DNA of 64,000 bases. Source: an uncultured cyanobacterium. GTDB lineage: Bacteria; Cyanobacteriota; Cyanobacteriia; Cyanobacteriales; CAWCAG01. Below, piece by piece: positions 1 through 64,000 of this stretch. Location: NCBI GenBank assembly GCA_963793425.1, contig CAWCAG010000007.1, forward strand, positions 800,001-864,000. Direction: 5' to 3'. Positions within the stretch are counted from its first letter, which is position 1, and each line of letters begins with the position of its first letter. Both the position numbers and the translations under genes were made by a program. Under the pieces are notes generated by a model, which saw only the letters and a list, made by a program, of their open reading frames with translations, ran no database searches and was not told the DNA's origin.

Positions 1-94
1 TTGGATGTAGATAACCACCTAAATAAAAAGATTGCTTTTACCTCCCTTTTTGCTTAAAATACTATTCGAGAAGAGTTTAAACTCCCATTTTCCC

Positions 95-573
95 ATGGAA
101 TACATCAACACCTCTATTGCTGCACAAATGTTGAGAGTCTCTCAAAGAAGAGTTCTCTACTTACTTCAACAACAACGCATCAAAGGCGCTTACAAAAAGC
201 GGACAGGTTGGGTGATACCTTTATATAAGGGCAAACCGAAGATTTCTCGTGGCACTAGAGGACCAAAACCTCGTTGGAGTACGACAAAGGGACGGGGGCA
301 AGAATTATTTATGTGAATAAAAACCACATCACTACCAATGCTAAGCTGGTTAAACAAGGGAGTGAAGTTCCTTTAAAAACAGTGGTAAGCGTTAAACACG
401 GTACAAACAAGACTGTTTATGGTCACGAATTAGAGATATTTGGCTATTGTCAGATCGTTTACTCCCCTGAAATGCCGAAAGATTGTGGGGCGAGTTTATG
501 GATAAAAACCTACTCAGATGTGAAGGTAGTAGATAAGTCCAATCCTGAGCAATGGTCGGTTATTCGTTGTTAG
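95..573 (+). CDS. Excisionase-like HTH DNA-binding protein fused to an uncharacterised C-terminal domain; split by a -1 frameshift at ~286-298
   Basis: N-part from ATG95 (INTSIAAQMLRVSQRRVLYLLQQQRIKGAYK..WVIP) is HTH_17-like. The overlapping ORF 274-573 (IIYVNKNHI..YGHELEI..VYSP..CGASLWIKT) resembles the C-half of a cyanobacterial HTH-fusion family I recall. Confidence 0.6.
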
Positions 574-620
574 TAATTTAGAGAAAGGGATAACCCCAAA
601 ACTGCGTAAAATCCAGTATT

Positions 621-1463
621 TCAAAGATTTTGCCTTGTAGAACTTTCGTGCCATTCCCCTAACAAAAAATCTGATAACTTGCTTAAAACCGCAAAAATAA
701 GTATACCAAGTATGGCAATCATCACCAAAGCAGCAAACATACGAGGAATTTGTAAATTGTAGCTAGCAATCAAGATTTGATAAGCAATTCCTGAATTCGC
801 GCCCCCCGTCCCTGCTACAAACTCTGCTACCACTGCCCCAATTAAAGCTAAGCCGCCGCTAATGCGTAACCCAGATAAGAAATAGGGTAAAGCACTTGGC
901 AAACGTAGATAAAGCATTGTTTGCCAAGGAGATGCTTTATAAAGTCGAAACAGATCCTTAAGGTTAGGATCAAGACTATTTAAACCAAAGGTGGTGTTAG
1001 AAATAATCGGAAAGAGGGCGACAATCCAGGCACAGAGGACTAATGCGCCGAAGGTATTATTCTTAAACCAAATGACAATTAAAGGTGCGATCGCGGCGAT
1101 CGGTGTGGTTTGTAAAGCTATGGCATAGGGATAAAGGCTTTTTTCAATCCATTTACTTTGGGCCATTAAAATTGCGAGGAATAACCCTGATATAGTTGCG
1201 ATTCCAAAGGCAGCAACGGTAATTTGTAAGGTGATTAGTAAAGCCGGAAAAAGGATAGAGAAATCTTTTACTAAAGTTTGGGCAATTAAGGAAGGAGAAG
1301 GCAAAAGATAAGGTGGGGTATTGGTGAGGCGTACTGCTATTTCCCAAACCAGTAAGACGAAAATGCCCACAGCAACGGGGGCGAGGGTATCTAGAGATAA
1401 GAGATTTTTTGGTTGCTGCTTGATCTTTTCTGCCATTTGCTGGGAAATGCCCTTAATGCTCAT
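621..1463 (-). CDS. ABC transporter permease, NitT/TauT/SsuC family
   Basis: Multiple TM helices; EAA-like loop (LFRLYKASPWQTMLYLRLPSALP). Confidence 0.9.
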   Translation of the reverse strand: MSIKGISQQMAEKIKQQPKNLLSLDTLAPVAVGIFVLLVWEIAVRLTNTPPYLLPSPSLIAQTLVKDFSILFPALLITLQITVAAFGIATISGLFLAILMAQSKWIEKSLYPYAIALQTTPIAAIAPLIVIWFKNNTFGALVLCAWIVALFPIISNTTFGLNSLDPNLKDLFRLYKASPWQTMLYLRLPSALPYFLSGLRISGGLALIGAVVAEFVAGTGGANSGIAYQILIASYNLQIPRMFAALVMIAILGILIFAVLSKLSDFLLGEWHESSTRQNL

Positions 1464-1473
1464 TAAAACAATC

Positions 1474-2223
1474 TCATCTTGTCATAGCTTGAGATAACTG
1501 CTCTGCTACTTGACGGTAATATTTGCTATATAAAGGAGAAGAACGAAACTTTTCTGTACGTGGATATGGTTGTGCAATGGGAACTTCAGCTACTACTCTA
1601 CCGGGATTAGCACCCATAACTACTACTCGATGGGAAAGGTAGACAGCTTCGTAAATGTTGTGGGTAACAAAAACTACTGTCCAATGTTTTTGCTTCCATA
1701 AAGCCAGTAAATCATTATTGAGTTGGTTACGGGTAATGTCATCCAATGCCCCAAAGGGTTCATCCATAAGCAAAACTTGAGGGTTAGTCACTAAAGCCCT
1801 AGCGATAGAAACCCGCATTTTCATCCCACCAGAGAGTTGCCGGGGATAGGAATCAGCAACCCTAGCTAATTTGACTAACTCCAGGGCTTCAGTAATAGTT
1901 GTCTCTGCTTTTCTTGGGGAAATGCCAGCTAGTTTGAGGGGCAAATAAATATTATCTTTAACGTTAGCCCAAGGCATCAAAGCGGGTTCTTGAAAAACAA
2001 AGGCAATATCTTTTTCTAAGCTGGAATCGTGCCATTGTATATTTCCTGAACTTAAGCTACTCAGTCCGGCAATGATCCTTAATACAGTACTTTTACCACA
2101 CCCAGAGGGGCCAACCAAACTAACAAATTCTGCTTCAGCAACCTGGAGGTTAAAGTCCTCTAAAGCAATAGTGCCTTTGTCAAAAACTTTATTAACGTGG
2201 GTGAGAGCAATAACATTTTTCAT
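1474..2223 (-). CDS. ABC transporter ATP-binding protein, NitT/TauT/SsuB family
   Basis: Walker A GPSGCGKS, LSGGM signature, LLMDEPFGALD. Confidence 0.92.
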   Translation of the reverse strand: MKNVIALTHVNKVFDKGTIALEDFNLQVAEAEFVSLVGPSGCGKSTVLRIIAGLSSLSSGNIQWHDSSLEKDIAFVFQEPALMPWANVKDNIYLPLKLAGISPRKAETTITEALELVKLARVADSYPRQLSGGMKMRVSIARALVTNPQVLLMDEPFGALDDITRNQLNNDLLALWKQKHWTVVFVTHNIYEAVYLSHRVVVMGANPGRVVAEVPIAQPYPRTEKFRSSPLYSKYYRQVAEQLSQAMTR

Positions 2224-2226
2224 CTG

Positions 2227-3801
2227 TTACTTGATTTGCCTCCCCAGACATTGCCCCACAGCCGTTAAAGCAGAATAACTCACCCCGGCTGTCCCTTCAC
2301 CAGGATGGGTGGAGTCTCCTACTAACCAGAGATTATTAATGGGGGTGCGGTTGGCAAAACCAAAAGGGCCGAAGGTAGAAACTCGCTGCCCAATTCCCCC
2401 GACATAACCTTGTTCACGGGCAGTGAATTTAGCAAAGGTGCGGGGGGTAGCAACTTCTCTATGAATGATAGTTTCAGGGGTGAGGTGAAAATAGGTTCCC
2501 AAACGAGCGATCGCCTCTTGAGTAAACTTTTCTTTGAGGTGTTCGTAATCCTCTTGACTACTTTGCCACCAGGGGGCTGCTTCAACAAAGGAAGAAGCAA
2601 TTATTGTCGCTTTACCTTCGTAAGCCCTACCGTCCCCTGGTTTGCTTACGGAAACGAATAAGGAATTGTTTTCGCCAATAGGGGCATCATAGTTGTAGAG
2701 AAATTGGAGATGGGGAGGACAATCAGGAGGAATGGCTTGGTGATCTACTCCTAAATAAACCACAAAAGCCCCAGAAGGGTTTGCTAGCTTGCTCACACGC
2801 TTTTGATAGTTTTTGATACCTAACAATGATGTGGGGTTTTGCCAAGCCTGAGTTAGGGAAGGTTTAGACTGTTTTTGTCGGGGAAGCAACTGCACTAAGT
2901 TATGAACCGTCACATTCGCAAAAATATCATCAGCTAATTCTGTCCGCACTTCCCCAGTTTTTTGGTTGCGTACTCTAACCCCAGTTACTCTTTGGGCTTC
3001 GGTATAAATTTCTTCTACACTATGGCGCATTAATAATTTGCCGCCATATTTTTCTAACCCATCTACTAGGCGATCGCTTAATACTTGCATACTGCCTTGG
3101 AGATGAAACAGGCCCTGGGGTTCTTGAGAAACTCCTAATGCTGTGGCAGCGTAGAGTAGGGCCGTTTCTTCGGCGTTAACTTGGGAATATAGTTTAAGTT
3201 GCAGGTCTAGAAATGTTCGCAAACGCTTATCTTCGGCAAGACCATATAAGCGTAGGGCATCCCCTACCGTCATGAAAGTAAAAGGAACAGTAATTAAGGT
3301 ATCAGGACGTAAAGCAGATAGCAACTGCCAGGTATCCCATAAATTGCGGGGAGGCAAGACGGGTTCGCGAGATTGAAACTTCCAACTAGCTTGGAAAAGC
3401 TTCCCCAATAATTGCCAAAAAGGTTCACTTTTAGGGAACTGTTCTTGTCTTTCTTTGGCCCATTTTTGCGGATCACGCCAGACATTGATTGGTTCCTTTT
3501 CTCCTGGCAAAAAGACAGCACAAGCAGGATCGCAAGGGGTGGCTGCGGGGATATCTACTTCTAAGTAATCGAAGATTTTTTTATGAATGCCCCCCGCTTC
3601 TAAACCAGCTACTTGGGTTGCCCCCACATCGAAGGTAAATCCCCTTCTTCTGAAGGTTGAAGCACAGCCTCCAGGAACTAATGCTTGGTCAAAGAGCAAA
3701 ACTTCACAACCTTGACGGGCTAATAATGCCCCGGCTGTTAAACCGCCAATCCCCGCCCCAATAACTATTATTCGCTTCCTTTTTCCTGGGCTACTTGCCA
3801 T
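2227..3801 (-). CDS. crtD: Carotenoid C-3',4' desaturase (CrtI-family FAD oxidoreductase)
   Basis: GAGIGG FAD motif, FDVGATQVAGLE, C-terminal GDSTHPGEGTAGVSYSA typical of cyanobacterial CrtD. Confidence 0.85.
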   Translation of the reverse strand: MASSPGKRKRIIVIGAGIGGLTAGALLARQGCEVLLFDQALVPGGCASTFRRRGFTFDVGATQVAGLEAGGIHKKIFDYLEVDIPAATPCDPACAVFLPGEKEPINVWRDPQKWAKERQEQFPKSEPFWQLLGKLFQASWKFQSREPVLPPRNLWDTWQLLSALRPDTLITVPFTFMTVGDALRLYGLAEDKRLRTFLDLQLKLYSQVNAEETALLYAATALGVSQEPQGLFHLQGSMQVLSDRLVDGLEKYGGKLLMRHSVEEIYTEAQRVTGVRVRNQKTGEVRTELADDIFANVTVHNLVQLLPRQKQSKPSLTQAWQNPTSLLGIKNYQKRVSKLANPSGAFVVYLGVDHQAIPPDCPPHLQFLYNYDAPIGENNSLFVSVSKPGDGRAYEGKATIIASSFVEAAPWWQSSQEDYEHLKEKFTQEAIARLGTYFHLTPETIIHREVATPRTFAKFTAREQGYVGGIGQRVSTFGPFGFANRTPINNLWLVGDSTHPGEGTAGVSYSALTAVGQCLGRQIK

Positions 3802-4018
3802 GGTTGAGGGTTAAAACTAAGAAATATTCATCTATGTATTGCAATTGTAAACTTTTGTTGTAGGTATTTGCTAATCCATAATGGTACTTGGGAAAAAATA
3901 AACTCCAAATAAAACTAATAATTGCTGAACTTAGTTGACCCTTGTATCTTAGAAGGTTAAAGGGTAAGGGGCAATCCTTAACTGAATCAAACTATCACCA
4001 ACCCTCAGCAACTAAATT

Positions 4019-7000
4019 ATGTTTGTTGACTTTTTTATCAGAAGGCCTGTATTTACCACTGTTTGCTCCTTAATTATCCTTTTGCTAGGGGCCGTTACCA
4101 TACCAACTTTACCCGTAGCCCAATATCCCGACATTAGCCCCAAACAAGTTAATGTTACAGCGAATTACAATGGTGCTGATGCCCAAACCGTAGAGAATGC
4201 TGTCACCACAATTTTAGAGCGGCAAATTAACGGTGTGGAAGGGATGCGCTACATGACTTCCAGTAGTAGCAACAACGGTAGCAGTAATATTACAATTACT
4301 TTTGAACCAGGACGAGATCAAGATATTGCTGCGGTTGATATACAAAACCGTGTCTCTGTTGCTGAACCTCAATTGCCAGAAACTGTGACCCAAACCGGGG
4401 TAACAGTAAGCAAAGAATCTAGTAATATTCTCATGGGGTTTGGACTTTATACAGATGAGGGAGAATACGATAACTTATTTTTGAGCAACTACGCCGATCT
4501 CTACATGGTAGATGCCCTGAAAAGGGTTAACGGTGTCGGTAACGTGAGGATTTTTGGGGAACGCAAATATGCCATGCGTCTTTGGTTAGATCCCCAACGC
4601 TTAGCCAGTCGTAATTTAGTAGCACAGGATGTAGTTGATGCCCTGCGAGAACAAAATATTCAAGTGGGGGCAGGAGGCATTGGGCAACAACCGGCCCCTG
4701 AAGATCAGCAGTTTCAGATTGATTTGCGGGCAGTGAGTCGCCTGACCAATGTTACTGAGTTTGAAGATATTATCCTCGAAACAGGAGAAGATGGCACTCT
4801 TATTCAACTCAAAGATGTCGGGCGGGCAGAATTAGGAGCAGAAAATTATAGTACTTTCTTGCGCTTTCGGGGCAAAGAGGCCGTAGGTTTAGGTATTTAC
4901 CAAGTTGCTGGGAGTAATGCTTTGGAAGTGGGACAGGCTGTCAAAGCCGAGATGAAACGTCTTGCTTTGGATTTTCCCCCCGGAATGCAGTATGACATTG
5001 GTTTTGATACTACTGCTTTTGTAGAAGAATCTTTAACTAGGGTCGTTTGGACTCTTGCCCAAGCGGTAGGGTTAGTGGTTTTGGTGATTTTCATCTTTTT
5101 ACAAGACTGGCGTACCACAATTATTCCTGCCATTACTATTCCGATTGCTTTAATTGGTACTTTTGCCTTCATTAAAGTTTTTAACTTCTCCATCAACAGC
5201 TTAACTTTATTCGGTCTTACCCTAGCTACAGGAATGGTGGTAGATGATGCCATTGTGGTAGTGGAGGATATTGCCAATAAAATTCAAAACCAAGGTAAGA
5301 AGCCTCGCCAAGCAGCTATGGCTTCTATGCACGAATTAGTGGGGGCAGTGATTGCAACTTCCTTGGTATTAATGGCCGTGTTTATCCCCGTTGCCTTCTT
5401 CCCTGGTACAACCGGGGCGTTATACCGCCAATTCGCCCTCACCATTGCTTTTGCTATCGCCCTTTCTACCTTCAATGCCCTGACTCTAACCCCTACCCTG
5501 GCAGGTTTGTTGTTACGGCGCAAACCCAGGAGTCGCGGCTGGCTAGGTAGAATTTTTAATCAGTTTAATCGCTTTTTGAATTGGGTAGAGAGACGCTATC
5601 GTCACATAATTGATATCCTTACCCACTTCAAAATGATTGTGGTGTTGGTCTTTGCTGGTTTTTTAGCCCTAACCGTTTGGTTTTATACCGTTGTCCCTTC
5701 TGCCTTCCTACCTGATGAAGATCAGGGTTACTTTATTACCCTTATTCAAGGGCCGGAAGGGGTTTCCCTTAATTACACTAGCGATGTAATGCGGCAAATC
5801 GAAAAAGCGATTTTACCCCTAGATGAAGTTAAGGCTACCTTTGCGGTAGGAGGTTTTGGCTTTAGTGGTAGCACTGCTAATAGCGCCATCATTTTTACAA
5901 CCTTAATACCTTGGGCAGAACGTACTAACCCGGAACAGTCGGCCCAGGCGATTATTAATCAAGTTCGGGGTTCTATTGCTAACATCACTGAAGCAAGAAT
6001 ATTACCCGTAAATCCCCCACCTATTCGCGGTTTGGGCAGTTTTGGAGGTTTCCAATTCCAACTTCAAGATCGGCGGGGTAATTCAGGCTTAGAGACTTTA
6101 ATTACTAATATGGGTAAGTTACTGGGGGCAGCGAACCAAAACCCCAATTTAGAAGCTGTTTTTAGTACCTATGCGGCTAATACTCCTCAACTAGTTATTG
6201 AAGTTAACCGCAATCTTGCTAAAGCTTTAGATGTTGATATTGACGATATCTTTAATACCCTACAAACCTATTTAGGTTCCCGCTATGTCAACGACTTCAG
6301 CTTAGATCAGCGTACCTATCGAGTTTATGTCCAAGCAGACCAACAATACCGTTCCAATCCTGAAGATATTAATCAACTCTACATCCGTTCCAATCGCGAT
6401 GAGATGATTCCTTTAGGTAATTTAGTCACTGTAACTCCGCAAACCGGGGCGCAAACTATTAATCACTACAACCTCTTCCGTTCCATAGAAATTAACGGTG
6501 GTGCGGCCCCTGGTAAAAGTTCAGGAGATGCGATCGCCGCAATGAAACAGGTTGCTACGGAGGTTTTGCCCCCCGGTTTCGGTTATGAATGGTCTGGTAC
6601 TTCCTTAGAAGAAATTGAATCCGGAGGTCAAGCCCCCATCATCTTTAGTTTAGGATTAGTATTAGTTTTTCTCGTCCTAGCGGCGCAATACGAAAGCTAT
6701 ATAGACCCGATTGTGATCATGCTATCAGTTCCCCTCGCTGTCTTAGGGGCGCTGTTAGCACAATTTCTCCGGGGAATGCCTAATGATGTTTACTGTCAAA
6801 TCGGATTGGTAATGCTGATTGGTTTAGCGAGTAAAAACGCCATCTTAATTGTGGAATTTGCTAACCAACTCAGAGAACAGGGTTTGAGTATTACCAAAGC
6901 AGCAGTAGAAGCATCCCAACAACGTCTACGCCCCATTCTCATGACCGCTATTTCCACCCTAAGTAGTATCTTCCCCTTAACTATCGCCAGCGGTGCAGGG

Positions 7001-7207
7001 GCCGCCAGCCGTCAATCCCTTGGTACAGCAGTGTTCGGTGGTATGTTCGTAGCTACTTTCTTAAGTCTGTTTGTTGTCCCCATTATTTATATCGTCATCG
7101 AATCATTTAGCGATCGCCTGTTTAATTCCCAACCCCAGCAACCAAAAGCTGCTGAAAAGAAAAAACCTGAGTCTAAGCCAGAAATGACAGGAATTTCAGG
7201 GAAGTGA
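4019..7207 (+). CDS. RND efflux transporter permease (AcrB/HAE1 family)
   Basis: 1062 aa; FIRRPVF start, GMVVDDAIVVVE, KNAILIVEFA, RLRPILMT. Confidence 0.95.
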   Translation: MFVDFFIRRPVFTTVCSLIILLLGAVTIPTLPVAQYPDISPKQVNVTANYNGADAQTVENAVTTILERQINGVEGMRYMTSSSSNNGSSNITITFEPGRDQDIAAVDIQNRVSVAEPQLPETVTQTGVTVSKESSNILMGFGLYTDEGEYDNLFLSNYADLYMVDALKRVNGVGNVRIFGERKYAMRLWLDPQRLASRNLVAQDVVDALREQNIQVGAGGIGQQPAPEDQQFQIDLRAVSRLTNVTEFEDIILETGEDGTLIQLKDVGRAELGAENYSTFLRFRGKEAVGLGIYQVAGSNALEVGQAVKAEMKRLALDFPPGMQYDIGFDTTAFVEESLTRVVWTLAQAVGLVVLVIFIFLQDWRTTIIPAITIPIALIGTFAFIKVFNFSINSLTLFGLTLATGMVVDDAIVVVEDIANKIQNQGKKPRQAAMASMHELVGAVIATSLVLMAVFIPVAFFPGTTGALYRQFALTIAFAIALSTFNALTLTPTLAGLLLRRKPRSRGWLGRIFNQFNRFLNWVERRYRHIIDILTHFKMIVVLVFAGFLALTVWFYTVVPSAFLPDEDQGYFITLIQGPEGVSLNYTSDVMRQIEKAILPLDEVKATFAVGGFGFSGSTANSAIIFTTLIPWAERTNPEQSAQAIINQVRGSIANITEARILPVNPPPIRGLGSFGGFQFQLQDRRGNSGLETLITNMGKLLGAANQNPNLEAVFSTYAANTPQLVIEVNRNLAKALDVDIDDIFNTLQTYLGSRYVNDFSLDQRTYRVYVQADQQYRSNPEDINQLYIRSNRDEMIPLGNLVTVTPQTGAQTINHYNLFRSIEINGGAAPGKSSGDAIAAMKQVATEVLPPGFGYEWSGTSLEEIESGGQAPIIFSLGLVLVFLVLAAQYESYIDPIVIMLSVPLAVLGALLAQFLRGMPNDVYCQIGLVMLIGLASKNAILIVEFANQLREQGLSITKAAVEASQQRLRPILMTAISTLSSIFPLTIASGAGAASRQSLGTAVFGGMFVATFLSLFVVPIIYIVIESFSDRLFNSQPQQPKAAEKKKPESKPEMTGISGK

Positions 7208-7404
7208 TTTTAGGAGATGGGGAGAGGGTTATTTTCAAACCAATAGCGAGTTTTTAAAAACCAAAGCAAGTTTTTAAAATAAAGGAGATGGGGAATTTGG
7301 AAAAATTCGCTTATTGTGGAACAAGCTTAATTTAGCAAACGTCAATAATAGGCTAGTAGCTACTGGGGCTTTCATTAAAAACATGAGAATTTGAGTGGAC
7401 TTAC

Positions 7405-7505
7405 TATAGCCTTTCTCGGACTGATGAGGTAGATTTACTATTTCTACTAGCCACTAGCTACTAGCTATTAGCAAATTTACCTCAAGCTTACTAAAAATCG
7501 CTATA
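7405..7505. repeat. MITE-like imperfect inverted-repeat element enclosing a short tandem tract
   Basis: TATAGC..TGAGGTAGATTT left arm vs AAATTTACCTCA..GCTATA right arm; inner CTAGCTA-like repeats. Confidence 0.55.
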
Positions 7506-7551
7506 TGTCACTTTTGCTTTCGCCAATAAATTTTAACTTTTGAGTTGTTAT

Positions 7552-8079
7552 ATGAATAACCTAGTATTAAACCCCAAAAAAAAATCTTTCCCACCGATGA
7601 TCATAGCTGCCCTAATTGCCTTAGCTGGTATAGGAAGCACTTTTTTGGGGGCTAAGACTGCGATCGCCCAGTCTTCTCCACCAATTTTTGAGAATGTTAC
7701 TATTGCCCCAGGATTTGATCCACAAACTGTTAAAATTCGAGGCATAAGTGGTGGTCCAATATCTGCTAGTAATGTAGCTGGTAGACTAGAAACTGATACA
7801 GGGCCTTGTGTTGGGTTTGTGGATGAACAACCAGATCATACTTTAACCTTAACCCAATTCTTCAACTTCCTCAGTATCCAAGTCAAAAGTTCCGGAGATA
7901 CAACTCTCATCGTACAAGGGCCAGGAGGCAGTTGGTGTAACGATGATTCTACCGGGCAAAATCCTGGAATTTCCGGCCAGTGGTTAGAAGGCGTTTACAA
8001 AATTTGGATCGGTTCCTATAAAGATCAATCTGCCCAGGAGGTTGAGTATCATCCCTATGTTATTTATATTTCTGAGTAG
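7552..8079 (+). CDS. Exported hypothetical protein (PPC-like, WCNDD motif)
   Basis: Hydrophobic signal ending AIA-Q; DTTLIVQGPGGSWCNDD; start codon uncertain. Confidence 0.7.
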   Translation: MNNLVLNPKKKSFPPMIIAALIALAGIGSTFLGAKTAIAQSSPPIFENVTIAPGFDPQTVKIRGISGGPISASNVAGRLETDTGPCVGFVDEQPDHTLTLTQFFNFLSIQVKSSGDTTLIVQGPGGSWCNDDSTGQNPGISGQWLEGVYKIWIGSYKDQSAQEVEYHPYVIYISE

Positions 8080-8097
8080 CCATTAGCCATTAGCAAA

Positions 8098-10041
8098 TCA
8101 AACTAACTCAGCTACTGCTTGTACCACTTGAACAGGCATAATTGGTTTAGATAAGTGTAAAGTAAAGCCTGCTTTTTTGGTACGTTGCTGGTCTTCTTCC
8201 CTAGCATAGGCTGTAAGGGCGATCGCCTTTAAGGAAGGTTCGGTAGCTTCTTGACGTTGCTGTAATTGTTGCATCAAGTCATAACCATCCTCTGTCGGCA
8301 TAGCAATGTCACTAATTAAAATATCGGGACGTTGTTTGTCAAAGGCAGCTAAAGCTTTCCCTACAGAAGCAACCGCAGTTACCTGGGCCCCGCAATTTCT
8401 CAAAACTAAAGCGACTAACTCTCTACTATCGGTATCATCCTCCACTAGCAAGATTTTGATATCTTTTAGTTCAGGAAGTTGAGTTTGTACCTTGCTTTCA
8501 CTAAAACCTGTGCTGGGTTTAGATAGCTTTGTTTCTAGTATCGGTAGTTGAACTGTAAAAGTTGAGCCTCTCCCTATACCTGCACTATAAGCGAAGATTG
8601 TTCCTCCGTGCATCTCAACTAAGTAACGGACAATTGCTAAACCCAAGCCCAATCCGCCATACTGGCGCTTCGAGTCACTTTTTACCTGGCCGAAGCGATC
8701 AAAAATATAAGGGAGAAACTCTTTTTCAATGCCAATTCCCGTGTCCTTAACTTGGATTTGAGCATAATCTTTGACCTGTTCAAGGTTAATACTCACGGCT
8801 CCTCCCTCTGGAGTAAACTTAATGGCATTGTTAAGTAAATTCCAAATTACTTGTTGTAATCTATCGGGATCACCAGAAACTAAACCGACATCTTGTTCTA
8901 GGTTAGTTTGCAAATCAATTTTCTTAGCTTGGGCTGCTATACCGATAGTATCAAGGGAAGCATTGATTATGCCCTGAAGGGGCAACGGCATCACCTTTAG
9001 TTGCATTTTACCGCGAATAATCCGCGAGATATCTAGTAAGTCTTCAATTAACTGAGCTTGAGTATAGGCACTGCGTTCAATAACTTCCATTGCCCTGGTG
9101 GTATCTCCAGGACTTAGCTGATTGCCTTTGAGTAACTGCAACCACCCCAGCATACCATTAAGAGGAGTCCGCAACTCATGGGAAAGAGTGGCCAAAAATT
9201 CATCTTTGAGGCGATTGGCTAATTCAGCTTCTTCTCTGGCTTGCTTTTCCTTTTGTAGCAGTTCAGTGCGTTCTTGTTCAGCTTGTTTTTGGGCAGTTAT
9301 ATCTTCTAAGGCTCCTTCATAATATAACAGTTTGCCTTGCTGATCTTTAATTGCTCTAGCGCTATGGCGCACCCAAATTAGGCTATCATCACAACGGCGT
9401 AATTGCGCTTCGTAGTTGTTAAGCTTGCCTTGGCTATAAAGTTGAGTTTTCCAAGCATTATAGGTTTGCCTGTCAACGTGGGAGTTAATTTGTTTATTGA
9501 GCAATAACTCCTGGAGATTTTCATAACCAAGTAATTGAGTTAGGCTGCTATTCGCTTCGAGGATCTCTCCGGTGGGAGTGAGGCGATAAAGTCCTACTGG
9601 TACGCCTTCAAACAGCCGACGATAGCTTTTTTCTAATTCTTGTTTGTCTCTGCGTTCTTTTTCTCTTTCCCAAACTGAACGAACTACTTTTGCTAAACGT
9701 AGATAATGCTTAGGAGATTTGATTACATAATCATTTAAACCGCTCTTCATCGCTTCAACAGCAATTTCTTCACTACCAGTACCAGTAAACATAACTACTG
9801 GACATTGAGGCTTGTGCTTTTTAACCCCATGCAAAATGTCTAAGCCTGTTACCCATCGTAGTTGGTAGTCAGTAATGACCAGATCAAACTCTGCTTGTTC
9901 TAAGCAGGAGGTGAAAGTAGCCCCATCAAATATTTCCACTGCCTCCAAAGACCGAAACTCTCGGTTTAATTCCCGCAATGCCAATGCCCTATCGTTGGGG
10001 TTGTCATCGATTAATAATATTCGTAATTTTTCATCACTCAT
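8098..10041 (-). CDS. Hybrid sensor histidine kinase (REC-PAS-HisKA-HATPase-REC)
   Basis: N-terminal ILLIDD receiver, PAS, SHELRTPL, NAIKFT, GGLGLGL, C-terminal receiver. Confidence 0.95.
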   Translation of the reverse strand: MSDEKLRILLIDDNPNDRALALRELNREFRSLEAVEIFDGATFTSCLEQAEFDLVITDYQLRWVTGLDILHGVKKHKPQCPVVMFTGTGSEEIAVEAMKSGLNDYVIKSPKHYLRLAKVVRSVWEREKERRDKQELEKSYRRLFEGVPVGLYRLTPTGEILEANSSLTQLLGYENLQELLLNKQINSHVDRQTYNAWKTQLYSQGKLNNYEAQLRRCDDSLIWVRHSARAIKDQQGKLLYYEGALEDITAQKQAEQERTELLQKEKQAREEAELANRLKDEFLATLSHELRTPLNGMLGWLQLLKGNQLSPGDTTRAMEVIERSAYTQAQLIEDLLDISRIIRGKMQLKVMPLPLQGIINASLDTIGIAAQAKKIDLQTNLEQDVGLVSGDPDRLQQVIWNLLNNAIKFTPEGGAVSINLEQVKDYAQIQVKDTGIGIEKEFLPYIFDRFGQVKSDSKRQYGGLGLGLAIVRYLVEMHGGTIFAYSAGIGRGSTFTVQLPILETKLSKPSTGFSESKVQTQLPELKDIKILLVEDDTDSRELVALVLRNCGAQVTAVASVGKALAAFDKQRPDILISDIAMPTEDGYDLMQQLQQRQEATEPSLKAIALTAYAREEDQQRTKKAGFTLHLSKPIMPVQVVQAVAELV

Positions 10042-10054
10042 GATCTTAAAAATG

Positions 10055-11209
10055 CTAGACCTTAATAGCTTTTAGCAATTGCTCAATCTCTTCGGGTAAA
10101 GTGAAATAGTGAACGCAGGCACGAATACAATCAGGATCAGCAATGGTTCGGAGTAAGAAACCTTGCTTTTCTAAGTCTTGAACAAATTTTTGATGGGAGT
10201 TGTTTTCTGTTAATTGGAAAGAAACTAAACCTGCTTGTGGAGGTTTGGTACGCAAACATTTTACTCCTTTTATTTGCTTTAATTCTTCCCAAAGATACTT
10301 ACTTAACTGGCAAATTTTTTCATAGCGTTTTTGGGCAGTTCCCCAGGTAGAATGAATCGCGATCGCCTCTTGTAAACCAAGATATTGAGGATAAGCAGAT
10401 GTGGCCACTTCATAACGCTGCCCGTCCTTTTTCCAGCCGGTGGGTTGTCCTCTTTGGTTAACCTCTACCCCTCGCCAACCAATAAAGGTAGGATGAAGAC
10501 TAGACTGGGTTTCTGGACGTACATAAAGCCCTCCTACTCCCTGGGGTCCACAAAGCCATTTATGCCCTGTAAAAGCATAGAAATCTGCTTCTAACTCCGT
10601 TAAGTTTAAGGGTAAACAACCGACAGATTGAGCCGCATCTACTAAAACTCTAACGGGTTTTTCTCCTAAATAGTTATGGCAAACCTGAACAATTTCTTTT
10701 AAAGGTACAACCTGCCCTATATTCCATAACAAATGGCTGAGTACAACTAACCTGGTTTTTGGGGTTAAATACTGGGCAATTACTTCTGTGGGGTTTCCTT
10801 CATTTAGGGTTTCCATGAGGGGAAAAACAACCATTTCTACCCCAAAACGGCGACAAATTTCCTGTACCGTGGCAATCACCCCAGGATGTTCACAATCGCT
10901 TATGATGATGCGATCTCCTGGTTGCCACTCCATACCCCAAAGGGCAATATTGCAACCTGCTGTCACATTTTCAGTGATAGTAATTGCCTCTGTCGGAGAA
11001 TTTAATTCAGCGGCGATCGCTACTCTAGTGGCAGCTACTTGTTCTTTGATCCAACCATTAATGCCAACACCAAAAGGCCCTTCCTTGTCAATATATTCAT
11101 AACCTTGGATAATTGCCTGAAAAGCTGTTTGGGGCAAAGGCCCTTGCCCACCAAAATTAAAGTAAACTTTATTAGCAAGGGCTGGGAAGTTTTCTCGGTA
11201 CTTTTGCAT
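10055..11209 (-). CDS. PLP-dependent class V aminotransferase / cyst(e)ine C-S lyase-like
   Basis: YFNFGGQGP, VDAAQSVG, FTGHKWLCGP. Confidence 0.85.
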   Translation of the reverse strand: MQKYRENFPALANKVYFNFGGQGPLPQTAFQAIIQGYEYIDKEGPFGVGINGWIKEQVAATRVAIAAELNSPTEAITITENVTAGCNIALWGMEWQPGDRIIISDCEHPGVIATVQEICRRFGVEMVVFPLMETLNEGNPTEVIAQYLTPKTRLVVLSHLLWNIGQVVPLKEIVQVCHNYLGEKPVRVLVDAAQSVGCLPLNLTELEADFYAFTGHKWLCGPQGVGGLYVRPETQSSLHPTFIGWRGVEVNQRGQPTGWKKDGQRYEVATSAYPQYLGLQEAIAIHSTWGTAQKRYEKICQLSKYLWEELKQIKGVKCLRTKPPQAGLVSFQLTENNSHQKFVQDLEKQGFLLRTIADPDCIRACVHYFTLPEEIEQLLKAIKV

Positions 11210-11290
11210 TACAAAGTTGAGTAATCAGTAATCAGTAACAATATTATGGCAAAGCAACTTTCTCTACTACCGCTATCCCCAATTCCTTAA

Positions 11291-12538
11291 ATGCCACCAC
11301 TCCCCCTCACCTTAACTGTCATACTCGCTTTCTATGTCGCTTGGAATTTAGGTGCTAATGATGTTGCCAATTCCATGGGAACTTCCGTTGGTTCCAAAGC
11401 CCTGACTTTAACCCAAGCTATTATTGTTGCTGGGGTGCTAGAGTTTTCTGGGGCAGTGCTTTTTGGGCAGAAAGTTTCTTCTACCTTAGCCACAGAAGTA
11501 GCTAATCCTCAACTCTTTGCTGAAAACCCCCAAGTGCTTTTGTTGGGTATGGTTTCTGTTTTAATCGCCGTAGGAACTTGGCTACAAATTGCTACTAGTA
11601 AAGGTTTACCCGTCGCTACTTCCCATGCTGTGGTGGGTGCGATCGCTGGGTTTAGTTGGTTGGCAGTGGGAGTAGATGCTATAGCTTGGGGAAGTATCGG
11701 CATTATTAGTCTGGCTTGGGTGATTACTCCGGTGATTAGCGGTATTGTTGCTGCTTTGTTTTACAGCATAATTAAGCAAGGAATCCTAGATCGCGATGAT
11801 TCTTTAGCTGCCCTAGAAGAATGGATTCCTTGGTTAAGTGCAATTCTCTTAACAGTGTTTGGTGTGATTGTTTTGCCTAGTCTGTTCGATCAACCTCTAT
11901 TTACCTCCCTTTCCTTACCCACCCACGACTTCTCTTTAGCAATAGGGGCAATAGCAGCAGTGGGGCTAAGTTTCTTTAGCTGGGGCAGTTTAGCTAAATT
12001 GCGAGTTAAGGGGCAGGAAAACTTAGTGGAAAAGCAACTGGGGAAATTTCAGGTTTTGAGTGCTTGTTTTGTGGCCTTTGCCCATGGCTCTAATGATGTA
12101 GGCAATGCGATCGCACCTTTAGCGGCGATCGCCTATATTTTTAAAACAAATACTGTTCCCATCAATAACTTAGATGTACCGGAATGGATTCTTATTTTGG
12201 GTGGCTTAGGTATTGTTGCTGGGCTAGCAGTACAGGGCAAAAAGGTTATTAGTACTGTAGGAGAAGACATCATCCCCTTACAACCAAGTAGCGGTTTTTG
12301 TGCTGAGATTGCCACGGCTGCTACTATTTTAGTAGCTTCTCGCTTCGGTTTACCTGTATCTACTTCCCATGCCCTGGTTGGTGGTGTTGTTGGTATCGGT
12401 CTATTACAAAACTGGCGTAAAGTTCGCTTCCAAACTCTCAAGTCTGTAGCTTTTGCTTGGTTATTCACCCTTCCTTTTGCCGGTATTTTAGCAGCTATTT
12501 GCTTTGTGATTTTGCGCTATTTCTTCTTACCAAATTAG
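11291..12538 (+). CDS. PiT-family inorganic phosphate transporter
   Basis: GANDVAN and GSNDVGN signature repeats; PVSTSH. Confidence 0.92.
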   Translation: MPPLPLTLTVILAFYVAWNLGANDVANSMGTSVGSKALTLTQAIIVAGVLEFSGAVLFGQKVSSTLATEVANPQLFAENPQVLLLGMVSVLIAVGTWLQIATSKGLPVATSHAVVGAIAGFSWLAVGVDAIAWGSIGIISLAWVITPVISGIVAALFYSIIKQGILDRDDSLAALEEWIPWLSAILLTVFGVIVLPSLFDQPLFTSLSLPTHDFSLAIGAIAAVGLSFFSWGSLAKLRVKGQENLVEKQLGKFQVLSACFVAFAHGSNDVGNAIAPLAAIAYIFKTNTVPINNLDVPEWILILGGLGIVAGLAVQGKKVISTVGEDIIPLQPSSGFCAEIATAATILVASRFGLPVSTSHALVGGVVGIGLLQNWRKVRFQTLKSVAFAWLFTLPFAGILAAICFVILRYFFLPN

Positions 12539-12586
12539 GCTTCATCTATAAACTTGCTAATTCAAACTCTTAGTTAAACAAAATAA

Positions 12587-12907
12587 ATGACTGCAACAAC
12601 TGCCAAACAGTCCGATTTAATTACTTCTGGATTTCATGCTCTCTCCGAACCAATTAGAATCCGAGTATTAGAACTATTACGAGAAAGGGAACTCTGTGTT
12701 TGCGAGTTGTGCGAAATTATGGATATTTCCCAGTCTAAACTTTCTTTCCATCTTAAAACCCTCAAAGAAGCTGCTTTAGTTCGCCCTCGCCAAGAAGGAA
12801 GATGGATTTACTATAGCCTCAACCTCCCTCAGTTAGTTGCTTTAGAGCAGTATTTAGCTGATTATCGCCGTTTAGCAGTTATGTTACCAGCTAAAACTTG
12901 TTGTTAA
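12587..12907 (+). CDS. ArsR/SmtB-family transcriptional repressor
   Basis: ELCVCEL metal-binding motif, SQSKLSFHLKTL helix, C-terminal CC. Confidence 0.9.
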   Translation: MTATTAKQSDLITSGFHALSEPIRIRVLELLRERELCVCELCEIMDISQSKLSFHLKTLKEAALVRPRQEGRWIYYSLNLPQLVALEQYLADYRRLAVMLPAKTCC

Positions 12908-13134
12908 TTGTTAACTAAGCTTTGTGTGACTTTTTTGAAGTCTTGAGAAAAATAAATTTGTGATTCAAGTATATTCTCTCGTGAAAAATTAGATGCAGTT
13001 TTTATAGTCAAATGTAGGAATTAAATTAAGGGAGCTTATACAAACTATAAAACTCTAAAATAGAGAGTATTTGTTACTAGTAACCTTTTTGTTTATACGT
13101 TGAACCTGTAGAATCTAATCAAAACGCCGTAGAA

Positions 13135-13638
13135 GTGGAGGGCATTCGCTTTGAAACTATAGTACCAGAGCAAATAGAGGAGGTTTCTTTTTCTGAAATA
13201 TCTGATACTAGTTCCCCAATACGAATGGGGCTTAAGATTACTAACAATACATCAGTGTCTCAGCGCTTTTGCTCAGATAGCACCTTGATTCCCACTCTTG
13301 TGGGAGCAGATGGTTTCGTAACAGGATGCAAACTTGGGGGCGGTGGCCTTGGGTGGGTTGGTATTAGGGAATCTGATTTTCATTTGGTCAGCAGTGGAGA
13401 AAGTGTAACCTTCTTTGTAAGCGTACATATTGAAAGAGAAAGGGATGGGCTGTTTAATCTCATAGTTGATGGTACGGCACGTGGCTATTGGTCACTTCCT
13501 GATTTAAAGTTGGGTATCTATCAGATTCGCTTGACATACAACTCGTCAATAGATTCATTTGGTACACCTTTGTCTGAGGATTTCTGGAGAGGTATGGTAA
13601 ATACACCTTTCGTAGAATTTTGTTTATTTAGAGCTTAG
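13135..13638 (+). CDS. Cyanobacterial hypothetical protein, possibly 5'-truncated
   Basis: Frame is open upstream to 13084 (VEPVESNQNAVEVEGIRFET) without an ATG; ends TPFVEFCL. Confidence 0.55.
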   Translation: MEGIRFETIVPEQIEEVSFSEISDTSSPIRMGLKITNNTSVSQRFCSDSTLIPTLVGADGFVTGCKLGGGGLGWVGIRESDFHLVSSGESVTFFVSVHIERERDGLFNLIVDGTARGYWSLPDLKLGIYQIRLTYNSSIDSFGTPLSEDFWRGMVNTPFVEFCLFRA

Positions 13639-13889
13639 AAGTGAAATTGTGTTCACCAAGACTATCTATCTCTAAATTTGTCATCAAGACTATTTTAGCT
13701 ATTTGAATATTAAGGTATATATTTGCGAAGTATAGTAAAGCAGAAATACTAACATTATTTCACTAAATAAATTAATTATTCGAGTAAATCCTCTGAAGGA
13801 AATTAAATCTGGTTTTTCTAGCATTATGTAGACATCGCAATTCAAGTACTCAATATTATGTAAACTGAACTATTGTTTGCTGAGGTTAT

Positions 13890-14747
13890 GTGTTTGTTAT
13901 GTTTCATTTAACTAAACTGTTTTCCCAATTTCGTTGCTTACCTGTTCCTTTGTTACTAACAGTAAGCTTTTTAGGATTAAGTAATATGCCTATCAAAGCA
14001 AATCCTGAAGAGCGTTATCAAGTCAGTGGAGATGAAGCAGGAAAAGTTACTGTTGTTGATGCTGATTCTGGAGAAGTAGTTAATACTTTTCAGATTGATG
14101 AAGGTGGAGTTATTGAAGAAACTTTTGTCTTGGATGAGGGCAAAACTATTGCTGCGGCACAAAATGAACAGACTATTTTCTGGAACTTGGAAACGGGTGA
14201 AGAAATTGGTCGTGTTCAAGGGCGAATGTACAACTTTTTTGAGGTAGACAAAAGAATTATCACCTATGCAGAAGAATTAGTACCTATTCCCCAAAGTGAA
14301 GAAACAGAGCAAGATTCCGACCAGCCAAATTTACAATCGTTTTGGACTCTGCCTACCACTTTTGCTTACAGATATCCAGAGTTAGACTCACAGTGTAAAA
14401 TGCCTATTTTTTTTGAAACAGAAAGTGATTATTTTCGTTTATCTCCAGATGGTCGCTACTTAGCTATTTCTTTGGTAGCAACCTCCAAGCCAGAAGGATG
14501 TAGAAGTTTTTAAAAGAGTTCTGCCATCTTCTGAATTATACGACCTTCAAAGCTGTAGTGAGGTCAATATTGCCGAACAGCTTGTCTCTGGACCGACTAG
14601 TCTAGGAAAGTTTTCTCTGACTCAAGATACTACCTTCTGCAAAATGTTTCTTTCCATATTGGCAACCGTGTCGCTTTAGGTGCAATCAAATTTGATTTGC
14701 AAACTGGCAAGATTGTCGAGAAAATTCCTGAGAGAATGCGGGATTAG
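13890..14747 (+). pseudogene. Exported WD40/beta-propeller-like protein with two compensating frameshifts (~14495 and ~14616)
   Basis: Signal peptide; IFWNLETGE and LSPDGRYLA. Continues in +1 frame (DVEVFKRVLPSSELYDLQ) then returns to the original frame (DSRYYLL..FDLQTGKIVEK..RD*). Could be assembly indels. Confidence 0.6.
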
Positions 14748-14794
14748 TAACGTCCTCGTAATCAGGCAATATTAGTTATAAATGTTTAGACAAA

Positions 14795-16180
14795 ATGAAA
14801 AAAGCAAAAATAGTAATAAGTTTAAGCATACTTTCTTCAATATTACAATTTAATTCTCCAGCTTTGGGAGCATCTCTCACTTCTGGATACAAAATCAGTT
14901 TCGAACCCATAGTTGAAAATAATAATGTTGGTGATTTGGTACTTGAGGTTTCTCCTTAGTCGATGAGTATGGTATACCGACAGGAGATTTTGGTATTGAG
15001 GGCGACTTTAAGTCAAGTACAAATGAATCTTATACAGATTTCTTACAAAACACTCTCAATGGAGCAATAGGTATTAACTGGTTACAAATATGGAATATAG
15101 AACCAGATTTTGCGGGTTTAGTAGATCCTCTAGTAGACCCTCCTCCTGGAGGACTTAATAATGACTGGGCAGATAACAAACCTTGGTATTGGGACGAAAG
15201 TAAACCTGATTTATCCCAAGCTACGCAGCAACCAGGGCAACGGTTTAGATTACCTAATGGAAAAATATTTCACGAAAACCAACTTCTCAATGTAAATTTA
15301 ACCCCCTCACAGAATATTTCCAATCCCACAGAGTTATCTTTTGAGGACTTTCCCGCAGCAACCAGTACTCAAGCACTAACATACAACTTCGATACATTCC
15401 TAATCGCTGAATACGCTAACAATAAATATGACATCTTTAGCAGTTTTTCTTGGAAAACCTTCGTTGACAATCAAGGGCCGAGACAAGGATTAACAGATGT
15501 TACTGAACTAACTGAAGGAGCAGTATTTACTCAAGAACATGCTGATTTAGTATCAGCATTCGGCTACCAGAAAGTAGCCAAACTCCCCACCTATAAAAAG
15601 TCCTTTAACCTGACTCCTGGTTATGCTGATGGCTTATACCGTAACGGACTCAATCCAGATACCCCTTTTCTGGCTTACATTGACAATAACCCAGATGGCA
15701 CTTTACCTAACCCCGACACTCGTTTAGGAGTATTTGATCAAGCTGACCAACTCATTTATAGTGACAATGATGATAGTCCTGTGGGAAATGGTGAAGCTTC
15801 TGGATTAGTAGGCAACATTAACAGCGATGGTACTCTTAGACTCAAAATTAGTGGTTATGATGATCACCAGTTCGTAGGTTCACAAGGAGATTGTAGTGCT
15901 GGCAGTGGCGGTGGAGGATGTACGTACTTCCAAAATGAAGCAGGAAGATATGACTTATTTGTCAAACTTAACGAAGATAATTTGTATACTTCCAACTATA
16001 ATGCCTCATCTTTATCCTGCCCCCCAAGCAAGCTTATTTTCCGCCTCTAACCTAGACTCTATTGTAGGAAGGCGTGTAATAACTTCTTCTTCCGAAAAAG
16101 TCTTTGAACCAACTTCCATACTTGCCATTGCTGCTGTAGGTTTAGGAATTGTCTGGCGAGGCAAAAAAGGTAAGCAGTGA
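14795..16180 (+). pseudogene. PEP-CTERM-like surface protein (~461 aa reconstructed) with a PPC/DVUA0089-like domain; two compensating frameshifts (~14956, ~16020)
   Basis: ATG14795 signal peptide MKKAKIVISLSILSSILQFNSPALGA; stop-free frame 14947-16050 (DTRLGVFDQADQLIYSDNDD); tail VFEPTSILAIAAVGLGIVWRGKKGKQ* in the first frame. Confidence 0.7.
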
Positions 16181-17484
16181 AACGCACCTACACCATACTC
16201 TATTGCCTTAGCATCATCCTCATCGAACCTTGGGGCAACAGTCGCGGCGATATTTGGACGCAACCGAAAATCTTAGTCCTGTTATTAATAACTCTCCTTA
16301 ATCTTTCTCTGCTTTGGGAAGAAAGGTTAAATCTCATCATCCCCCGTAACTGGAAAATAACTGCGCTTCTTTGGTCTATTTTCCTCTCCATTGGCTTACT
16401 TGCTACTCTGCAAAGTCCCTTTCCCTATACTTCTTTGTGGGGACAAGCACAAATGGGAGATGGTTGGTTATATTGGTGTTTGGTGGCTGGTTTTACTCTT
16501 AGTAATGCTTTGGTATTGAAGTTGCGACCAGAATTGCTACGCTGTCAATACTTGGGCTTGATTATTGGGGGTATTATACTTGCTGTTGCCATTTTTCCTC
16601 AAGCGATTAATTGGCAGATTGACTACACCGCTACCACAGGTCAATTGCGGCAAGATAATATTTTAGTTAGTACCATTTTTCGTAACCAGCAACCCATTGG
16701 CTTTTATTCTCATCGTGGTCATAGTGCTATTGTTTTAGCTATGGTTGCAATGAGTATTGTTTCCTTTAAAAACCAGCCAAGAGTTTTTAAAAACTTAACT
16801 TGGGTTTTTCTTTCCATGATAATTATCGCTTTAGTTTTAACGCAAACTAGGGCGGCAATTCTCGCTCTGACTATAGCTATAACCTACTGGTGTTATCAAA
16901 CGAGGAAAGCTTCACTTAGCATTACCGTCATTTGCTTGGCGTTATTATTAATAGCGGCAATCTCTTCTCAACGTCAGATTGCCCAACTGCAACAGTTTAA
17001 CTTCAACCCTGCTACCATAGCCATTAAAAATCTCTCTTCAGATCGTGTTTTACTTTGGCAACAAGCTTTACCAGCAATTAGGGAACGACCTTTGTTAGGA
17101 TGGGGCTTTGATGGTTTTGGTATTGCTTATGCTGATGGGCAAACCTCCTCCCTAGAAGCAACAATTTTGGCTTTAAATGAAGCAAGTTTTGATTATCTTG
17201 AAGCAGGTCAAATTAAAAGAAGCCCACTTCCGACTTATAAGGCACATAACCTCATTTTAGACACTACTTTATCAGTAGGAATTTTAGGAACAATAACTTA
17301 TCTTTCTCTTTTTGGATACTGTTGCTACCAAGTGAAAAATTCTTCTGGTTACGGTATGGAATCTGTGGCGATCACCTACTTTGTTTTTACCTTAACTTGG
17401 TTTGAATGCGCCCAGTTTAGCCATTTAGCTTGGTGGACGCTTTCAAACCAAATGACTATAGTTATAGCTGATTTCGACTTGTGA
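16177..17484 (+). CDS. O-antigen ligase / Wzy_C-family membrane protein (possible O-oligosaccharyltransferase)
   Basis: Many TM helices; LTQTRAA, DRVLLWQ..RPLLGWGFDGF, KAHNLILD; GTGA overlap with the upstream stop. Confidence 0.85.
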   Translation: MKRTYTILYCLSIILIEPWGNSRGDIWTQPKILVLLLITLLNLSLLWEERLNLIIPRNWKITALLWSIFLSIGLLATLQSPFPYTSLWGQAQMGDGWLYWCLVAGFTLSNALVLKLRPELLRCQYLGLIIGGIILAVAIFPQAINWQIDYTATTGQLRQDNILVSTIFRNQQPIGFYSHRGHSAIVLAMVAMSIVSFKNQPRVFKNLTWVFLSMIIIALVLTQTRAAILALTIAITYWCYQTRKASLSITVICLALLLIAAISSQRQIAQLQQFNFNPATIAIKNLSSDRVLLWQQALPAIRERPLLGWGFDGFGIAYADGQTSSLEATILALNEASFDYLEAGQIKRSPLPTYKAHNLILDTTLSVGILGTITYLSLFGYCCYQVKNSSGYGMESVAITYFVFTLTWFECAQFSHLAWWTLSNQMTIVIADFDL

Positions 17485-17543
17485 TTGTATTATTTGTAGC
17501 CTTTGTATTACACTAAAGAAATCCTCGATTCATCTTTTTTGTC

Positions 17544-19349
17544 ATGGCTACGTTTAAGCATCTGCTCCGCCCCTATCGTCCCTATCGTACCGTAGCAATC
17601 TTTAGCATTGTTGCTACTGGTATTTTAGAAATTGCTGATTTAGTTGTTCCCTACGCCATTGGTCAAATTCTTAATGTTCTTTCTCAACAGCCTATAGATA
17701 AACCGATACAGAGTCTAACTAATCTTGTTGCTAATCTTACCCCTATTCAGGAAGGAAAACTTCTCTCTTTAGGGGTTTTGTTAGGGATAATTTTCTTAAT
17801 TAATGTCGTCAAAGCCCCCATTCAACCTTGGGCTGTTAACTGGTTTCATTGGGCGATCGCCCTCAAATCTCGTCGTGATCAATCAGAAGCCGTAACAGCA
17901 AAAATCCTCAGCTTACCCTTAGAATTTTACGATGAACATAATCCTGGTCGCATTGCTGGGCGGGTAGCAAGGGGGCTAACCAATCAGACTTGGACTTATC
18001 CAGAAATTGCTGGGCAATTGCTTCCTAAATTGATATTGGTGTTTGGTATTTTTCTGCTTATTCTGTTTCTAGAATGGCGTATTGCTATTGCTTTTATTAT
18101 CTCTTTCTTGCTCATTCTTTCCCTAACTTTACGGAATTTGCGCCGTTTAATTCGTCGGGAAAAGAGTCTTGATAAATATATGGAAAGTACAGAAAGCCAT
18201 ACTTCAGAATTAATTACTAACATCAAAACTGTTAAAGCTTTTGCTACAGAAGCTGAGGAATTACAAAGGCAAAATCGCAGACTTTCTAGAGAACTTAAGG
18301 TTATTGTTGATCGTATTCATAGGGGTTATACAAAACTAGAAAGTAAACAGAAAACCTTAATTCAATTGTGTGTATTTCTCGTCCTTCTCTCTACCCTAAT
18401 TGCCACCCTGAAAGGAGAAATATCTTTAGGACATTTCGTAACTATTTTAACGGTTTCTAGTATGGCTTATGCAGAACTAGAACCGATTAGTTCCCTCGCT
18501 GAAATATTTGCCCGCCGCTATGCTTCTATGTTACGTTTTCACGATTTTATGCAGCATCCCCTTGGTGAAGATGCAGCTAGTTTAGACATAACAAAACAGC
18601 ATAGTTATCGCTTTACCGGTAAAGTGGAATTTTCTCATCTTAACTTCGGTTATGATTCCCAACGTCTAGTTCTTAAAGATATTAACTTTCTTATTGAACC
18701 CTATCAAACTATAGCTTTAGTGGGGCGTTCTGGTTCAGGAAAATCAACTTTAGTTAAGCTTTTGTTCCGTTATTTTGAGCCTAACCAAGGGCGCATTTTA
18801 ATAGATGGGGAAGATATTCGTGACCTAAACATTGCTAGCTATCGCCGTCGTTTAGCGATTGTTCACCAGGAAGTTGATGTTTTCAATGGTACTCTTTTAT
18901 CTAATCTCACTTACGGAAATCCTCACGCCACTCAAGAACAGATAGAATCCGCTTGTAAAATTGCTAGGGTAGACGAATTTATTCGTGAATTTCGAGATGG
19001 TTACTATACCGTTGTGGGAGAAAGGGGAGTACGTTTATCAGGAGGACAAAGACAGCGTTTAGGCATAGCTAGGGCTTTATTAGTTGATCCTGATGTTTTG
19101 ATTTTTGATGAAGCTACTTCCAGTTTAGATTATGAATCAGAACGTTCTATTCAACTAGCAATGAGGTCAATTTTTGGTACGCGAACAACTATTATTATTG
19201 CCCACCGTTTAAGTACAATCAGGGAAGCAGATAAAATTGTTGTTTTAGATTCAGGACGTATTGTTGAAGTAGGAAGTCATGAAGAGTTGTTGCAGAAACA
19301 AGGGCTTTATCAGCGTTTACATTATTTGCAAGAAACAAAAATGTCTTAA
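17544..19349 (+). CDS. ABC exporter, fused permease/ATPase
   Basis: N-terminal TM domain; GRSGSGKS, LSGGQRQR, IFDEATSSLD. Confidence 0.93.
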   Translation: MATFKHLLRPYRPYRTVAIFSIVATGILEIADLVVPYAIGQILNVLSQQPIDKPIQSLTNLVANLTPIQEGKLLSLGVLLGIIFLINVVKAPIQPWAVNWFHWAIALKSRRDQSEAVTAKILSLPLEFYDEHNPGRIAGRVARGLTNQTWTYPEIAGQLLPKLILVFGIFLLILFLEWRIAIAFIISFLLILSLTLRNLRRLIRREKSLDKYMESTESHTSELITNIKTVKAFATEAEELQRQNRRLSRELKVIVDRIHRGYTKLESKQKTLIQLCVFLVLLSTLIATLKGEISLGHFVTILTVSSMAYAELEPISSLAEIFARRYASMLRFHDFMQHPLGEDAASLDITKQHSYRFTGKVEFSHLNFGYDSQRLVLKDINFLIEPYQTIALVGRSGSGKSTLVKLLFRYFEPNQGRILIDGEDIRDLNIASYRRRLAIVHQEVDVFNGTLLSNLTYGNPHATQEQIESACKIARVDEFIREFRDGYYTVVGERGVRLSGGQRQRLGIARALLVDPDVLIFDEATSSLDYESERSIQLAMRSIFGTRTTIIIAHRLSTIREADKIVVLDSGRIVEVGSHEELLQKQGLYQRLHYLQETKMS

Positions 19350-19392
19350 AGCGAAGGGCTTTTGATTTTTAGATCCGAAGAAATATTATCAC

Positions 19393-19456
19393 GTAAGGGC
19401 GGGTTTTAAGTTAAATTGTGAGATTAACATTAAACTAAATAAACCCGCCCCAATAC
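19393..19456. repeat. REP/REPIN-like palindromic repeat
   Basis: GTAAGGGCGGGTTT...AAACCCGCCCC arms around an AT-rich spacer. Confidence 0.65.
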
Positions 19457-19484
19457 ACAAATTTAGCTGGGCTACGTTACTTGA

Positions 19485-19700
19485 GAGGGTAATTTGTGTT
19501 TTGACATCCTCCCCGACCTAGAAGGTACGGGGATTCCAATTTAGAACAATTCTAACTGGATAGTTGACGTTTCATAGGTTGCTGCTACAGTTGTAGTCTT
19601 ACACCTGCCTCCACGTCCGTTTCTTGCTCCGCGTTCCCTTGCGCCTTTCGGCGGCGCGGGTTCGGTGCGCTTTAAAGTCTCAGGGTGTCCCCCCGCGACT
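19485..19700 (-). ncRNA. Putative TnpB omega/reRNA (scaffold over the tnpB 3' end and right end; guide from flanking DNA)
   Basis: Inferred from known IS200/IS605 architecture; boundaries approximate. Confidence 0.45.
19620..19670 (-). repeat. 51-nt GC-rich structured insertion in tnpB (copy B)
   Basis: Removal restores ETL-NGRGG; shares CGCAAGGGAACGCG with copy A. Confidence 0.8.
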
Positions 19701-20515
19701 TTGATATTTACAGCAGCGTTAACATCTCTGTCATGAACTGCACCGCAGTTCAAGCAAGTCCATTCTCTAATAGAGAGTTCCTGCTTACCACCTCTGAAAC
19801 CACAACAAGAGCAAGTTTGTGATGTTGGTTCCCATCTATCAATTACCCTAAATTCTCTACCATACATTACTGATTTAGCTTCTAGCATCGTTCTAAAACT
19901 ACGCCAACCTAAATCACTAATTGCACGGGACAACTTACGGTTTCGGAGCATTCCCGATACGTTTAAATCTTCTAAGATTATCGTTTGGTTTTCACGAATT
20001 ATCTTAGTTGACAGCTTGTGCAAGAAGTCGTTTCTAGTATCTTTAATTTTGACGTAAAGTTTAGCTACTCTTTTTCTGACTTTTTCTCGTCTCTTACTAC
20101 CTTTCGTCTTTCTGGCAAGGTTACGTTGTAGTTTTCTGAGCTTCTTTAGTTTCTTTTTTAAGGGTTTTGGGGCTTTGATTTTCTCTCCGCTACTCAATGT
20201 GGCAAAGTCGGTTATTCCTAAGTCTATTCCTACGCTTGAATCGCATTTAGGTAAGTTTTGTGGTTGTATTTCAACTACGAAGCTTATGAAGTACCTATCA
20301 GCACTATCTTTGATTACTGTTAGAGATGTAGGAGTTGAGGGAAGTTCTCTTGAGAGTATAGGGTTAATGTTACCAATTTTAGCTAGGTAAACTTGTTGCC
20401 CTTCCATTCAGAAGGCTGATTTGGCAAATGCTGCACTTTGTTGATTACTTCGCTTTTTAAACCTTGGTGGTTTGACTTTCTTGCCTTTCCTTTTACCTTT
20501 ACATGAGTTGAAGAA

Positions 20516-20566
20516 GCGGATGCGACCCCGCGTCGGCGAAAGACGCAAGGGAACGCGCACCAAGCA
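20516..20566 (+). repeat. 51-nt GC-rich structured insertion in tnpB (copy A)
   Basis: Removal restores AYRN-FFNSCKGKRKG; opposite orientation to copy B. Confidence 0.85.
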
Positions 20567-21190
20567 GTTTCTGTAGGCTTTGGCTAGGTTTCTTAAGGTT
20601 TGCTGTAAGGGGACTGCTGATACATCTCTTAGCCACATTCTTTCTTCACTCTTCTTGGCTATGGTTAACAAGCTAGATAGTTTGTTGTAGCTTAATGCTT
20701 TGCCTGCACTTTGGCATCGTGCCAGAGCATCATTCCAGACGATGCGGATACAGCCAAACAGTTGAGCTAGTTTTGTTTTCTGCTCCTTTGTTGGGTAAAA
20801 TCTGTATCTGTATCTAGCTTTCATGTTGGTTGCAACAGTTGCTATTGGCAAATTATGTTTATTGTACCTGAAAAAATTAACTAATCCGCCCTAAAACGGC
20901 GGGGTTTTAAACCTTTTTTTGTTTTGATAATTATCTCATCCAAGTAAAAGTTAATCTAGTTTCAAAAAAAATATTCTGTTGGAGTGGGGCTGGGAGCTTT
21001 CTTTAAATTAATCAAGAAGGTAAACACTTAACCTGGAAACTTTTATATAATAATTCGGTACTTACATAGCTATAACTTATTAGCTGCTAACTCAATGAAT
21101 TGCAACCTTTACGTATTTTCCTTAGTCATCAGCTATTAATAATAGTAATTTGCGCCTGTCCCCTAATTTGGAAAATAACCAAGGAAAACT

Positions 21191-21709
21191 ATGAAGCTAA
21201 ATATATTCTCTGCTTCTTTAATCGCTACGGTATTTTCTCTGGTTGCCACACAAGCACAAGCCGCCGAGAAAGTAATCTTGAAATATCGCTTTCTTCGCGA
21301 ATCTATTTCTGTACCAGAATTGACTACCTTCGCAGAAACCGGAGAACTTTCTTCTTCTCTCAATGCTTATCTTGGTCTGGCAAATAAGGAACCTGATGAT
21401 TTAGAAGAAGCCTTAACCAAAGAAGTTAAAGTTAATGCTATCCTGCTATCAAAAATCCTTAACACCACACCAGGGGAAATGATTCTTGATCAATTGAGTG
21501 AAGTAATTCATACTCCTACCCAAAGGGCAAGTCGCCAATCTTTGAGGAGCGCTTTAGTGAAATCTGCTCTACCCGATGGCAAGATTACTTTACTTGAAGT
21601 ATTGCAAAATTACCCTACTCAAGATGTGATTGTTGAAGGAGAGCGTTTAGCTGAAGCCCTAGCCAAAATTGAACAGTTGACAGGACTAATTCCTAATATC
21701 CGCTTCTAA
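21191..21709 (+). CDS. DUF1400-domain exported protein
   Basis: Signal peptide, AAEKVILKY..SISVPELTTFAETG, ITLLEVLQNYPT. Confidence 0.85.
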   Translation: MKLNIFSASLIATVFSLVATQAQAAEKVILKYRFLRESISVPELTTFAETGELSSSLNAYLGLANKEPDDLEEALTKEVKVNAILLSKILNTTPGEMILDQLSEVIHTPTQRASRQSLRSALVKSALPDGKITLLEVLQNYPTQDVIVEGERLAEALAKIEQLTGLIPNIRF

Positions 21710-21714
21710 TTTGT

Positions 21715-21921
21715 TTAGTAAGCTAAAGTCTCTAAAGTTTCTCGTAAATAGGAACGAACTTGAACATCAAGACTTTCCTTTTCTAGTTCTTGGTTATTAA
21801 CAAGCTGTTCGGTGCGCCAACGTTTAAATCCAGAACTATTAGCGATCGCTTGCTTGAGATTTTCCCAAACTTCACTATCCTGGGAAAATGAATCGGAAGA
21901 TGCAACAGATGAACTTAGCAT
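21715..21921 (-). CDS. Small conserved cyanobacterial hypothetical protein
   Basis: WENLKQAIANSSGFKRW..YLRETLETLAY motif (recalled family). Confidence 0.7.
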   Translation of the reverse strand: MLSSSVASSDSFSQDSEVWENLKQAIANSSGFKRWRTEQLVNNQELEKESLDVQVRSYLRETLETLAY

Positions 21922-22106
21922 TTTATATTTTTAACTAATAACCAGCAATTATTACTTCTAGGATAACTTAACGAAGCCTGATAGTGCATACCATGAATTA
22001 CGCAATTGAATTAATTAAAGATTTGCATAATTTATTTCAACAACTGTGAGGCATTGCTGTTAATTAATTTCATAACTAAGAAAACTTTTATTTGCTGTAT
22101 AACAGC

Positions 22107-22733
22107 TTACAAAACTCCTTTGGAGCTAGGAATTTGTGCCGCACGACGGGGATCAATTTCTAAAGCCATACGGGTAGCCCTAGCAAAAGCTTTAAAAGTT
22201 GCTTCAATAATATGATGAGAATTAACCCCATCTAACTGGCGAATATGAAGAGTCATTTGCGAGTGGTTAACAATAGCTACAAAAAACTCCCTCACCAACT
22301 GGGTATCGTAACTTCCTACCCTTTGAGTAGGAATTGATAATCCGTAACTTAAATGAGGTCGTCCCGAAAAATCTAGGGTAACTTGAATTAAGGCCTCATC
22401 AAGGGGGGCAAGGAAATGACCAAAACGATGAATTCCCTTGCGATCGCCTAAAGCCTTAGCTAAAGCTTGACCCAAAGTTATGCCCACATCTTCGTTGGTA
22501 TGGTGGTCATCTATTTCTAAATCTCCTTGGGCTTTTACTTCTAAGTCAATTAACCCGTGGGAAGAAATTTGCTGCAACATATGGTCAAGGAAAGGAACAC
22601 CCGTTGCAACCTGGCATTTTCCTGTACCATCTAAATTTAAAGAAACTTCCACATCTGTCTCTTTAGTTGTACGCCGCACCGAAGCTGTACGGGAAAAGTT
22701 AGTTTGGCTAATTTGGCGATCGCTTAATTGCAT
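22107..22733 (-). CDS. hisB: Imidazoleglycerol-phosphate dehydratase
   Basis: [34 protein letters not shown]. Confidence 0.97.
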
Positions 22734-22764
22734 TACTTATTACTTATTACTTATTACTTAAAAT

Positions 22765-23541
22765 TCACATTCCCATAATTTCATAACCAGCATCAACATA
22801 AAGAGTTTGCCCGGTAATACCGCTAGAAAGGTCACTGCATAAAAAAGCAGCAGCATTGCCTACTTCTAATTGGGTTACAGTACGACGTAGAGGTGCAACT
22901 TCTTCGACATGGTGAATCATATCCATGATGCCCCCTACAGCCGAAGAAGCTAAAGTACGAATTGGCCCTGCGGAGATAGCATTGACGCGAATATTGCTTT
23001 GTCCCAATTCTGAAGCGAGGTAGCGAACATTCATCTCTAAAGCTGCTTTAGCAATACCCATCACGTTGTAGTTAGGAACAACTTTAACCCCACCTAAATA
23101 AGTTAAAGTAACAATGCTACCTCCATCACTCATTAAAGGTTTAACCGCATTAGCAAGGCGAATCAAAGAATAGGCACTGATATCTAAGGCTTTAGTAAAA
23201 CCGTCCCTAGAAGTACCAACAAACTCCCCTGACAAATCTTCTTTGTTAGCAAAAGCAAGACAGTGAATTAAAATATCCACCTTGCCCCACTTCTCCTCAA
23301 GCGCCCTAGAAAACTCTTCAATCAGCGCTTCATCTTGAACATCTAAAGGAAGAACTATACTAGGATTAAGAGGCTCAACTAAGTCTTTAACTTTCTTCTC
23401 AAAACGACCTTTAGGATCTGGTAAATAATTAACCCCCAACTCTGCCCCGGCCTTGTGCAATTGCTGAGCAATTCCCCAAGCTATGGAACGGTTGTTGGCA
23501 ATACCTGTTACAAAAGCTTTTTTGCCTGCTAAATTTAACAT
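22765..23541 (-). CDS. fabI: Enoyl-ACP reductase
   Basis: GIANNRSIAWGIA, YNVMGIAKAALE, ISAGPIRTLAS. Confidence 0.97.
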   Translation of the reverse strand: MLNLAGKKAFVTGIANNRSIAWGIAQQLHKAGAELGVNYLPDPKGRFEKKVKDLVEPLNPSIVLPLDVQDEALIEEFSRALEEKWGKVDILIHCLAFANKEDLSGEFVGTSRDGFTKALDISAYSLIRLANAVKPLMSDGGSIVTLTYLGGVKVVPNYNVMGIAKAALEMNVRYLASELGQSNIRVNAISAGPIRTLASSAVGGIMDMIHHVEEVAPLRRTVTQLEVGNAAAFLCSDLSSGITGQTLYVDAGYEIMGM

Positions 23542-23690
23542 AATTCTTTACTTAGAAATTTTTTCCCCGACTAAGGAGTATATCTTGATTACCAACTCGA
23601 AACCAAACTATGCAAAAACAGTATAAGCTTACTCAATAATCTTGCTTCGTTGCTGGTTTTTTCGCCTTGGTGTCGTATCATGAATCTGAA

Positions 23691-23725
23691 GTAATTTTTC
23701 TAGAGCTAATCTCTAGAGAAATTAC
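23691..23725. promoter_or_regulatory. Near-perfect inverted repeat in the fabI/ntcA divergent promoter region
   Basis: GTAATTTTTCTAGAG-CTAAT-CTCTAGAGAAATTAC (14/15 paired); function unknown. Confidence 0.4.
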
Positions 23726-23887
23726 CTAATTAAAGCTCAAAGTACTATTTCTATTTGTTGTAGAATGTTTGTACTAAAAAAAGACTGTCAACCTCTACGG
23801 TTTAGACTATAAAGTCAGGTTTTAACTGGCTTTTAGGCTCACCGACAACTCAAGCAAGCTCAATTTCGCTATTTATTTAAGAATATA

Positions 23888-24565
23888 ATGGAACTGTCCG
23901 TGACCCAAGATCAACCCCTAGCAGATGTATTTCGCCTAATTGGGGGTGAAGCATTTCCGCCAGTGGTAGAAACCTTTGAACGGGGCAAAACCATCTTTTT
24001 CCCTGGCGATCCAGCAGAGAGAGTCTATTTTCTTTTGAAAGGGGCTGTTAAGCTCTCAAGAGTGTATGAAGCAGGAGAAGAGATTACTGTTGCCCTACTG
24101 CGAGAGAATAGTGTTTTTGGTGTACTCTCTTTAATTACCGGTCAACGTTCTGATCGTTTTTATCACTCCGTTGCCTTCACTCCCGTAGAACTACTTTCTG
24201 CCCCCATAGAACAAGTAGAACAATCATTAAAGGAAAATCCTGAACTTTCTCGGTTGATGTTGCGAGGACTCTCTTCTCGTATCTTGCAAACAGAGATGAT
24301 GATTGAAACCTTAGCACATCGAGATATGGGTTCTCGGTTAGTAAGTTTCTTGCTGATACTCTGTCGAGATTTTGGTGTACCTACCAACGATGGTATTAGA
24401 ATCGATTTAAAATTATCTCACCAGGCGATCGCCGAAGCAATTGGTTCAACCAGAGTAACTGTAACTCGCCTTTTAGGGGACTTACGCCAAGAAGAAATGA
24501 TTTCTATTCACAAGAAAAAGATTACCGTTCACAACCCTGTTGCCCTAAGCCAACAATTTACCTAA
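23888..24565 (+). CDS. ntcA: Global nitrogen regulator NtcA
   Basis: [42 protein letters not shown]; fabI-ntcA-DUF3084 synteny. Confidence 0.98.
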
Positions 24566-24617
24566 CCATGTCAGTGCTAAGCTAACAGCAAAAGTCTCAA
24601 AAACACTGCGACCGAAC

Positions 24618-26195
24618 ATGACAAGTGCCTACATCCTAATTGCAGCAGTATTATTATTAGGAGGAATCCTAGCTGCACTGGGAGATCGCCTAGGAAGTAA
24701 AGTTGGTAAAGCGCGATTAAGGTTGTTCAATTTGCGCCCCCGCCAGACAGCAGTGGTAGTGACAGTAGCGACAGGGACTGCTATTGCTGCAACTACTTTG
24801 GGTCTTTTGTTCGCTACTAGTAAATCTTTGCGCCAAGGGATTTTTGTTCTTGATGATATTCTTCGGGATTTGAGAATGGCTCAAGCAGAGTTAGCTAGTA
24901 TTCGTGAAGAGAAAACGAATGTCGAAAAAGCCCTCAAATCAGACCAGATTAAGCGAGCAGCCGTTCAGAATCGTCTCAGGAGAAGTGATGAGAGTTTTAA
25001 AGAAGCTCAGAAACAAGTTAAAGATATTTCTCAGCAAGCTGCCACCCTCAGAAATGAAATCAAAAAACTAGCAACAGAGCGTCAAAAGTTAGTTAGGCAA
25101 AGTCAACAACTGACAGAAGAAATAGCTGATTTTAGAACACGGCTTGAACAAAGTGATAGGGAATTAGCTCAGAAAGATCAAGACATAGCTCAAAAAAACC
25201 AAGATTTAATTGGATTACGCCAAGAACGTCAGAGAATCTTAGATGACAATAACGCCATACAAGAAGAATTAAATTCCTCGCAACAAAAAATAGATTCTTC
25301 CCAACAAGATATAGCTAGATTACTTCAAGAGCGTCAGAGAATCTTAGATGACAAAAATACCATACAACAAGAATTAGTTTCCTCGCAACAAAGATTGAAT
25401 TCCTCGCAACAAGAAATAGCTCAAAGAGACAAAATAATTGCAGAATTAGACCAAGCGATCGCCTCGCGAGATGATACCCTGCGAGAGCGCAAAATAAGAT
25501 TGGAAGAGTTAAGAGCGCAAATTGAAATATCTGAAGAAAATTACTTGGCCCTGCGTCAAGGTAATGTTGCGATCGCTAGAGGTCAAACTTTAGCATTTGG
25601 AGTCGTACGCATTGTTGATCCCCAAAGTGCCAGTGAAGCGGTTGAACAGTTACTAAGACAAGCTAATCGTAATGCTATTCAAATTACTAATCCTGGTAAC
25701 AATGGACTTGGTAGCGAAAGAGTGGTACAAATTCCTCAGATTCAAGTCGATAATATCATTGAAACTATCCAAGATGGTCAAGATTACGTTATTCGCCTAG
25801 TGTCAGCAGAAAATTATATTCAAGGAGAGCAACAGGTACAGGTTTTTGCAGATATTGCTATCAATGAAGAAATTTTTGTTTCAGAAGAAGTTGTGGCGAA
25901 AGTACCAATTAATCCCCGCACAATGTCAGAGCAAGAAATAGAAAAACGCTTAGACTTGCTATTAACTCAATCCCAAACTCGCGCCCGTGGTGCAGGTCTT
26001 CTGGGTAAAATTCAAGTAGAAGATGGTAATATTATTACCTTAATTAATTTTGTTGAACAACTTAAAGAAGAAGACCAACCTATAGAAGAAATTGTCGCTG
26101 TTGCTTCAGGGTTAACCTATTCTTCTGGACCTCTCATTTTGCGTTTAGTTGCTCTCCAAGACGGTAAGATCATTTTTGCTTCTTCAGATGCGTGA
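24618..26195 (+). CDS. DUF3084 coiled-coil membrane-anchored protein
   Basis: GDRLGSKVGKARLRLFNLRPRQTA; long coiled coil; position after ntcA. Confidence 0.88.
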   Translation: MTSAYILIAAVLLLGGILAALGDRLGSKVGKARLRLFNLRPRQTAVVVTVATGTAIAATTLGLLFATSKSLRQGIFVLDDILRDLRMAQAELASIREEKTNVEKALKSDQIKRAAVQNRLRRSDESFKEAQKQVKDISQQAATLRNEIKKLATERQKLVRQSQQLTEEIADFRTRLEQSDRELAQKDQDIAQKNQDLIGLRQERQRILDDNNAIQEELNSSQQKIDSSQQDIARLLQERQRILDDKNTIQQELVSSQQRLNSSQQEIAQRDKIIAELDQAIASRDDTLRERKIRLEELRAQIEISEENYLALRQGNVAIARGQTLAFGVVRIVDPQSASEAVEQLLRQANRNAIQITNPGNNGLGSERVVQIPQIQVDNIIETIQDGQDYVIRLVSAENYIQGEQQVQVFADIAINEEIFVSEEVVAKVPINPRTMSEQEIEKRLDLLLTQSQTRARGAGLLGKIQVEDGNIITLINFVEQLKEEDQPIEEIVAVASGLTYSSGPLILRLVALQDGKIIFASSDA

Positions 26196-26201
26196 TAGCA
26201 T

Positions 26202-27068
26202 ATGCCAGAAAAACCTTCTCGGTGGAAAAACTTCTCTTTTAATTGGGGAGACTTGTATCACTACCTACTAGTCATCACCTGGAAACAATTCTTTTTCTTG
26301 ACTACCTGCATCTATTTAATTACTAATGTCTTATTTGCTCTAGCTTACTTAATACAGAAAAATGCCATAGAAAATGCTCGCCCCGGTTCCTTTATTGATG
26401 CTTTTTCTTTTAGTGTTCAAACTATGGCTACCATAGGCTATGGAGCCATGTATCCTCGCACTATCTATGCTCATATTTTAGTAGCTATTGAAGTATTTCT
26501 CGGACTACTAGGAGTAGCTATGGCAACAGGATTAATGTTGGCTCGTTTTTCTAAACCCACTGCCAGAATACTATTTAGTAAAGTAGCTGTTATCTCTTCT
26601 TATAATGGCATTCCTACTTTGATGTTTCGTAGCGCTAACCAACGCAATAACTTTATTGTCCAAGCACAAGTTCAAGTAAGTTTTTTGCGCTCAGAAATTT
26701 CTCAGGAAGGACATCAAATGCGTCGCTTTCATAATCTTAATTTATTGCGATCACAAACACCTATTTTTGCTTATAGCTGGACTATCATGCACCCTATTGA
26801 CAAAAAAAGCCCTCTTTTAGGGTTAACTTCAAAAGATTTAAGCGAAACTCAGGGACAAATAATAGTTGTTATTAGTGGCTTAGATGAAACCGTTTCTCAA
26901 ACAGTCCATGCCCGACACTCTTACAATGCAGAAGATATTCGTTGGAGTGCTAGTTTTGTAGATGTCCTTTTTTGGGATGAAAGAGGGCAACCCCAAATAG
27001 ACTACTCACATTTCCATGATGTTAAACCCCTTGGGAATCATCAAAAAGGATTAGAAACTAAGGAGTAG
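26202..27068 (+). CDS. Inward-rectifier K+ channel (KirBac)
   Basis: FSVQTMATIGYG filter, ARFSKP, PTLMFR, WTIMHPIDKKSPL. Confidence 0.93.
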   Translation: MPEKPSRWKNFSFNWGDLYHYLLVITWKQFFFLTTCIYLITNVLFALAYLIQKNAIENARPGSFIDAFSFSVQTMATIGYGAMYPRTIYAHILVAIEVFLGLLGVAMATGLMLARFSKPTARILFSKVAVISSYNGIPTLMFRSANQRNNFIVQAQVQVSFLRSEISQEGHQMRRFHNLNLLRSQTPIFAYSWTIMHPIDKKSPLLGLTSKDLSETQGQIIVVISGLDETVSQTVHARHSYNAEDIRWSASFVDVLFWDERGQPQIDYSHFHDVKPLGNHQKGLETKE

Positions 27069-27121
27069 AAGTTGTTTTTACTCCTTAGCAATCTCAAATA
27101 ACAATTAGCCATTAGCCAAAC

Positions 27122-28279
27122 TCAAGAAAGAGTCAAAGTCGGCGACTCAATTTTGTGAGAATTCCAGTCTTGATGCTCCCAAACTTGCCCATCAAGGGCC
27201 ATTTGCTCCACCAAGCTAGCTAAACGCAAAGCTTTGAGGGCTTGCTCTCCTCCTACAGAAGGTGGATTGCCCCCTCGCACACAACCAACAAAATGTTCTA
27301 ATTCTGCGTGTAAAGGCTCAATGTTACTTGTGTAAACTTTCTCAATTAATCCATCTTGACGATACAAAACTTGGCCATAATCCGTAGAGCAGTTGGCTAT
27401 GGTTTGACGATGAATTAGAATTTCATTATTGAGAAAATCTGCTTCTGTAAGAGAATTTTTACAGTGGGCAGCGATGCGACGAATCTTACGGTGGGTAACT
27501 TTGCTAGCGGTTAGAGTAGCAACCATACCATTGGCAAAGCCTAAAGTTGCAGTCACATAATCCAAATAGCCAGAATCAGAAGCGCTACTACCGCTTGCTG
27601 TTAACTTCAATACAGGAGCCGCTACTAATTCTAAGATTAAATCAATATCGTGGATCATCAAATCCAAAACCACAGAAACATCATTAGCCCGGTTGGAATA
27701 GGGACTCATCCTGTGAGATTCCAAGGCAAGTAATTCCTCTGTTTTAAGAACTTTACTTAGTTCCTGAAAAGCGGGATTAAACCTTTCTATGTGTCCTACT
27801 TGTAAGATGGTTTTTGACTCTGCTGCTGCATTTACTAAAGACTCAGCTTCAGTAATAGAAGCAGCAATAGGTTTCTCGATTAAAACGTGAACGCCAGCTT
27901 TTAAACAAGCCATGCCAACTCGATGGTGCAAGCGAGTTGGGACAGCAATACAAACGGCATGAACATGGGGTAAAAGCTCAAGATAGTTCTCAAAAAAACG
28001 GGCTCTATATTTACTAGCAATATCTAGACCCCGTTCAACATTAATATCTGATATTCCTACCAATTCTACATCTTTGAGCAGACTAAGAATGCGGGCGTGA
28101 TGCTGCCCCATATTACCTACGCCAATAACGCCTATACGTAGCGTTTGTGGCTGCTGAGGCCGCTTTATCTTCACGTTTTCTCCATCTGACATACTTTTAT
28201 TACACTCCTCTAACATCTCACCACTAGAATTAAATTGATGAAATCCTTGAACCTCATAAAACCATCCAGATAGTACCAC
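27122..28279 (-). CDS. Gfo/Idh/MocA-family oxidoreductase
   Basis: GVIGVGNMG, EKPIA, GHIERFNP, DLMIHDID; true start probably downstream (~28192). Confidence 0.9.
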   Translation of the reverse strand: MVLSGWFYEVQGFHQFNSSGEMLEECNKSMSDGENVKIKRPQQPQTLRIGVIGVGNMGQHHARILSLLKDVELVGISDINVERGLDIASKYRARFFENYLELLPHVHAVCIAVPTRLHHRVGMACLKAGVHVLIEKPIAASITEAESLVNAAAESKTILQVGHIERFNPAFQELSKVLKTEELLALESHRMSPYSNRANDVSVVLDLMIHDIDLILELVAAPVLKLTASGSSASDSGYLDYVTATLGFANGMVATLTASKVTHRKIRRIAAHCKNSLTEADFLNNEILIHRQTIANCSTDYGQVLYRQDGLIEKVYTSNIEPLHAELEHFVGCVRGGNPPSVGGEQALKALRLASLVEQMALDGQVWEHQDWNSHKIESPTLTLS

Positions 28280-28533
28280 AGCATATCAAAATGTAAAGAA
28301 GTTCAAAGTTTCGTCTGCTGTCACTATACAAAGATTTTCTAGAAGTAGAATTTTTTTTCTGCCTACATTGTCGAAGAGCCAGTAGATAATAAAAAGCTCC
28401 ATGTGGCAGTTTTCTTGCCGTCCATCCTTTAAAGTTTTGTAAACATCATAAGTGGGGAGTAGGGAGTGGGGAGTAGGGTTTAATTAGTAAGAGATACAAT
28501 GGTCGGGAGGGGTAAGGGGTAAAGGAGAAAATC

Positions 28534-29220
28534 ATGTCTGGAAAAGCGGTTATATTACTATCGGGGGGATTGGACTCTTCAACGGTTTTATACCAAGCCC
28601 GTGCAGATGGCTATGAGTGTTACACCATTGCTTTTGATTACCAACAAAGACACCGAAGAGAATTAGCCGCAGCAGAGGCGATCGCAACTTCTGGAGGTGC
28701 AATTCAACATCAAGTAGTAAGTTTTGATTTGCGCCAGTGGGGAGGCTCCGCTTTAACAGATAAGAAATTAGATTTACCTCAAAAACGCTCTCTGGGGGAA
28801 ATGAGCCAGGATATCCCTATTACCTATGTTCCTGCTCGGAATACCATTTTCTTGAGCTTTGCCTTGGCTTATGGAGAAACCATAGAGGCAAATCGGGTTT
28901 ATATAGGAGTTAATGCTTTAGACTATTCTGGTTATCCTGACTGTCGCCCTGATTATATTCAAGCTATGCAGGAAGTGTTTCGCTTAGGGACAAAAGCAGG
29001 TAGGCATAAAGAGGCGATCGCCATTGAAACTCCTTTAATTGATTTGAAAAAGACTGAAATTATTCAACTAGGTAATAAATTAGGTGTACCTTGGGAAAAA
29101 ACCTGGTCTTGTTACGCAGGGGGAGATGTAGCTTGTGGCTTGTGCGACTCTTGCCAACTACGTTTAGCAGCTTTCAAGGAACTAAGTTTAAGTGATCCTT
29201 TACCTTATGCAAAAATATAA
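28534..29220 (+). CDS. queC: 7-cyano-7-deazaguanine synthase
   Basis: SGGLDS, YVPARN, YPDCR, CY..CGLCDSC. Confidence 0.97.
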   Translation: MSGKAVILLSGGLDSSTVLYQARADGYECYTIAFDYQQRHRRELAAAEAIATSGGAIQHQVVSFDLRQWGGSALTDKKLDLPQKRSLGEMSQDIPITYVPARNTIFLSFALAYGETIEANRVYIGVNALDYSGYPDCRPDYIQAMQEVFRLGTKAGRHKEAIAIETPLIDLKKTEIIQLGNKLGVPWEKTWSCYAGGDVACGLCDSCQLRLAAFKELSLSDPLPYAKI

Positions 29221-29313
29221 ATGATCATTGCTAATGGCTAGTTGCTAGTTGCTAGTTGCTAGTTGCTAATAGTTGGTCACAAATCCACCATCCAATGATA
29301 AATGTTTAATGTA

Positions 29314-29336
29314 GCCTACGGCAAGGCTTGCGCCAA
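29314..29336 (+). repeat. Small two-hairpin dispersed repeat within a heptamer tract
   Basis: GCC-TAC-GGC-AA-GGC-TTGC-GCC-AA flanked by AATGATA/AATGTT units. Confidence 0.6.
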
Positions 29337-29356
29337 TAATGTTCAATGATAAATGT

Positions 29357-30730
29357 TTAAACTATTTCTTGGCAATGAATGCGTATTTGTTGTAAACGCT
29401 GATCCTCAGCAGAAACTACTGTAAAACTAAGATAGCCGTAGTGCAGGGTTTCTCCTGGGGAAGGAATCTTTTGGAATTGATAAAGCAAAAAGCCCCCTAA
29501 AGTTTGGTAATCGTCGGCAAGAGGTAAATCAAGTGCCAAAATCTCATTCACTTCTTCTACATCCATTTGCGCTTCCACAATGAAAGTTTGGTCGTTGAGA
29601 ATTTGTACGGCAACTTCTTCAGAATTGGGCAATTCATTATCATCGCCGATGATTTCAGAAATTAAGTCTGTAAAAGTGATTAACCCTGCTGTACCACCAA
29701 ATTCATCCACTACCATAACCATTTCTGAGCGCGATCGCTGCATGAGAGGCAGCAATTCACTTAAAGGAGTAAGCTCTTGAACGAAGCGAACAGGTTTAAT
29801 CCAAGATTGCAGAGAAGATTCCTTCGTTAATATTCCTTGGGCTAAGGGTTTGGCTAATACTTTAAAATCAACCATACCGCGTATATCATCAAGGGATTCC
29901 CCTGTTACAGGATAGCGAGAATGGTTGGTGTCAGCTACTTCCTGAAGTAAGGTTGCGAAAGTAGCTGTACTAGGAATGGATACCAAACTAGTACGAGGAA
30001 CCATTATTTCTCCTACTAAAACTTCACTAAATTCAAAAACGTTATTGAGTAATTCTCTTTCTTCAGCTTCTAGTCCTGTAGATTCTCTTTCTGTGGTGAT
30101 AATAAGTTGTAATTCCTCTGGAGTTACTTGCTTGTACCAGCCTTGCCCAGTATATTCGACCCCAAACAGCCTTAATAAATGGCGAGTTGATTGGTTCAAA
30201 ATCCAAATAAAGGGATTGAAAATACGAGCAATCGTTAAACTAGGAGGACCAAGTAATTTAGCTAGTTGCTCTGAGTAGAGTAGAGCCAGGGATTTAGGGC
30301 ATAATTCCCCTAGAACAATTTGTAAATAGGCTAAGAGGAAAAAAGCCCCTGCCATAGAGAGGGTATGAATAAAAAGAGGATTTAAAGGTTGGGGGACAAC
30401 GAAATACCTCAATAAACTAGCTAGAGTATTTTCGCCAATCCAACCCAGAGCTAAACTAGAAAGAGTAATACCTATTTGGGTGGTGGAAAGTAGGCGATAA
30501 ATGCTGCGCTGCAAGGATTGTACCGTTTTTGCCGGAATATCTCCCGCTTCTACTAACTGGCTGATTCGCGACCGACGCACAGAGACAATGGAAAACTCAG
30601 CAGTTACAAAAAAAGCATTAATTGCGATTAGTAACAAGACTGATAATATGCGCCAAAGAATGTCTCTACCAGTGAGTTGAGGCGAAGTACCCATGGTGAA
30701 GAAAATTAGGTTAAGGGCAACCATGCACAA
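29357..30730 (-). CDS. CNNM/CorC (hemolysin-family) CBS-domain transporter
   Basis: FFVTAEFSIV, GELCPKS, HSRYPV, VDEFGGTAG, TLGGF; start may be ~30694. Confidence 0.92.
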   Translation of the reverse strand: MCMVALNLIFFTMGTSPQLTGRDILWRILSVLLLIAINAFFVTAEFSIVSVRRSRISQLVEAGDIPAKTVQSLQRSIYRLLSTTQIGITLSSLALGWIGENTLASLLRYFVVPQPLNPLFIHTLSMAGAFFLLAYLQIVLGELCPKSLALLYSEQLAKLLGPPSLTIARIFNPFIWILNQSTRHLLRLFGVEYTGQGWYKQVTPEELQLIITTERESTGLEAEERELLNNVFEFSEVLVGEIMVPRTSLVSIPSTATFATLLQEVADTNHSRYPVTGESLDDIRGMVDFKVLAKPLAQGILTKESSLQSWIKPVRFVQELTPLSELLPLMQRSRSEMVMVVDEFGGTAGLITFTDLISEIIGDDNELPNSEEVAVQILNDQTFIVEAQMDVEEVNEILALDLPLADDYQTLGGFLLYQFQKIPSPGETLHYGYLSFTVVSAEDQRLQQIRIHCQEIV

Positions 30731-30757
30731 AATTAATGGCCAGTGTAAATTTTGTTT

Positions 30758-31456
30758 CTACCTCACAACAGGGATATTAGCCAGACTTAATTGCAGTTTT
30801 TGGTCAGGATAATCAGTTAGGGTTAAAGAGATGTTTTTGGCATCTTCTAACAAAGCAGTAGGAATCCTAACTTTACCAGAAAATTCTCGACCGTTAGAGG
30901 GGAGTTCCCCTGGTAAACCCTCTGTAATAGCGCTGAGGGCGCGTCCTTGTTCGTCTTTAACATCCAAGAAACTATAAAGAAATCTGACTTCTTGAGAGCC
31001 TTGATTTTTCATGTTTACATCTAGCAACAAAGAGCCTCCTTGTTGGCTAGCACCAACTACTTCTAAGGTTACGCCTTGATCTTGGCTTATGATCGGAAAA
31101 TTTCCTGCAACAGCGCTTTCTTTTTCTTTTGCTTTTTCCTCGGCCTCTTTTTGCTCTTCTAAATTCTTAGTGTCATCTTCTTTTTTCTCTTCTAGCTCTG
31201 AGACGGTACTAGTGCTATCAATTTTTTCGGAAACCTGAGCTAAAACAGTTTGCTCACTCAGCATTTTGACACCTTCACTCCCTGAAGAAGAAGTTTTGTC
31301 TTCAGCTAATTTTTTGGTGGGGCTAACATCGGGCTGGGTTACACCTTTTAAGGCTCCGTATCCTAAAGTATATCCCCATAAAGCGCTAACAGTTCCCGCA
31401 CCTAACATTGTTGCCAAGAGGATCAAAGTAAGGGCTACAGTTGAGTTCAGTTTCAT
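30758..31456 (-). CDS. Conserved cyanobacterial membrane-anchored hypothetical protein
   Basis: N-terminal TM, ALKGVTQPD, VRFLYSFLDV. Confidence 0.75.
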   Translation of the reverse strand: MKLNSTVALTLILLATMLGAGTVSALWGYTLGYGALKGVTQPDVSPTKKLAEDKTSSSGSEGVKMLSEQTVLAQVSEKIDSTSTVSELEEKKEDDTKNLEEQKEAEEKAKEKESAVAGNFPIISQDQGVTLEVVGASQQGGSLLLDVNMKNQGSQEVRFLYSFLDVKDEQGRALSAITEGLPGELPSNGREFSGKVRIPTALLEDAKNISLTLTDYPDQKLQLSLANIPVVR

Positions 31457-31619
31457 AGAAGTTTAGCTAGAAAAACCATAAGCTTTCGCTATTTTGCCAG
31501 ACGGCAGATGGCGAAAAGAGCAACAGTACACTCAATCATACACAATAAAAACTATTTTCTTGCTGAATTGAATATAGATTACTTAAATTATTATTCGACT
31601 GTTCGGGGAGGGGACAGGA

Positions 31620-31625
31620 TATAAT
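31620..31625 (+). promoter_or_regulatory. -10 element of the tRNA promoter
   Basis: Perfect TATAAT 18 nt upstream of the tRNA. Confidence 0.55.
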
Positions 31626-31643
31626 AGTAATCTAAAAAATTAA

Positions 31644-31716
31644 CCAGGGTTGGCCGAGCGGTTGAGGCAGCGAACTCATAATTCGCCCTAGGCAGGTTCA
31701 ACTCCTGCACCCTGGA
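31644..31716 (+). tRNA. trnI-CAU: tRNA with CAT anticodon, most likely tRNA-Ile2 (lysidine); CCA not encoded
   Basis: Acceptor CCAGGGT/ACCCTGG, anticodon arm GCGAA-CTCATAA-TTCGC, T-arm GCAGG-TTCAACT-CCTGC; resembles plastid trnI-CAU. Confidence 0.92.
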
Positions 31717-31741
31717 TTTTTACTTTGTTAAAAAAATTAAG

Positions 31742-31777
31742 TTTTTCTGGTAGAAACTAACTTCTACCAGAAAAAAA
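31742..31777. terminator. Bidirectional intrinsic terminator
   Basis: TTTTTCTGGTAGAA-N6-TTCTACCAGAAAAA between the convergent tRNA and CDS. Confidence 0.7.
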
Positions 31778-31811
31778 CTCAGCTAACCTGACCTCAAATG
31801 CTGGTTGAAAA

Positions 31812-32312
31812 TCATTCAAAAGGTTGTCTTTCAAAAATGAACTCACCACCGCTAGGAACAATTGTGGTAGGGCGGTAAGCAGGGCTACTGTATAGGGATG
31901 AGTTATAAGGATTAGTTAAGTCTGGAGTGCGAATAATTGGGCCACTGGAAACTTGTTCTTCCAAGGTATAGAGGTAAAGATTGTGAACTCGGTTTAAGTC
32001 GCGAACAAGTTCATTTTCTAAAAAGGAAGGACGAGTAAAGGAACCCAACCCGAACATATACTCAACTTGCCGTACAAAGCCACGATTTTCAAAAAAGTCA
32101 CCCGATTCTTCAGTTAAAGCGTCTTCAAAGGCATCTGGTATAGGTTGTAATTCCACTAAATCTTGAGCCATTACACTAGTAGTTAAGACACTAGAGCTAA
32201 CAGCTAGGGCTAAAGAAGTAGTTAATAAATGAGCTAACCGCATCGACATCATTTTTAAGAAGTAAATTTGGCTCAATTTTAACTGAATATTCCTCGAAAA
32301 AAACCTTCTCAA
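31812..32312 (-). CDS. Exported conserved hypothetical protein
   Basis: Signal peptide, SGDFFENR, IRTPDLTNPYNSSL; true start probably ~32250. Confidence 0.7.
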   Translation of the reverse strand: MRRFFSRNIQLKLSQIYFLKMMSMRLAHLLTTSLALAVSSSVLTTSVMAQDLVELQPIPDAFEDALTEESGDFFENRGFVRQVEYMFGLGSFTRPSFLENELVRDLNRVHNLYLYTLEEQVSSGPIIRTPDLTNPYNSSLYSSPAYRPTTIVPSGGEFIFERQPFE

Positions 32313-32353
32313 TGTAGTAGGTTGATTAAGACAGTAAGGATATATCCCGTTTA

Positions 32354-32980
32354 ATGGTTAATAACATTCAATCTAGACTTGCTTCTAGCCAAGATTTGAC
32401 AGTTTTACGTCAATCACTTTTAGATTTATTGGTTAATTTTGCTTATCGAGAAGGAGACTTTACCCTCTCGTCAGGACAAAAGAGTTCTTACTACATTAAC
32501 GGTAAAGAAGTTACTCTGCGGGCTGAAGGAGCCTTAGCTGTGGGCTATTTGCTCTTAGACAAGTTACCGAAAGATACCCAAGCTGTAGCTGGTTTAACCT
32601 TGGGGGCAGATCCTCTGGTTACGGCGGTGAGTTTAGTTTCTGCTTGGGAAAATCGACCCATACCAGCTTTAATTATTCGCAAGGAAGCTAAGGGACACGG
32701 TACAAAAGCTTATATAGAAGGGCCTAGTTTAGAAACTGGGGCTAAGGTGGTTGTACTTGAAGATGTGGTTACCACTGGTAAGTCAGCTATGTTAGCAGTG
32801 GAACGTCTAACAGCAGCAAGTTATCAAGTTGACCAAGTAGTTACTGTGGTGGATAGACAACAAGGAGGAGCAGAATTTTATCAACAACAAGGTTTAGAGT
32901 TTGAAGCCATTTTCAACTTAGACGAAATTCAAAAACAATACCGTTCTCAAAAAAACTCTTCCACTTCCCTAGCTCCCTAG
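32354..32980 (+). CDS. pyrE: Orotate phosphoribosyltransferase
   Basis: GDFTLSSGQKSSYY, RKEAKGHG, VLEDVVTTG. Confidence 0.96.
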   Translation: MVNNIQSRLASSQDLTVLRQSLLDLLVNFAYREGDFTLSSGQKSSYYINGKEVTLRAEGALAVGYLLLDKLPKDTQAVAGLTLGADPLVTAVSLVSAWENRPIPALIIRKEAKGHGTKAYIEGPSLETGAKVVVLEDVVTTGKSAMLAVERLTAASYQVDQVVTVVDRQQGGAEFYQQQGLEFEAIFNLDEIQKQYRSQKNSSTSLAP

Positions 32981-32995
32981 CTCCCTAGCTCCCCG

Positions 32996-34404
32996 TCAAC
33001 GACCTTGATGAACCGTCTTCACCCATTTCAGACGCTTAGGGCGCACAGACATTCTTGCGGTGGTGCTGCTCATTACAATTAACCAATGGGACATATAAAC
33101 CATACCCCTAAGAGCCTCGAAGGTTAAGGTTAGCCAATTGCGGAAACCAAAGTTTTCTTCTGGATTGATTCGGCGTAACCCTCTCAACATTGCCCAAGAA
33201 AGCATCGCCATACTTAAAGTTGTCACAGGCATTAATACAGGTGGACGGTTGCGAGTGACAGCCATCAGGAAGTCTGGGAGCGCTGCTATGGGCAGAAGAT
33301 ATTGAATAATCAAAAAAGAAATCATTTCCCAGGTTTTCCCGATGCCCATGCGATTACTAGCAATGAGTTTCCAGTAATCTAAGTAGCGCTGATAGCCTCC
33401 TTCAGCCCAACGGTTGCGTTGATGCCAAAGGGAAAGGGCTGTTTCTACTCCTTCTTCTTCTACAGGAGGGAATTGGAGAAAGTCTATTTTCCAGCCGTCT
33501 AGGTGGAGGCGTAGAGTTAAATCGAGGTCGTCGGTGATGGTTTGTTCATTCCAACCACCGCAGCTATTTAGGGCTGTGCGACGCACAAATTGACCGTTAC
33601 CTCGCAACTCTCCAATGCCACCAATGGCAATGCGTTGGCGTTGTAGGTAGCTATCTAAAGCCATTTCTGCACTTTGCCCTTTTGTCCAGAAGTTGGTAGC
33701 TGAGTTAGCGATCGCTTTTCTGGTTTGCACTGCCCCAACTTGCTTTTGAGCAAATATTGGTACGATGCACTTTAGTAAGTCTGGGGAAACTTTAGCATCA
33801 GCATCGAATACAGCGATGATTTCCCCTTTAGTTAGGGATAGCACTTGATTGAGAGCGCCAGATTTGCCACCACCTGCCCCGGCTAAACGATGCAATACTT
33901 TAAGCTGGTTGTGTAAGGGGGCTAATTGGTCTAAGATTTTGCCAGTTTTATCGGTGCTATAATCATCAATTACCCAGACTTCATATTTGTCTTGGGGATA
34001 ATCTAAGCTACAGAGCATTGTGACTAAATTGGCGATTACTGTTTCTTCATTTTTCGCGGCAACTAAGAGGGAGACTTGAGGGGCAGTGGCTAAGGCTTCG
34101 TCTTTTAAAAGTGGCTGTTTGGTGTCTGATTTAGCCAAAACCAGACGTAACGCTTGTATAACCAAAATGCTGGTGAAACCCGATACTAACCAATAACCCC
34201 AGGAGATTAAATGTAAAGCGATAACAACTCCCCAAATTAAGGTTAATACCAGAGCTGCTTTTCGCCTGCGTCCTGCTAATCCTTCAAAAAAATCACTTCT
34301 AAATTCTTCTTCTTCTTCTTCAGGATCTGACCAGTTTGGCAAAAAGAGCTAATTGTGTCAAACTCATTGCTGGTATCGCTTTTGCTCCAAGAATTCTCTG
34401 GCAT
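32996..34404 (-). CDS. mgdA: Monoglucosyldiacylglycerol synthase (GT2); probable true start ATG34404 with a 1-nt frameshift at 34341-34345
   Basis: FDAD, ELRGNGQF, TDDLD, QRNRWAEG; upstream out-of-frame MPENSW..FDTISSF; divergent from mgdE. Confidence 0.88.
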
Positions 34405-34627
34405 GGGTTAAATGTTGTTAAAATCTTTTTTTACTTTTGATGGATATAGTTTGGCTTAATTGTAAATGAAACTGTTAACTTTCTTGGAGATTTCTTAAAT
34501 TAATCTCTACTGAGTTGATGGTCAAATCTGCTCAAAATCTCAGATAATATTTACTTAGGCTCTATTTTGCTGACAATACGGCATCTGAAAATGCTTTAAT
34601 TTACTTGACTTTTAATCACAAAACTTA

Positions 34628-35884
34628 ATGAGTAATCCAATAGCAACAATAGTCGTCGGATTAATTTCTGTAGTTTGGGTGGAACTGATTAGGGATTTTT
34701 ATCATGCCCTCTCCCACCACTGGAAACCTTTATATCGCTTGCACGTTTGGCATCATCGTGTCTTTCGCCCTGACTTATCAGCAGTCAGCACAACTATTTA
34801 TAAACAAGCTCATTGGTATAATGATGTACCAGAATCTTTGGTGATGCTTGTCTTTAGCTTCTTACCTTGGCTAACGGTTCATCTTTGCTTCCCTCAACAC
34901 CAGGGCTTAGGTTGGGCAGGTTCGGTATATACCTTAAGTTTTCTTTTAAGTGCGATCGCTAGGGGAACAGGATTAGCTTACGCTGATGAATTAACAGATT
35001 TAACCCATCGTTCCGGCCCTTTTAATGCTGCACCTTCCCATTGGTTTGTAAATCGTTCCTACCATTGGCGGCATCACTTCGACAATCAAAAGGCTTACTA
35101 TAGCGGTACATTAACTTTGGTAGATAAACTTATGGGTACTGCTCTATGTTTAAAAGGGAAAAAGGTTGCTATAACCGGAGCATCTGGTACTTTAGGGAAG
35201 GCACTTATTAGGGAGTTACGGGAAAAAGAAGCTAAAGTAACTGCTCTTACTTCCCAAGGGAATACTGTCACTCTCTATGAAAATGATCAGCATTGCCCGA
35301 TTAAAACTCTCAATTGGCAAGTAGGGAAAGAGACAGAATTAGCAGCAGCTTTAGAAGAAATTGATATCCTAATTCTTAACCACGGAGTTAATGTGGGGGG
35401 AGAAAGGACAGCAGATGCTATTGCAAAATCCTATGAAATTAATACTTTTTCCAGTTGGCGTTTATTAGAATTATTTTTAACCACTGTTCGTACCAATGAA
35501 GACATTGCTAAAAAAGAAGTTTGGGTTAATACCTCAGAAGCAGAAGTTAATCCTGCTTTTAGCCCTCTTTATGAGTTGACAAAACGGGCTTTAGGAGACT
35601 TGGTTAGCTTACGCCGTTTAGATGCTCCTTGTACAATACGCAAGCTGATTTTAGGGCCTTTTAAAAGTAACCTTAATCCCGTTGGCGTAATGTCAGCGGA
35701 TAAAGTAGCTAAGCAAATAGTTAATTTAGCTCAAAGGGACTTCCTTAATATTATTGTTACTATTAATCCTTTAACTTGGCTGGCTTTTCCTTGCAAAGAG
35801 TTAGCCGTTTCTACTTATTTCAATCTCTTTAGTAAGAAGCGTAAAGAGGTGTTGGATACTTTACCGGAAGTTATTTCTGGATAA
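34628..35884 (+). CDS. mgdE: MGlcDG epimerase (fatty-acid-hydroxylase-like + SDR fusion)
   Basis: His boxes HxxxH/HxxHH, TGASGTLG, VWVNTSEAE, YELTK; adjacent to mgdA. Confidence 0.85.
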   Translation: MSNPIATIVVGLISVVWVELIRDFYHALSHHWKPLYRLHVWHHRVFRPDLSAVSTTIYKQAHWYNDVPESLVMLVFSFLPWLTVHLCFPQHQGLGWAGSVYTLSFLLSAIARGTGLAYADELTDLTHRSGPFNAAPSHWFVNRSYHWRHHFDNQKAYYSGTLTLVDKLMGTALCLKGKKVAITGASGTLGKALIRELREKEAKVTALTSQGNTVTLYENDQHCPIKTLNWQVGKETELAAALEEIDILILNHGVNVGGERTADAIAKSYEINTFSSWRLLELFLTTVRTNEDIAKKEVWVNTSEAEVNPAFSPLYELTKRALGDLVSLRRLDAPCTIRKLILGPFKSNLNPVGVMSADKVAKQIVNLAQRDFLNIIVTINPLTWLAFPCKELAVSTYFNLFSKKRKEVLDTLPEVISG

Positions 35885-35984
35885 AAACTAGGGAAGTCAT
35901 TTTTTAATCTAAGCTATTTGGCGCTTGTTGAGACTTGATAATTAGCGTTATCTTTGTGCGTAAAGGCCTTGAAACTACTTAAAC

Positions 35985-36314
35985 ATGAACTTTCTCAAAG
36001 GATTAATTGTTAGTACCCTCGTCGTAGGATCTATACTGCTAGCCCCAACTGCAAATGCAGAAACTTATCGTGCTGGCAACTTTATAATTACTATTGAAGG
36101 TAGTACATATACTGGATGTGATTCTAATGGCAACTGTATTACTTTAGATAATTATCAAAAGTGGCAACATAATGGACAAAGAGGAATAGCCTGGGAAAAT
36201 GGTGATTATGTTTACTCGGTTTCTTGGCAAGAAGGTATTGATGGTATGTACCTCAAAGTGAGCAGAGGTGATGAAGTACTTGTATCTGAAAAAATGGAGT
36301 ACCTTGGCTATTAA
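35985..36314 (+). CDS. Small secreted hypothetical protein
   Basis: Signal peptide (ANA-E), YTGCDSNGNCI. Confidence 0.75.
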   Translation: MNFLKGLIVSTLVVGSILLAPTANAETYRAGNFIITIEGSTYTGCDSNGNCITLDNYQKWQHNGQRGIAWENGDYVYSVSWQEGIDGMYLKVSRGDEVLVSEKMEYLGY

Positions 36315-36358
36315 TTCAGTATGAACAACTTATCTTTAATGCTACAAAGCCAACAATT

Positions 36359-36709
36359 ATGAAAAAAATAATAGCTTTAACGTTAGCTTCCCTTGGTATT
36401 TTAACCTTTACTCCTCAAGCAAAAGCTGACATATTTGATGCAAATGTTTACTGTGAGGTGAAAGACATTATTACAGGTCAATTAGCACTACGGCACGAAA
36501 CTACTCTTCAACCACACGCAGGTTTAGACAACGGTAATATAGTTCAGGCTTATGGAGGCAGCATAGGTGAAAATGGAATTATTTGGTACTATGTCAATGT
36601 TTTGCAGGGGCCGAATTACAGAGTTGACGGTAAAGAAGGTGTTGTTAATGCCAAATACTTGCTCTGTGATTGGTACGACTTCGAGGGGAACTATCTTTTC
36701 ACTGAGTAA
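36359..36709 (+). CDS. Small secreted SH3b-like protein
   Basis: Signal peptide (AKA-D); LALR..L.NG..V..WYYV..EGVVNAKYL pattern. Confidence 0.65.
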   Translation: MKKIIALTLASLGILTFTPQAKADIFDANVYCEVKDIITGQLALRHETTLQPHAGLDNGNIVQAYGGSIGENGIIWYYVNVLQGPNYRVDGKEGVVNAKYLLCDWYDFEGNYLFTE

Positions 36710-36822
36710 AATATCTTTGATGGCAAGGGATATTAGTTGAGTAAGCGATCGCCTTCAATTATCTATTGGTAAAGTCCCTCAATAAAATTAAAACGACCCA
36801 ACGTTAAACTAAAAATAACGAA

Positions 36823-36890
36823 AGAAAAACCGGATTTCTCTAAGTTATATAACTCAGTTTTAAGGGGATTAAAAAAAGAAACCCGGTTCT
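36823..36890. repeat. Degenerate palindromic dispersed repeat (AGAAACCGG..TTTCT type)
   Basis: AGAAAAACCGGATTTCT ... AGAAACCCGGTTCT between convergent genes. Confidence 0.45.
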
Positions 36891-36930
36891 AGATTGAGAA
36901 GTTGTAACTCTCCTCGAATCAAGCTTGTTT

Positions 36931-37803
36931 TTACTTCGTTAAAGAAAACTTACGCAACTTGCGACTAGGAAGCCAAGCAAATACCCCAACTAATAACATA
37001 CCCAATAAAGAAGATGGTTCAGGAACTCTTTCTACAGCTTGGGGTTCGCTGAAAATAAAGTCATCTAAAGCAACTAAATCAACTCCATTACCATCAAAAG
37101 TATCTGCCCCTAAAGCAGCATTGCCAGAAGTAATTCTTACTTTGGAAACAAGGAAATCATCAAAAGTTACACCCAAAAAAGAGAAACTTTCATCCCGGTC
37201 GGCAACTGCTTCAACAAAGTTAGTTTGAATTAAATTACCGTCAACATCGAAAAATTCCATCTTGCTTGTTTCGGCGAGATCCACATCACTAAAAACAGCG
37301 CCGAAGCTACTAACAGTAGCAGCAGTATCTGTACCAGGAACAAAGAAGAGAATATCAAGAATGTTACTATCTTGGGCGATAAAGAGTTTTTCTGCACTAA
37401 AGGCTTCAAAAACTCCGGTATAAGTTGGATTTATGTTGCCAAAGTCTTCGCTAGGATCGTTATTGGTGGGGTCGCCATCTGCACCACTAATCTGGAAACC
37501 AGAACCAGGGGTTTCATAAACTGTACCACGGGGTACAACAGCGTTGAAGAAGTCCGCAGGCATATCAAAAGGGTCAGCAGGGGCCAGGCGGCCATCCCAA
37601 TCAATTTGCCGACGACCTCCCTCTACCGGCCCAACTTGGTTGCCGTTGTTTGGCTCCCCTGCTATAGTGCGAAAGGCATCCACAGTACCTTGAATAGAAG
37701 CAGCATCTTCCCCAGAAGCAGAAAAGACTGCCGCCTCAGACATATTGGGTGCAACAATTAAGGCTGTTAAGGCTAAGGTGATACTAGGATAAAGTTTGTT
37801 CAT
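36931..37803 (-). CDS. PEP-CTERM sorting-domain protein
   Basis: Signal peptide; RRQIDWDG; VPEPSSLLGMLLVGVFAWLPSRKLRK tail. Confidence 0.92.
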   Translation of the reverse strand: MNKLYPSITLALTALIVAPNMSEAAVFSASGEDAASIQGTVDAFRTIAGEPNNGNQVGPVEGGRRQIDWDGRLAPADPFDMPADFFNAVVPRGTVYETPGSGFQISGADGDPTNNDPSEDFGNINPTYTGVFEAFSAEKLFIAQDSNILDILFFVPGTDTAATVSSFGAVFSDVDLAETSKMEFFDVDGNLIQTNFVEAVADRDESFSFLGVTFDDFLVSKVRITSGNAALGADTFDGNGVDLVALDDFIFSEPQAVERVPEPSSLLGMLLVGVFAWLPSRKLRKFSLTK

Positions 37804-37924
37804 GATGATGCTTTTTCCTGAGAAATTGGTTAGTTCTAGAGATTTTCTAAGTTAGTTTTGTGTTGTGCTGATATTCAACTTAGAAAACAATCGGGAAGAA
37901 CTAGGGAAGCAGTTTTTCAGTGAT

Positions 37925-37994
37925 GCCTAACGGCAACGGCAAGCCGTACAATGATCAATGTTCAATGATGCTTAACGGCAACGGCAAGCTTCAC
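37925..37994 (+). repeat. Two copies of a 25-nt small dispersed repeat within an AATGATC-type tract
   Basis: GCCTAACGGCAACGGCAAGCCGTAC (37925) and GCTTAACGGCAACGGCAAGCTTCAC (37970). Confidence 0.7.
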
Positions 37995-38079
37995 AATGAT
38001 TAGAGATAAGCTGTCAAGTATTTAATTTGCTTGTTGAGATTAACGGGGAGGATGCTTCATTTATTTTTAAGCATTTTAT

Positions 38080-38664
38080 TTAATAAAACTGTAAACCTCC
38101 TTGAAGCAAATTAGACTCAATTTTACAATCATCCCTACCTTCACTAGAAGCATCAAATTGACAAGTATAAGCAGCTAAACACTTTGTTTGCTGATTAAAA
38201 ACTCTGAGATTATATTGATATCGCCTTGCGACATTACCAAATTTATTAACAAAAGCGTAACGTTCGATGTCAGTTAAATTAGACCAAAGCTGTCGGTTAA
38301 CAATTAAATCTATACGATTTTGTTCTTGATGTGCAATCCAGTTAATCAGTAACTTTTTCTTGGCAAATTGCTCTTTAGCCCACCATAAACTAGGAACAGA
38401 AATTTGTTCTTGGGAGACTGTATCAGCAGTAACAATATTTAATTGAGCTAATTCTGTGGCATCTTTTTCTAATAATTCAGCTTCTAAAGGAGGCTGGCAA
38501 AAATCATTATTAATAGAAGTTTGTGCCGTAGCTATGGGAGTAAACCAAAACGGAGAAGTTAGGAATAAAAGAGTGATTTTTTTGAGCATAACTGGGATAA
38601 CAAAGAACAGGGCGTTTTTGATGTTAGATATTATGGGTAAGATTAGAAGTGGGAAGAATGACAA
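38080..38664 (-). CDS. Conserved cyanobacterial exported hypothetical protein
   Basis: PSLWWAKEQF, DLIVNRQLW, YNLRVFN; start likely MLKKIT (~38589). Confidence 0.7.
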   Translation of the reverse strand: MSFFPLLILPIISNIKNALFFVIPVMLKKITLLFLTSPFWFTPIATAQTSINNDFCQPPLEAELLEKDATELAQLNIVTADTVSQEQISVPSLWWAKEQFAKKKLLINWIAHQEQNRIDLIVNRQLWSNLTDIERYAFVNKFGNVARRYQYNLRVFNQQTKCLAAYTCQFDASSEGRDDCKIESNLLQGGLQFY

Positions 38665-38685
38665 TTTTACTTATTACTTAGTTAT

Positions 38686-39816
38686 TCATCCCCACAAACG
38701 ACGGCGGGGTTTACCATTAAGACGATTGTGAGTATCTTTTAATAACCAAGGGATATTTAATTCTTCAGGACAGCGAGGAAGACATTCGCCACAATCAGTA
38801 CAGCGGTTGCCCTTTTTGCCAGGAAACCAATGCCCAGCATTTTCTAACATCTGATAACGATATTGACCATAGTTTTGCAGATCATAAGCTACCGTAAGAT
38901 TTCGCAAACGCAAAATTTCGGGAATATTAATCTCTTCCGGGCAGGGTAGACATTGATAGCACTGACTACATTTATCAGTAGCAAGTTTCTTGTTTAACTC
39001 AATTTCTAAAACTTTAAATATTTCTTCTTCCTGGGGAGTGAGGGGGTCATCTTTGTTAGCTACTTGAAGAGGTTGTGGCAACTGTTGAGGGTTAGCCGGA
39101 CCAACACTAAGGGTAGAAATTCGGCGATCGCTTAATAAAAAACGGTAGTTCAACTCCAAAGGGGAAAAGGGCTTACATAACTCTGTTAAAGTTTCTGGAG
39201 GTGTATAGAGTTTTCCTCCTTTATCTCCTGGAGAGATAATAAATATTCCCATATCCTTCTCAAAAGCAAGCTGAATTGCGGCTGCGTTGCGCTGGAAGAA
39301 ATAGTAATAATGTAAGTTGATGAAGGAGAATAAGTTAGTATTTATAGTGGCGAGAATTATCTCTAAAGGGGCATGAGTAGAAAAGCCTACTTGCCGAATT
39401 TTCCCTGCTGCGATCGCCTCTTGCACCGCTTTCATGCAGCCTTGGGGATGAGTCAGCCAATGAAAATGTTCCCAAGTATTAACCCCATGAATGGCTAGGC
39501 AATCAAGATAATCAACCTGGAGGCGTTCTAAAGATTGATTAATTTCCTGACGCATTTGTTGAGGATCAGGAGTTGGCAACAGCTTAGTAGTAATGTATAA
39601 CTGCTCTCGCAGCAAGGGCAAGCCCCGTTTCAAAGCTTGGCCTATATAACGCTCACTCTCGCCATATCCTCTAGCTGTTTCTAAATGATTGATACCCGCA
39701 GCCGTAGCTGCATAGATAGTTTCGTAGGCTATTGAGGATGAAGCTAAACAACCCATGGTTCCCAAAGAAAAAACAGAGAACTGGAAGTCAGTTTTACCAA
39801 ACTGCCGATATTGCAT
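38686..39816 (-). CDS. Aldo/keto reductase with C-terminal 4Fe-4S dicluster
   Basis: HLETARGYG, GFSTH, CSQCYQCLPCP, CTDCGECLPRCP. Confidence 0.92.
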   Translation of the reverse strand: MQYRQFGKTDFQFSVFSLGTMGCLASSSIAYETIYAATAAGINHLETARGYGESERYIGQALKRGLPLLREQLYITTKLLPTPDPQQMRQEINQSLERLQVDYLDCLAIHGVNTWEHFHWLTHPQGCMKAVQEAIAAGKIRQVGFSTHAPLEIILATINTNLFSFINLHYYYFFQRNAAAIQLAFEKDMGIFIISPGDKGGKLYTPPETLTELCKPFSPLELNYRFLLSDRRISTLSVGPANPQQLPQPLQVANKDDPLTPQEEEIFKVLEIELNKKLATDKCSQCYQCLPCPEEINIPEILRLRNLTVAYDLQNYGQYRYQMLENAGHWFPGKKGNRCTDCGECLPRCPEELNIPWLLKDTHNRLNGKPRRRLWG

Positions 39817-39885
39817 GATCTCAACTACTGCGTGGAAGTCATAAACCTGTCCTATAAATTAAATATCCCTTAAGCTATGGTGTGG

Positions 39886-40374
39886 TTAGGAACTGCTACG
39901 ATCAGCAAAGTCTTCTGGCCGAATATTAGACACAAATTCTTTAAAAGCTTGCCTTTCTTCCTCATCAGCTTCCCTATCCACAGGGATGGAGGCATCAGCA
40001 ACAACTTCTTCCATAACCCAAATGGGGCTGTCTGTACGCAAAGCAACGGAAATAGCATCGCTAGGACGACAATCTATTTCTTTTTTTACCTCTCCTTGAC
40101 GCATACACAAGACAGCATAGAAAGTACTATCTTGGAGAGAATGAATTATAATACGCTCCAAATCCATTTCCCAAACTTCCAAAGTATTGGCAATTAGGTC
40201 GTGGGTTAAAGGGCGAGGGGGTTTTTGTCTTTCTAAAGCGCTGATAATTGACTTTGCCTGGTCTTGTCCAATATAAATAGGCAGAGCGCGTCTACCCAGG
40301 CCATCCTTAAGCAAAACTATAGGGCTGCGTGTGACGGCATCTAATGCAATTCCAGCAACTTTCATTTCAATCAT
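39886..40374 (-). CDS. Bifunctional nuclease family protein (DUF151)
   Basis: LPIYIG, RPLTHDL, DCRPSDAI. Confidence 0.92.
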   Translation of the reverse strand: MIEMKVAGIALDAVTRSPIVLLKDGLGRRALPIYIGQDQAKSIISALERQKPPRPLTHDLIANTLEVWEMDLERIIIHSLQDSTFYAVLCMRQGEVKKEIDCRPSDAISVALRTDSPIWVMEEVVADASIPVDREADEEERQAFKEFVSNIRPEDFADRSSS

Positions 40375-40690
40375 CGGCTTAGCCTCTAAAACAGAGTTGA
40401 AATTTGGACGAGGTTATCTATATAGGGTGAATAGAGAGAAAACAAACGGTAGAATCGAAAATTAGGTAATAAGCTATGTCTCCTTTTGAAGATTTTACCT
40501 ATTATCCTTGCTAATTTCTATACTTCGCTTTTTCTTTTCAAGAATCTATCCATAATCCAAGTATGCCCCAGTCTGAAGTTGAATGGGCTTATACTTTAGG
40601 AAAAATATCGAGAATTATCACCGATATATTGGGCTGCTAGCAGCCCAATGAGAACAATTCTTTTAAAAATTACATTTCTCAGAAAATAAA

Positions 40691-41377
40691 GTGTTTACAG
40701 GATTAATTCAAACTCTTGGCAAAATTACTTCCCTAGAACAAGACAGATTTATTTTATCTTGCCCCAGGGAAAGTTCTCAGTTGCTTTGGCAAGATTTAGA
40801 AATTGGCGATAGCGTGGCAGTAGATGGAGTCTGTTTAACGGTGGAGGAGATTTTAGGTGATGGTTTTGTCGCTACGGCTTCTCCTGAGACTCTCAAGCGT
40901 ACTACCCTGGGCAAGGCTCATCAAACAGCTAGTTGGGTCAATTTAGAAACTTCCATGAGGGTTGGTAGCAAACTAGGGGGACATTTTGTCACCGGCCATG
41001 TTGACGGATTAGGTTGTTTGATGGAGTCAATGCAAGCAGATAAATCTTGGGAAATGTGTTTCGCTGCACCCCCTGCTTTAGAAAGTCAATGGCAAGAAAA
41101 CATTGCCCGCTACCTCATACCAAAAGGAAGTATTGCTGTTAATGGTATTAGCCTGACAGTATCAGATTGCGACAGGGCTGGTAGTTGGTTTAAGGTGGCT
41201 GTGATTCCCCATAGCTATGAACAAACTAATCTCGCTGCCCTTAAGGTTGGTAATTTAGTTAATTTGGAAGGAGATATTTTAGGTAAGTATGTAGACAAGT
41301 TGTTGTCCTACGGTGACTCAACTAAAGGACAAACCGAAGAAATTAGTTTGAGTTTTTTAACTGAAAATGGTTATTAA
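40691..41377 (+). CDS. ribE: Riboflavin synthase (alpha chain)
   Basis: MFTGLI, DSVAVDGVCLTV, GGHFVTGHVDG, KGSIAVNGISLT. Confidence 0.95.
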   Translation: MFTGLIQTLGKITSLEQDRFILSCPRESSQLLWQDLEIGDSVAVDGVCLTVEEILGDGFVATASPETLKRTTLGKAHQTASWVNLETSMRVGSKLGGHFVTGHVDGLGCLMESMQADKSWEMCFAAPPALESQWQENIARYLIPKGSIAVNGISLTVSDCDRAGSWFKVAVIPHSYEQTNLAALKVGNLVNLEGDILGKYVDKLLSYGDSTKGQTEEISLSFLTENGY

Positions 41378-41398
41378 ATAAGTTGATTTACGGTATAT

Positions 41399-43123
41399 AT
41401 GATCTCTAAATTATCAACTCTATTTCAACAACACTCAACCCGTAAAACCTACTTAATTGAATTTATTTTAATTCTGGGTTTAATATTAGCAACTATCCTC
41501 ATTAATCTCCGCATGATACGCTACGGAATTAGTGGTTTGGGTGATTTTAGATGGCATATTACCTGGATTCAGCATTTCTCAACTCAACTGAGGGAAGGCA
41601 TCTGGTATCCTCGCTGGCTTGCTGGTACGAATTACGGTTATGGTAGCCCTACCTTTGTTTTCTATCCGCCTCTCATTTATTATCTTGGTTCAGGCTTAAA
41701 ACTTTTGGGTTTAAATATTGATCAAACCCTGGCTATTCTCTTTTCTACTGCCCTTTTCTTATCTGGTTTAACTTTTTATATTTTTGCTCGTCATAAATGG
41801 GGGCAAATTCCTGCTTTTATAGCTGCTTTGTGCTACATGACTTGCCCTGGCATTATTTCCCTTATTAACGGAGGAACGCTTGCTTTTTTGTTCTCTGCAC
41901 CTTTAATACCTTTAGGGTTTTACTTAACAAATAAAGCTATTCATGAGCCGAAATGGAGAATTCCTCTCAGCCTTTCTTGGTCTGTATTAGCTCTAACCCA
42001 CGTTCCCAGTTTGCTCCTTTATACAATAGCTTGGTTTGTTTATTTAGGATTTCTAATTAGAAAGAATAACTGGCAGTCTATTATCTTAACTACCTTAACT
42101 ACAGGAGTTGGTTTTGGCTTAGTTTCTTTATATCTTTTACCAGCAACCCTAGAGAAATCCGGGGTTAATGTTGAGTATATGAAAAGTTCGAGGGGAACGT
42201 TTCAAGAAAAAATGCTCGATGTTTCCCAAATGCTTAGCGGTGGGCTATCAGATATAATTTTTAAGCAATTGTTAGCAGTTGCTGCTTTTGCCATAATTTG
42301 TTTCTTCATCTCTTCTCGAAATAGAGAAATAGCTAAGCAAGCTGGGCTTTGGTTAATTTATGTCTTGATAGTATTATTTTTTATTAGTGAATGGTCTTGG
42401 CCGGTTTGGAGTTTAAGTGAAACTTTACAACAAGTACAAAGTTCTTGGAGACTAGGATTTCTGTTCTATTTTGGACAAGCTGCCTTATGCGGCTTAGCAG
42501 TAAAAGGGATTTTGAATCTACGCTTACGGTACAGAATTTTCCCCTTAGTGTTAATTTTAACAATCATTTTTGCCAACTTCCATTTTGGTTATAAAATGAC
42601 TCGTAAATTTCCAGCTATTAATAGCCCCGGAGGAGGAGAAATTCCTTTAGGCGAATGGATTGAAACAGCACTTTATGACCCCTACTCAGAAAAATTAGTT
42701 GATGTACCTGAGTATGTTCCTTTATTAGAAAATGGCAATCATGCACCTTATCCAAAAATAGACCAACCTAAAGTTAGTCTTGTTGAGGGTAGGGGAGATT
42801 TTCAAATTAGCAAATGGGCTAGTTATCAAAGACTAATTCAAGTAAATGCAGAAGAAAAATCTCTACTGAAAGTTAGGACTTACTATTATCCAGGTTGGCA
42901 TTTATATGTTAATGATCAGCCGGAAGATATTGAGGTTTTGCCAGACGGAACTATGGGTATTAATATAGAACCTGGTTCATCTTTGATTAAGCTAAAATAT
43001 CAACAAACGCCAGTTTTTCAACTAGGTATCTTATTCAGTATCTTGAGTGTTTTTGCTTTCATTGGTTTCAGCTTAATTAATCTTCGAACTAGTACCAAAA
43101 TTTCTAAACACGAACCTAATTAG
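41399..43123 (+). CDS. Polytopic membrane protein, PTPS-related/YfhO-like (probable GT-C glycosyltransferase)
   Basis: WYPRWL..NYGYGSPTFVFYPPL, many TMs, C-terminal YYPGW. Confidence 0.8.
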   Translation: MISKLSTLFQQHSTRKTYLIEFILILGLILATILINLRMIRYGISGLGDFRWHITWIQHFSTQLREGIWYPRWLAGTNYGYGSPTFVFYPPLIYYLGSGLKLLGLNIDQTLAILFSTALFLSGLTFYIFARHKWGQIPAFIAALCYMTCPGIISLINGGTLAFLFSAPLIPLGFYLTNKAIHEPKWRIPLSLSWSVLALTHVPSLLLYTIAWFVYLGFLIRKNNWQSIILTTLTTGVGFGLVSLYLLPATLEKSGVNVEYMKSSRGTFQEKMLDVSQMLSGGLSDIIFKQLLAVAAFAIICFFISSRNREIAKQAGLWLIYVLIVLFFISEWSWPVWSLSETLQQVQSSWRLGFLFYFGQAALCGLAVKGILNLRLRYRIFPLVLILTIIFANFHFGYKMTRKFPAINSPGGGEIPLGEWIETALYDPYSEKLVDVPEYVPLLENGNHAPYPKIDQPKVSLVEGRGDFQISKWASYQRLIQVNAEEKSLLKVRTYYYPGWHLYVNDQPEDIEVLPDGTMGINIEPGSSLIKLKYQQTPVFQLGILFSILSVFAFIGFSLINLRTSTKISKHEPN

Positions 43124-43662
43124 CTTTTAATCGCTTCTAAATAACTCTTTCTCAATTCCATAATTGTTGATTCAACTTGTTGCTCAATTAAATTAGGGTT
43201 ATCTCTGAATTGAACAATTTGTTCTCGACGTTGGCGCAAAGAAGCAATTTCTTCTTCTCCAAGGGCTTGCCCTTGAATTTCCCCTTTTTCAATTACTTCA
43301 TCTAGTTGAGATAAAGCATTACCATCTTGCAAGAGAGCTTCTAATTGTAATCTTTCCTCAAAAATAACTCCAATAAACTGGTGATATTTTAAAATCAATT
43401 GTAGGCGCGTTTCTGCTGCTTTATATTCTTCTTCTTTACCTAACTTAGTAAGAATTTGGCTCTTACCGTACCAAGAAATAATATCATGAGGATAAATGGC
43501 GATCGCCTCTTCGCAAGCACCAAGAGATTGTTGTCCCTGTAGTTGAAGACATTGGGTAATTAAGTTATCGAAGTTGTTGTTTTCTTGAGCAAGTACACTA
43601 TTGCTAAAGGAGAAGCAAAATAGCATAGTTACGAGAATTATTTTTGTCAGTAGCTGTTTCAT
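43120..43662 (-). CDS. Exported TPR-like protein
   Basis: Signal peptide; ACEEAIAIYP..SWYGKSQILTKLG. Confidence 0.65.
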   Translation of the reverse strand: MKQLLTKIILVTMLFCFSFSNSVLAQENNNFDNLITQCLQLQGQQSLGACEEAIAIYPHDIISWYGKSQILTKLGKEEEYKAAETRLQLILKYHQFIGVIFEERLQLEALLQDGNALSQLDEVIEKGEIQGQALGEEEIASLRQRREQIVQFRDNPNLIEQQVESTIMELRKSYLEAIKS

Positions 43663-43719
43663 TTCTGTTGAATATTTAATGTATTAGCTTAACCAGTACG
43701 AAAATTGCTATAAATCAAT

Positions 43720-45801
43720 TCAAAAGTCGGCATACTCATCTTCTAAATCATGATCAAATGAAGGTTGGGGTAATTCTTTCTCCTCAAATGTTAATTCATC
43801 CCCAAGTTCAATAACTTCTCCTGAAAAAATCTCCGCTAAGCTTTTCGCTGTATTAGCAATTTCTTTTCTAGTCATTTCTGTGTTTGTTTCAGGAAGATTA
43901 GTTAAATATGAATTAGGAATATTTTCAGTTACTAGTGTTTCTTCCCTAATAATAGTAGAAGTTGCGCTTTTGATCTCTGAACTAGGGACATTACTAATGG
44001 GAGTTTCTTCTTTGACAACAGTAGGAGTAGTGATTTCAAGAGGAGAAGGTTCTTGTGGAGGAGCTTTTTTTACCTCTTCCTTGGTAGGCAAAGCTGTTTG
44101 AGCTAAGTTGTCTATCTCTCTAGTTAAATTAGGATTACTTAGAGGTTGTTGCGGCGGCTTTTCTACAGCTTTAGGAGGGGTTTGCGAAAAATTTGCCTTC
44201 CCTTGAGGAGTTACTTTGTTGCCTATTTGAAAACGAACAGTTACTTGCTGATTATAAAGCTTTTTAAAGGCTTTTTCTATACCATCTTTTCTGCCTTTAG
44301 CAATATCTAGTAAAGTTTGGTTTTTAGCAGTTATAATTGCCGAAGAAGCAGTTAAACTAATTAAATTACAGTGATCTTTCAATAAGGATTGTGTTGTCGG
44401 CACTAGACATTCAATTATTTTGTGCCAAATTTCTAGCAAGTCTGCTGAATCATTAGTTGTTGCTTGAGAAGTTATTTGAGGAATAGAACCTGGTTTTTCA
44501 GGGGCTGGTTGAGGAGTTTGAGGTTTATTATTACTAACTGGTTGAGGAGGGGGAGTCTGTTTATTAGTATTTGTCTGCTGGGTATTTGTAGTTGCTTGCG
44601 GAGTAGAAGTTTGTTGATTAGGGAGTGGTTTATTAGTATTTGTTTGTTGCGTATTTGTAGTTGCAGGACGATTATTTATTAGTTGTTGATTGTTGGTGTT
44701 TGTTGGTGTTGCCATCGCTGAAGGTAACAAACTCAACAAAGTCACTTCTAACCAAAGACGAGGTTGAGTTGTATTTTTTATTTGTACTTCGCTATCTTTT
44801 AAATGCTGTTGACCCTGTAAAATTCTCTGAATATGCCAATGTTGTGCTTCGGTACATAAAGCTTGCCAAGTAAGAGCAGTAACTGCTACCATTTCTGAAC
44901 TATGAGGAGAAGTTTTTGCTATTAAAAGATTAAGATAAAATCCCGCTAAATTTTGCAAAACCACTAACGGTTCCCTACCTCTATTTAATAAGTTACGGCA
45001 TTGCTTAATAACAGTTTCGGGTTGATCGGAATTAATAGCTTGGAGTAAGTCAAATAAATCTCGTTCAGGAACAGCACCAACTAAATCCCAAACTTTTTCA
45101 ACAGTAATTTCTCCTGTCAATAAACTTAACTGATCTAAAAGACTTTCCGCATCCCTCAAACCTCCATTAGCAATTTGCCCCACAATAGTAATTGCTTCTA
45201 GGTTAATATTAATATTCTCTTCAATAGCAATCTTTTCTAAATGACTCACCATTGCTTCTAAAGCAATGCGACGGAAATCGAAACGCTGACAACGAGAAAT
45301 GATGGTTGAAAGCACTCTTTGAGGATCGGTAGTAGCTAGAACAAAAACCACTCGCCCAGGAGGTTCTTCTAAGGTTTTCAGCAAAGCATTAAATGCTGCT
45401 GTGCTGAGCATATGAACCTCATCAATGATATAAATCTTATAGCGACAACGAACCGGAGCAAATTGCGATCGCTCAATAATATCACGAATGTTATCAACCC
45501 CTGTATTACTCGCGGCATCAATTTCAATGACATCTAAAGCCAAACCATCAGCAATTTGTCTACATACTTCACATTTTCCGCAAGGATTTGGGGTTGGTTT
45601 TTGACTAGCTATACAATTAAGAGATTTAGCAAAAATCCGCGCTGAAGAAGTTTTTCCTGTCCCTCTTGGCCCTGTAAACAAGTAAGCAGGAGCAATTTTT
45701 TGGGTCAAGATCGCATTAGTTAAAGTAGTTGAGATCGCCTCTTGCCCAACCAATTCAGCAAAGGTTTGAGGGCGGTACTTATGATGTAAAGGGTTATACA
45801 T
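43720..45801 (-). CDS. dnaX: DNA polymerase III subunit gamma/tau
   Basis: HKYRPQTF, GPRGTGKTS, EIDAAS, DEVHMLS, SRCQ. Confidence 0.97.
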   Translation of the reverse strand: MYNPLHHKYRPQTFAELVGQEAISTTLTNAILTQKIAPAYLFTGPRGTGKTSSARIFAKSLNCIASQKPTPNPCGKCEVCRQIADGLALDVIEIDAASNTGVDNIRDIIERSQFAPVRCRYKIYIIDEVHMLSTAAFNALLKTLEEPPGRVVFVLATTDPQRVLSTIISRCQRFDFRRIALEAMVSHLEKIAIEENININLEAITIVGQIANGGLRDAESLLDQLSLLTGEITVEKVWDLVGAVPERDLFDLLQAINSDQPETVIKQCRNLLNRGREPLVVLQNLAGFYLNLLIAKTSPHSSEMVAVTALTWQALCTEAQHWHIQRILQGQQHLKDSEVQIKNTTQPRLWLEVTLLSLLPSAMATPTNTNNQQLINNRPATTNTQQTNTNKPLPNQQTSTPQATTNTQQTNTNKQTPPPQPVSNNKPQTPQPAPEKPGSIPQITSQATTNDSADLLEIWHKIIECLVPTTQSLLKDHCNLISLTASSAIITAKNQTLLDIAKGRKDGIEKAFKKLYNQQVTVRFQIGNKVTPQGKANFSQTPPKAVEKPPQQPLSNPNLTREIDNLAQTALPTKEEVKKAPPQEPSPLEITTPTVVKEETPISNVPSSEIKSATSTIIREETLVTENIPNSYLTNLPETNTEMTRKEIANTAKSLAEIFSGEVIELGDELTFEEKELPQPSFDHDLEDEYADF

Positions 45802-45910
45802 TTATCATTAAACATTTATCATTTATCATTAAATACTTATACCTATTACTTATTACTTATTACCTATCACTTATTACCTATTACCTATTACTTATTACCT
45901 ATTACTTACC
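45802..45910. repeat. STRR heptamer tract (TTATCAT / TTATTAC variants)
   Basis: About 15 degenerate tandem heptamers; similar tracts at 22733, 28452, 29236, 32966, 51735, 54265, 61999. Confidence 0.8.
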
Positions 45911-46576
45911 AGACTCCCTTTCCTCCAACTCCTTCTGCGGAGACTGGCGACGGCGGCGATACCAGGTGGCACAGGCTACAAGCATTCCTGTTAAGGTAAA
46001 AGCGAACATCAAAGGGAGAATATTTCCCTGTTTTAACGACTGTAAGCCAGAACCCATCATTACAAAAGGTAAAATCCCTGGAACTGTTCCCAGTAGAGTT
46101 CCTATTATATAATCGCGGAAACGAATTGAAGTTAAACCCGCAGCAAAATTAACAATGCCATAGGGAATAAGGGGTAGCAAGCGAATAGCGAACATATAAA
46201 ACAAGCCCCCTTGACGCATTTCTGCGTCAATTGCTTCCCATCTTCCAGCTAACTTTTGGGCAACAAAATCTCTGCCGATGGTACGGGTAAAGGCAAAGGA
46301 AACCACAGCCGCAACTAGTGCGGCGACAGTTGTCCATAAAGTACCTTCCCAAAGTCCAAAAATTGCTCCCCCACTTAAATTTAAGGGAGTAGAAGGCAAA
46401 ATTAGCAAAGTTCCGACAGTATAAAGCACAATATAAATAATTGGGGCCCAAATTCCTGCTGCTTCTAGCCAGGCTTGAATTTGTGCTTCATCTATTCCCC
46501 CTAAAAGCACAATGCCTAATCCTGTGGCAATGATGCAAACAATAATCAAAATTAAAAAGCTCGTTTTTAGTTTCAA
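45902..46576 (-). CDS. TVP38/TMEM64 (DedA superfamily) membrane protein
   Basis: GAIFG, IRLLPLIPYGIVNFAAG. Confidence 0.9.
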   Translation of the reverse strand: MKLKTSFLILIIVCIIATGLGIVLLGGIDEAQIQAWLEAAGIWAPIIYIVLYTVGTLLILPSTPLNLSGGAIFGLWEGTLWTTVAALVAAVVSFAFTRTIGRDFVAQKLAGRWEAIDAEMRQGGLFYMFAIRLLPLIPYGIVNFAAGLTSIRFRDYIIGTLLGTVPGILPFVMMGSGLQSLKQGNILPLMFAFTLTGMLVACATWYRRRRQSPQKELEERESGK

Positions 46577-46708
46577 AATAATCTTCCCGCCAGCATAGAT
46601 GATAGTTTGACTAAAGTAAGAGAAAAGAGGCCTTGTTCAAGAATTTATATTTGTCACTTGCTCTTTCAAAGAAGTTGAGAAAATGACTTAATTGAAAGTG
46701 TCAAAAAG

Positions 46709-47692
46709 CTACAACTTTTGTTTGGTTTCGACACTTCTATTTTCTTCTTCAAAACCATAGGATTCTCTAACAAAATAGAGAGGGCGTGCTTTAACCTCTT
46801 CATAAACACGACCTAAATATTCACCGATTACCCCCAAAGTGATCAGTTGAATTCCTCCAAAAAAGAGAATCATCACTAAAGTTGAAGCATAACCCGGTAC
46901 GTCAACATAGCCACGAATGATAATACGAATAATCAAAAACGAAGCATATAAAAAAGCAACCGAAGAAATAGATAATCCCACATAAGTCCAAATTTTTAAA
47001 GGTGCAGAACTAAAAGAAGTAATCCCATCAATAGCAAAATTCCATAACTTCCAATAATTCCAAGAAGTTGTTCCTTTATGGCGTTGAGGGCGATCAAATA
47101 ATACCGAAGTTTGCTTAAAGCCTACCCAAGCAAACATCCCTTTCATAAAGCGATTTCTTTCTGGCATTTGTTTTAAAGCTTCTATCACTCGCCGATCAAT
47201 TAAGCGAAAATCTCCGGTATTAGCGGGAATTTGAGTTTTGCTAATTTTGCCAATTACTCGATAAAATCCTGAAGCTGTAAAATTTTTCACCCAACCCTCT
47301 TCTCTAACACGGCGAGTCGCATAAACCACATCATAACCTTCTCGCCATTTTGCTACTAATTCTCCAATTAATTCGGGAGGATCTTGTAAATCTGCATCAA
47401 TAGGAATAGCGGCTGCACCCCTGCTATAATCTAATCCAGCACTGAGAGCAACTTCTTTACCAAAATTACGAGAAAAGTTAATCGTTTTAATTCTAGGATT
47501 GCGTTGATTATGCTCCTTTAAATGTTGCAGACTATTATCTTGACTCCCATCATTAATACAAATAATCTCATAATTAGTATCAAGATTTTCTAATACCGAT
47601 TCGAGCCGTTCAAATAAATAATCAAGATTGTCTTCCTCATTATAAATAGGAATAATGATTGAAAGTTCTATTTTAGTTATGTCATCAAGCAT
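46709..47692 (-). CDS. GtrB-like polyprenol-phosphate glycosyltransferase (GT2)
   Basis: PIYNEE, SRNFGKE, DADLQDPP, GDFRL, two C-terminal TMs. Confidence 0.92.
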   Translation of the reverse strand: MLDDITKIELSIIIPIYNEEDNLDYLFERLESVLENLDTNYEIICINDGSQDNSLQHLKEHNQRNPRIKTINFSRNFGKEVALSAGLDYSRGAAAIPIDADLQDPPELIGELVAKWREGYDVVYATRRVREEGWVKNFTASGFYRVIGKISKTQIPANTGDFRLIDRRVIEALKQMPERNRFMKGMFAWVGFKQTSVLFDRPQRHKGTTSWNYWKLWNFAIDGITSFSSAPLKIWTYVGLSISSVAFLYASFLIIRIIIRGYVDVPGYASTLVMILFFGGIQLITLGVIGEYLGRVYEEVKARPLYFVRESYGFEEENRSVETKQKL

Positions 47693-47843
47693 AAGTAGGA
47701 AAAAGCCAAATTACTATCGAAACTGTTATGAGTAACTACCGATATTTACTATTTGAACTTATCAAAATATTTTTTTCTTCTCCCCTATCTTGTTGATTCA
47801 ATCTTTAAGTCAGGCAATAAAAAGCTATTCTCAACCATAACTA

Positions 47844-48494
47844 ATGGCTAATAAAGACCCCAACCGTATCTTAAGATTACTTCCTCTCTATGTCGGTGGA
47901 TTGGGAGGAACATTACTATTAATTAATCGTTTAGTTACACCACAACTAACTTCTAGCCAGTCTCGTGCCGATGTTTTGGGGGTTATCCTTAGTGCCGTAC
48001 TGATTTTAACAGGTTTGCTTTGGCAACAAGTACAACCGCGTTCCCCTGATGCGGTGGAGTTAATTGGGGTTGAAGGCTTTGAGATTAAGCCCGATTTACC
48101 GGAAGAAGTAAAAACAGAGTTAGCTTGGGCAACTCATTTAATTTTGACAAATACTGCCACGCGATCGCTGGTGGTTTGGTACAAAGAGGAAGTTTTGCTA
48201 CGCAGAGGGATTTTGAGCAGTAACCCTGATGTTAAACCAGGAAAAATTCTCACAAGGGTCTTAGATAGCCAGAAACCTATTTATTTGGTTAGGTTAGATT
48301 TATACCCAGGGAAAATTGAGTTTACTTACTTGCCAGAGAACACACAAGGGGTGATTTGTCAACCTTTAGGAAACCAAGGCGCAATGATATTGGGGGCAAA
48401 TGCTCCCCGCAGCTATACGAAACAAGATGAAAAATGGCTAGAGGCGATCGCCGAGAAATTAAGCGTTACCTTAGCTGCTAATTTTCCAGACTAA
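47844..48494 (+). CDS. Cofactor assembly of complex C subunit B (CCB2/CCB4 family)
   Basis: LLLINRL, SQSRADVL, ELAWA, YLPENTQ. Confidence 0.8.
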   Translation: MANKDPNRILRLLPLYVGGLGGTLLLINRLVTPQLTSSQSRADVLGVILSAVLILTGLLWQQVQPRSPDAVELIGVEGFEIKPDLPEEVKTELAWATHLILTNTATRSLVVWYKEEVLLRRGILSSNPDVKPGKILTRVLDSQKPIYLVRLDLYPGKIEFTYLPENTQGVICQPLGNQGAMILGANAPRSYTKQDEKWLEAIAEKLSVTLAANFPD

Positions 48495-49365
48495 CCCCTG
48501 CTATCTCCAGGATTTGAGGAATCAAATCTTCTCGCTTAACTGCCATCATATGTACTCCCTGGCATAAATCTTTAGCTAAGCTTACTTGTTCGGCGGCAAT
48601 TTTTATACCTTCAGAGAGGGGATCTTTGGCTGCCCCTAAGCGTTCGATAGTTTCTTGGGGAATATCTACCCCAGGAACGTAGCGATTAATAAAGTTGGCA
48701 TTTTTCGCTGACTTAAGCAGAAAAATTCCTGCTAAGATAGGTTGTTCTATACCGACAGCTACTTGAGACATAAACTTTTCTAACTTATCAAAATCACTAA
48801 TTAACTGACTTTGGAAAAATTGCGCCCCGGCTGCTAACTTATGCTCAAAGCGGCGCTGTATTGCTGATAACTTCATTTGTGGATCTACTGCTGCACCGGG
48901 AAATAAATCTGTAGCTGCATCAGGAAGGGATTTATCATTACTATCCACACCACTATTGAGTTTGCTAATCACTTTTAGTAAACGCACCGCCTCAAGGTCA
49001 AATACAGACTTAGCTTTAGGATAATCCCCAGCCTTAACCGGATCTCCTGTCAGGGCTAAGATATTACGAATACCTAAACCATGAGCCCCCATTAAATCTG
49101 CTTGTAAACCGATACAATTGCGATCGCGACAAGCTATTTGACAAATGGGTTCGATTCCCTGTTGTAATAAAATTGCTGAAGCAGCCACAGAAGACATTCT
49201 CAGCACCGCACGACTACCATCGGTAACATTTACCGCATGAACTTTTCCTTTGAGAAGACGTGCCATGGCTAACATTCGTTCTGGATTGCTTCCCTTCGGA
49301 GGTGTCACCTCAGCAGTAATGAGAAATTCTTTGTTTTTAACAGCGCTGCGAAAACGATTGGTCAT
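48478..49365 (-). CDS. metF: Methylenetetrahydrofolate reductase
   Basis: EVTPPKG, NVTDG, CRDRN, LALTGD, GAQFFQSQ. Confidence 0.92.
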   Translation of the reverse strand: MTNRFRSAVKNKEFLITAEVTPPKGSNPERMLAMARLLKGKVHAVNVTDGSRAVLRMSSVAASAILLQQGIEPICQIACRDRNCIGLQADLMGAHGLGIRNILALTGDPVKAGDYPKAKSVFDLEAVRLLKVISKLNSGVDSNDKSLPDAATDLFPGAAVDPQMKLSAIQRRFEHKLAAGAQFFQSQLISDFDKLEKFMSQVAVGIEQPILAGIFLLKSAKNANFINRYVPGVDIPQETIERLGAAKDPLSEGIKIAAEQVSLAKDLCQGVHMMAVKREDLIPQILEIAGVSLEN

Positions 49366-49495
49366 ACTAGATTGGTGTTGAGTGGCATGACTTATCTGTT
49401 ATGGGAGGAAGTGGGGAGCGGGGAGTAGGGAGCAGAATTTGAGAAGTTCATTCCTGGATTTTGTAAGGGTACTTCAGTACCCGGACTTGATATCA

Positions 49496-49594
49496 TACCA
49501 TATCGGTGTTTAGTAGCACAGGTTATTTGTGAGAGTAGGGAGTAGGAAGTTTTGTGGCGAATTTATTGTAACCGGATTGAGTATCATTGTTTGA
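49496..49594. repeat. MITE-like repeat (ATAC..CGGT / ACCGGATT.AGTAT ends) with internal purine STRR; relative at ~54234-54333
   Basis: Right ends AACCGGATTGAGTAT and AACCGGATTTAGTAT; both contain GTTATTTGT followed by AGGGAG repeats. Confidence 0.45.
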
Positions 49595-49631
49595 TCTAAA
49601 TAAAAGCTTATTATATATTTTGGTTAAAAAT

Positions 49632-49661
49632 GTAGAGACGTTCTGTTCAGAACATCTCTAC
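49632..49661. repeat. REP-like palindrome
   Basis: GTAGAGACGTTCTG-TT-CAGAACATCTCTAC. Confidence 0.7.
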
Positions 49662-49677
49662 GGGGTAACAATTGCCA

Positions 49678-51147
49678 TTAAGCTAGATACTTTTGTACTT
49701 CGAGAACTAGCTGTTCGCTCCAATGACAAGCAATAGCAGCGTCAACAGCTTCTACCATTACTCTAATTACTGGTTCAGTCCCTGAAGCACGAACTAAAAT
49801 CCTACCTTGATCGGCCATTTCTCTTTCTGCATGGGCTATCGCGTTTTGTACAGGTTCGCAATCTTGCCAATTAAGACGGCGATCGCGGTTTTCTACTCGC
49901 ACGTTACGTAGTAGTTGGGGATAGGTTTTAAAGCTATTATCCACAAGTTCAGCTAAAGAAACTTCTGATTGCCTTACCACCGAAGCAATATGTAATGCTG
50001 TTTGTACCCCATCTCCAGAATAACTGTAATGGTGACAAATCACATGGCCAGATTGTTCTCCCCCCAACATAGCCCCTGTGTTAAACATTTCGGCTTGAAC
50101 GTGCTTATCCCCAACTTGAGTCCGAAGCATCTCGCCCCCTAGCTTTTGCCAAGCTTTTTCAAAGCCTAGATTAGCCATAACTGTAGCGATTAGTAAGTTA
50201 TCAGGCAATTCTCCTCTTTCTTTTAAGTCCTTGCCCCAAAGATAAAGGATATAATCCCCATCCACAGCCCTACCTTGATTATCCACTGCCATTACCCGAT
50301 CCGCATCTCCATCAAAAGCAAAGCCTAAATCTGCTTGATGGCGAACAACAGCTTTTTGCAAAATATCTAAATGAGTCGAACCACAATTGACATTAATGCG
50401 ATTCCCGTCTGGTTGTTCATGTAAGCAAATTACTTCTGCTCCCATCGCTTCAAATACTGAAGGGGCAAGGGCTACAGAAGCTCCCCAAGCCAAGTCTAGG
50501 ACAACGCGCATTCCCGACAAACTTTGTTGAGGAGGTAGAGAGCGTTGCAAAGACTCAATATAGTGGGCAAGTAAAGCCGGACGTTCATAACGTTTTCCCC
50601 AACTTAGGGATAAATCTGCTTGTCCATTAGTACCCCGCAGCCCTGCTTCAATTTCTTGGTTAGCAGCGGCTGATAATTTCGTTCCCTTAGCATTAAAAAA
50701 CTTGATACCATTATCCTGGGGAGGATTGTGGCTAGCAGAGATCATAATACCCCCAATGGCCTCTGTAATGCTGGTTAGGTAAGCGACACAAGGAGTTGGA
50801 CATAAACCAAGATGCCAAACTTCCACACCGGCTGAGGTTAAGCCAGCAGCCAAAGACATAGCCAGCATATCACTAGAGTTACGGGAATCTTGACCGACTA
50901 TAACGGGGCCAGATTCCTTTGTAGCAGCTTTCAAGACTTGCCCAGCCCAAAAACCAACTTGTAGAGCCAAAGGAGCATTTAGTAACTCTCCTGCCTTGCC
51001 TCGAATACCATCTGTACCAAATAAAGAGCCTTGGGGTAAATTTGCTAAGTTAGAGAAAAGACTAGTTGCTCTAGGTAGAGAATCAGTATACTTTTGCTGC
51101 ACATCCAAAGGACTTACTCGCTGAAAACGGGTAGGAGATGTAACCAT
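49678..51147 (-). CDS. glmM: Phosphoglucosamine mutase
   Basis: [36 protein letters not shown]. Confidence 0.95.
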
Positions 51148-51302
51148 AATTTAATTAAATTCCTCACACAACACTTTCACAGTGGAGGATAACACTTTCT
51201 TTAAGAATCTCAGAAATTGTTATCCTCTACTGTTTTACAGATGCACCCATTTTAATTATTTACACAATACCAAGTTAAACATCCGGGGCAATATAAACTC
51301 CG

Positions 51303-51599
51303 TCATACTCCCACTGCTGTTAACAAGCCTTCCATTTCCTGCCAACCAAGTCCTTGTTGAATGTAACGCATCGCTTCCGGGTTATAGGGGGCATGGACTC
51401 GATCAATTGTCATAATTTCGGCTTCTTTTGGCAGCAAAGGAACATCAGGATCAAATGCCGTTGTGTACATCAAGGAGCTAGAAAAGCCCTTAAAAATAAC
51501 AATACAGTCTTCTTTTTTCGCAACTTTTGCTGTAACAATCAATACTTCACCAGGACATTTAATTGTATAATCTTCCAAGCGTTTGCCCTTGTTGTTCAT
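51303..51599 (-). CDS. Conserved cyanobacterial hypothetical protein
   Basis: RLEDYT, IFKGFSSSL..TAFDPD, IDR..APYNP. Confidence 0.75.
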   Translation of the reverse strand: MNNKGKRLEDYTIKCPGEVLIVTAKVAKKEDCIVIFKGFSSSLMYTTAFDPDVPLLPKEAEIMTIDRVHAPYNPEAMRYIQQGLGWQEMEGLLTAVGV

Positions 51600-51660
51600 G
51601 AAAAAGTAACAAGTAATACCAAATCAGTGTTGAGTCCCATGACTTATTTGTTAGTGTAGG

Positions 51661-51697
51661 GTTCGCGTTCGCGAAGCGTCTCTCGTTGCCGTTAGGC
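51661..51697 (-). repeat. Small dispersed repeat, apparently nested/composite
   Basis: Minus strand GCCTAACGGCAACG-AGAGACGCTTCGCGAAC-GCGAAC; first 14 nt identical to the 37925 copy. Confidence 0.65.
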
Positions 51698-51774
51698 TAC
51701 AGGGAGCAGGGAGCAGGGAGATGGGGGAATAGAATAATTAGCAATTAGCAACTAGCAACTAGCCACTAGCAATT

Positions 51775-52374
51775 CTACTGTTCCATTGCTGAGCGACCCT
51801 GTTTAGCCAATCTAATCAGAATAAAGTAGGCTAGATAAATTGTATAAATACAAAGTGCCACTATCCCCATAAAGCCTAGAAATCCTGGACTAGAGCCACC
51901 GTGAACCAAGTTTCCGTAGCCCCAAGGTGCTTCTAACCAAGCCCGACAAAAAGAACTTTTAATTTTGGCTTGGGGGAATAAAGCACACTGCAAAGCAGGA
52001 GTTGTAGCTAGTAGTCCTAAAATACAGTAAATAGTAGTTGCCCAGCGCCAGGAAGTTACGGCTAACCGAAGGAAGCGCTGGGGTTGATCGGCGATTTCTT
52101 CATTGAGATCGACCCAAAACCAAAGAGAGATGGGGATTAAAATCCTAGCAAACCAGCCTGTAACAAAACCAAGGGGCCAACTAGGAATCAAAAGATAAAC
52201 TGTGATCATCAGTAAACTAGCAACACGCCAGTAGACAATCAAAAGTCGCTGAACCCCCTCGGCTTTTTTGACAAAGGCCCAGATTAATAAAATTAAGGGC
52301 AATAGTACAGTAAAAATTACGGCTAACTTGTAGTCTGTCCAGACTAATGGTTGAAACCACATTTCATCGGGCAT
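51775..52374 (-). CDS. DUF3177-family membrane protein
   Basis: LVWTDYKLAV, YWRVASLL, SLWFWVDLNEEI. Confidence 0.8.
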   Translation of the reverse strand: MPDEMWFQPLVWTDYKLAVIFTVLLPLILLIWAFVKKAEGVQRLLIVYWRVASLLMITVYLLIPSWPLGFVTGWFARILIPISLWFWVDLNEEIADQPQRFLRLAVTSWRWATTIYCILGLLATTPALQCALFPQAKIKSSFCRAWLEAPWGYGNLVHGGSSPGFLGFMGIVALCIYTIYLAYFILIRLAKQGRSAMEQ

Positions 52375-52537
52375 GGATCTTCTGCAAAGAAAGGGAATAA
52401 GATTTGGTAGTAAAGTTAAGAGCTATAGAGTTCAGGTGGCATAAAAATAAGCCAAAAGCCTTTTTAGCTACTAAAACTGAACTTTTATATTTTATACTTT
52501 CTTATTCCCTATTCATCTTTAAATGTGAGCTTGACTT

Positions 52538-52762
52538 CTAATCATCGTAGATTCTGCACTCAGCCGCTTCTGGATTATCATCACAGTATTTTTCTAAGGA
52601 GTTTTTTTTCGGGCCAGAAGATTTCTGGTGAGCAGCTTCTGCTTGTAATTCTTCTACAGCATCCCAAGCAGCCGCACAATCAGTAGAATCTGAATCAACA
52701 GAGCAGGCTTCACGGGCTTGCTGGCGTTCTTTTTCGATTTGTTCTTGTATGTTGTTACTCAT
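52538..52762 (-). CDS. cp12: Calvin-cycle regulator CP12
   Basis: C..C AAAWDAVEELQ, YCDDNPEAAECRIYDD. Confidence 0.97.
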   Translation of the reverse strand: MSNNIQEQIEKERQQAREACSVDSDSTDCAAAWDAVEELQAEAAHQKSSGPKKNSLEKYCDDNPEAAECRIYDD

Positions 52763-52962
52763 GTTTCCTTTTTTTAGCGAGTTGTTTTTTTACTATACGA
52801 AGCTTTAACAAGCGGTATTGTTTGCCTTGCTCAAGATAAAACTGCAAACATCTTTAATTTTAAGACATAACATCTAGAGAGGATTTTTTCCTCGGATTGC
52901 TCCCAATCTTTTAAGATTTAAGCAAGCTTGAACTAAAGCACAATTATCAACACCCAAAAGCG

Positions 52963-54228
52963 ATGGCTAACCAATTCCAGTGGACAAATGCTTTATCAAC
53001 TCTTCCTTCCTTGGAAGCAGCAGTAAAGGAGGTGACAACTAGGGTTAAGCAATCCTTAGCTGCACCTCCTGAGTTGGGAATAGTATTTATTTCTTCAGCT
53101 TATGCTAGTGAATATCCCCGGTTGGTTCCTCTTTTACAAGCAGAGTTGCCTTTACCTGTACTCATTGGCTGTGGTGGTGCAGGCATTATTGGTATGGATA
53201 ACCAAGGCGAGGCTGTTGAGGTTGAAGATAATTGTGCTTTGAGTCTTAGCGTAGCTCATTTACCTGGGGTAGAAATTAAATCTTTTCAGATTCTAGGAGA
53301 TGATTTGCCGGATTCAGATAGTTCCCCCCAAAGTTGGAGCGAACTAATTGGGGTTTCTCCCCAAAAACAACCGCAATTTATTTTATTAGCTGACCCCTTT
53401 TCTTCTGGTATTAACGATTTGTTAGAAGGATTGGATTTTGCTTATCCTGGCTCTATTAAGGTAGGAGGATTGGCTAGTGCGGGGATGGTGGGAGTTCCTA
53501 ATGGGTTATTTGATTACTCTTCAACTCATCCCGACGAGTTTTTTCACCAACAAGGTACTGTAGGAGTTGCTTTGAGTGGGGAGATTTCTGTGGAAACTAT
53601 TGTGGCCCAAGGTTGCCGTTCTGTCGGCCCTTTATATCAAATAACCAAAGGAGAGCGTAATGTCATCCTGGAAATGGCTGATACAAACAACAGCCAAATG
53701 GCAACTGATTGTACCCCACGCCCCCCTTTAGAGTTGCTTAGAGAGTTAATCCATGATTTAAGCGAGTCTGACCGACAGTTGGCGCAGAACTCTCTTTTCG
53801 TTGGAGTTATTAGAGATGAGTTTAAACTTAATTTAGGGCAAAGGGATTTTTTGATCCGTAATTTGGTAGGAGTAGATCCCCGCGTCGGGGCAGTTGCCAT
53901 CGGCGATCGCGTCCGTCCCGGACAACGTATTCAATTTCATTTAAGAGATTCCCAAACTTCCGCAGAAGATTTAGAAAAATTGCTTAAGAATTATCAACAA
54001 CAAAGTAACAGTGAATCTTTTGGAACTGGGGTTTTGATGTTTGCTTGTTTGGGTCGCGGAGCAAGACTTTACAATCAACCTAATTTTGATTCTAATTTGT
54101 TACGCAGTTATCTAAAAGATGTACAGTTAGGTGGTTTTTTCTGTAATGGTGAAATTGGCCCCGTGGGAGGAAGTACTTTTCTCCATGGCTATACTTCCGC
54201 CTTCGGCATTTTTCGCCAACGGTCGTGA
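52963..54228 (+). CDS. FIST-domain protein
   Basis: LLADPF, GGLAS, VAQGCR, CLGRG, GFFCNGEIGP..LHGYT. Confidence 0.92.
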   Translation: MANQFQWTNALSTLPSLEAAVKEVTTRVKQSLAAPPELGIVFISSAYASEYPRLVPLLQAELPLPVLIGCGGAGIIGMDNQGEAVEVEDNCALSLSVAHLPGVEIKSFQILGDDLPDSDSSPQSWSELIGVSPQKQPQFILLADPFSSGINDLLEGLDFAYPGSIKVGGLASAGMVGVPNGLFDYSSTHPDEFFHQQGTVGVALSGEISVETIVAQGCRSVGPLYQITKGERNVILEMADTNNSQMATDCTPRPPLELLRELIHDLSESDRQLAQNSLFVGVIRDEFKLNLGQRDFLIRNLVGVDPRVGAVAIGDRVRPGQRIQFHLRDSQTSAEDLEKLLKNYQQQSNSESFGTGVLMFACLGRGARLYNQPNFDSNLLRSYLKDVQLGGFFCNGEIGPVGGSTFLHGYTSAFGIFRQRS

Positions 54229-54434
54229 TGTTATACCTTTGTTGTATGAGTTATTTGTTAGGGCAGGGAGCTAGGGAGCTAGGGAGCTGGGGTTTGACAA
54301 CTTTGTTCGGTCGATATGAACCGGATTTAGTATTAGTTAGGAAACTTCTCTTTCGATTGGTGAAGATTGGCGATCGCTAACAGGAAATTTCCTAAAATTG
54401 AGTTAGATAACAGGAAAACAAAGCAAGAAAGCTG

Positions 54435-54780
54435 ATGATTGCTAATTTCAAATCTCCCGACATGACTCCGCAAGAGTATCTAGAGTGGGAAAAAAGACAA
54501 GAACTTCGTTACGAATATATCGATGGTGAAGTTTTTGCTATGACTGGCGGGACGAAACCTCACAACCGCATTGCTGGAAATTTATATACGGCTTTAGATA
54601 GTTTTTTGGCAGAAAAAGGTTGCGATATTTATATAGCAGATGTGAAGGTACAAGTCTCTCCTTCTGGGCCATATCATTATCCTAATGTGATGGTAACTTG
54701 TGATGCTAGGGACAAGGAATCAAACGATAACTGTTAAAGAACTTTATCGTAAGGTGAAATTTGACCTTAGTAATGATTGA
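54435..54780 (+). pseudogene. Uma2-family endonuclease with an internal deletion
   Basis: EYLEWE..YEYIDGEVFAMTGG..HNRI; PD motif reads PN; core missing; C-terminal TVKELYRKVKF follows in another frame. Confidence 0.8.
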
Positions 54781-54940
54781 GGAATTATCTACAATTAGGT
54801 TAGACAGTTAAAGCAGAGTAAGAAAGCTAAGGAGGGGGTAGGTATATAAGCTTTGGTTTAGTTAAGTTCGGTTTGCTATCAAATCTTTTGAATTTACATA
54901 ACTTCAACTAAAAATTTGTCAAGGGCCGAAAGTTCTTTCA

Positions 54941-55243
54941 AAGGACGCATTTACGTGGTTTAATAGAAAAATCAGAAAATCATACTCCTTCCCTTGTATC
55001 CAAAATTAAATTTTAATCTCTACAAGCCAGACAGCGCTTTGGTTTTGCTCATTTCTATCTTCAGAATCCCGGTTATTCAAGATGTTTGGACGCACAAATT
55101 TTGGAGTAATTCTCAAAGTTTTTTTGACAAAACCGACATTTTCAGCTAAAGAAATTTTAGAAATTATTCTTGTTCTCTATTTCTCTATCGCTTTTTTCTG
55201 ACTTGACATGATATTATGTACAAGGTGGAAAAGGTGCGTCCTT
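54941..55243. mobile_element. Putative non-coding MITE/IS remnant (303 bp)
   Basis: 9-bp terminal inverted repeats AAGGACGCA/TGCGTCCTT, internal GGACGCA at 55088; no clear TSD. Confidence 0.4.
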
Positions 55244-55259
55244 AAAAACGGTTTTTTGA

Positions 55260-56618
55260 ATGTTCCAAACAACTCGTTACCGTTTAGCCCTTTGGTACAC
55301 TATTCTTACAGCAGTATTGCTTTTAGTTTTTGCTACAGGATTTTATTTTTACGTTCGCACCACCTTAATTGAACGTATTGACGACACCCTCAAACACGTA
55401 GTCGAAGTCGTAGAGCGATCGCTAGTTGTTGAACCTACACAAAATACTGCATCAGGCTACCAAGTTAGCTTAGAAGCCAGTTTTCGGGATAACGGCGGAG
55501 TTTTAGAAGACGATCACATTGAGATTGAATGGTTTAGCCCTAATGGTAAATTACTTTGGTCTACCTTCAGTGAACCCCTTGATATTCCCTTAAATCCTAA
55601 ACGGGTAGGAGAAACCGTTGCGGATCACCTCCTACGCCAGTTTACAGAAAGAGTTGATCTTCAGCGTCTTGTTGCTAGTAACTCTCGCCGTCACTTTATC
55701 TTAGGTTATTTGCGAGTTAGTCATCCTTGGTTTGAGGTGACAAAACCCATCCGCCAACTAATTTTTGATTTAACTTTGGGGACAATTTTTACTATTGGTT
55801 GCGTTGCTGCTATGGGTTGGTTTCTTTCTGGTATAGCCATGAAACCTGTTAAAGACTCCTATCAAAGTTTAAAACAGTTCACCGCCGACGCTTCCCATGA
55901 ACTACGTAACCCCATTGCCATGATTCAAACCAATGTGCAAATGGCGCTAAACTATCCTGAAGCAGAACCACAATTGTTGCAAAGGCAACTTCAGGTAGTC
56001 GAAAGGTTAACTAAGCGTTTAGGCAATTTGGTTAATGATCTCCTCTTCCTCGCCCGTTCCGATAGCGGTATAGTGCAAGTAAACTTTCAGCCCCTGTCCT
56101 TAGATGCTTTGTTAATCGAGGTTATTGAAGAACAAAGAGTTGTAGCAGAACAAAAAAGTATTTTTCTTTCTCTTCACTTAGTAGAACCCCAAAATAAAAG
56201 TCTTGAAGATGATATTTTTACCCTTAAAGGAGACTGGGATCAGTTAGCACGTTTATTTACCAACCTAATTAGCAATGCTTTGGAACATACCAATTCCTCA
56301 GATTCACAAGCATCCATTGAAGTAGAATTAAAAGCGAGTAAGCGTGATCGCCAGGAATATTTACAAGTTGAGATCAAAGATAATGGCGTAGGTATTCCTG
56401 AATCTGCCTTACCTCATCTCTTTGATCGTTTTTATCGCCTCGATCCTGCCCGCCCTCATCAACAGAGTAATAGCGAAGCAACTTCAGCCGGATTGGGTTT
56501 AGCGATCGCCAAAGCAATTGTCGAAAATCATCAAGGAAAAATTTTTGTCACCAGCATTATCAACCAAGGAACAACTTTTACTGTCATGCTTCCTGCTGCT
56601 GAATTTGAGGAAAAGTAG
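55260..56618 (+). CDS. Membrane sensor histidine kinase
   Basis: Two TMs, FTADASHELRNP, NLISNAL, DNGVGI, GLGLAI. Confidence 0.93.
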   Translation: MFQTTRYRLALWYTILTAVLLLVFATGFYFYVRTTLIERIDDTLKHVVEVVERSLVVEPTQNTASGYQVSLEASFRDNGGVLEDDHIEIEWFSPNGKLLWSTFSEPLDIPLNPKRVGETVADHLLRQFTERVDLQRLVASNSRRHFILGYLRVSHPWFEVTKPIRQLIFDLTLGTIFTIGCVAAMGWFLSGIAMKPVKDSYQSLKQFTADASHELRNPIAMIQTNVQMALNYPEAEPQLLQRQLQVVERLTKRLGNLVNDLLFLARSDSGIVQVNFQPLSLDALLIEVIEEQRVVAEQKSIFLSLHLVEPQNKSLEDDIFTLKGDWDQLARLFTNLISNALEHTNSSDSQASIEVELKASKRDRQEYLQVEIKDNGVGIPESALPHLFDRFYRLDPARPHQQSNSEATSAGLGLAIAKAIVENHQGKIFVTSIINQGTTFTVMLPAAEFEEK

Positions 56619-56665
56619 GGGAAAAGAAGCTGAACCTCATACAAAATCGGTGTTTAGTTGCCCAT

Positions 56666-57640
56666 TCAGGGACTGACGGTAACAAGAGGATAACTATCAA
56701 CGGGCAAAGCTGCCCATTCCCACATTGAACCAGGATAATTTTTAGCCTGGAAACCAAGCTCATTTAGTACCACAGTTAACCAAGCAGAACGTACACCTCC
56801 TGTACAATAACTCACAATTAACCGCTCAGATTCAATACCTTTTGCTGCCAACATAAAGAGAATTTTATCCCTAGCTAGTAACTTACCATCTGTTCCTAAC
56901 AACTCTTTATAGTGGAGATGAACTGCACCGGGAATATGTCCTCCCCGATCTTCTCCGTAAGGTGTTTTACCCTCATACTCGCGACTTTCCCTGGTATCAA
57001 TAATGACCAAATCCTGGGGAGGTAAACGAGCTTTAAGTTCCTCTTTGCTAATTTTCCAATCATTTCTCAATTTCACAGCAAAGTTACCTTTACTTTGAAC
57101 TACTTTCTCAAGCTTTACCCCTGCTGCTAATAATGCTTGGTATCCCCCATCTACTAATACCGCTTGATTATGCCCCATGGTACGCAACATCCAAACGATA
57201 CGCCCTTCTTCTCCCCAACCCTTAAGAAGATTACCAAAAACAACTACAGGGTTATCTTGATTAATGCCTAGCCTTTGTAATTTTTGGGTTAATACTTGCT
57301 CGTCTTCTAACAGCTTTCCTCGATGGGGATGAGATGGCTGAGAAAAGTTCTGCCAATTAATTTGTTTAGCCCCCATAATTTTGCCCTTAAGCAAACTAAA
57401 GGAACGAGCATCAAGTAAAACGGCTCTTTGGTCTACAATAATTTTGGCTTGCTCTCCACTAACTATCCACTGATTCTCCCAGTCAAGATTAGCAGAATGA
57501 TCAGTAATAAATTTTGCTGTACTTTCTCTAACCAGAGAAGATTGGGTTGGGTTGGCAAAGTAATAAACTACGGCTATTACAGAAATTAAACTAAGTAATA
57601 TAAGGATTTTAAAAGGATTAGAGAACAAATAATCAAACAT
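56666..57640 (-). CDS. Tandem-rhodanese sulfurtransferase with N-terminal membrane anchor
   Basis: GRIVWML, GGHIPGA, YCTGGVRS, YPGSMWEW. Confidence 0.9.
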   Translation of the reverse strand: MFDYLFSNPFKILILLSLISVIAVVYYFANPTQSSLVRESTAKFITDHSANLDWENQWIVSGEQAKIIVDQRAVLLDARSFSLLKGKIMGAKQINWQNFSQPSHPHRGKLLEDEQVLTQKLQRLGINQDNPVVVFGNLLKGWGEEGRIVWMLRTMGHNQAVLVDGGYQALLAAGVKLEKVVQSKGNFAVKLRNDWKISKEELKARLPPQDLVIIDTRESREYEGKTPYGEDRGGHIPGAVHLHYKELLGTDGKLLARDKILFMLAAKGIESERLIVSYCTGGVRSAWLTVVLNELGFQAKNYPGSMWEWAALPVDSYPLVTVSP

Positions 57641-57955
57641 TAGCCATCAGAACTATTAATAAAATAATTTTTTCCAATCAGTTACTCTGCAAGTTACTCT
57701 ATATATTAATTAATCGAAGAAAAAACAGACAAAACTTTAGACAGAAAAAATATCTTCAAACCCTTACTCTGCAATAATTAGCTCTATATATTTATCAATA
57801 CTTAAGTCTCTACTTTGCTTTTTGAGTATTATTTGCAAAACAAATGTTACAAGTATTTGCCAATTTGAAAATCGCCACAATAGATACAAACAAGTTTCCT
57901 GTTCAAGCTACAATTACGCAGTGATGTGAAAATTTTTATAATTATCTAACGATTA

Positions 57956-58156
57956 ATGTCAATTAAATTATCTAGTGCCAATCCTTCACCAAATACTGTT
58001 AAAGATGCCTGGGACATGAAAAGCTTAGGAACAGTCAATAACAGCAGCTTTCCTCAGAAATCTCCTTATCAAGCCGACCAACAAGTCAAATACTTATCCC
58101 TAGAAGCAGAGATAGAGTTTTTGATGCAAGAACTGAGAACTATGCAGCAAAAATAA
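57956..58156 (+). CDS. Small hypothetical protein
   Basis: ATG-started ORF with YQADQQVKYLSLEAEIE coiled-coil tail, followed by a terminator. Confidence 0.6.
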   Translation: MSIKLSSANPSPNTVKDAWDMKSLGTVNNSSFPQKSPYQADQQVKYLSLEAEIEFLMQELRTMQQK

Positions 58157-58182
58157 GCCCGCTACTTCTTCAGAATTAACAT

Positions 58183-58213
58183 AGCTCCTGCTCAAAAAAG
58201 TAGGAGCTTTTTT
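58183..58213 (+). terminator. Intrinsic terminator
   Basis: AGCTCCTGCT-loop-AGTAGGAGCT followed by a T-run. Confidence 0.7.
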
Positions 58214-58335
58214 GATAAAATATTTAATATAAGGCGATCGCAAGCATTACCTAAAATTCTATTTAATCTTTTGTCTGGTTGCCCTTCCTAATAAGAGCCT
58301 AATTTAGCTTCATAAAGCAGGTCTACAGACAGTCT

Positions 58336-58791
58336 ATGGGTCTTTTGTGGCAATATCTTAAAACAATCCTCGGCATCATCTTCCGCCATCCCCTTACTGG
58401 TGTAAGCATTATTCCTATTTTACCAGATGGAAACATAGTTCTGATTCGGCGCAGAGATACAGGTAAATGGTCTATACCAGGGGGTTTTATTGATTGGGGA
58501 GAAAATATTTCCACAACGGTTAAGCGCGAATTAAAAGAAGAAACAGGCTTAGAATTGTTAGCTATGGGGCGCTTAGTGGGGGTTTACTCAGAGATGAATC
58601 GAGATCCGAGAGTTCATTCAATTTGCATTTTAGTAGAAGCCCAAGTCCAAGGAGCTATTAATCTACAAGATGAGTTAGAAGTAACAGAAGTAAAAATTTT
58701 TACTCGCGAAACTATCCCCCTTAATAATTTATCCTATGACCACAATCGTCAAATGAAAGATTACTTAGAAGGTAACAATATTATAGCCTAA
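58336..58791 (+). CDS. NUDIX hydrolase
   Basis: PGGFIDWGE..KRELKEETG. Confidence 0.92.
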   Translation: MGLLWQYLKTILGIIFRHPLTGVSIIPILPDGNIVLIRRRDTGKWSIPGGFIDWGENISTTVKRELKEETGLELLAMGRLVGVYSEMNRDPRVHSICILVEAQVQGAINLQDELEVTEVKIFTRETIPLNNLSYDHNRQMKDYLEGNNIIA

Positions 58792-58853
58792 TAGCTTAGG
58801 CTAATGAAAGGAAATAAAGATTTTTTAACGTTACCTGTTACCCATTGCCTCCG

Positions 58854-61340
58854 CTAATATTTAACGGGAATTTCAATAATAAACTCTGTACCTTTTTGGG
58901 GTAGAGAATAGCAATTCAGCTTTCCTTTATGTTTGTCTACAATAATTTGATAACTAATAGATAAACCTAAACCCGTACCTTTGCCTACAGGCTTAGTAGT
59001 GAAAAAAGGATCAAAAATCCGAGATTGGACTTTTTCAGGAATACCGGGTCCGTTATCACTGATGCTGATAACAACAGAGGCATCTTCTTGCTTAGTAACA
59101 ATAGTTATAATATTGGGAGCTGCTTCTATATCCTGATAAGAGCGACCTTGATTATGCTCTTCTAGGGCATCAATGCTATTAGCTAAAATATTCATAAATA
59201 CCTGATTTAGCTGTCCCAAATTACATTCTACATGAGGAAAATCGCCATAGCTTTTGTTAATAATAATTTGCGGACATTCAGCTCTAGCTTTGATACGATT
59301 ACTCAGAATAAGTAGAGTACTATCAATACCATTATGAATATCTACTGGTTTTCTCTCTGCTTCATCAGTACGGGAAAAATTGCGTAGGGATTGAACAATG
59401 TCTCGAATCCGATTAGTTCCTAACTTCATAGAATCGATAAGTTTAGGCAAATCCTTAGCCAAAAACTCCCAATCTATTTCTTCAATCTTTTGTTGTATTT
59501 CTGCTTCTGGTATAGGATAGTAGCGGTTATAAAGATTGACTAAACTAAGCAAATTTCTCGCATATTCATCTGCATGGGCGAGGTTGCCGTAAATAAAGCT
59601 GACAGGATTATTAATTTCATGGGCTATGCCTGCTACTAATTGCCCTAAGCTAGACATTTTTTCATTTTGAACAAGCTGCGCTTGGGTATACTGAAGCTCT
59701 TTTAATGTTCCTTCTAGCTTATTCGCTTTGTCTCTTTCTCTTGTTTCGGAGTGGCTAAGAGCTTTGTTCAATTGTGCTAGTTCATCTGCGGTACGAAGCA
59801 CAATTTTAATGATCGATTTTTTCAAAGTTAAAGCAGCTTCTATTTCGCAAGATTTCCAAGGCAAAGATTTTAACTTAACTGTTTCTTCCCAGTCAGCAAA
59901 AGATTTACGAGGACAAGAAATTAGTTGCCCTTGTTGATCTATTTTGAATTCTTGTTCTGGTTTCCCGGCCCAATTTACTGTTTGTAACTGTTCCGATCTA
60001 AACCAGAGAATATATTTTTTTTGAGTTCTAGAGATTGCCACCGCCAGCATACCACTAGCAATACTTTTTATAGTTAAGGTTTTTGGTTCTAACCTCGCGA
60101 AGGAATCAGTATGAAAAACCTTGTCAAAATGATTATTTTTTTCTAACCAAGTAACTAAATCCCTAATCTCTTCTCGGCTTGGAGTTTGCCCAACAAAAGT
60201 ACAGTTTTCTCCTAGAAGAATGACTGCTCCTGTAGCACTTACTAGATCAAGTAAGTTGGGTTGGTATTTAATCAAACCTTCTACAAAGTTTGTTTCCTGA
60301 GACATGAAAGCCAGTAATTCAGCTTGAATAGATTTTAGTTTTATTTTGTAGTCATAGTCTTCATTTTGTTCTTTGTTAGTTAATTCCAAAGACATGGATT
60401 GACCAAAAAACTCACAGGCTGCCCGTACTTCATAGGAAACAGATTTAGGAAGATAGTTATGACAAGCAATTATGCCCCAGAGCTTTTGCTCTTTAACTAA
60501 AGAAATTGTCAAAGAAGAAGCTACCCCCATATTCTCAAGATAATTTCGATGGCATTCTGGAGTACTTCTTAATACAGACAAACTTAAATCGAGAGGAGCT
60601 TCGTCTAGAGGATGATATTCTGGGATTATCGGTATTGGCAAACTATTAACATTAGCAATTAATCTTAACTTGTTTTTGACAGCTATATCTTGGCTAATTT
60701 GTGGTATTTCCCAAGCAGGAAAGTGTAAACCCAAAAAGGAGTTTAATTGCTTATTTCTTGATTCTGCTATAACTTCTCCACTACCATCATTGTCAAATCT
60801 ATAGACCATAACGCGGTCAAATTTAGTTAACTTACGTACTTCTAGAGCAGCAATATGACAAAGTTGCTGAATATTGCTGGCACGATTAAGTTTAGTAATG
60901 GCTAGCTTAATTAAATAGTAGAAATCAATAAAAGTAACTACAGTTTTAGAATTAGTTGGTTCTAGCTCTAAAATAAGTTTTTGATCTGAGCGGTGTAAAA
61001 TTCCATCGAATAAAACGAACTTACCAGCTACTTTTATAGATAGCTTAATTGGGTTGATGGTTTGTAAATCAATTTGGGACAAATAATTCTTTAAACTTTC
61101 TATTTGAGAAGGGCGAAAGAGAATATTTAGCTTTTTTCGTAATAACTTTTCGGGATAATGCCCTAAATACTCAAACGTATTGTTACTGACTTGCAAGATT
61201 TCAAGTTCAGGTTCTTTTAAGACAAACAGTACTCCTTGAGACTGGATACTGCCAATCATCAGAATAGATTCCTTAGTATATGTAGTAAAATCTCGTTCTG
61301 ACTTTCGGAGTTGACTGCCGATGGTTTTATTTAATTCCAT
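58854..61340 (-). CDS. Phytochrome-like sensor kinase (PAS-GAF-PHY-HisKA-HATPase)
   Basis: GSIQ, FDRVMVYRF, CH..YL.NMGV, LWGIIACH, WFR, WAG, PRKSF, AHEINNP, FDPFFTTK. Confidence 0.93.
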   Translation of the reverse strand: MELNKTIGSQLRKSERDFTTYTKESILMIGSIQSQGVLFVLKEPELEILQVSNNTFEYLGHYPEKLLRKKLNILFRPSQIESLKNYLSQIDLQTINPIKLSIKVAGKFVLFDGILHRSDQKLILELEPTNSKTVVTFIDFYYLIKLAITKLNRASNIQQLCHIAALEVRKLTKFDRVMVYRFDNDGSGEVIAESRNKQLNSFLGLHFPAWEIPQISQDIAVKNKLRLIANVNSLPIPIIPEYHPLDEAPLDLSLSVLRSTPECHRNYLENMGVASSLTISLVKEQKLWGIIACHNYLPKSVSYEVRAACEFFGQSMSLELTNKEQNEDYDYKIKLKSIQAELLAFMSQETNFVEGLIKYQPNLLDLVSATGAVILLGENCTFVGQTPSREEIRDLVTWLEKNNHFDKVFHTDSFARLEPKTLTIKSIASGMLAVAISRTQKKYILWFRSEQLQTVNWAGKPEQEFKIDQQGQLISCPRKSFADWEETVKLKSLPWKSCEIEAALTLKKSIIKIVLRTADELAQLNKALSHSETRERDKANKLEGTLKELQYTQAQLVQNEKMSSLGQLVAGIAHEINNPVSFIYGNLAHADEYARNLLSLVNLYNRYYPIPEAEIQQKIEEIDWEFLAKDLPKLIDSMKLGTNRIRDIVQSLRNFSRTDEAERKPVDIHNGIDSTLLILSNRIKARAECPQIIINKSYGDFPHVECNLGQLNQVFMNILANSIDALEEHNQGRSYQDIEAAPNIITIVTKQEDASVVISISDNGPGIPEKVQSRIFDPFFTTKPVGKGTGLGLSISYQIIVDKHKGKLNCYSLPQKGTEFIIEIPVKY

Positions 61341-61839
61341 TGTAAGTTAGAAAATTATAGTTAGGGAGAAATAGGGAAAAACGGTAACTTACTAATATAC
61401 TTTTATACCCTTGATTTCCAGACAATTACTTGATTTAGGAAAAAATTATTGGCACGAGCTAATTACTTCGTGGCAAAAGGTAATTAGGGTGTTTATTTTT
61501 TCAGCAAAGTATTGTTCTATGATACAGATATAGACGTAGATGTAGATGTAGATGTAGAGGCAGCCAGCTTTTATTTGATTTTAAGAGTGATTTCTACGAA
61601 ATACAGATTACGGAAATAAGAAATGCAACTTTGCTCTGTTACCTTATAAATATACTAGGTATTTAAGCAGCTTTCCGCATCAGATAGAATATTTTAACGG
61701 TCTATCGATTATAAAGAAGCAAGTAAGCAAAGTAGACAGGGAAAGCCGATTTGATTTATTGTCACAACTAAGACAGTATAAATGAGTCAATTCTCTATAT
61801 AATCTAAAATTAGAAGAATTTAATTCTTGTTAAAAAATA

Positions 61840-62031
61840 ATGAGCGATAAAAATGAGCAGGGCTTAGATTCCTCAGAGGACTCTGAGCTAAAAGGAATCA
61901 AGTCTGTTACCAAAGCTCTTACTGTAGGTTTAATGTGGTCATTCACTGGCTTATTGCCACCGAAAAAGTCTCAAAAGGAAGTTGAGTCTGAAGAACTAGG
62001 GGACGGGGAGACTGGGGGACTGGGGGACTAG
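61840..62031 (+). CDS. Small hypothetical protein
   Basis: ATG after an AT-rich region with TATAAT; C-terminus runs into a GGGGACT tract. Confidence 0.4.
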   Translation: MSDKNEQGLDSSEDSELKGIKSVTKALTVGLMWSFTGLLPPKKSQKEVESEELGDGETGGLGD

Positions 62032-62059
62032 GAGAAAACTATTAGCAATTAGCAACAAA

Positions 62060-63229
62060 TCAATAAACCCTACCTCGCCATTGGGTTGGTTTAGTATTCG
62101 CTGATAAGAAAATTCGCGCTACAGCTAAAGGATCTGCAAAAGGAGAAAGCCAGAAAAGCCAGGAAGAACCCTGATAAGAAGGTGCGATCGCCAACAATAA
62201 AGCAAAGCGAATTATCACTAAAAATAAATTTAATCCTATGGTAGCTATGAGGGAAGGAGAAGAATAGCCTAAGCATAAGCAGCTTAAAAGTACAACTAAC
62301 AAAGGTAATGGCAGACCTTGCACCATCAATAATAACCACAATTCTCCCCAGGTTTGGCTAACAGAAGCAGCGTCTTTAAGATCCAAAGATCGCCCCCATT
62401 CTTGCCAAGTCTCTTTTGCCCCTTCATACATACGCACCTTCAGGATTTTCTCCCCATCAAGGAACCCAACTTTAAATCCTTGTGACGCAATGTTACGGGC
62501 AAGGGTAACATCATCACAAAAAGAACTTTTTGCACTGCTATATCCTGCTAATTTTTCCAGTACAGAACGGCGACAGAAAAAACACTGTCCATTGGCCATA
62601 ACTTGTTCTGGTGCATTTGCTTGAACTCCTGCGGACTCAAAGCGATAGAGTAGGGTTATCAACAAAGCAGGTTGCAGCCACCATTCCCCTGGATATTTGA
62701 GGATAAATTGGGGAGATAAAGAAATGAGATCGTAGCTTTCTTTTTCAGCCACAGCAAGCAAACTAGCCACTAAGCCAAATTGGGGTTGAGTATCGGCATC
62801 AATGCCTAAAATCCATTCGCTTTGAGGAGAGCTAGCTAAGAAGCCGTTATGCAAAGCCCAAGGACGACCAATCCAGTTTTTAGGTAGGGGAGGATCGTTA
62901 ATGAGGCGAAAGCGAGGATCTTTAGTAGCTACATCTTTAACTAGTTCCTGGGTTTGATCTTGGGAGTTGCTATCAACAACAATTATTTCCCTCACTTCAT
63001 AACCTTGTTTGCCCAAACCTGCTAAACAAGGGCCAATTCTTGCAGCTTCGTTGAGGGTAGGAATCACCACACTAACTGTTCCCAAAAATTGTAGTTGTGT
63101 CTCTTTTGGTTTCAAGGGGGGATGACGCATCGCCCCTTTTAATATTCGCGAAACAAGAATTAGTGTCCCTGGCATAGTTAAGACAAACAACACCAGAGAC
63201 ACCGCAGCAATAATTTCTTTTGTTAACAA
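62060..63229 (-). CDS. cruG: Carotenoid (myxol) glycosyltransferase, GT2
   Basis: PTLNEA, GRPWAL, DADT, ANGQC, WGRSLDLKD; downstream of cruF. Confidence 0.85.
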   Translation of the reverse strand: MLTKEIIAAVSLVLFVLTMPGTLILVSRILKGAMRHPPLKPKETQLQFLGTVSVVIPTLNEAARIGPCLAGLGKQGYEVREIIVVDSNSQDQTQELVKDVATKDPRFRLINDPPLPKNWIGRPWALHNGFLASSPQSEWILGIDADTQPQFGLVASLLAVAEKESYDLISLSPQFILKYPGEWWLQPALLITLLYRFESAGVQANAPEQVMANGQCFFCRRSVLEKLAGYSSAKSSFCDDVTLARNIASQGFKVGFLDGEKILKVRMYEGAKETWQEWGRSLDLKDAASVSQTWGELWLLLMVQGLPLPLLVVLLSCLCLGYSSPSLIATIGLNLFLVIIRFALLLAIAPSYQGSSWLFWLSPFADPLAVARIFLSANTKPTQWRGRVY

Positions 63230-63247
63230 ACTAACAAGCCAATATTC

Positions 63248-64000
63248 TTAAATACGACTTCCTACAACTGTCCTTACCGGAGTAGCTTCGCTAGTAACAA
63301 CAGGGTCATGGGGTTCATCTTTGGTGGAGATAGCCAGCCAATAGAATACCAGCATAGGAGTAACTCCTAATATTAAACCTAAAAGAACAGGTAGCCAAAT
63401 TCCTGCGGCTAAACTCATGATGGTAGAAAAGGCAAAGTTGCTTAAATAAACAGCTAAGGGCAATCCTAAATCTTGGTTTGGTAAACTTAAAGGCGCTTTT
63501 TTCCAGAGTAAGGTAGCTACAAACATAAATAAAGCACCGGTTCCTAACCAGCCAGCAAAGTTTTGGTAAGGCATACCGAAAAAGGCTCCCGGTTGTTCCC
63601 AAATCCAAAAAGGGACGGTGGTTTGGCTCATGGCTGGATCAAGAACAAAGTCCCAGGAAGTTAAGGTTAAAGCACCAAAAGCAATGGCAGTTAGATCCCG
63701 TAACCAATCAGGAATGGAACGAGTCGCTAAGCCACTGCGAGCAATTAAATAAGCAGCAAAACCTAAATAAAACCAAGATAGGGGTATGGTGAAGGGGACA
63801 AGGCCAGCAATTTTGTAGCCCAAACCGTTTAGGTAATGATAGTGTCCAAAGGGAAAGCCAGTGCTAGTTCCTAATAGTTCACTTCCTAAAGAAATAAATA
63901 TAGCCGGAATCATGAAACTGAGCCAATGCCAAACCCCAAGGGTACGGTAGGCATAAATTGAGATAGCAGCAGTACCCAAGAGCATATAAACAACTCCACC
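63248..64000 (-). CDS. cruF: Gamma-carotene 1'-hydroxylase / carotenoid 1,2-hydratase (5' end beyond the window)
   Basis: SELLGTSTGFPFGHY, VPFTIPLSWFY, WDFVLDPAM, GMPYQNFAGW; frame open to the window edge. Confidence 0.88.
   Translation of the reverse strand, partial: GGVVYMLLGTAAISIYAYRTLGVWHWLSFMIPAIFISLGSELLGTSTGFPFGHYHYLNGLGYKIAGLVPFTIPLSWFYLGFAAYLIARSGLATRSIPDWLRDLTAIAFGALTLTSWDFVLDPAMSQTTVPFWIWEQPGAFFGMPYQNFAGWLGTGALFMFVATLLWKKAPLSLPNQDLGLPLAVYLSNFAFSTIMSLAAGIWLPVLLGLILGVTPMLVFYWLAISTKDEPHDPVVTSEATPVRTVVGSRI

Follow-up and report, generated by a model that had tools for sequence, protein, structure and literature searches.

The tnpB gene at 19541..20851 (minus strand) of the window, the 64,000-nt stretch of cyanobacterial DNA that was analysed, carries two G+C-rich segments of 51 nt in opposite orientations. 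This raises the question whether the segments belong to TnpB proper or are insertions of a small mobile unit and, in the latter case, how such a unit relates to small repeats already described. The gene is composed of two open reading frames, 20408–20851 and 19541–20407, and is split by an in-frame TGA at 20408–20410, where paralogues have TCA. Judged by its sequence, this copy is a pseudogene unless the TGA is read through. The Pfam domains HTH_OrfB_IS605 (E 3e-19), OrfB_IS605 (E 5e-34) and Cas12f1-like_TNB (E 3e-24) were recognised, and the deduced TnpB matched the solved ISDra2 TnpB (8BF8, 8H1J) with an E-value of about 4e-47. Both segments lie in a whole tnpB-only IS200/IS605-type element of 1426 nt (19501..20926, minus strand), seen as a block conserved in paralogues, and in two of four metagenome runs a contig joined 19500 to 20927, skipping these 1426 nt. 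The right IS end holds an omega-RNA-like region (19488..19608, minus strand) that extends about 13 nt past the element. Its match to Rfam HgcC (RF00062) is weak and under the curated threshold, since it scored 24.5 bits where the gathering score is 50 (E 0.0084).

Copy A (subtype A1) occupies 20515..20565 of the plus strand, antisense to tnpB, and reads AGCGGATGCG...CCAAGC. Copy B occupies 19620..19670 of the minus strand in the sense orientation of the gene, 12 nt upstream of the omega-RNA-like match. Placement has a slack of 2 nt for copy A (to 20517–20567, with AG repeated at the junctions) and 3 nt for copy B (to 19623–19673, with AAA repeated). Copy A adds 17 residues (CLVRVPLRLSPTRGRIR) between AYRN and FFNSC of TnpB, for which a counterpart is absent between residues 96 and 99 of ISDra2 TnpB (PDB 8H1J). 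The 17 residues of copy B (KRTEPAPPKGARERGAR) follow ...GHPETL in the C-terminal tail, and the alignment to the solved TnpB stops at ...ETL, before these residues. Each copy has a G+C content of 35/51 (0.69), compared to 40% genome-wide, and they scored 75.6 bits (copy A) and 71.9 bits (copy B) with a covariance model (CM) of the family. They have the 13-mer CGCAAGGGAACGCG in common, which has two exact occurrences in the window and, when up to two mismatches are allowed, four matches, whereas 0.65 were expected and four were reached in none of 100 shuffles. All six frames of both copies are free of stop codons. The open frame in use is therefore a property of the unit and not of the site, and genes struck in either orientation stay open.

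The original prediction had read the two copies from the letters as 51-nt, frame-preserving insertions of 17 stop-free codons each, and the letters, strands, G+C content and open frames all agree with that reading. Its doubt whether copy B measures 48 or 51 nt can be dropped, as both copies are 51 nt long and the ambiguity concerns placement alone. Uninterrupted sites were defined by aligning eleven paralogous IS copies of the same genome. Site 1, that of copy A, is filled in two and empty in nine of them, and site 3, that of copy B, is filled in five and empty in six, with a gap of exactly 51 nt in both cases. A third 51-nt presence/absence site was found in other paralogous copies of this IS. 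The empty paralogues read AYRN directly followed by FFNSC and PETL directly followed by NGRGG, precisely the text that had been foreseen. Metagenome contigs placed on the window skipped exactly 51 nt at both places in all four of the runs, with an ambiguity of 2 and 3 letters, but these contigs are short and the skips may stem from empty paralogues instead of polymorphism at the locus. Outside the IS, a gene of the MerR family is filled in three protein clusters, where the unit forms 17 extra residues that are missing from orthologues with 88–91% identity. Empty sites were also sought for IS1 in this genome, for IS630 in this genome, G001 and G002 and for an IS701-like element in G036, and all copies were filled, among them three of IS1 and the four of IS630 in G001. 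The latter four are identical and carry the unit inside an open frame of 301 aa. For copy A4, the orthologous intergenic spacer of the sister genome G001 could not be aligned, and no clear orthologous region was found for copy A5.

A search of the genome and its relatives, as the original prediction had proposed, yielded 20 clear copies in this genome with nhmmer and the covariance model (23 CM matches in all) and matches in 21 of the 61 genomes that were sampled within its cyanobacterial order. The sampled genomes of other orders gave none, and neither did the 17 genomes of the most-sampled family of this order (f7). Among 80 loci taken from a pattern scan, 36 CM matches were obtained, all in cyanobacteria-titled records, with Xenococcaceae, Waterburya, Hyella, Okeania, Dapis, Crocosphaera and Baaleninema in their titles. 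In viral contigs, 80 loci from 96 pattern hits contained one clear CM match and a weak one (E 4e-4).

The consensus of the family consists of 5′-AGCG, a 6-bp outer stem, GA, CCC-GCGNC, a loop of 7 nt, GNCGC-AA-GGG, AAYG, the outer stem and (C)AAGAN-3′. The stems covary, and conservation is found in the internal loop, the AA bulge and the flanking blocks CCCCGCG and CGCAAGGGAA. In single-sequence folding, copies A and B gave the same three-tier hairpin on their own strands, with z-scores of -1.8 and -1.3. As these are weak, the hairpin is argued from covariation across copies and not from single folds. In 72 distinct copies, 97.7% of the cells were paired (84.9% in shuffles), 11 of 14 pairs had changed on both sides and 101 cells were compensatory compared to 16.6 in shuffles, a value that none of 500 shuffles reached; slid controls were paired to 20–53%. 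In a strand test, 15 G-T/T-G cells were counted against 3 A-C/C-A cells, and this excess favours a single-stranded fold of the unit. The AGC start, the 2-nt bulge and a GAAA in the loop recall domain V of group II introns. This candidate was rejected, as the loop is no conserved GNRA tetraloop and no intron matched in Rfam: over 18500–22000 of the window, at E-values up to 1, HgcC was the sole match and lies beside the units, not on them.

The manner of insertion was deduced from 73 distinct contexts, 46 of which have both the AGCG start and the AAG tail. In 37 of the 46 the unit is preceded by A; the following two bases read AG in 21 cases and AA in 14. Its landing site is A^AG or A^AA (the caret marking the junction), so that 2–3 nt come to be repeated at the junctions; beyond its own 6-bp outer stem the unit is devoid of terminal inverted repeats, and the junction repeat never exceeds these 2–3 nt. 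Wherever an empty or host form is known, the insertion is 51 nt long; in heptamer arrays there is also a form of 45 nt. Arrays holding units are built of AGTCAGA, AGGGAAT, AGGGAAC, AGGCAAC and TGGTGAT, and copies A4 and A5 of this genome also lie in such arrays. Five copies are nested in other units, each exactly 51 nt long, two in the loop at GAA^AG and three in the bulge at GCA^AG. Loop and bulge hold the sole internal AAG of the unit; therefore, sequence preference alone explains the nesting sites and the idea of an ssDNA target is weak. Recent spread is indicated by an identical A1 unit at two places, namely, site 1 of tnpB and the junction of a deleted IS (C7:576512), and by the four identical IS630 copies of G001. 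Units are identical in 50–51 of 51 positions while their flanks within 100 nt are 64–95% identical, with substitutions at 10 nt or less from the unit. Likewise, copy B is identical in 50–51 of 51 positions among IS copies with just 68–91% overall identity.

We therefore consider it probable that copies A and B represent one family of strand-specific, G+C-rich hairpin elements of 51 nt, which insert in one piece and would move as single strands. Of the original claim, which was a mobile unit larger than the known cyanobacterial repeats, with neither terminal inverted repeats nor a clear target site duplication and moving through an ssDNA or RNA fold, the discrete structured insertions, the size above 21–27 nt and the nature of the ends stand, and the movement as ssDNA or RNA is an inference.

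A mobilising gene was sought with Y1_Tnp profiles and among Y1 and RAYT candidates, and these yielded no cognate. The Pfam profile Y1_Tnp matched in 54 of the 61 relatives, with or without the element, and had no discriminating value. The element-bearing genome G035 has no Y1_Tnp match at E 1e-5; since RAYT-like genes score near this threshold, this says little. A Y1 gene resembling subclass 1.2 was rejected as mobiliser because its orthologues (at least 55% identity) occur in 15 genomes, and the element is present in only three of these (G000, G001 and G036) out of 21 element-bearing genomes. Two RAYT-like genes of this genome, one of which has the motifs NHIH, WQ and YIVNNP that fit subclass 2.4 of Quentin et al. 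(2018) as far as the accessible text of PMC6006769 describes it, were rejected as well. They are flanked by other repeats of GTAG type (GTAGGGGCGGGTTT... and GGTAGGGTGTGTTAG...), and none of the 23 genomic CM matches lies near either gene.

Several other explanations were weighed against a family of inserting units. That the segments are native, lineage-specific loops of TnpB is practically impossible. Both are in frame at loop or tail positions of the solved TnpB, but the reading is refuted by the paralogue alignment, in which the exact 51 nt are missing from nine (site 1) and six (site 3) of eleven copies; furthermore, IS1, IS630, DDE_5 and MerR genes as well as non-coding stretches contain the unit too, and in copy A the gene reads the unit's antisense strand. 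It appears improbable that the unit is immobile today, having inserted rarely and long ago and spread solely as a passenger of IS and by recombination between IS copies. Such a history suits the single subtype per tnpB site, the mosaic IS copies with two right-end types and the uniformly filled IS1, IS630 and IS701-like copies that were examined; IS copying indeed accounts for the number of most copies in this genome, and an insertion polymorphism at a unique locus was not caught. It does not suit the five nested whole-unit insertions, the many distinct sites in unrelated genes and heptamer arrays, a MerR gene filled in some clusters and empty in orthologues about 90% identical or the A1 unit shared by two different places, and the nearly identical units beside diverged flanks are unlike long conversion tracts. 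A nascent strand could also switch template at AAG microhomology, copy one hairpin unit and return at AG, which would require no dedicated enzyme. The 2–3 nt of junction identity (AG, AAA) at all sites with a known empty form and the AAG or AG at both unit ends and in most flanks agree with this, yet a microhomology of two nucleotides is very weak for exact, repeated events. A protein that recognises the unit is suggested by the conserved unpaired nucleotides (AA bulge and AAYG loop) and by the conservation of the unit in genera far apart, and template switching is very unlikely.

Two further explanations would assign the unit to known repeats. It might be a pile of nested, already described SDRs, the very small dispersed repeats of cyanobacteria with 21–27 nt. 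Its architecture is nested, one copy holds an unrelated small hairpin, and in C3:18338 and the loci L026, L028–L030, L049 and L058 the same outer shell encloses a quite different inner hairpin; self-nesting and heptamer arrays are reportedly SDR traits too. We nevertheless hold this to be quite improbable, given that in this genome the inner part was met solely within full units (20/20) and the outer part never by itself, that new insertions are whole 51-nt units and that the variants with other inner hairpins have about the same length (51 nt in C3:18338, a span of 52 nt in the CM for the others), which indicates a length-constrained unit. There is similarly little probability for a REP-type repeat moved by a RAYT (TnpA-REP), a tyrosine HUH transposase. 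The unit is a strand-specific imperfect hairpin with conserved bulges, the genome has the two RAYT-like genes mentioned above, and the accessible parts of the literature report REP insertions inside genes for the cyanobacterial subclass 2.4 (PMC6006769) and intragenic REPs in general (PMC3733652). However, the unit has neither a GTAG nor a CGTC tag, both RAYT-like genes are accompanied by their own GTAG-end repeats instead of CM matches, and Y1_Tnp matches fail to separate genomes with and without the element.

A preference of the inserting unit for transposase genes was apparent in this genome, where six of ten independent sites lie in such genes (four in tnpB, one each in IS1 and IS630). The one tnpB IS family makes up 0.31% of the genome and received four of the ten sites (P for at least four of ten about 2e-8), although these are few sites and the fourth tnpB site is deduced from a deletion junction alone. 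The density of the target motif in this IS family is practically no higher than genome-wide (49.5 and 47.6 AAG per kb, respectively). Units were also located in IS701-like (DDE_5) genes, in genes for MerR, a response regulator, GH38, PDZ, Uma2 and YoeB and in intergenic heptamer arrays. Hence, from the proposed targeting of IS200/IS605 elements, the enrichment in transposase genes holds and the specificity does not, as IS1, IS630, IS701-like and ordinary genes and arrays are struck as well. Each tnpB site has one subtype (A1, A2 or B). Its presence at a given site in IS copies that have diverged may be due to recombination or constraint instead of repeated targeting, and the pattern agrees better with inheritance plus recombination between mosaic IS copies than with several draws from a common pool. 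The surplus of units in transposase genes could combine a true bias with the neutrality of these sites and with hitch-hiking on IS, both within a genome and from one genome to another. In other genomes, eight Pfam-scanned TnpB frames with the unit were 343–447 aa long, the 343-aa frame reaching the end of the fetched locus.

In the mechanism that we propose for the 51-nt family, a trans-acting protein would recognise the folded single strand (ssDNA, possibly RNA) and integrate it at A^AR in unpaired nucleic acid, in a reaction that would resemble the chemistry of IS200/IS605 or REP-RAYT. The IS200/IS605-type tnpB element of the window was struck at two sites and its IS family at two further genomic sites, and after insertion the units were copied together with the IS. 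A bolder version is a self-mobile 51-nt hyperparasite of transposons, which would integrate at A^AG in single-stranded nucleic acid, prefer transposase genes and tnpB above all, leave them functional through its length of 51 nt and open frames and ride the IS within and between cyanobacterial genomes. Copy B, so nearly identical among its IS copies and so close to the omega-RNA-like match, might in this version even have been co-opted by its IS. This version is tentative and rather unlikely as a whole. Should the preference for transposase genes prove to be genuine targeting, the unit would be a parasite of parasites.

For the question how DNA of a few dozen bases moves, which arises for SDRs and many REP-like repeats alike, the 51-nt family is unusually clean material, with an exact unit, an A^AG landing site, whole-unit nesting and filled and empty forms in one genome, as well as a conserved covarying fold whose unpaired, likewise conserved bases ought to be recognised by a protein. 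Furthermore, TnpB and other transposase genes can carry inserts of 17 residues with long open frames kept, which bears on annotation, TnpB engineering and length differences between cyanobacterial orthologues. A literature search, covering few subscription journals and main texts without supplements, returned no description of the family, and a full-text search with 10-mers of the unit returned unrelated primers only.

Among known repeats, the SDRs are similar in being very small, structured and dispersed in cyanobacteria. Elhai et al. in 2008 reportedly described SDR1–8 of Nostoc punctiforme and its relatives as 21–27 nt long, nesting in themselves, sitting in tandem heptamer arrays and keeping their fold by compensatory changes. 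Compensatory changes, self-nesting and heptamer arrays were all found for the 51-nt unit. It differs in its size of 51 nt (45 nt in arrays) and in moving whole. The taxa also differ: SDRs are reported as confined to Nostocaceae in the accessible part of PMC5861425, whereas the 51-nt family is present in records of Xenococcaceae, Waterburya, Hyella, Okeania, Dapis, Crocosphaera and Baaleninema. Judged by the reported size and description of the SDRs rather than by the sequences of SDR1–8, the 51-nt family is no SDR of 21–27 nt.

According to the accessible text of PMC3116915, PMC3733652 and PMC6006769, REPs and REPINs are likewise short, G+C-rich, imperfect and strand-specific hairpins, sometimes intragenic, and REPs are assumed to be processed in single-stranded form by an HUH enzyme acting in trans. 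Their hallmark, as far as PMC3733652 could be accessed, is a palindrome that bears, at one of its ends, an unpaired tag of GTAG or CGTC. In contrast, the 51-nt unit has no such tag; it runs from AGCG to CAAGAN and begins with NTCTTG on the reverse strand. The units are not paired as in REPINs, do not lie beside the RAYT-like genes and are mostly found in genes and IS, whereas REPs are found downstream of genes. The family is no canonical REP.

With IS200/IS605 elements and PATEs, the unit shares the dependence on a hairpin, the absence of classical inverted-repeat ends, insertion by a short sequence and little or no duplication. Its host element is of the IS200/IS605 family, and one copy lies at a PATE junction. 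It is far smaller than PATEs, has one hairpin instead of distinct left and right ends and, on alignment, shares neither end of the resident IS. It also occurs in IS1, IS630 and IS701-like genes, IS types without single-strand transposition. A resemblance exists to the Rickettsia palindromic elements, which are said to be about 100–150 bp long and confined to Rickettsia; judged by description, the unit is set apart by its 51 nt and the open six frames of the two copies checked. Cyanobacterial MITEs such as Nezha, finally, are 100–400 bp long with terminal inverted repeats of 15–30 bp that match an IS and direct-repeat duplications, according to the accessible part of PMC3184786. The 51-nt unit resembles them as a small, non-autonomous cyanobacterial repeat that is seen by its filled and empty sites, but it lies below the range of about 70–400 bp, has its own 6-bp outer stem as the only inverted repeat and leaves a junction repeat of 2–3 nt.

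The TnpB gene of the IS200/IS605-type element in the window runs from approx. 20851 to 19541 on the minus strand, with the Pfam domains HTH_OrfB_IS605, OrfB_IS605 and Cas12f1-like_TNB. In a comparison to solved structures it matched ISDra2 TnpB (E ~4e-47). The gene is split by an in-frame TGA (20408-20410, minus strand) where its paralogues have TCA, and position 20409 showed an alternative base in contigs of all four metagenome runs. Barring read-through at this codon, the IS copy is a pseudogene. Contigs of two of the four runs joined 19500 to 20927 and thus skipped the 1426-nt IS (19501-20926) as a whole; the sampled population apparently includes a version without the IS, either of this locus or of one that resembles it. 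Copies and fragments of the IS are numerous in the genome under study (G000, with contigs C1, C7 etc.), which is cyanobacterial as judged by the HIP1 hallmark GCGATCGC (2588 occurrences compared to ~30 expected). Directly adjoining the right end of the IS is a hairpin repeat, GGGCGGGTTT...AAACCCGCCC (window 19398-19452), which is dispersed over ~25 further positions of the genome; the insertion of the IS may thus have been next to a REP.

Two 51-nt hairpin units lie in this tnpB, copy A at 20515-20565 on the plus strand and copy B at 19620-19670 on the minus strand. Both were found where the original prediction had placed them, they have the proposed motif CGCAAGGGAACGCG in common, and they fold on their own strands into the same three-tier hairpin, as had been claimed. 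Each has a G+C content of 35/51 compared to 40% for the genome. Among 11 fuller IS copies aligned from this genome, clean gaps of exactly 51 nt occurred at three places. Site 1, with copy A, is antisense to tnpB and filled in two of the 11 (the window copy and C1:9433). Site 2, within the zinc-ribbon loop and in sense orientation, is likewise filled in two and is empty in the window copy, while site 3, with copy B in sense orientation, is filled in five. The insert measured 51 nt in all cases. The empty paralogues read AYRN/FFNSC and PETL/NGRGG across the junctions, precisely the text predicted for the uninterrupted gene, and the clean gaps confirm that the two related units are real. Copies A and B are insertions, with a placement ambiguity of 2 nt (AG) for copy A and 3 nt (AAA) for copy B. 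Metagenome contigs of four runs from one study skipped the same 51 nt at both places, with identical ambiguities, but these contigs are short and may be empty paralogues. In the alignment to the solved TnpB, insert A falls between ISDra2 residues 96 and 99, and insert B comes after the last aligned residues.

Structure was examined in an alignment of 72 distinct copies, taken from the genome under study and from others. In this alignment, which was fitted to the covariance model and is biased toward structure, standard pairs made up 97.7% of the pair cells compared to 84.9% in shuffles, both-sided change was seen in 11 of 14 pairs, and 101 compensatory cells were observed compared to 16.6; a MAFFT alignment of 11 copies gave the same trend. 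None of 500 shuffles attained any of these three values, so that the covariance-model check suggested in the original prediction put covariation far above shuffles. Sliding the pairing partners lowered pairing to 20-53%. The stems vary, but conservation was seen at the unpaired A, in the AA bulge and the AAYG loop, and in two blocks, CCCCGCG and CGCAAGGGAA. The excess of G-T cells (15) over A-C cells (3) points to the AGCG... strand folding single-stranded. All six frames of copies A and B are free of stop codons, and GTAA-loop variants contain one stop in one frame. At C5:1069263-1069310, the AAYG loop of one unit copy is replaced by another small hairpin (GGCGAAGCCGTTGCCGAAGGCTA...). With two more copies at C1:22688 and C9:1078474, this represents a second small dispersed hairpin family.

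The genome holds 20 strong and three weaker copies of the unit (nhmmer and covariance model R1), and no inner or outer part on its own was found in it. Subtype B has nine copies, every one at site 3 of an IS copy or fragment. Of the three A1 copies, two occupy site 1 and one the junction in an IS with an internal deletion (C7:576512); A2 (three copies) occupies site 2, and A3 (three copies) lies just upstream of the DDE_Tnp_IS1 domain in three near-identical IS1 elements. One diverged copy with another inner hairpin, again of 51 nt, sits in an IS630-family gene, and four copies (A4, A5, C5:1069273 and C3:70023) are intergenic in heptamer-repeat-rich DNA. The same G-to-C change, CGCAAGGG to CCCAAGGG, breaks a stem pair in four copies of two subtypes, B and A2 (C9:241213, C9:297230, C9:320650 and C5:77641). 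In the PATE-like deleted IS (C7:576360-576880), the A1 unit lies exactly at the deletion junction, with the left flank from IS position ~174 and site 2 as right flank. This suggests recombination between two units or deletion on insertion.

Transposase genes hold six of ten independent unit sites in this genome and one tnpB family four, one of these inferred from the deletion junction alone. This family accounts for 16.4 kb (0.31% of the genome), giving a binomial P of ~2e-8, or ~1e-5 if the permissive space were five times smaller. The AAG target motif is not denser there (49.5/kb compared to 47.6/kb genome-wide). The proposed parasitism of IS200/IS605 elements finds only partial support in the strong excess in transposase genes, tnpB first, as several IS families are hit without exclusivity.

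The covariance model matched 21 of 61 genomes sampled from the same order; counting high-quality genomes alone gave 18 of 56, and counting genera 15 of 50. In an even phylum sample of 151 genomes at E 1e-7, six matched, all of the same order; no match was found in its genomes of other orders, nor in the 17 genomes of family f7, the order's most-sampled family there. A pattern scan of named genomes gave at least 123 stretches. Among the 80 taken to the model, at least 36 matches in 34 loci were confirmed, all cyanobacterial by record title, with Xenococcaceae, Waterburya, Hyella, Xenococcus, Okeania, Dapis, Crocosphaera, Baaleninema and ESFC-1 among the matches listed. The pattern matches from other phyla failed the model and were rejected. 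Among 80 loci of viral contigs, one clear and one weak match were obtained.

No open frame of at least 100 aa crosses the unit in 28 of the 64 matches outside the genome under study. Eight of 37 Pfam-scanned frames from other genomes were TnpB, with the unit at several different positions; they are 343-447 aa long and open through the unit, the 343-aa frame reaching the end of its locus. A ninth resembles the TnpB N-terminus by eye only. Two frames belonged to DDE_5 (IS701-like) and one to IS630; the others included a response regulator (with a nested double unit), YoeB, GH38, MerR, an antidote protein, a PDZ protein, Uma2 and an ABC permease. In the MerR gene, the query and three protein clusters have SGCDPASPTGARERAPS or near variants, and orthologues with 88-91% identity show a gap of exactly 17 residues at the insert. 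The orthologue P0002 has six extra residues (GVYPRM) inside the loop of this insert; the element may itself have received another small insertion here. Sense orientation was found in 23 of 28 identified frames, including five sites of the genome under study (P ~5e-4 assuming independent frames, which they are not). Possible reasons for this bias are that coding strands are rich in A, that the hydrophilic peptides of the sense frame are better tolerated, or that the insertion process favours this orientation.

Five units are nested in other copies; the loop (GAA^AG) received two of them and the AA bulge (GCA^AG) the other three, each with an inserted length of exactly 51 nt. An AGCG start and AAG tail were present in 46 of 73 distinct contexts; in these 46, A precedes the 51-nt unit 37 times, and the unit is directly followed by AG 21 times and by AA 14 times, indicating A^AR as the landing site. 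Two readings fit this, an element of 49 nt that duplicates 2 nt and one of 51 nt that duplicates none. Heptamer arrays contain a 45-nt form whose outer stem has 7 bp and which lacks the AAG tails. Heptamer/octamer arrays adjoining copies at four loci of other genomes (L103, L069, L107 and L100) repeat element pieces (AGGGAAT, AGGGAAC and AGACGCAA) and may grow out of element sequence.

Between IS copies, the unit is identical at 50-51 of 51 positions, while the flanking 100 nt are 64-95% and the whole length 68-91% identical; the chance of at least 50/51 identity at flank divergence is between ~1e-5 and 2e-2. The tnpB sites differ in the subtype they carry, one subtype per site, and the IS is mosaic in its right-end region. 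Given the high identity despite diverged flanks, the units at the tnpB sites are either under constraint, exchanged among copies through recombination or the product of site-specific re-insertion. In G001, another cyanobacterial genome, four 100%-identical IS630 copies carry the unit inside an open 301-aa frame, and the IS701-like copies of a further one, G036, are filled as well; element-bearing insertion sequences therefore kept multiplying. One subfamily of these IS701-like copies (e.g. G036:C1:2216596-2217747) has ~410 nt extra shortly after the unit compared to the other.

The element inserts as a whole unit of fixed length at A^AR, with a strand-specific fold and conserved unpaired bases. 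A trans-acting protein would recognise its folded single strand, and integration might proceed into unpaired nucleic acid by analogy with IS200/IS605 or REP-RAYT reactions. The search for a co-occurring mobilising gene, as the original prediction had advised, failed for all candidates. Y1_Tnp is nearly universal (54 of 61 relatives). A single-copy Y1 HUH gene at C5:1762006-1762446 (L291; motifs DHIH, WQ and YVGNQKIHH with the Y...Q..HH signature) resembles the little-known subclass 1.2 among the Y1/RAYT subclasses of Quentin et al. 2018 (PMC6006769). It has orthologues of 55-66% identity in 14 other sampled genomes, but those with at least 55% identity occur in only three of 21 element-bearing genomes, and it is not linked to the element. 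Two RAYT-like genes have their own GTAG-type repeats instead. The one at C5:515687-516271 (NHIH, WQ and YIVNNP) is flanked by a repeat starting GTAGGGGCGGGTTT, of the same type as that at window 19398-19452 and probably its cognate REP. The second (C7:992204-994572, L289; 215 aa; DHFH, WQ and YIHYNP) has on both sides a long composite repeat with GGTAGGGTGTGTTAG at its start and a perfect 12-bp hairpin within.

The closest kinds to the 51-nt unit are the small dispersed repeats (SDRs) of Nostocaceae, REP/RAYT repeats and the in-frame Rickettsia palindromic elements. By description, it is set apart from the SDRs, whose reported size it does not fit. According to PMC5861425, no SDR-like repeats were found outside Nostocaceae, and the unit lies outside this taxonomic range. 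It has neither a REP tag nor RAYT adjacency, and none of the MITE criteria applies to it. No description of the family was found in the literature searched, with subscription journals and supplements outside its coverage. Membership in a widespread family of structured 51-nt insertion elements, apparently not described before, explains copies A and B well.
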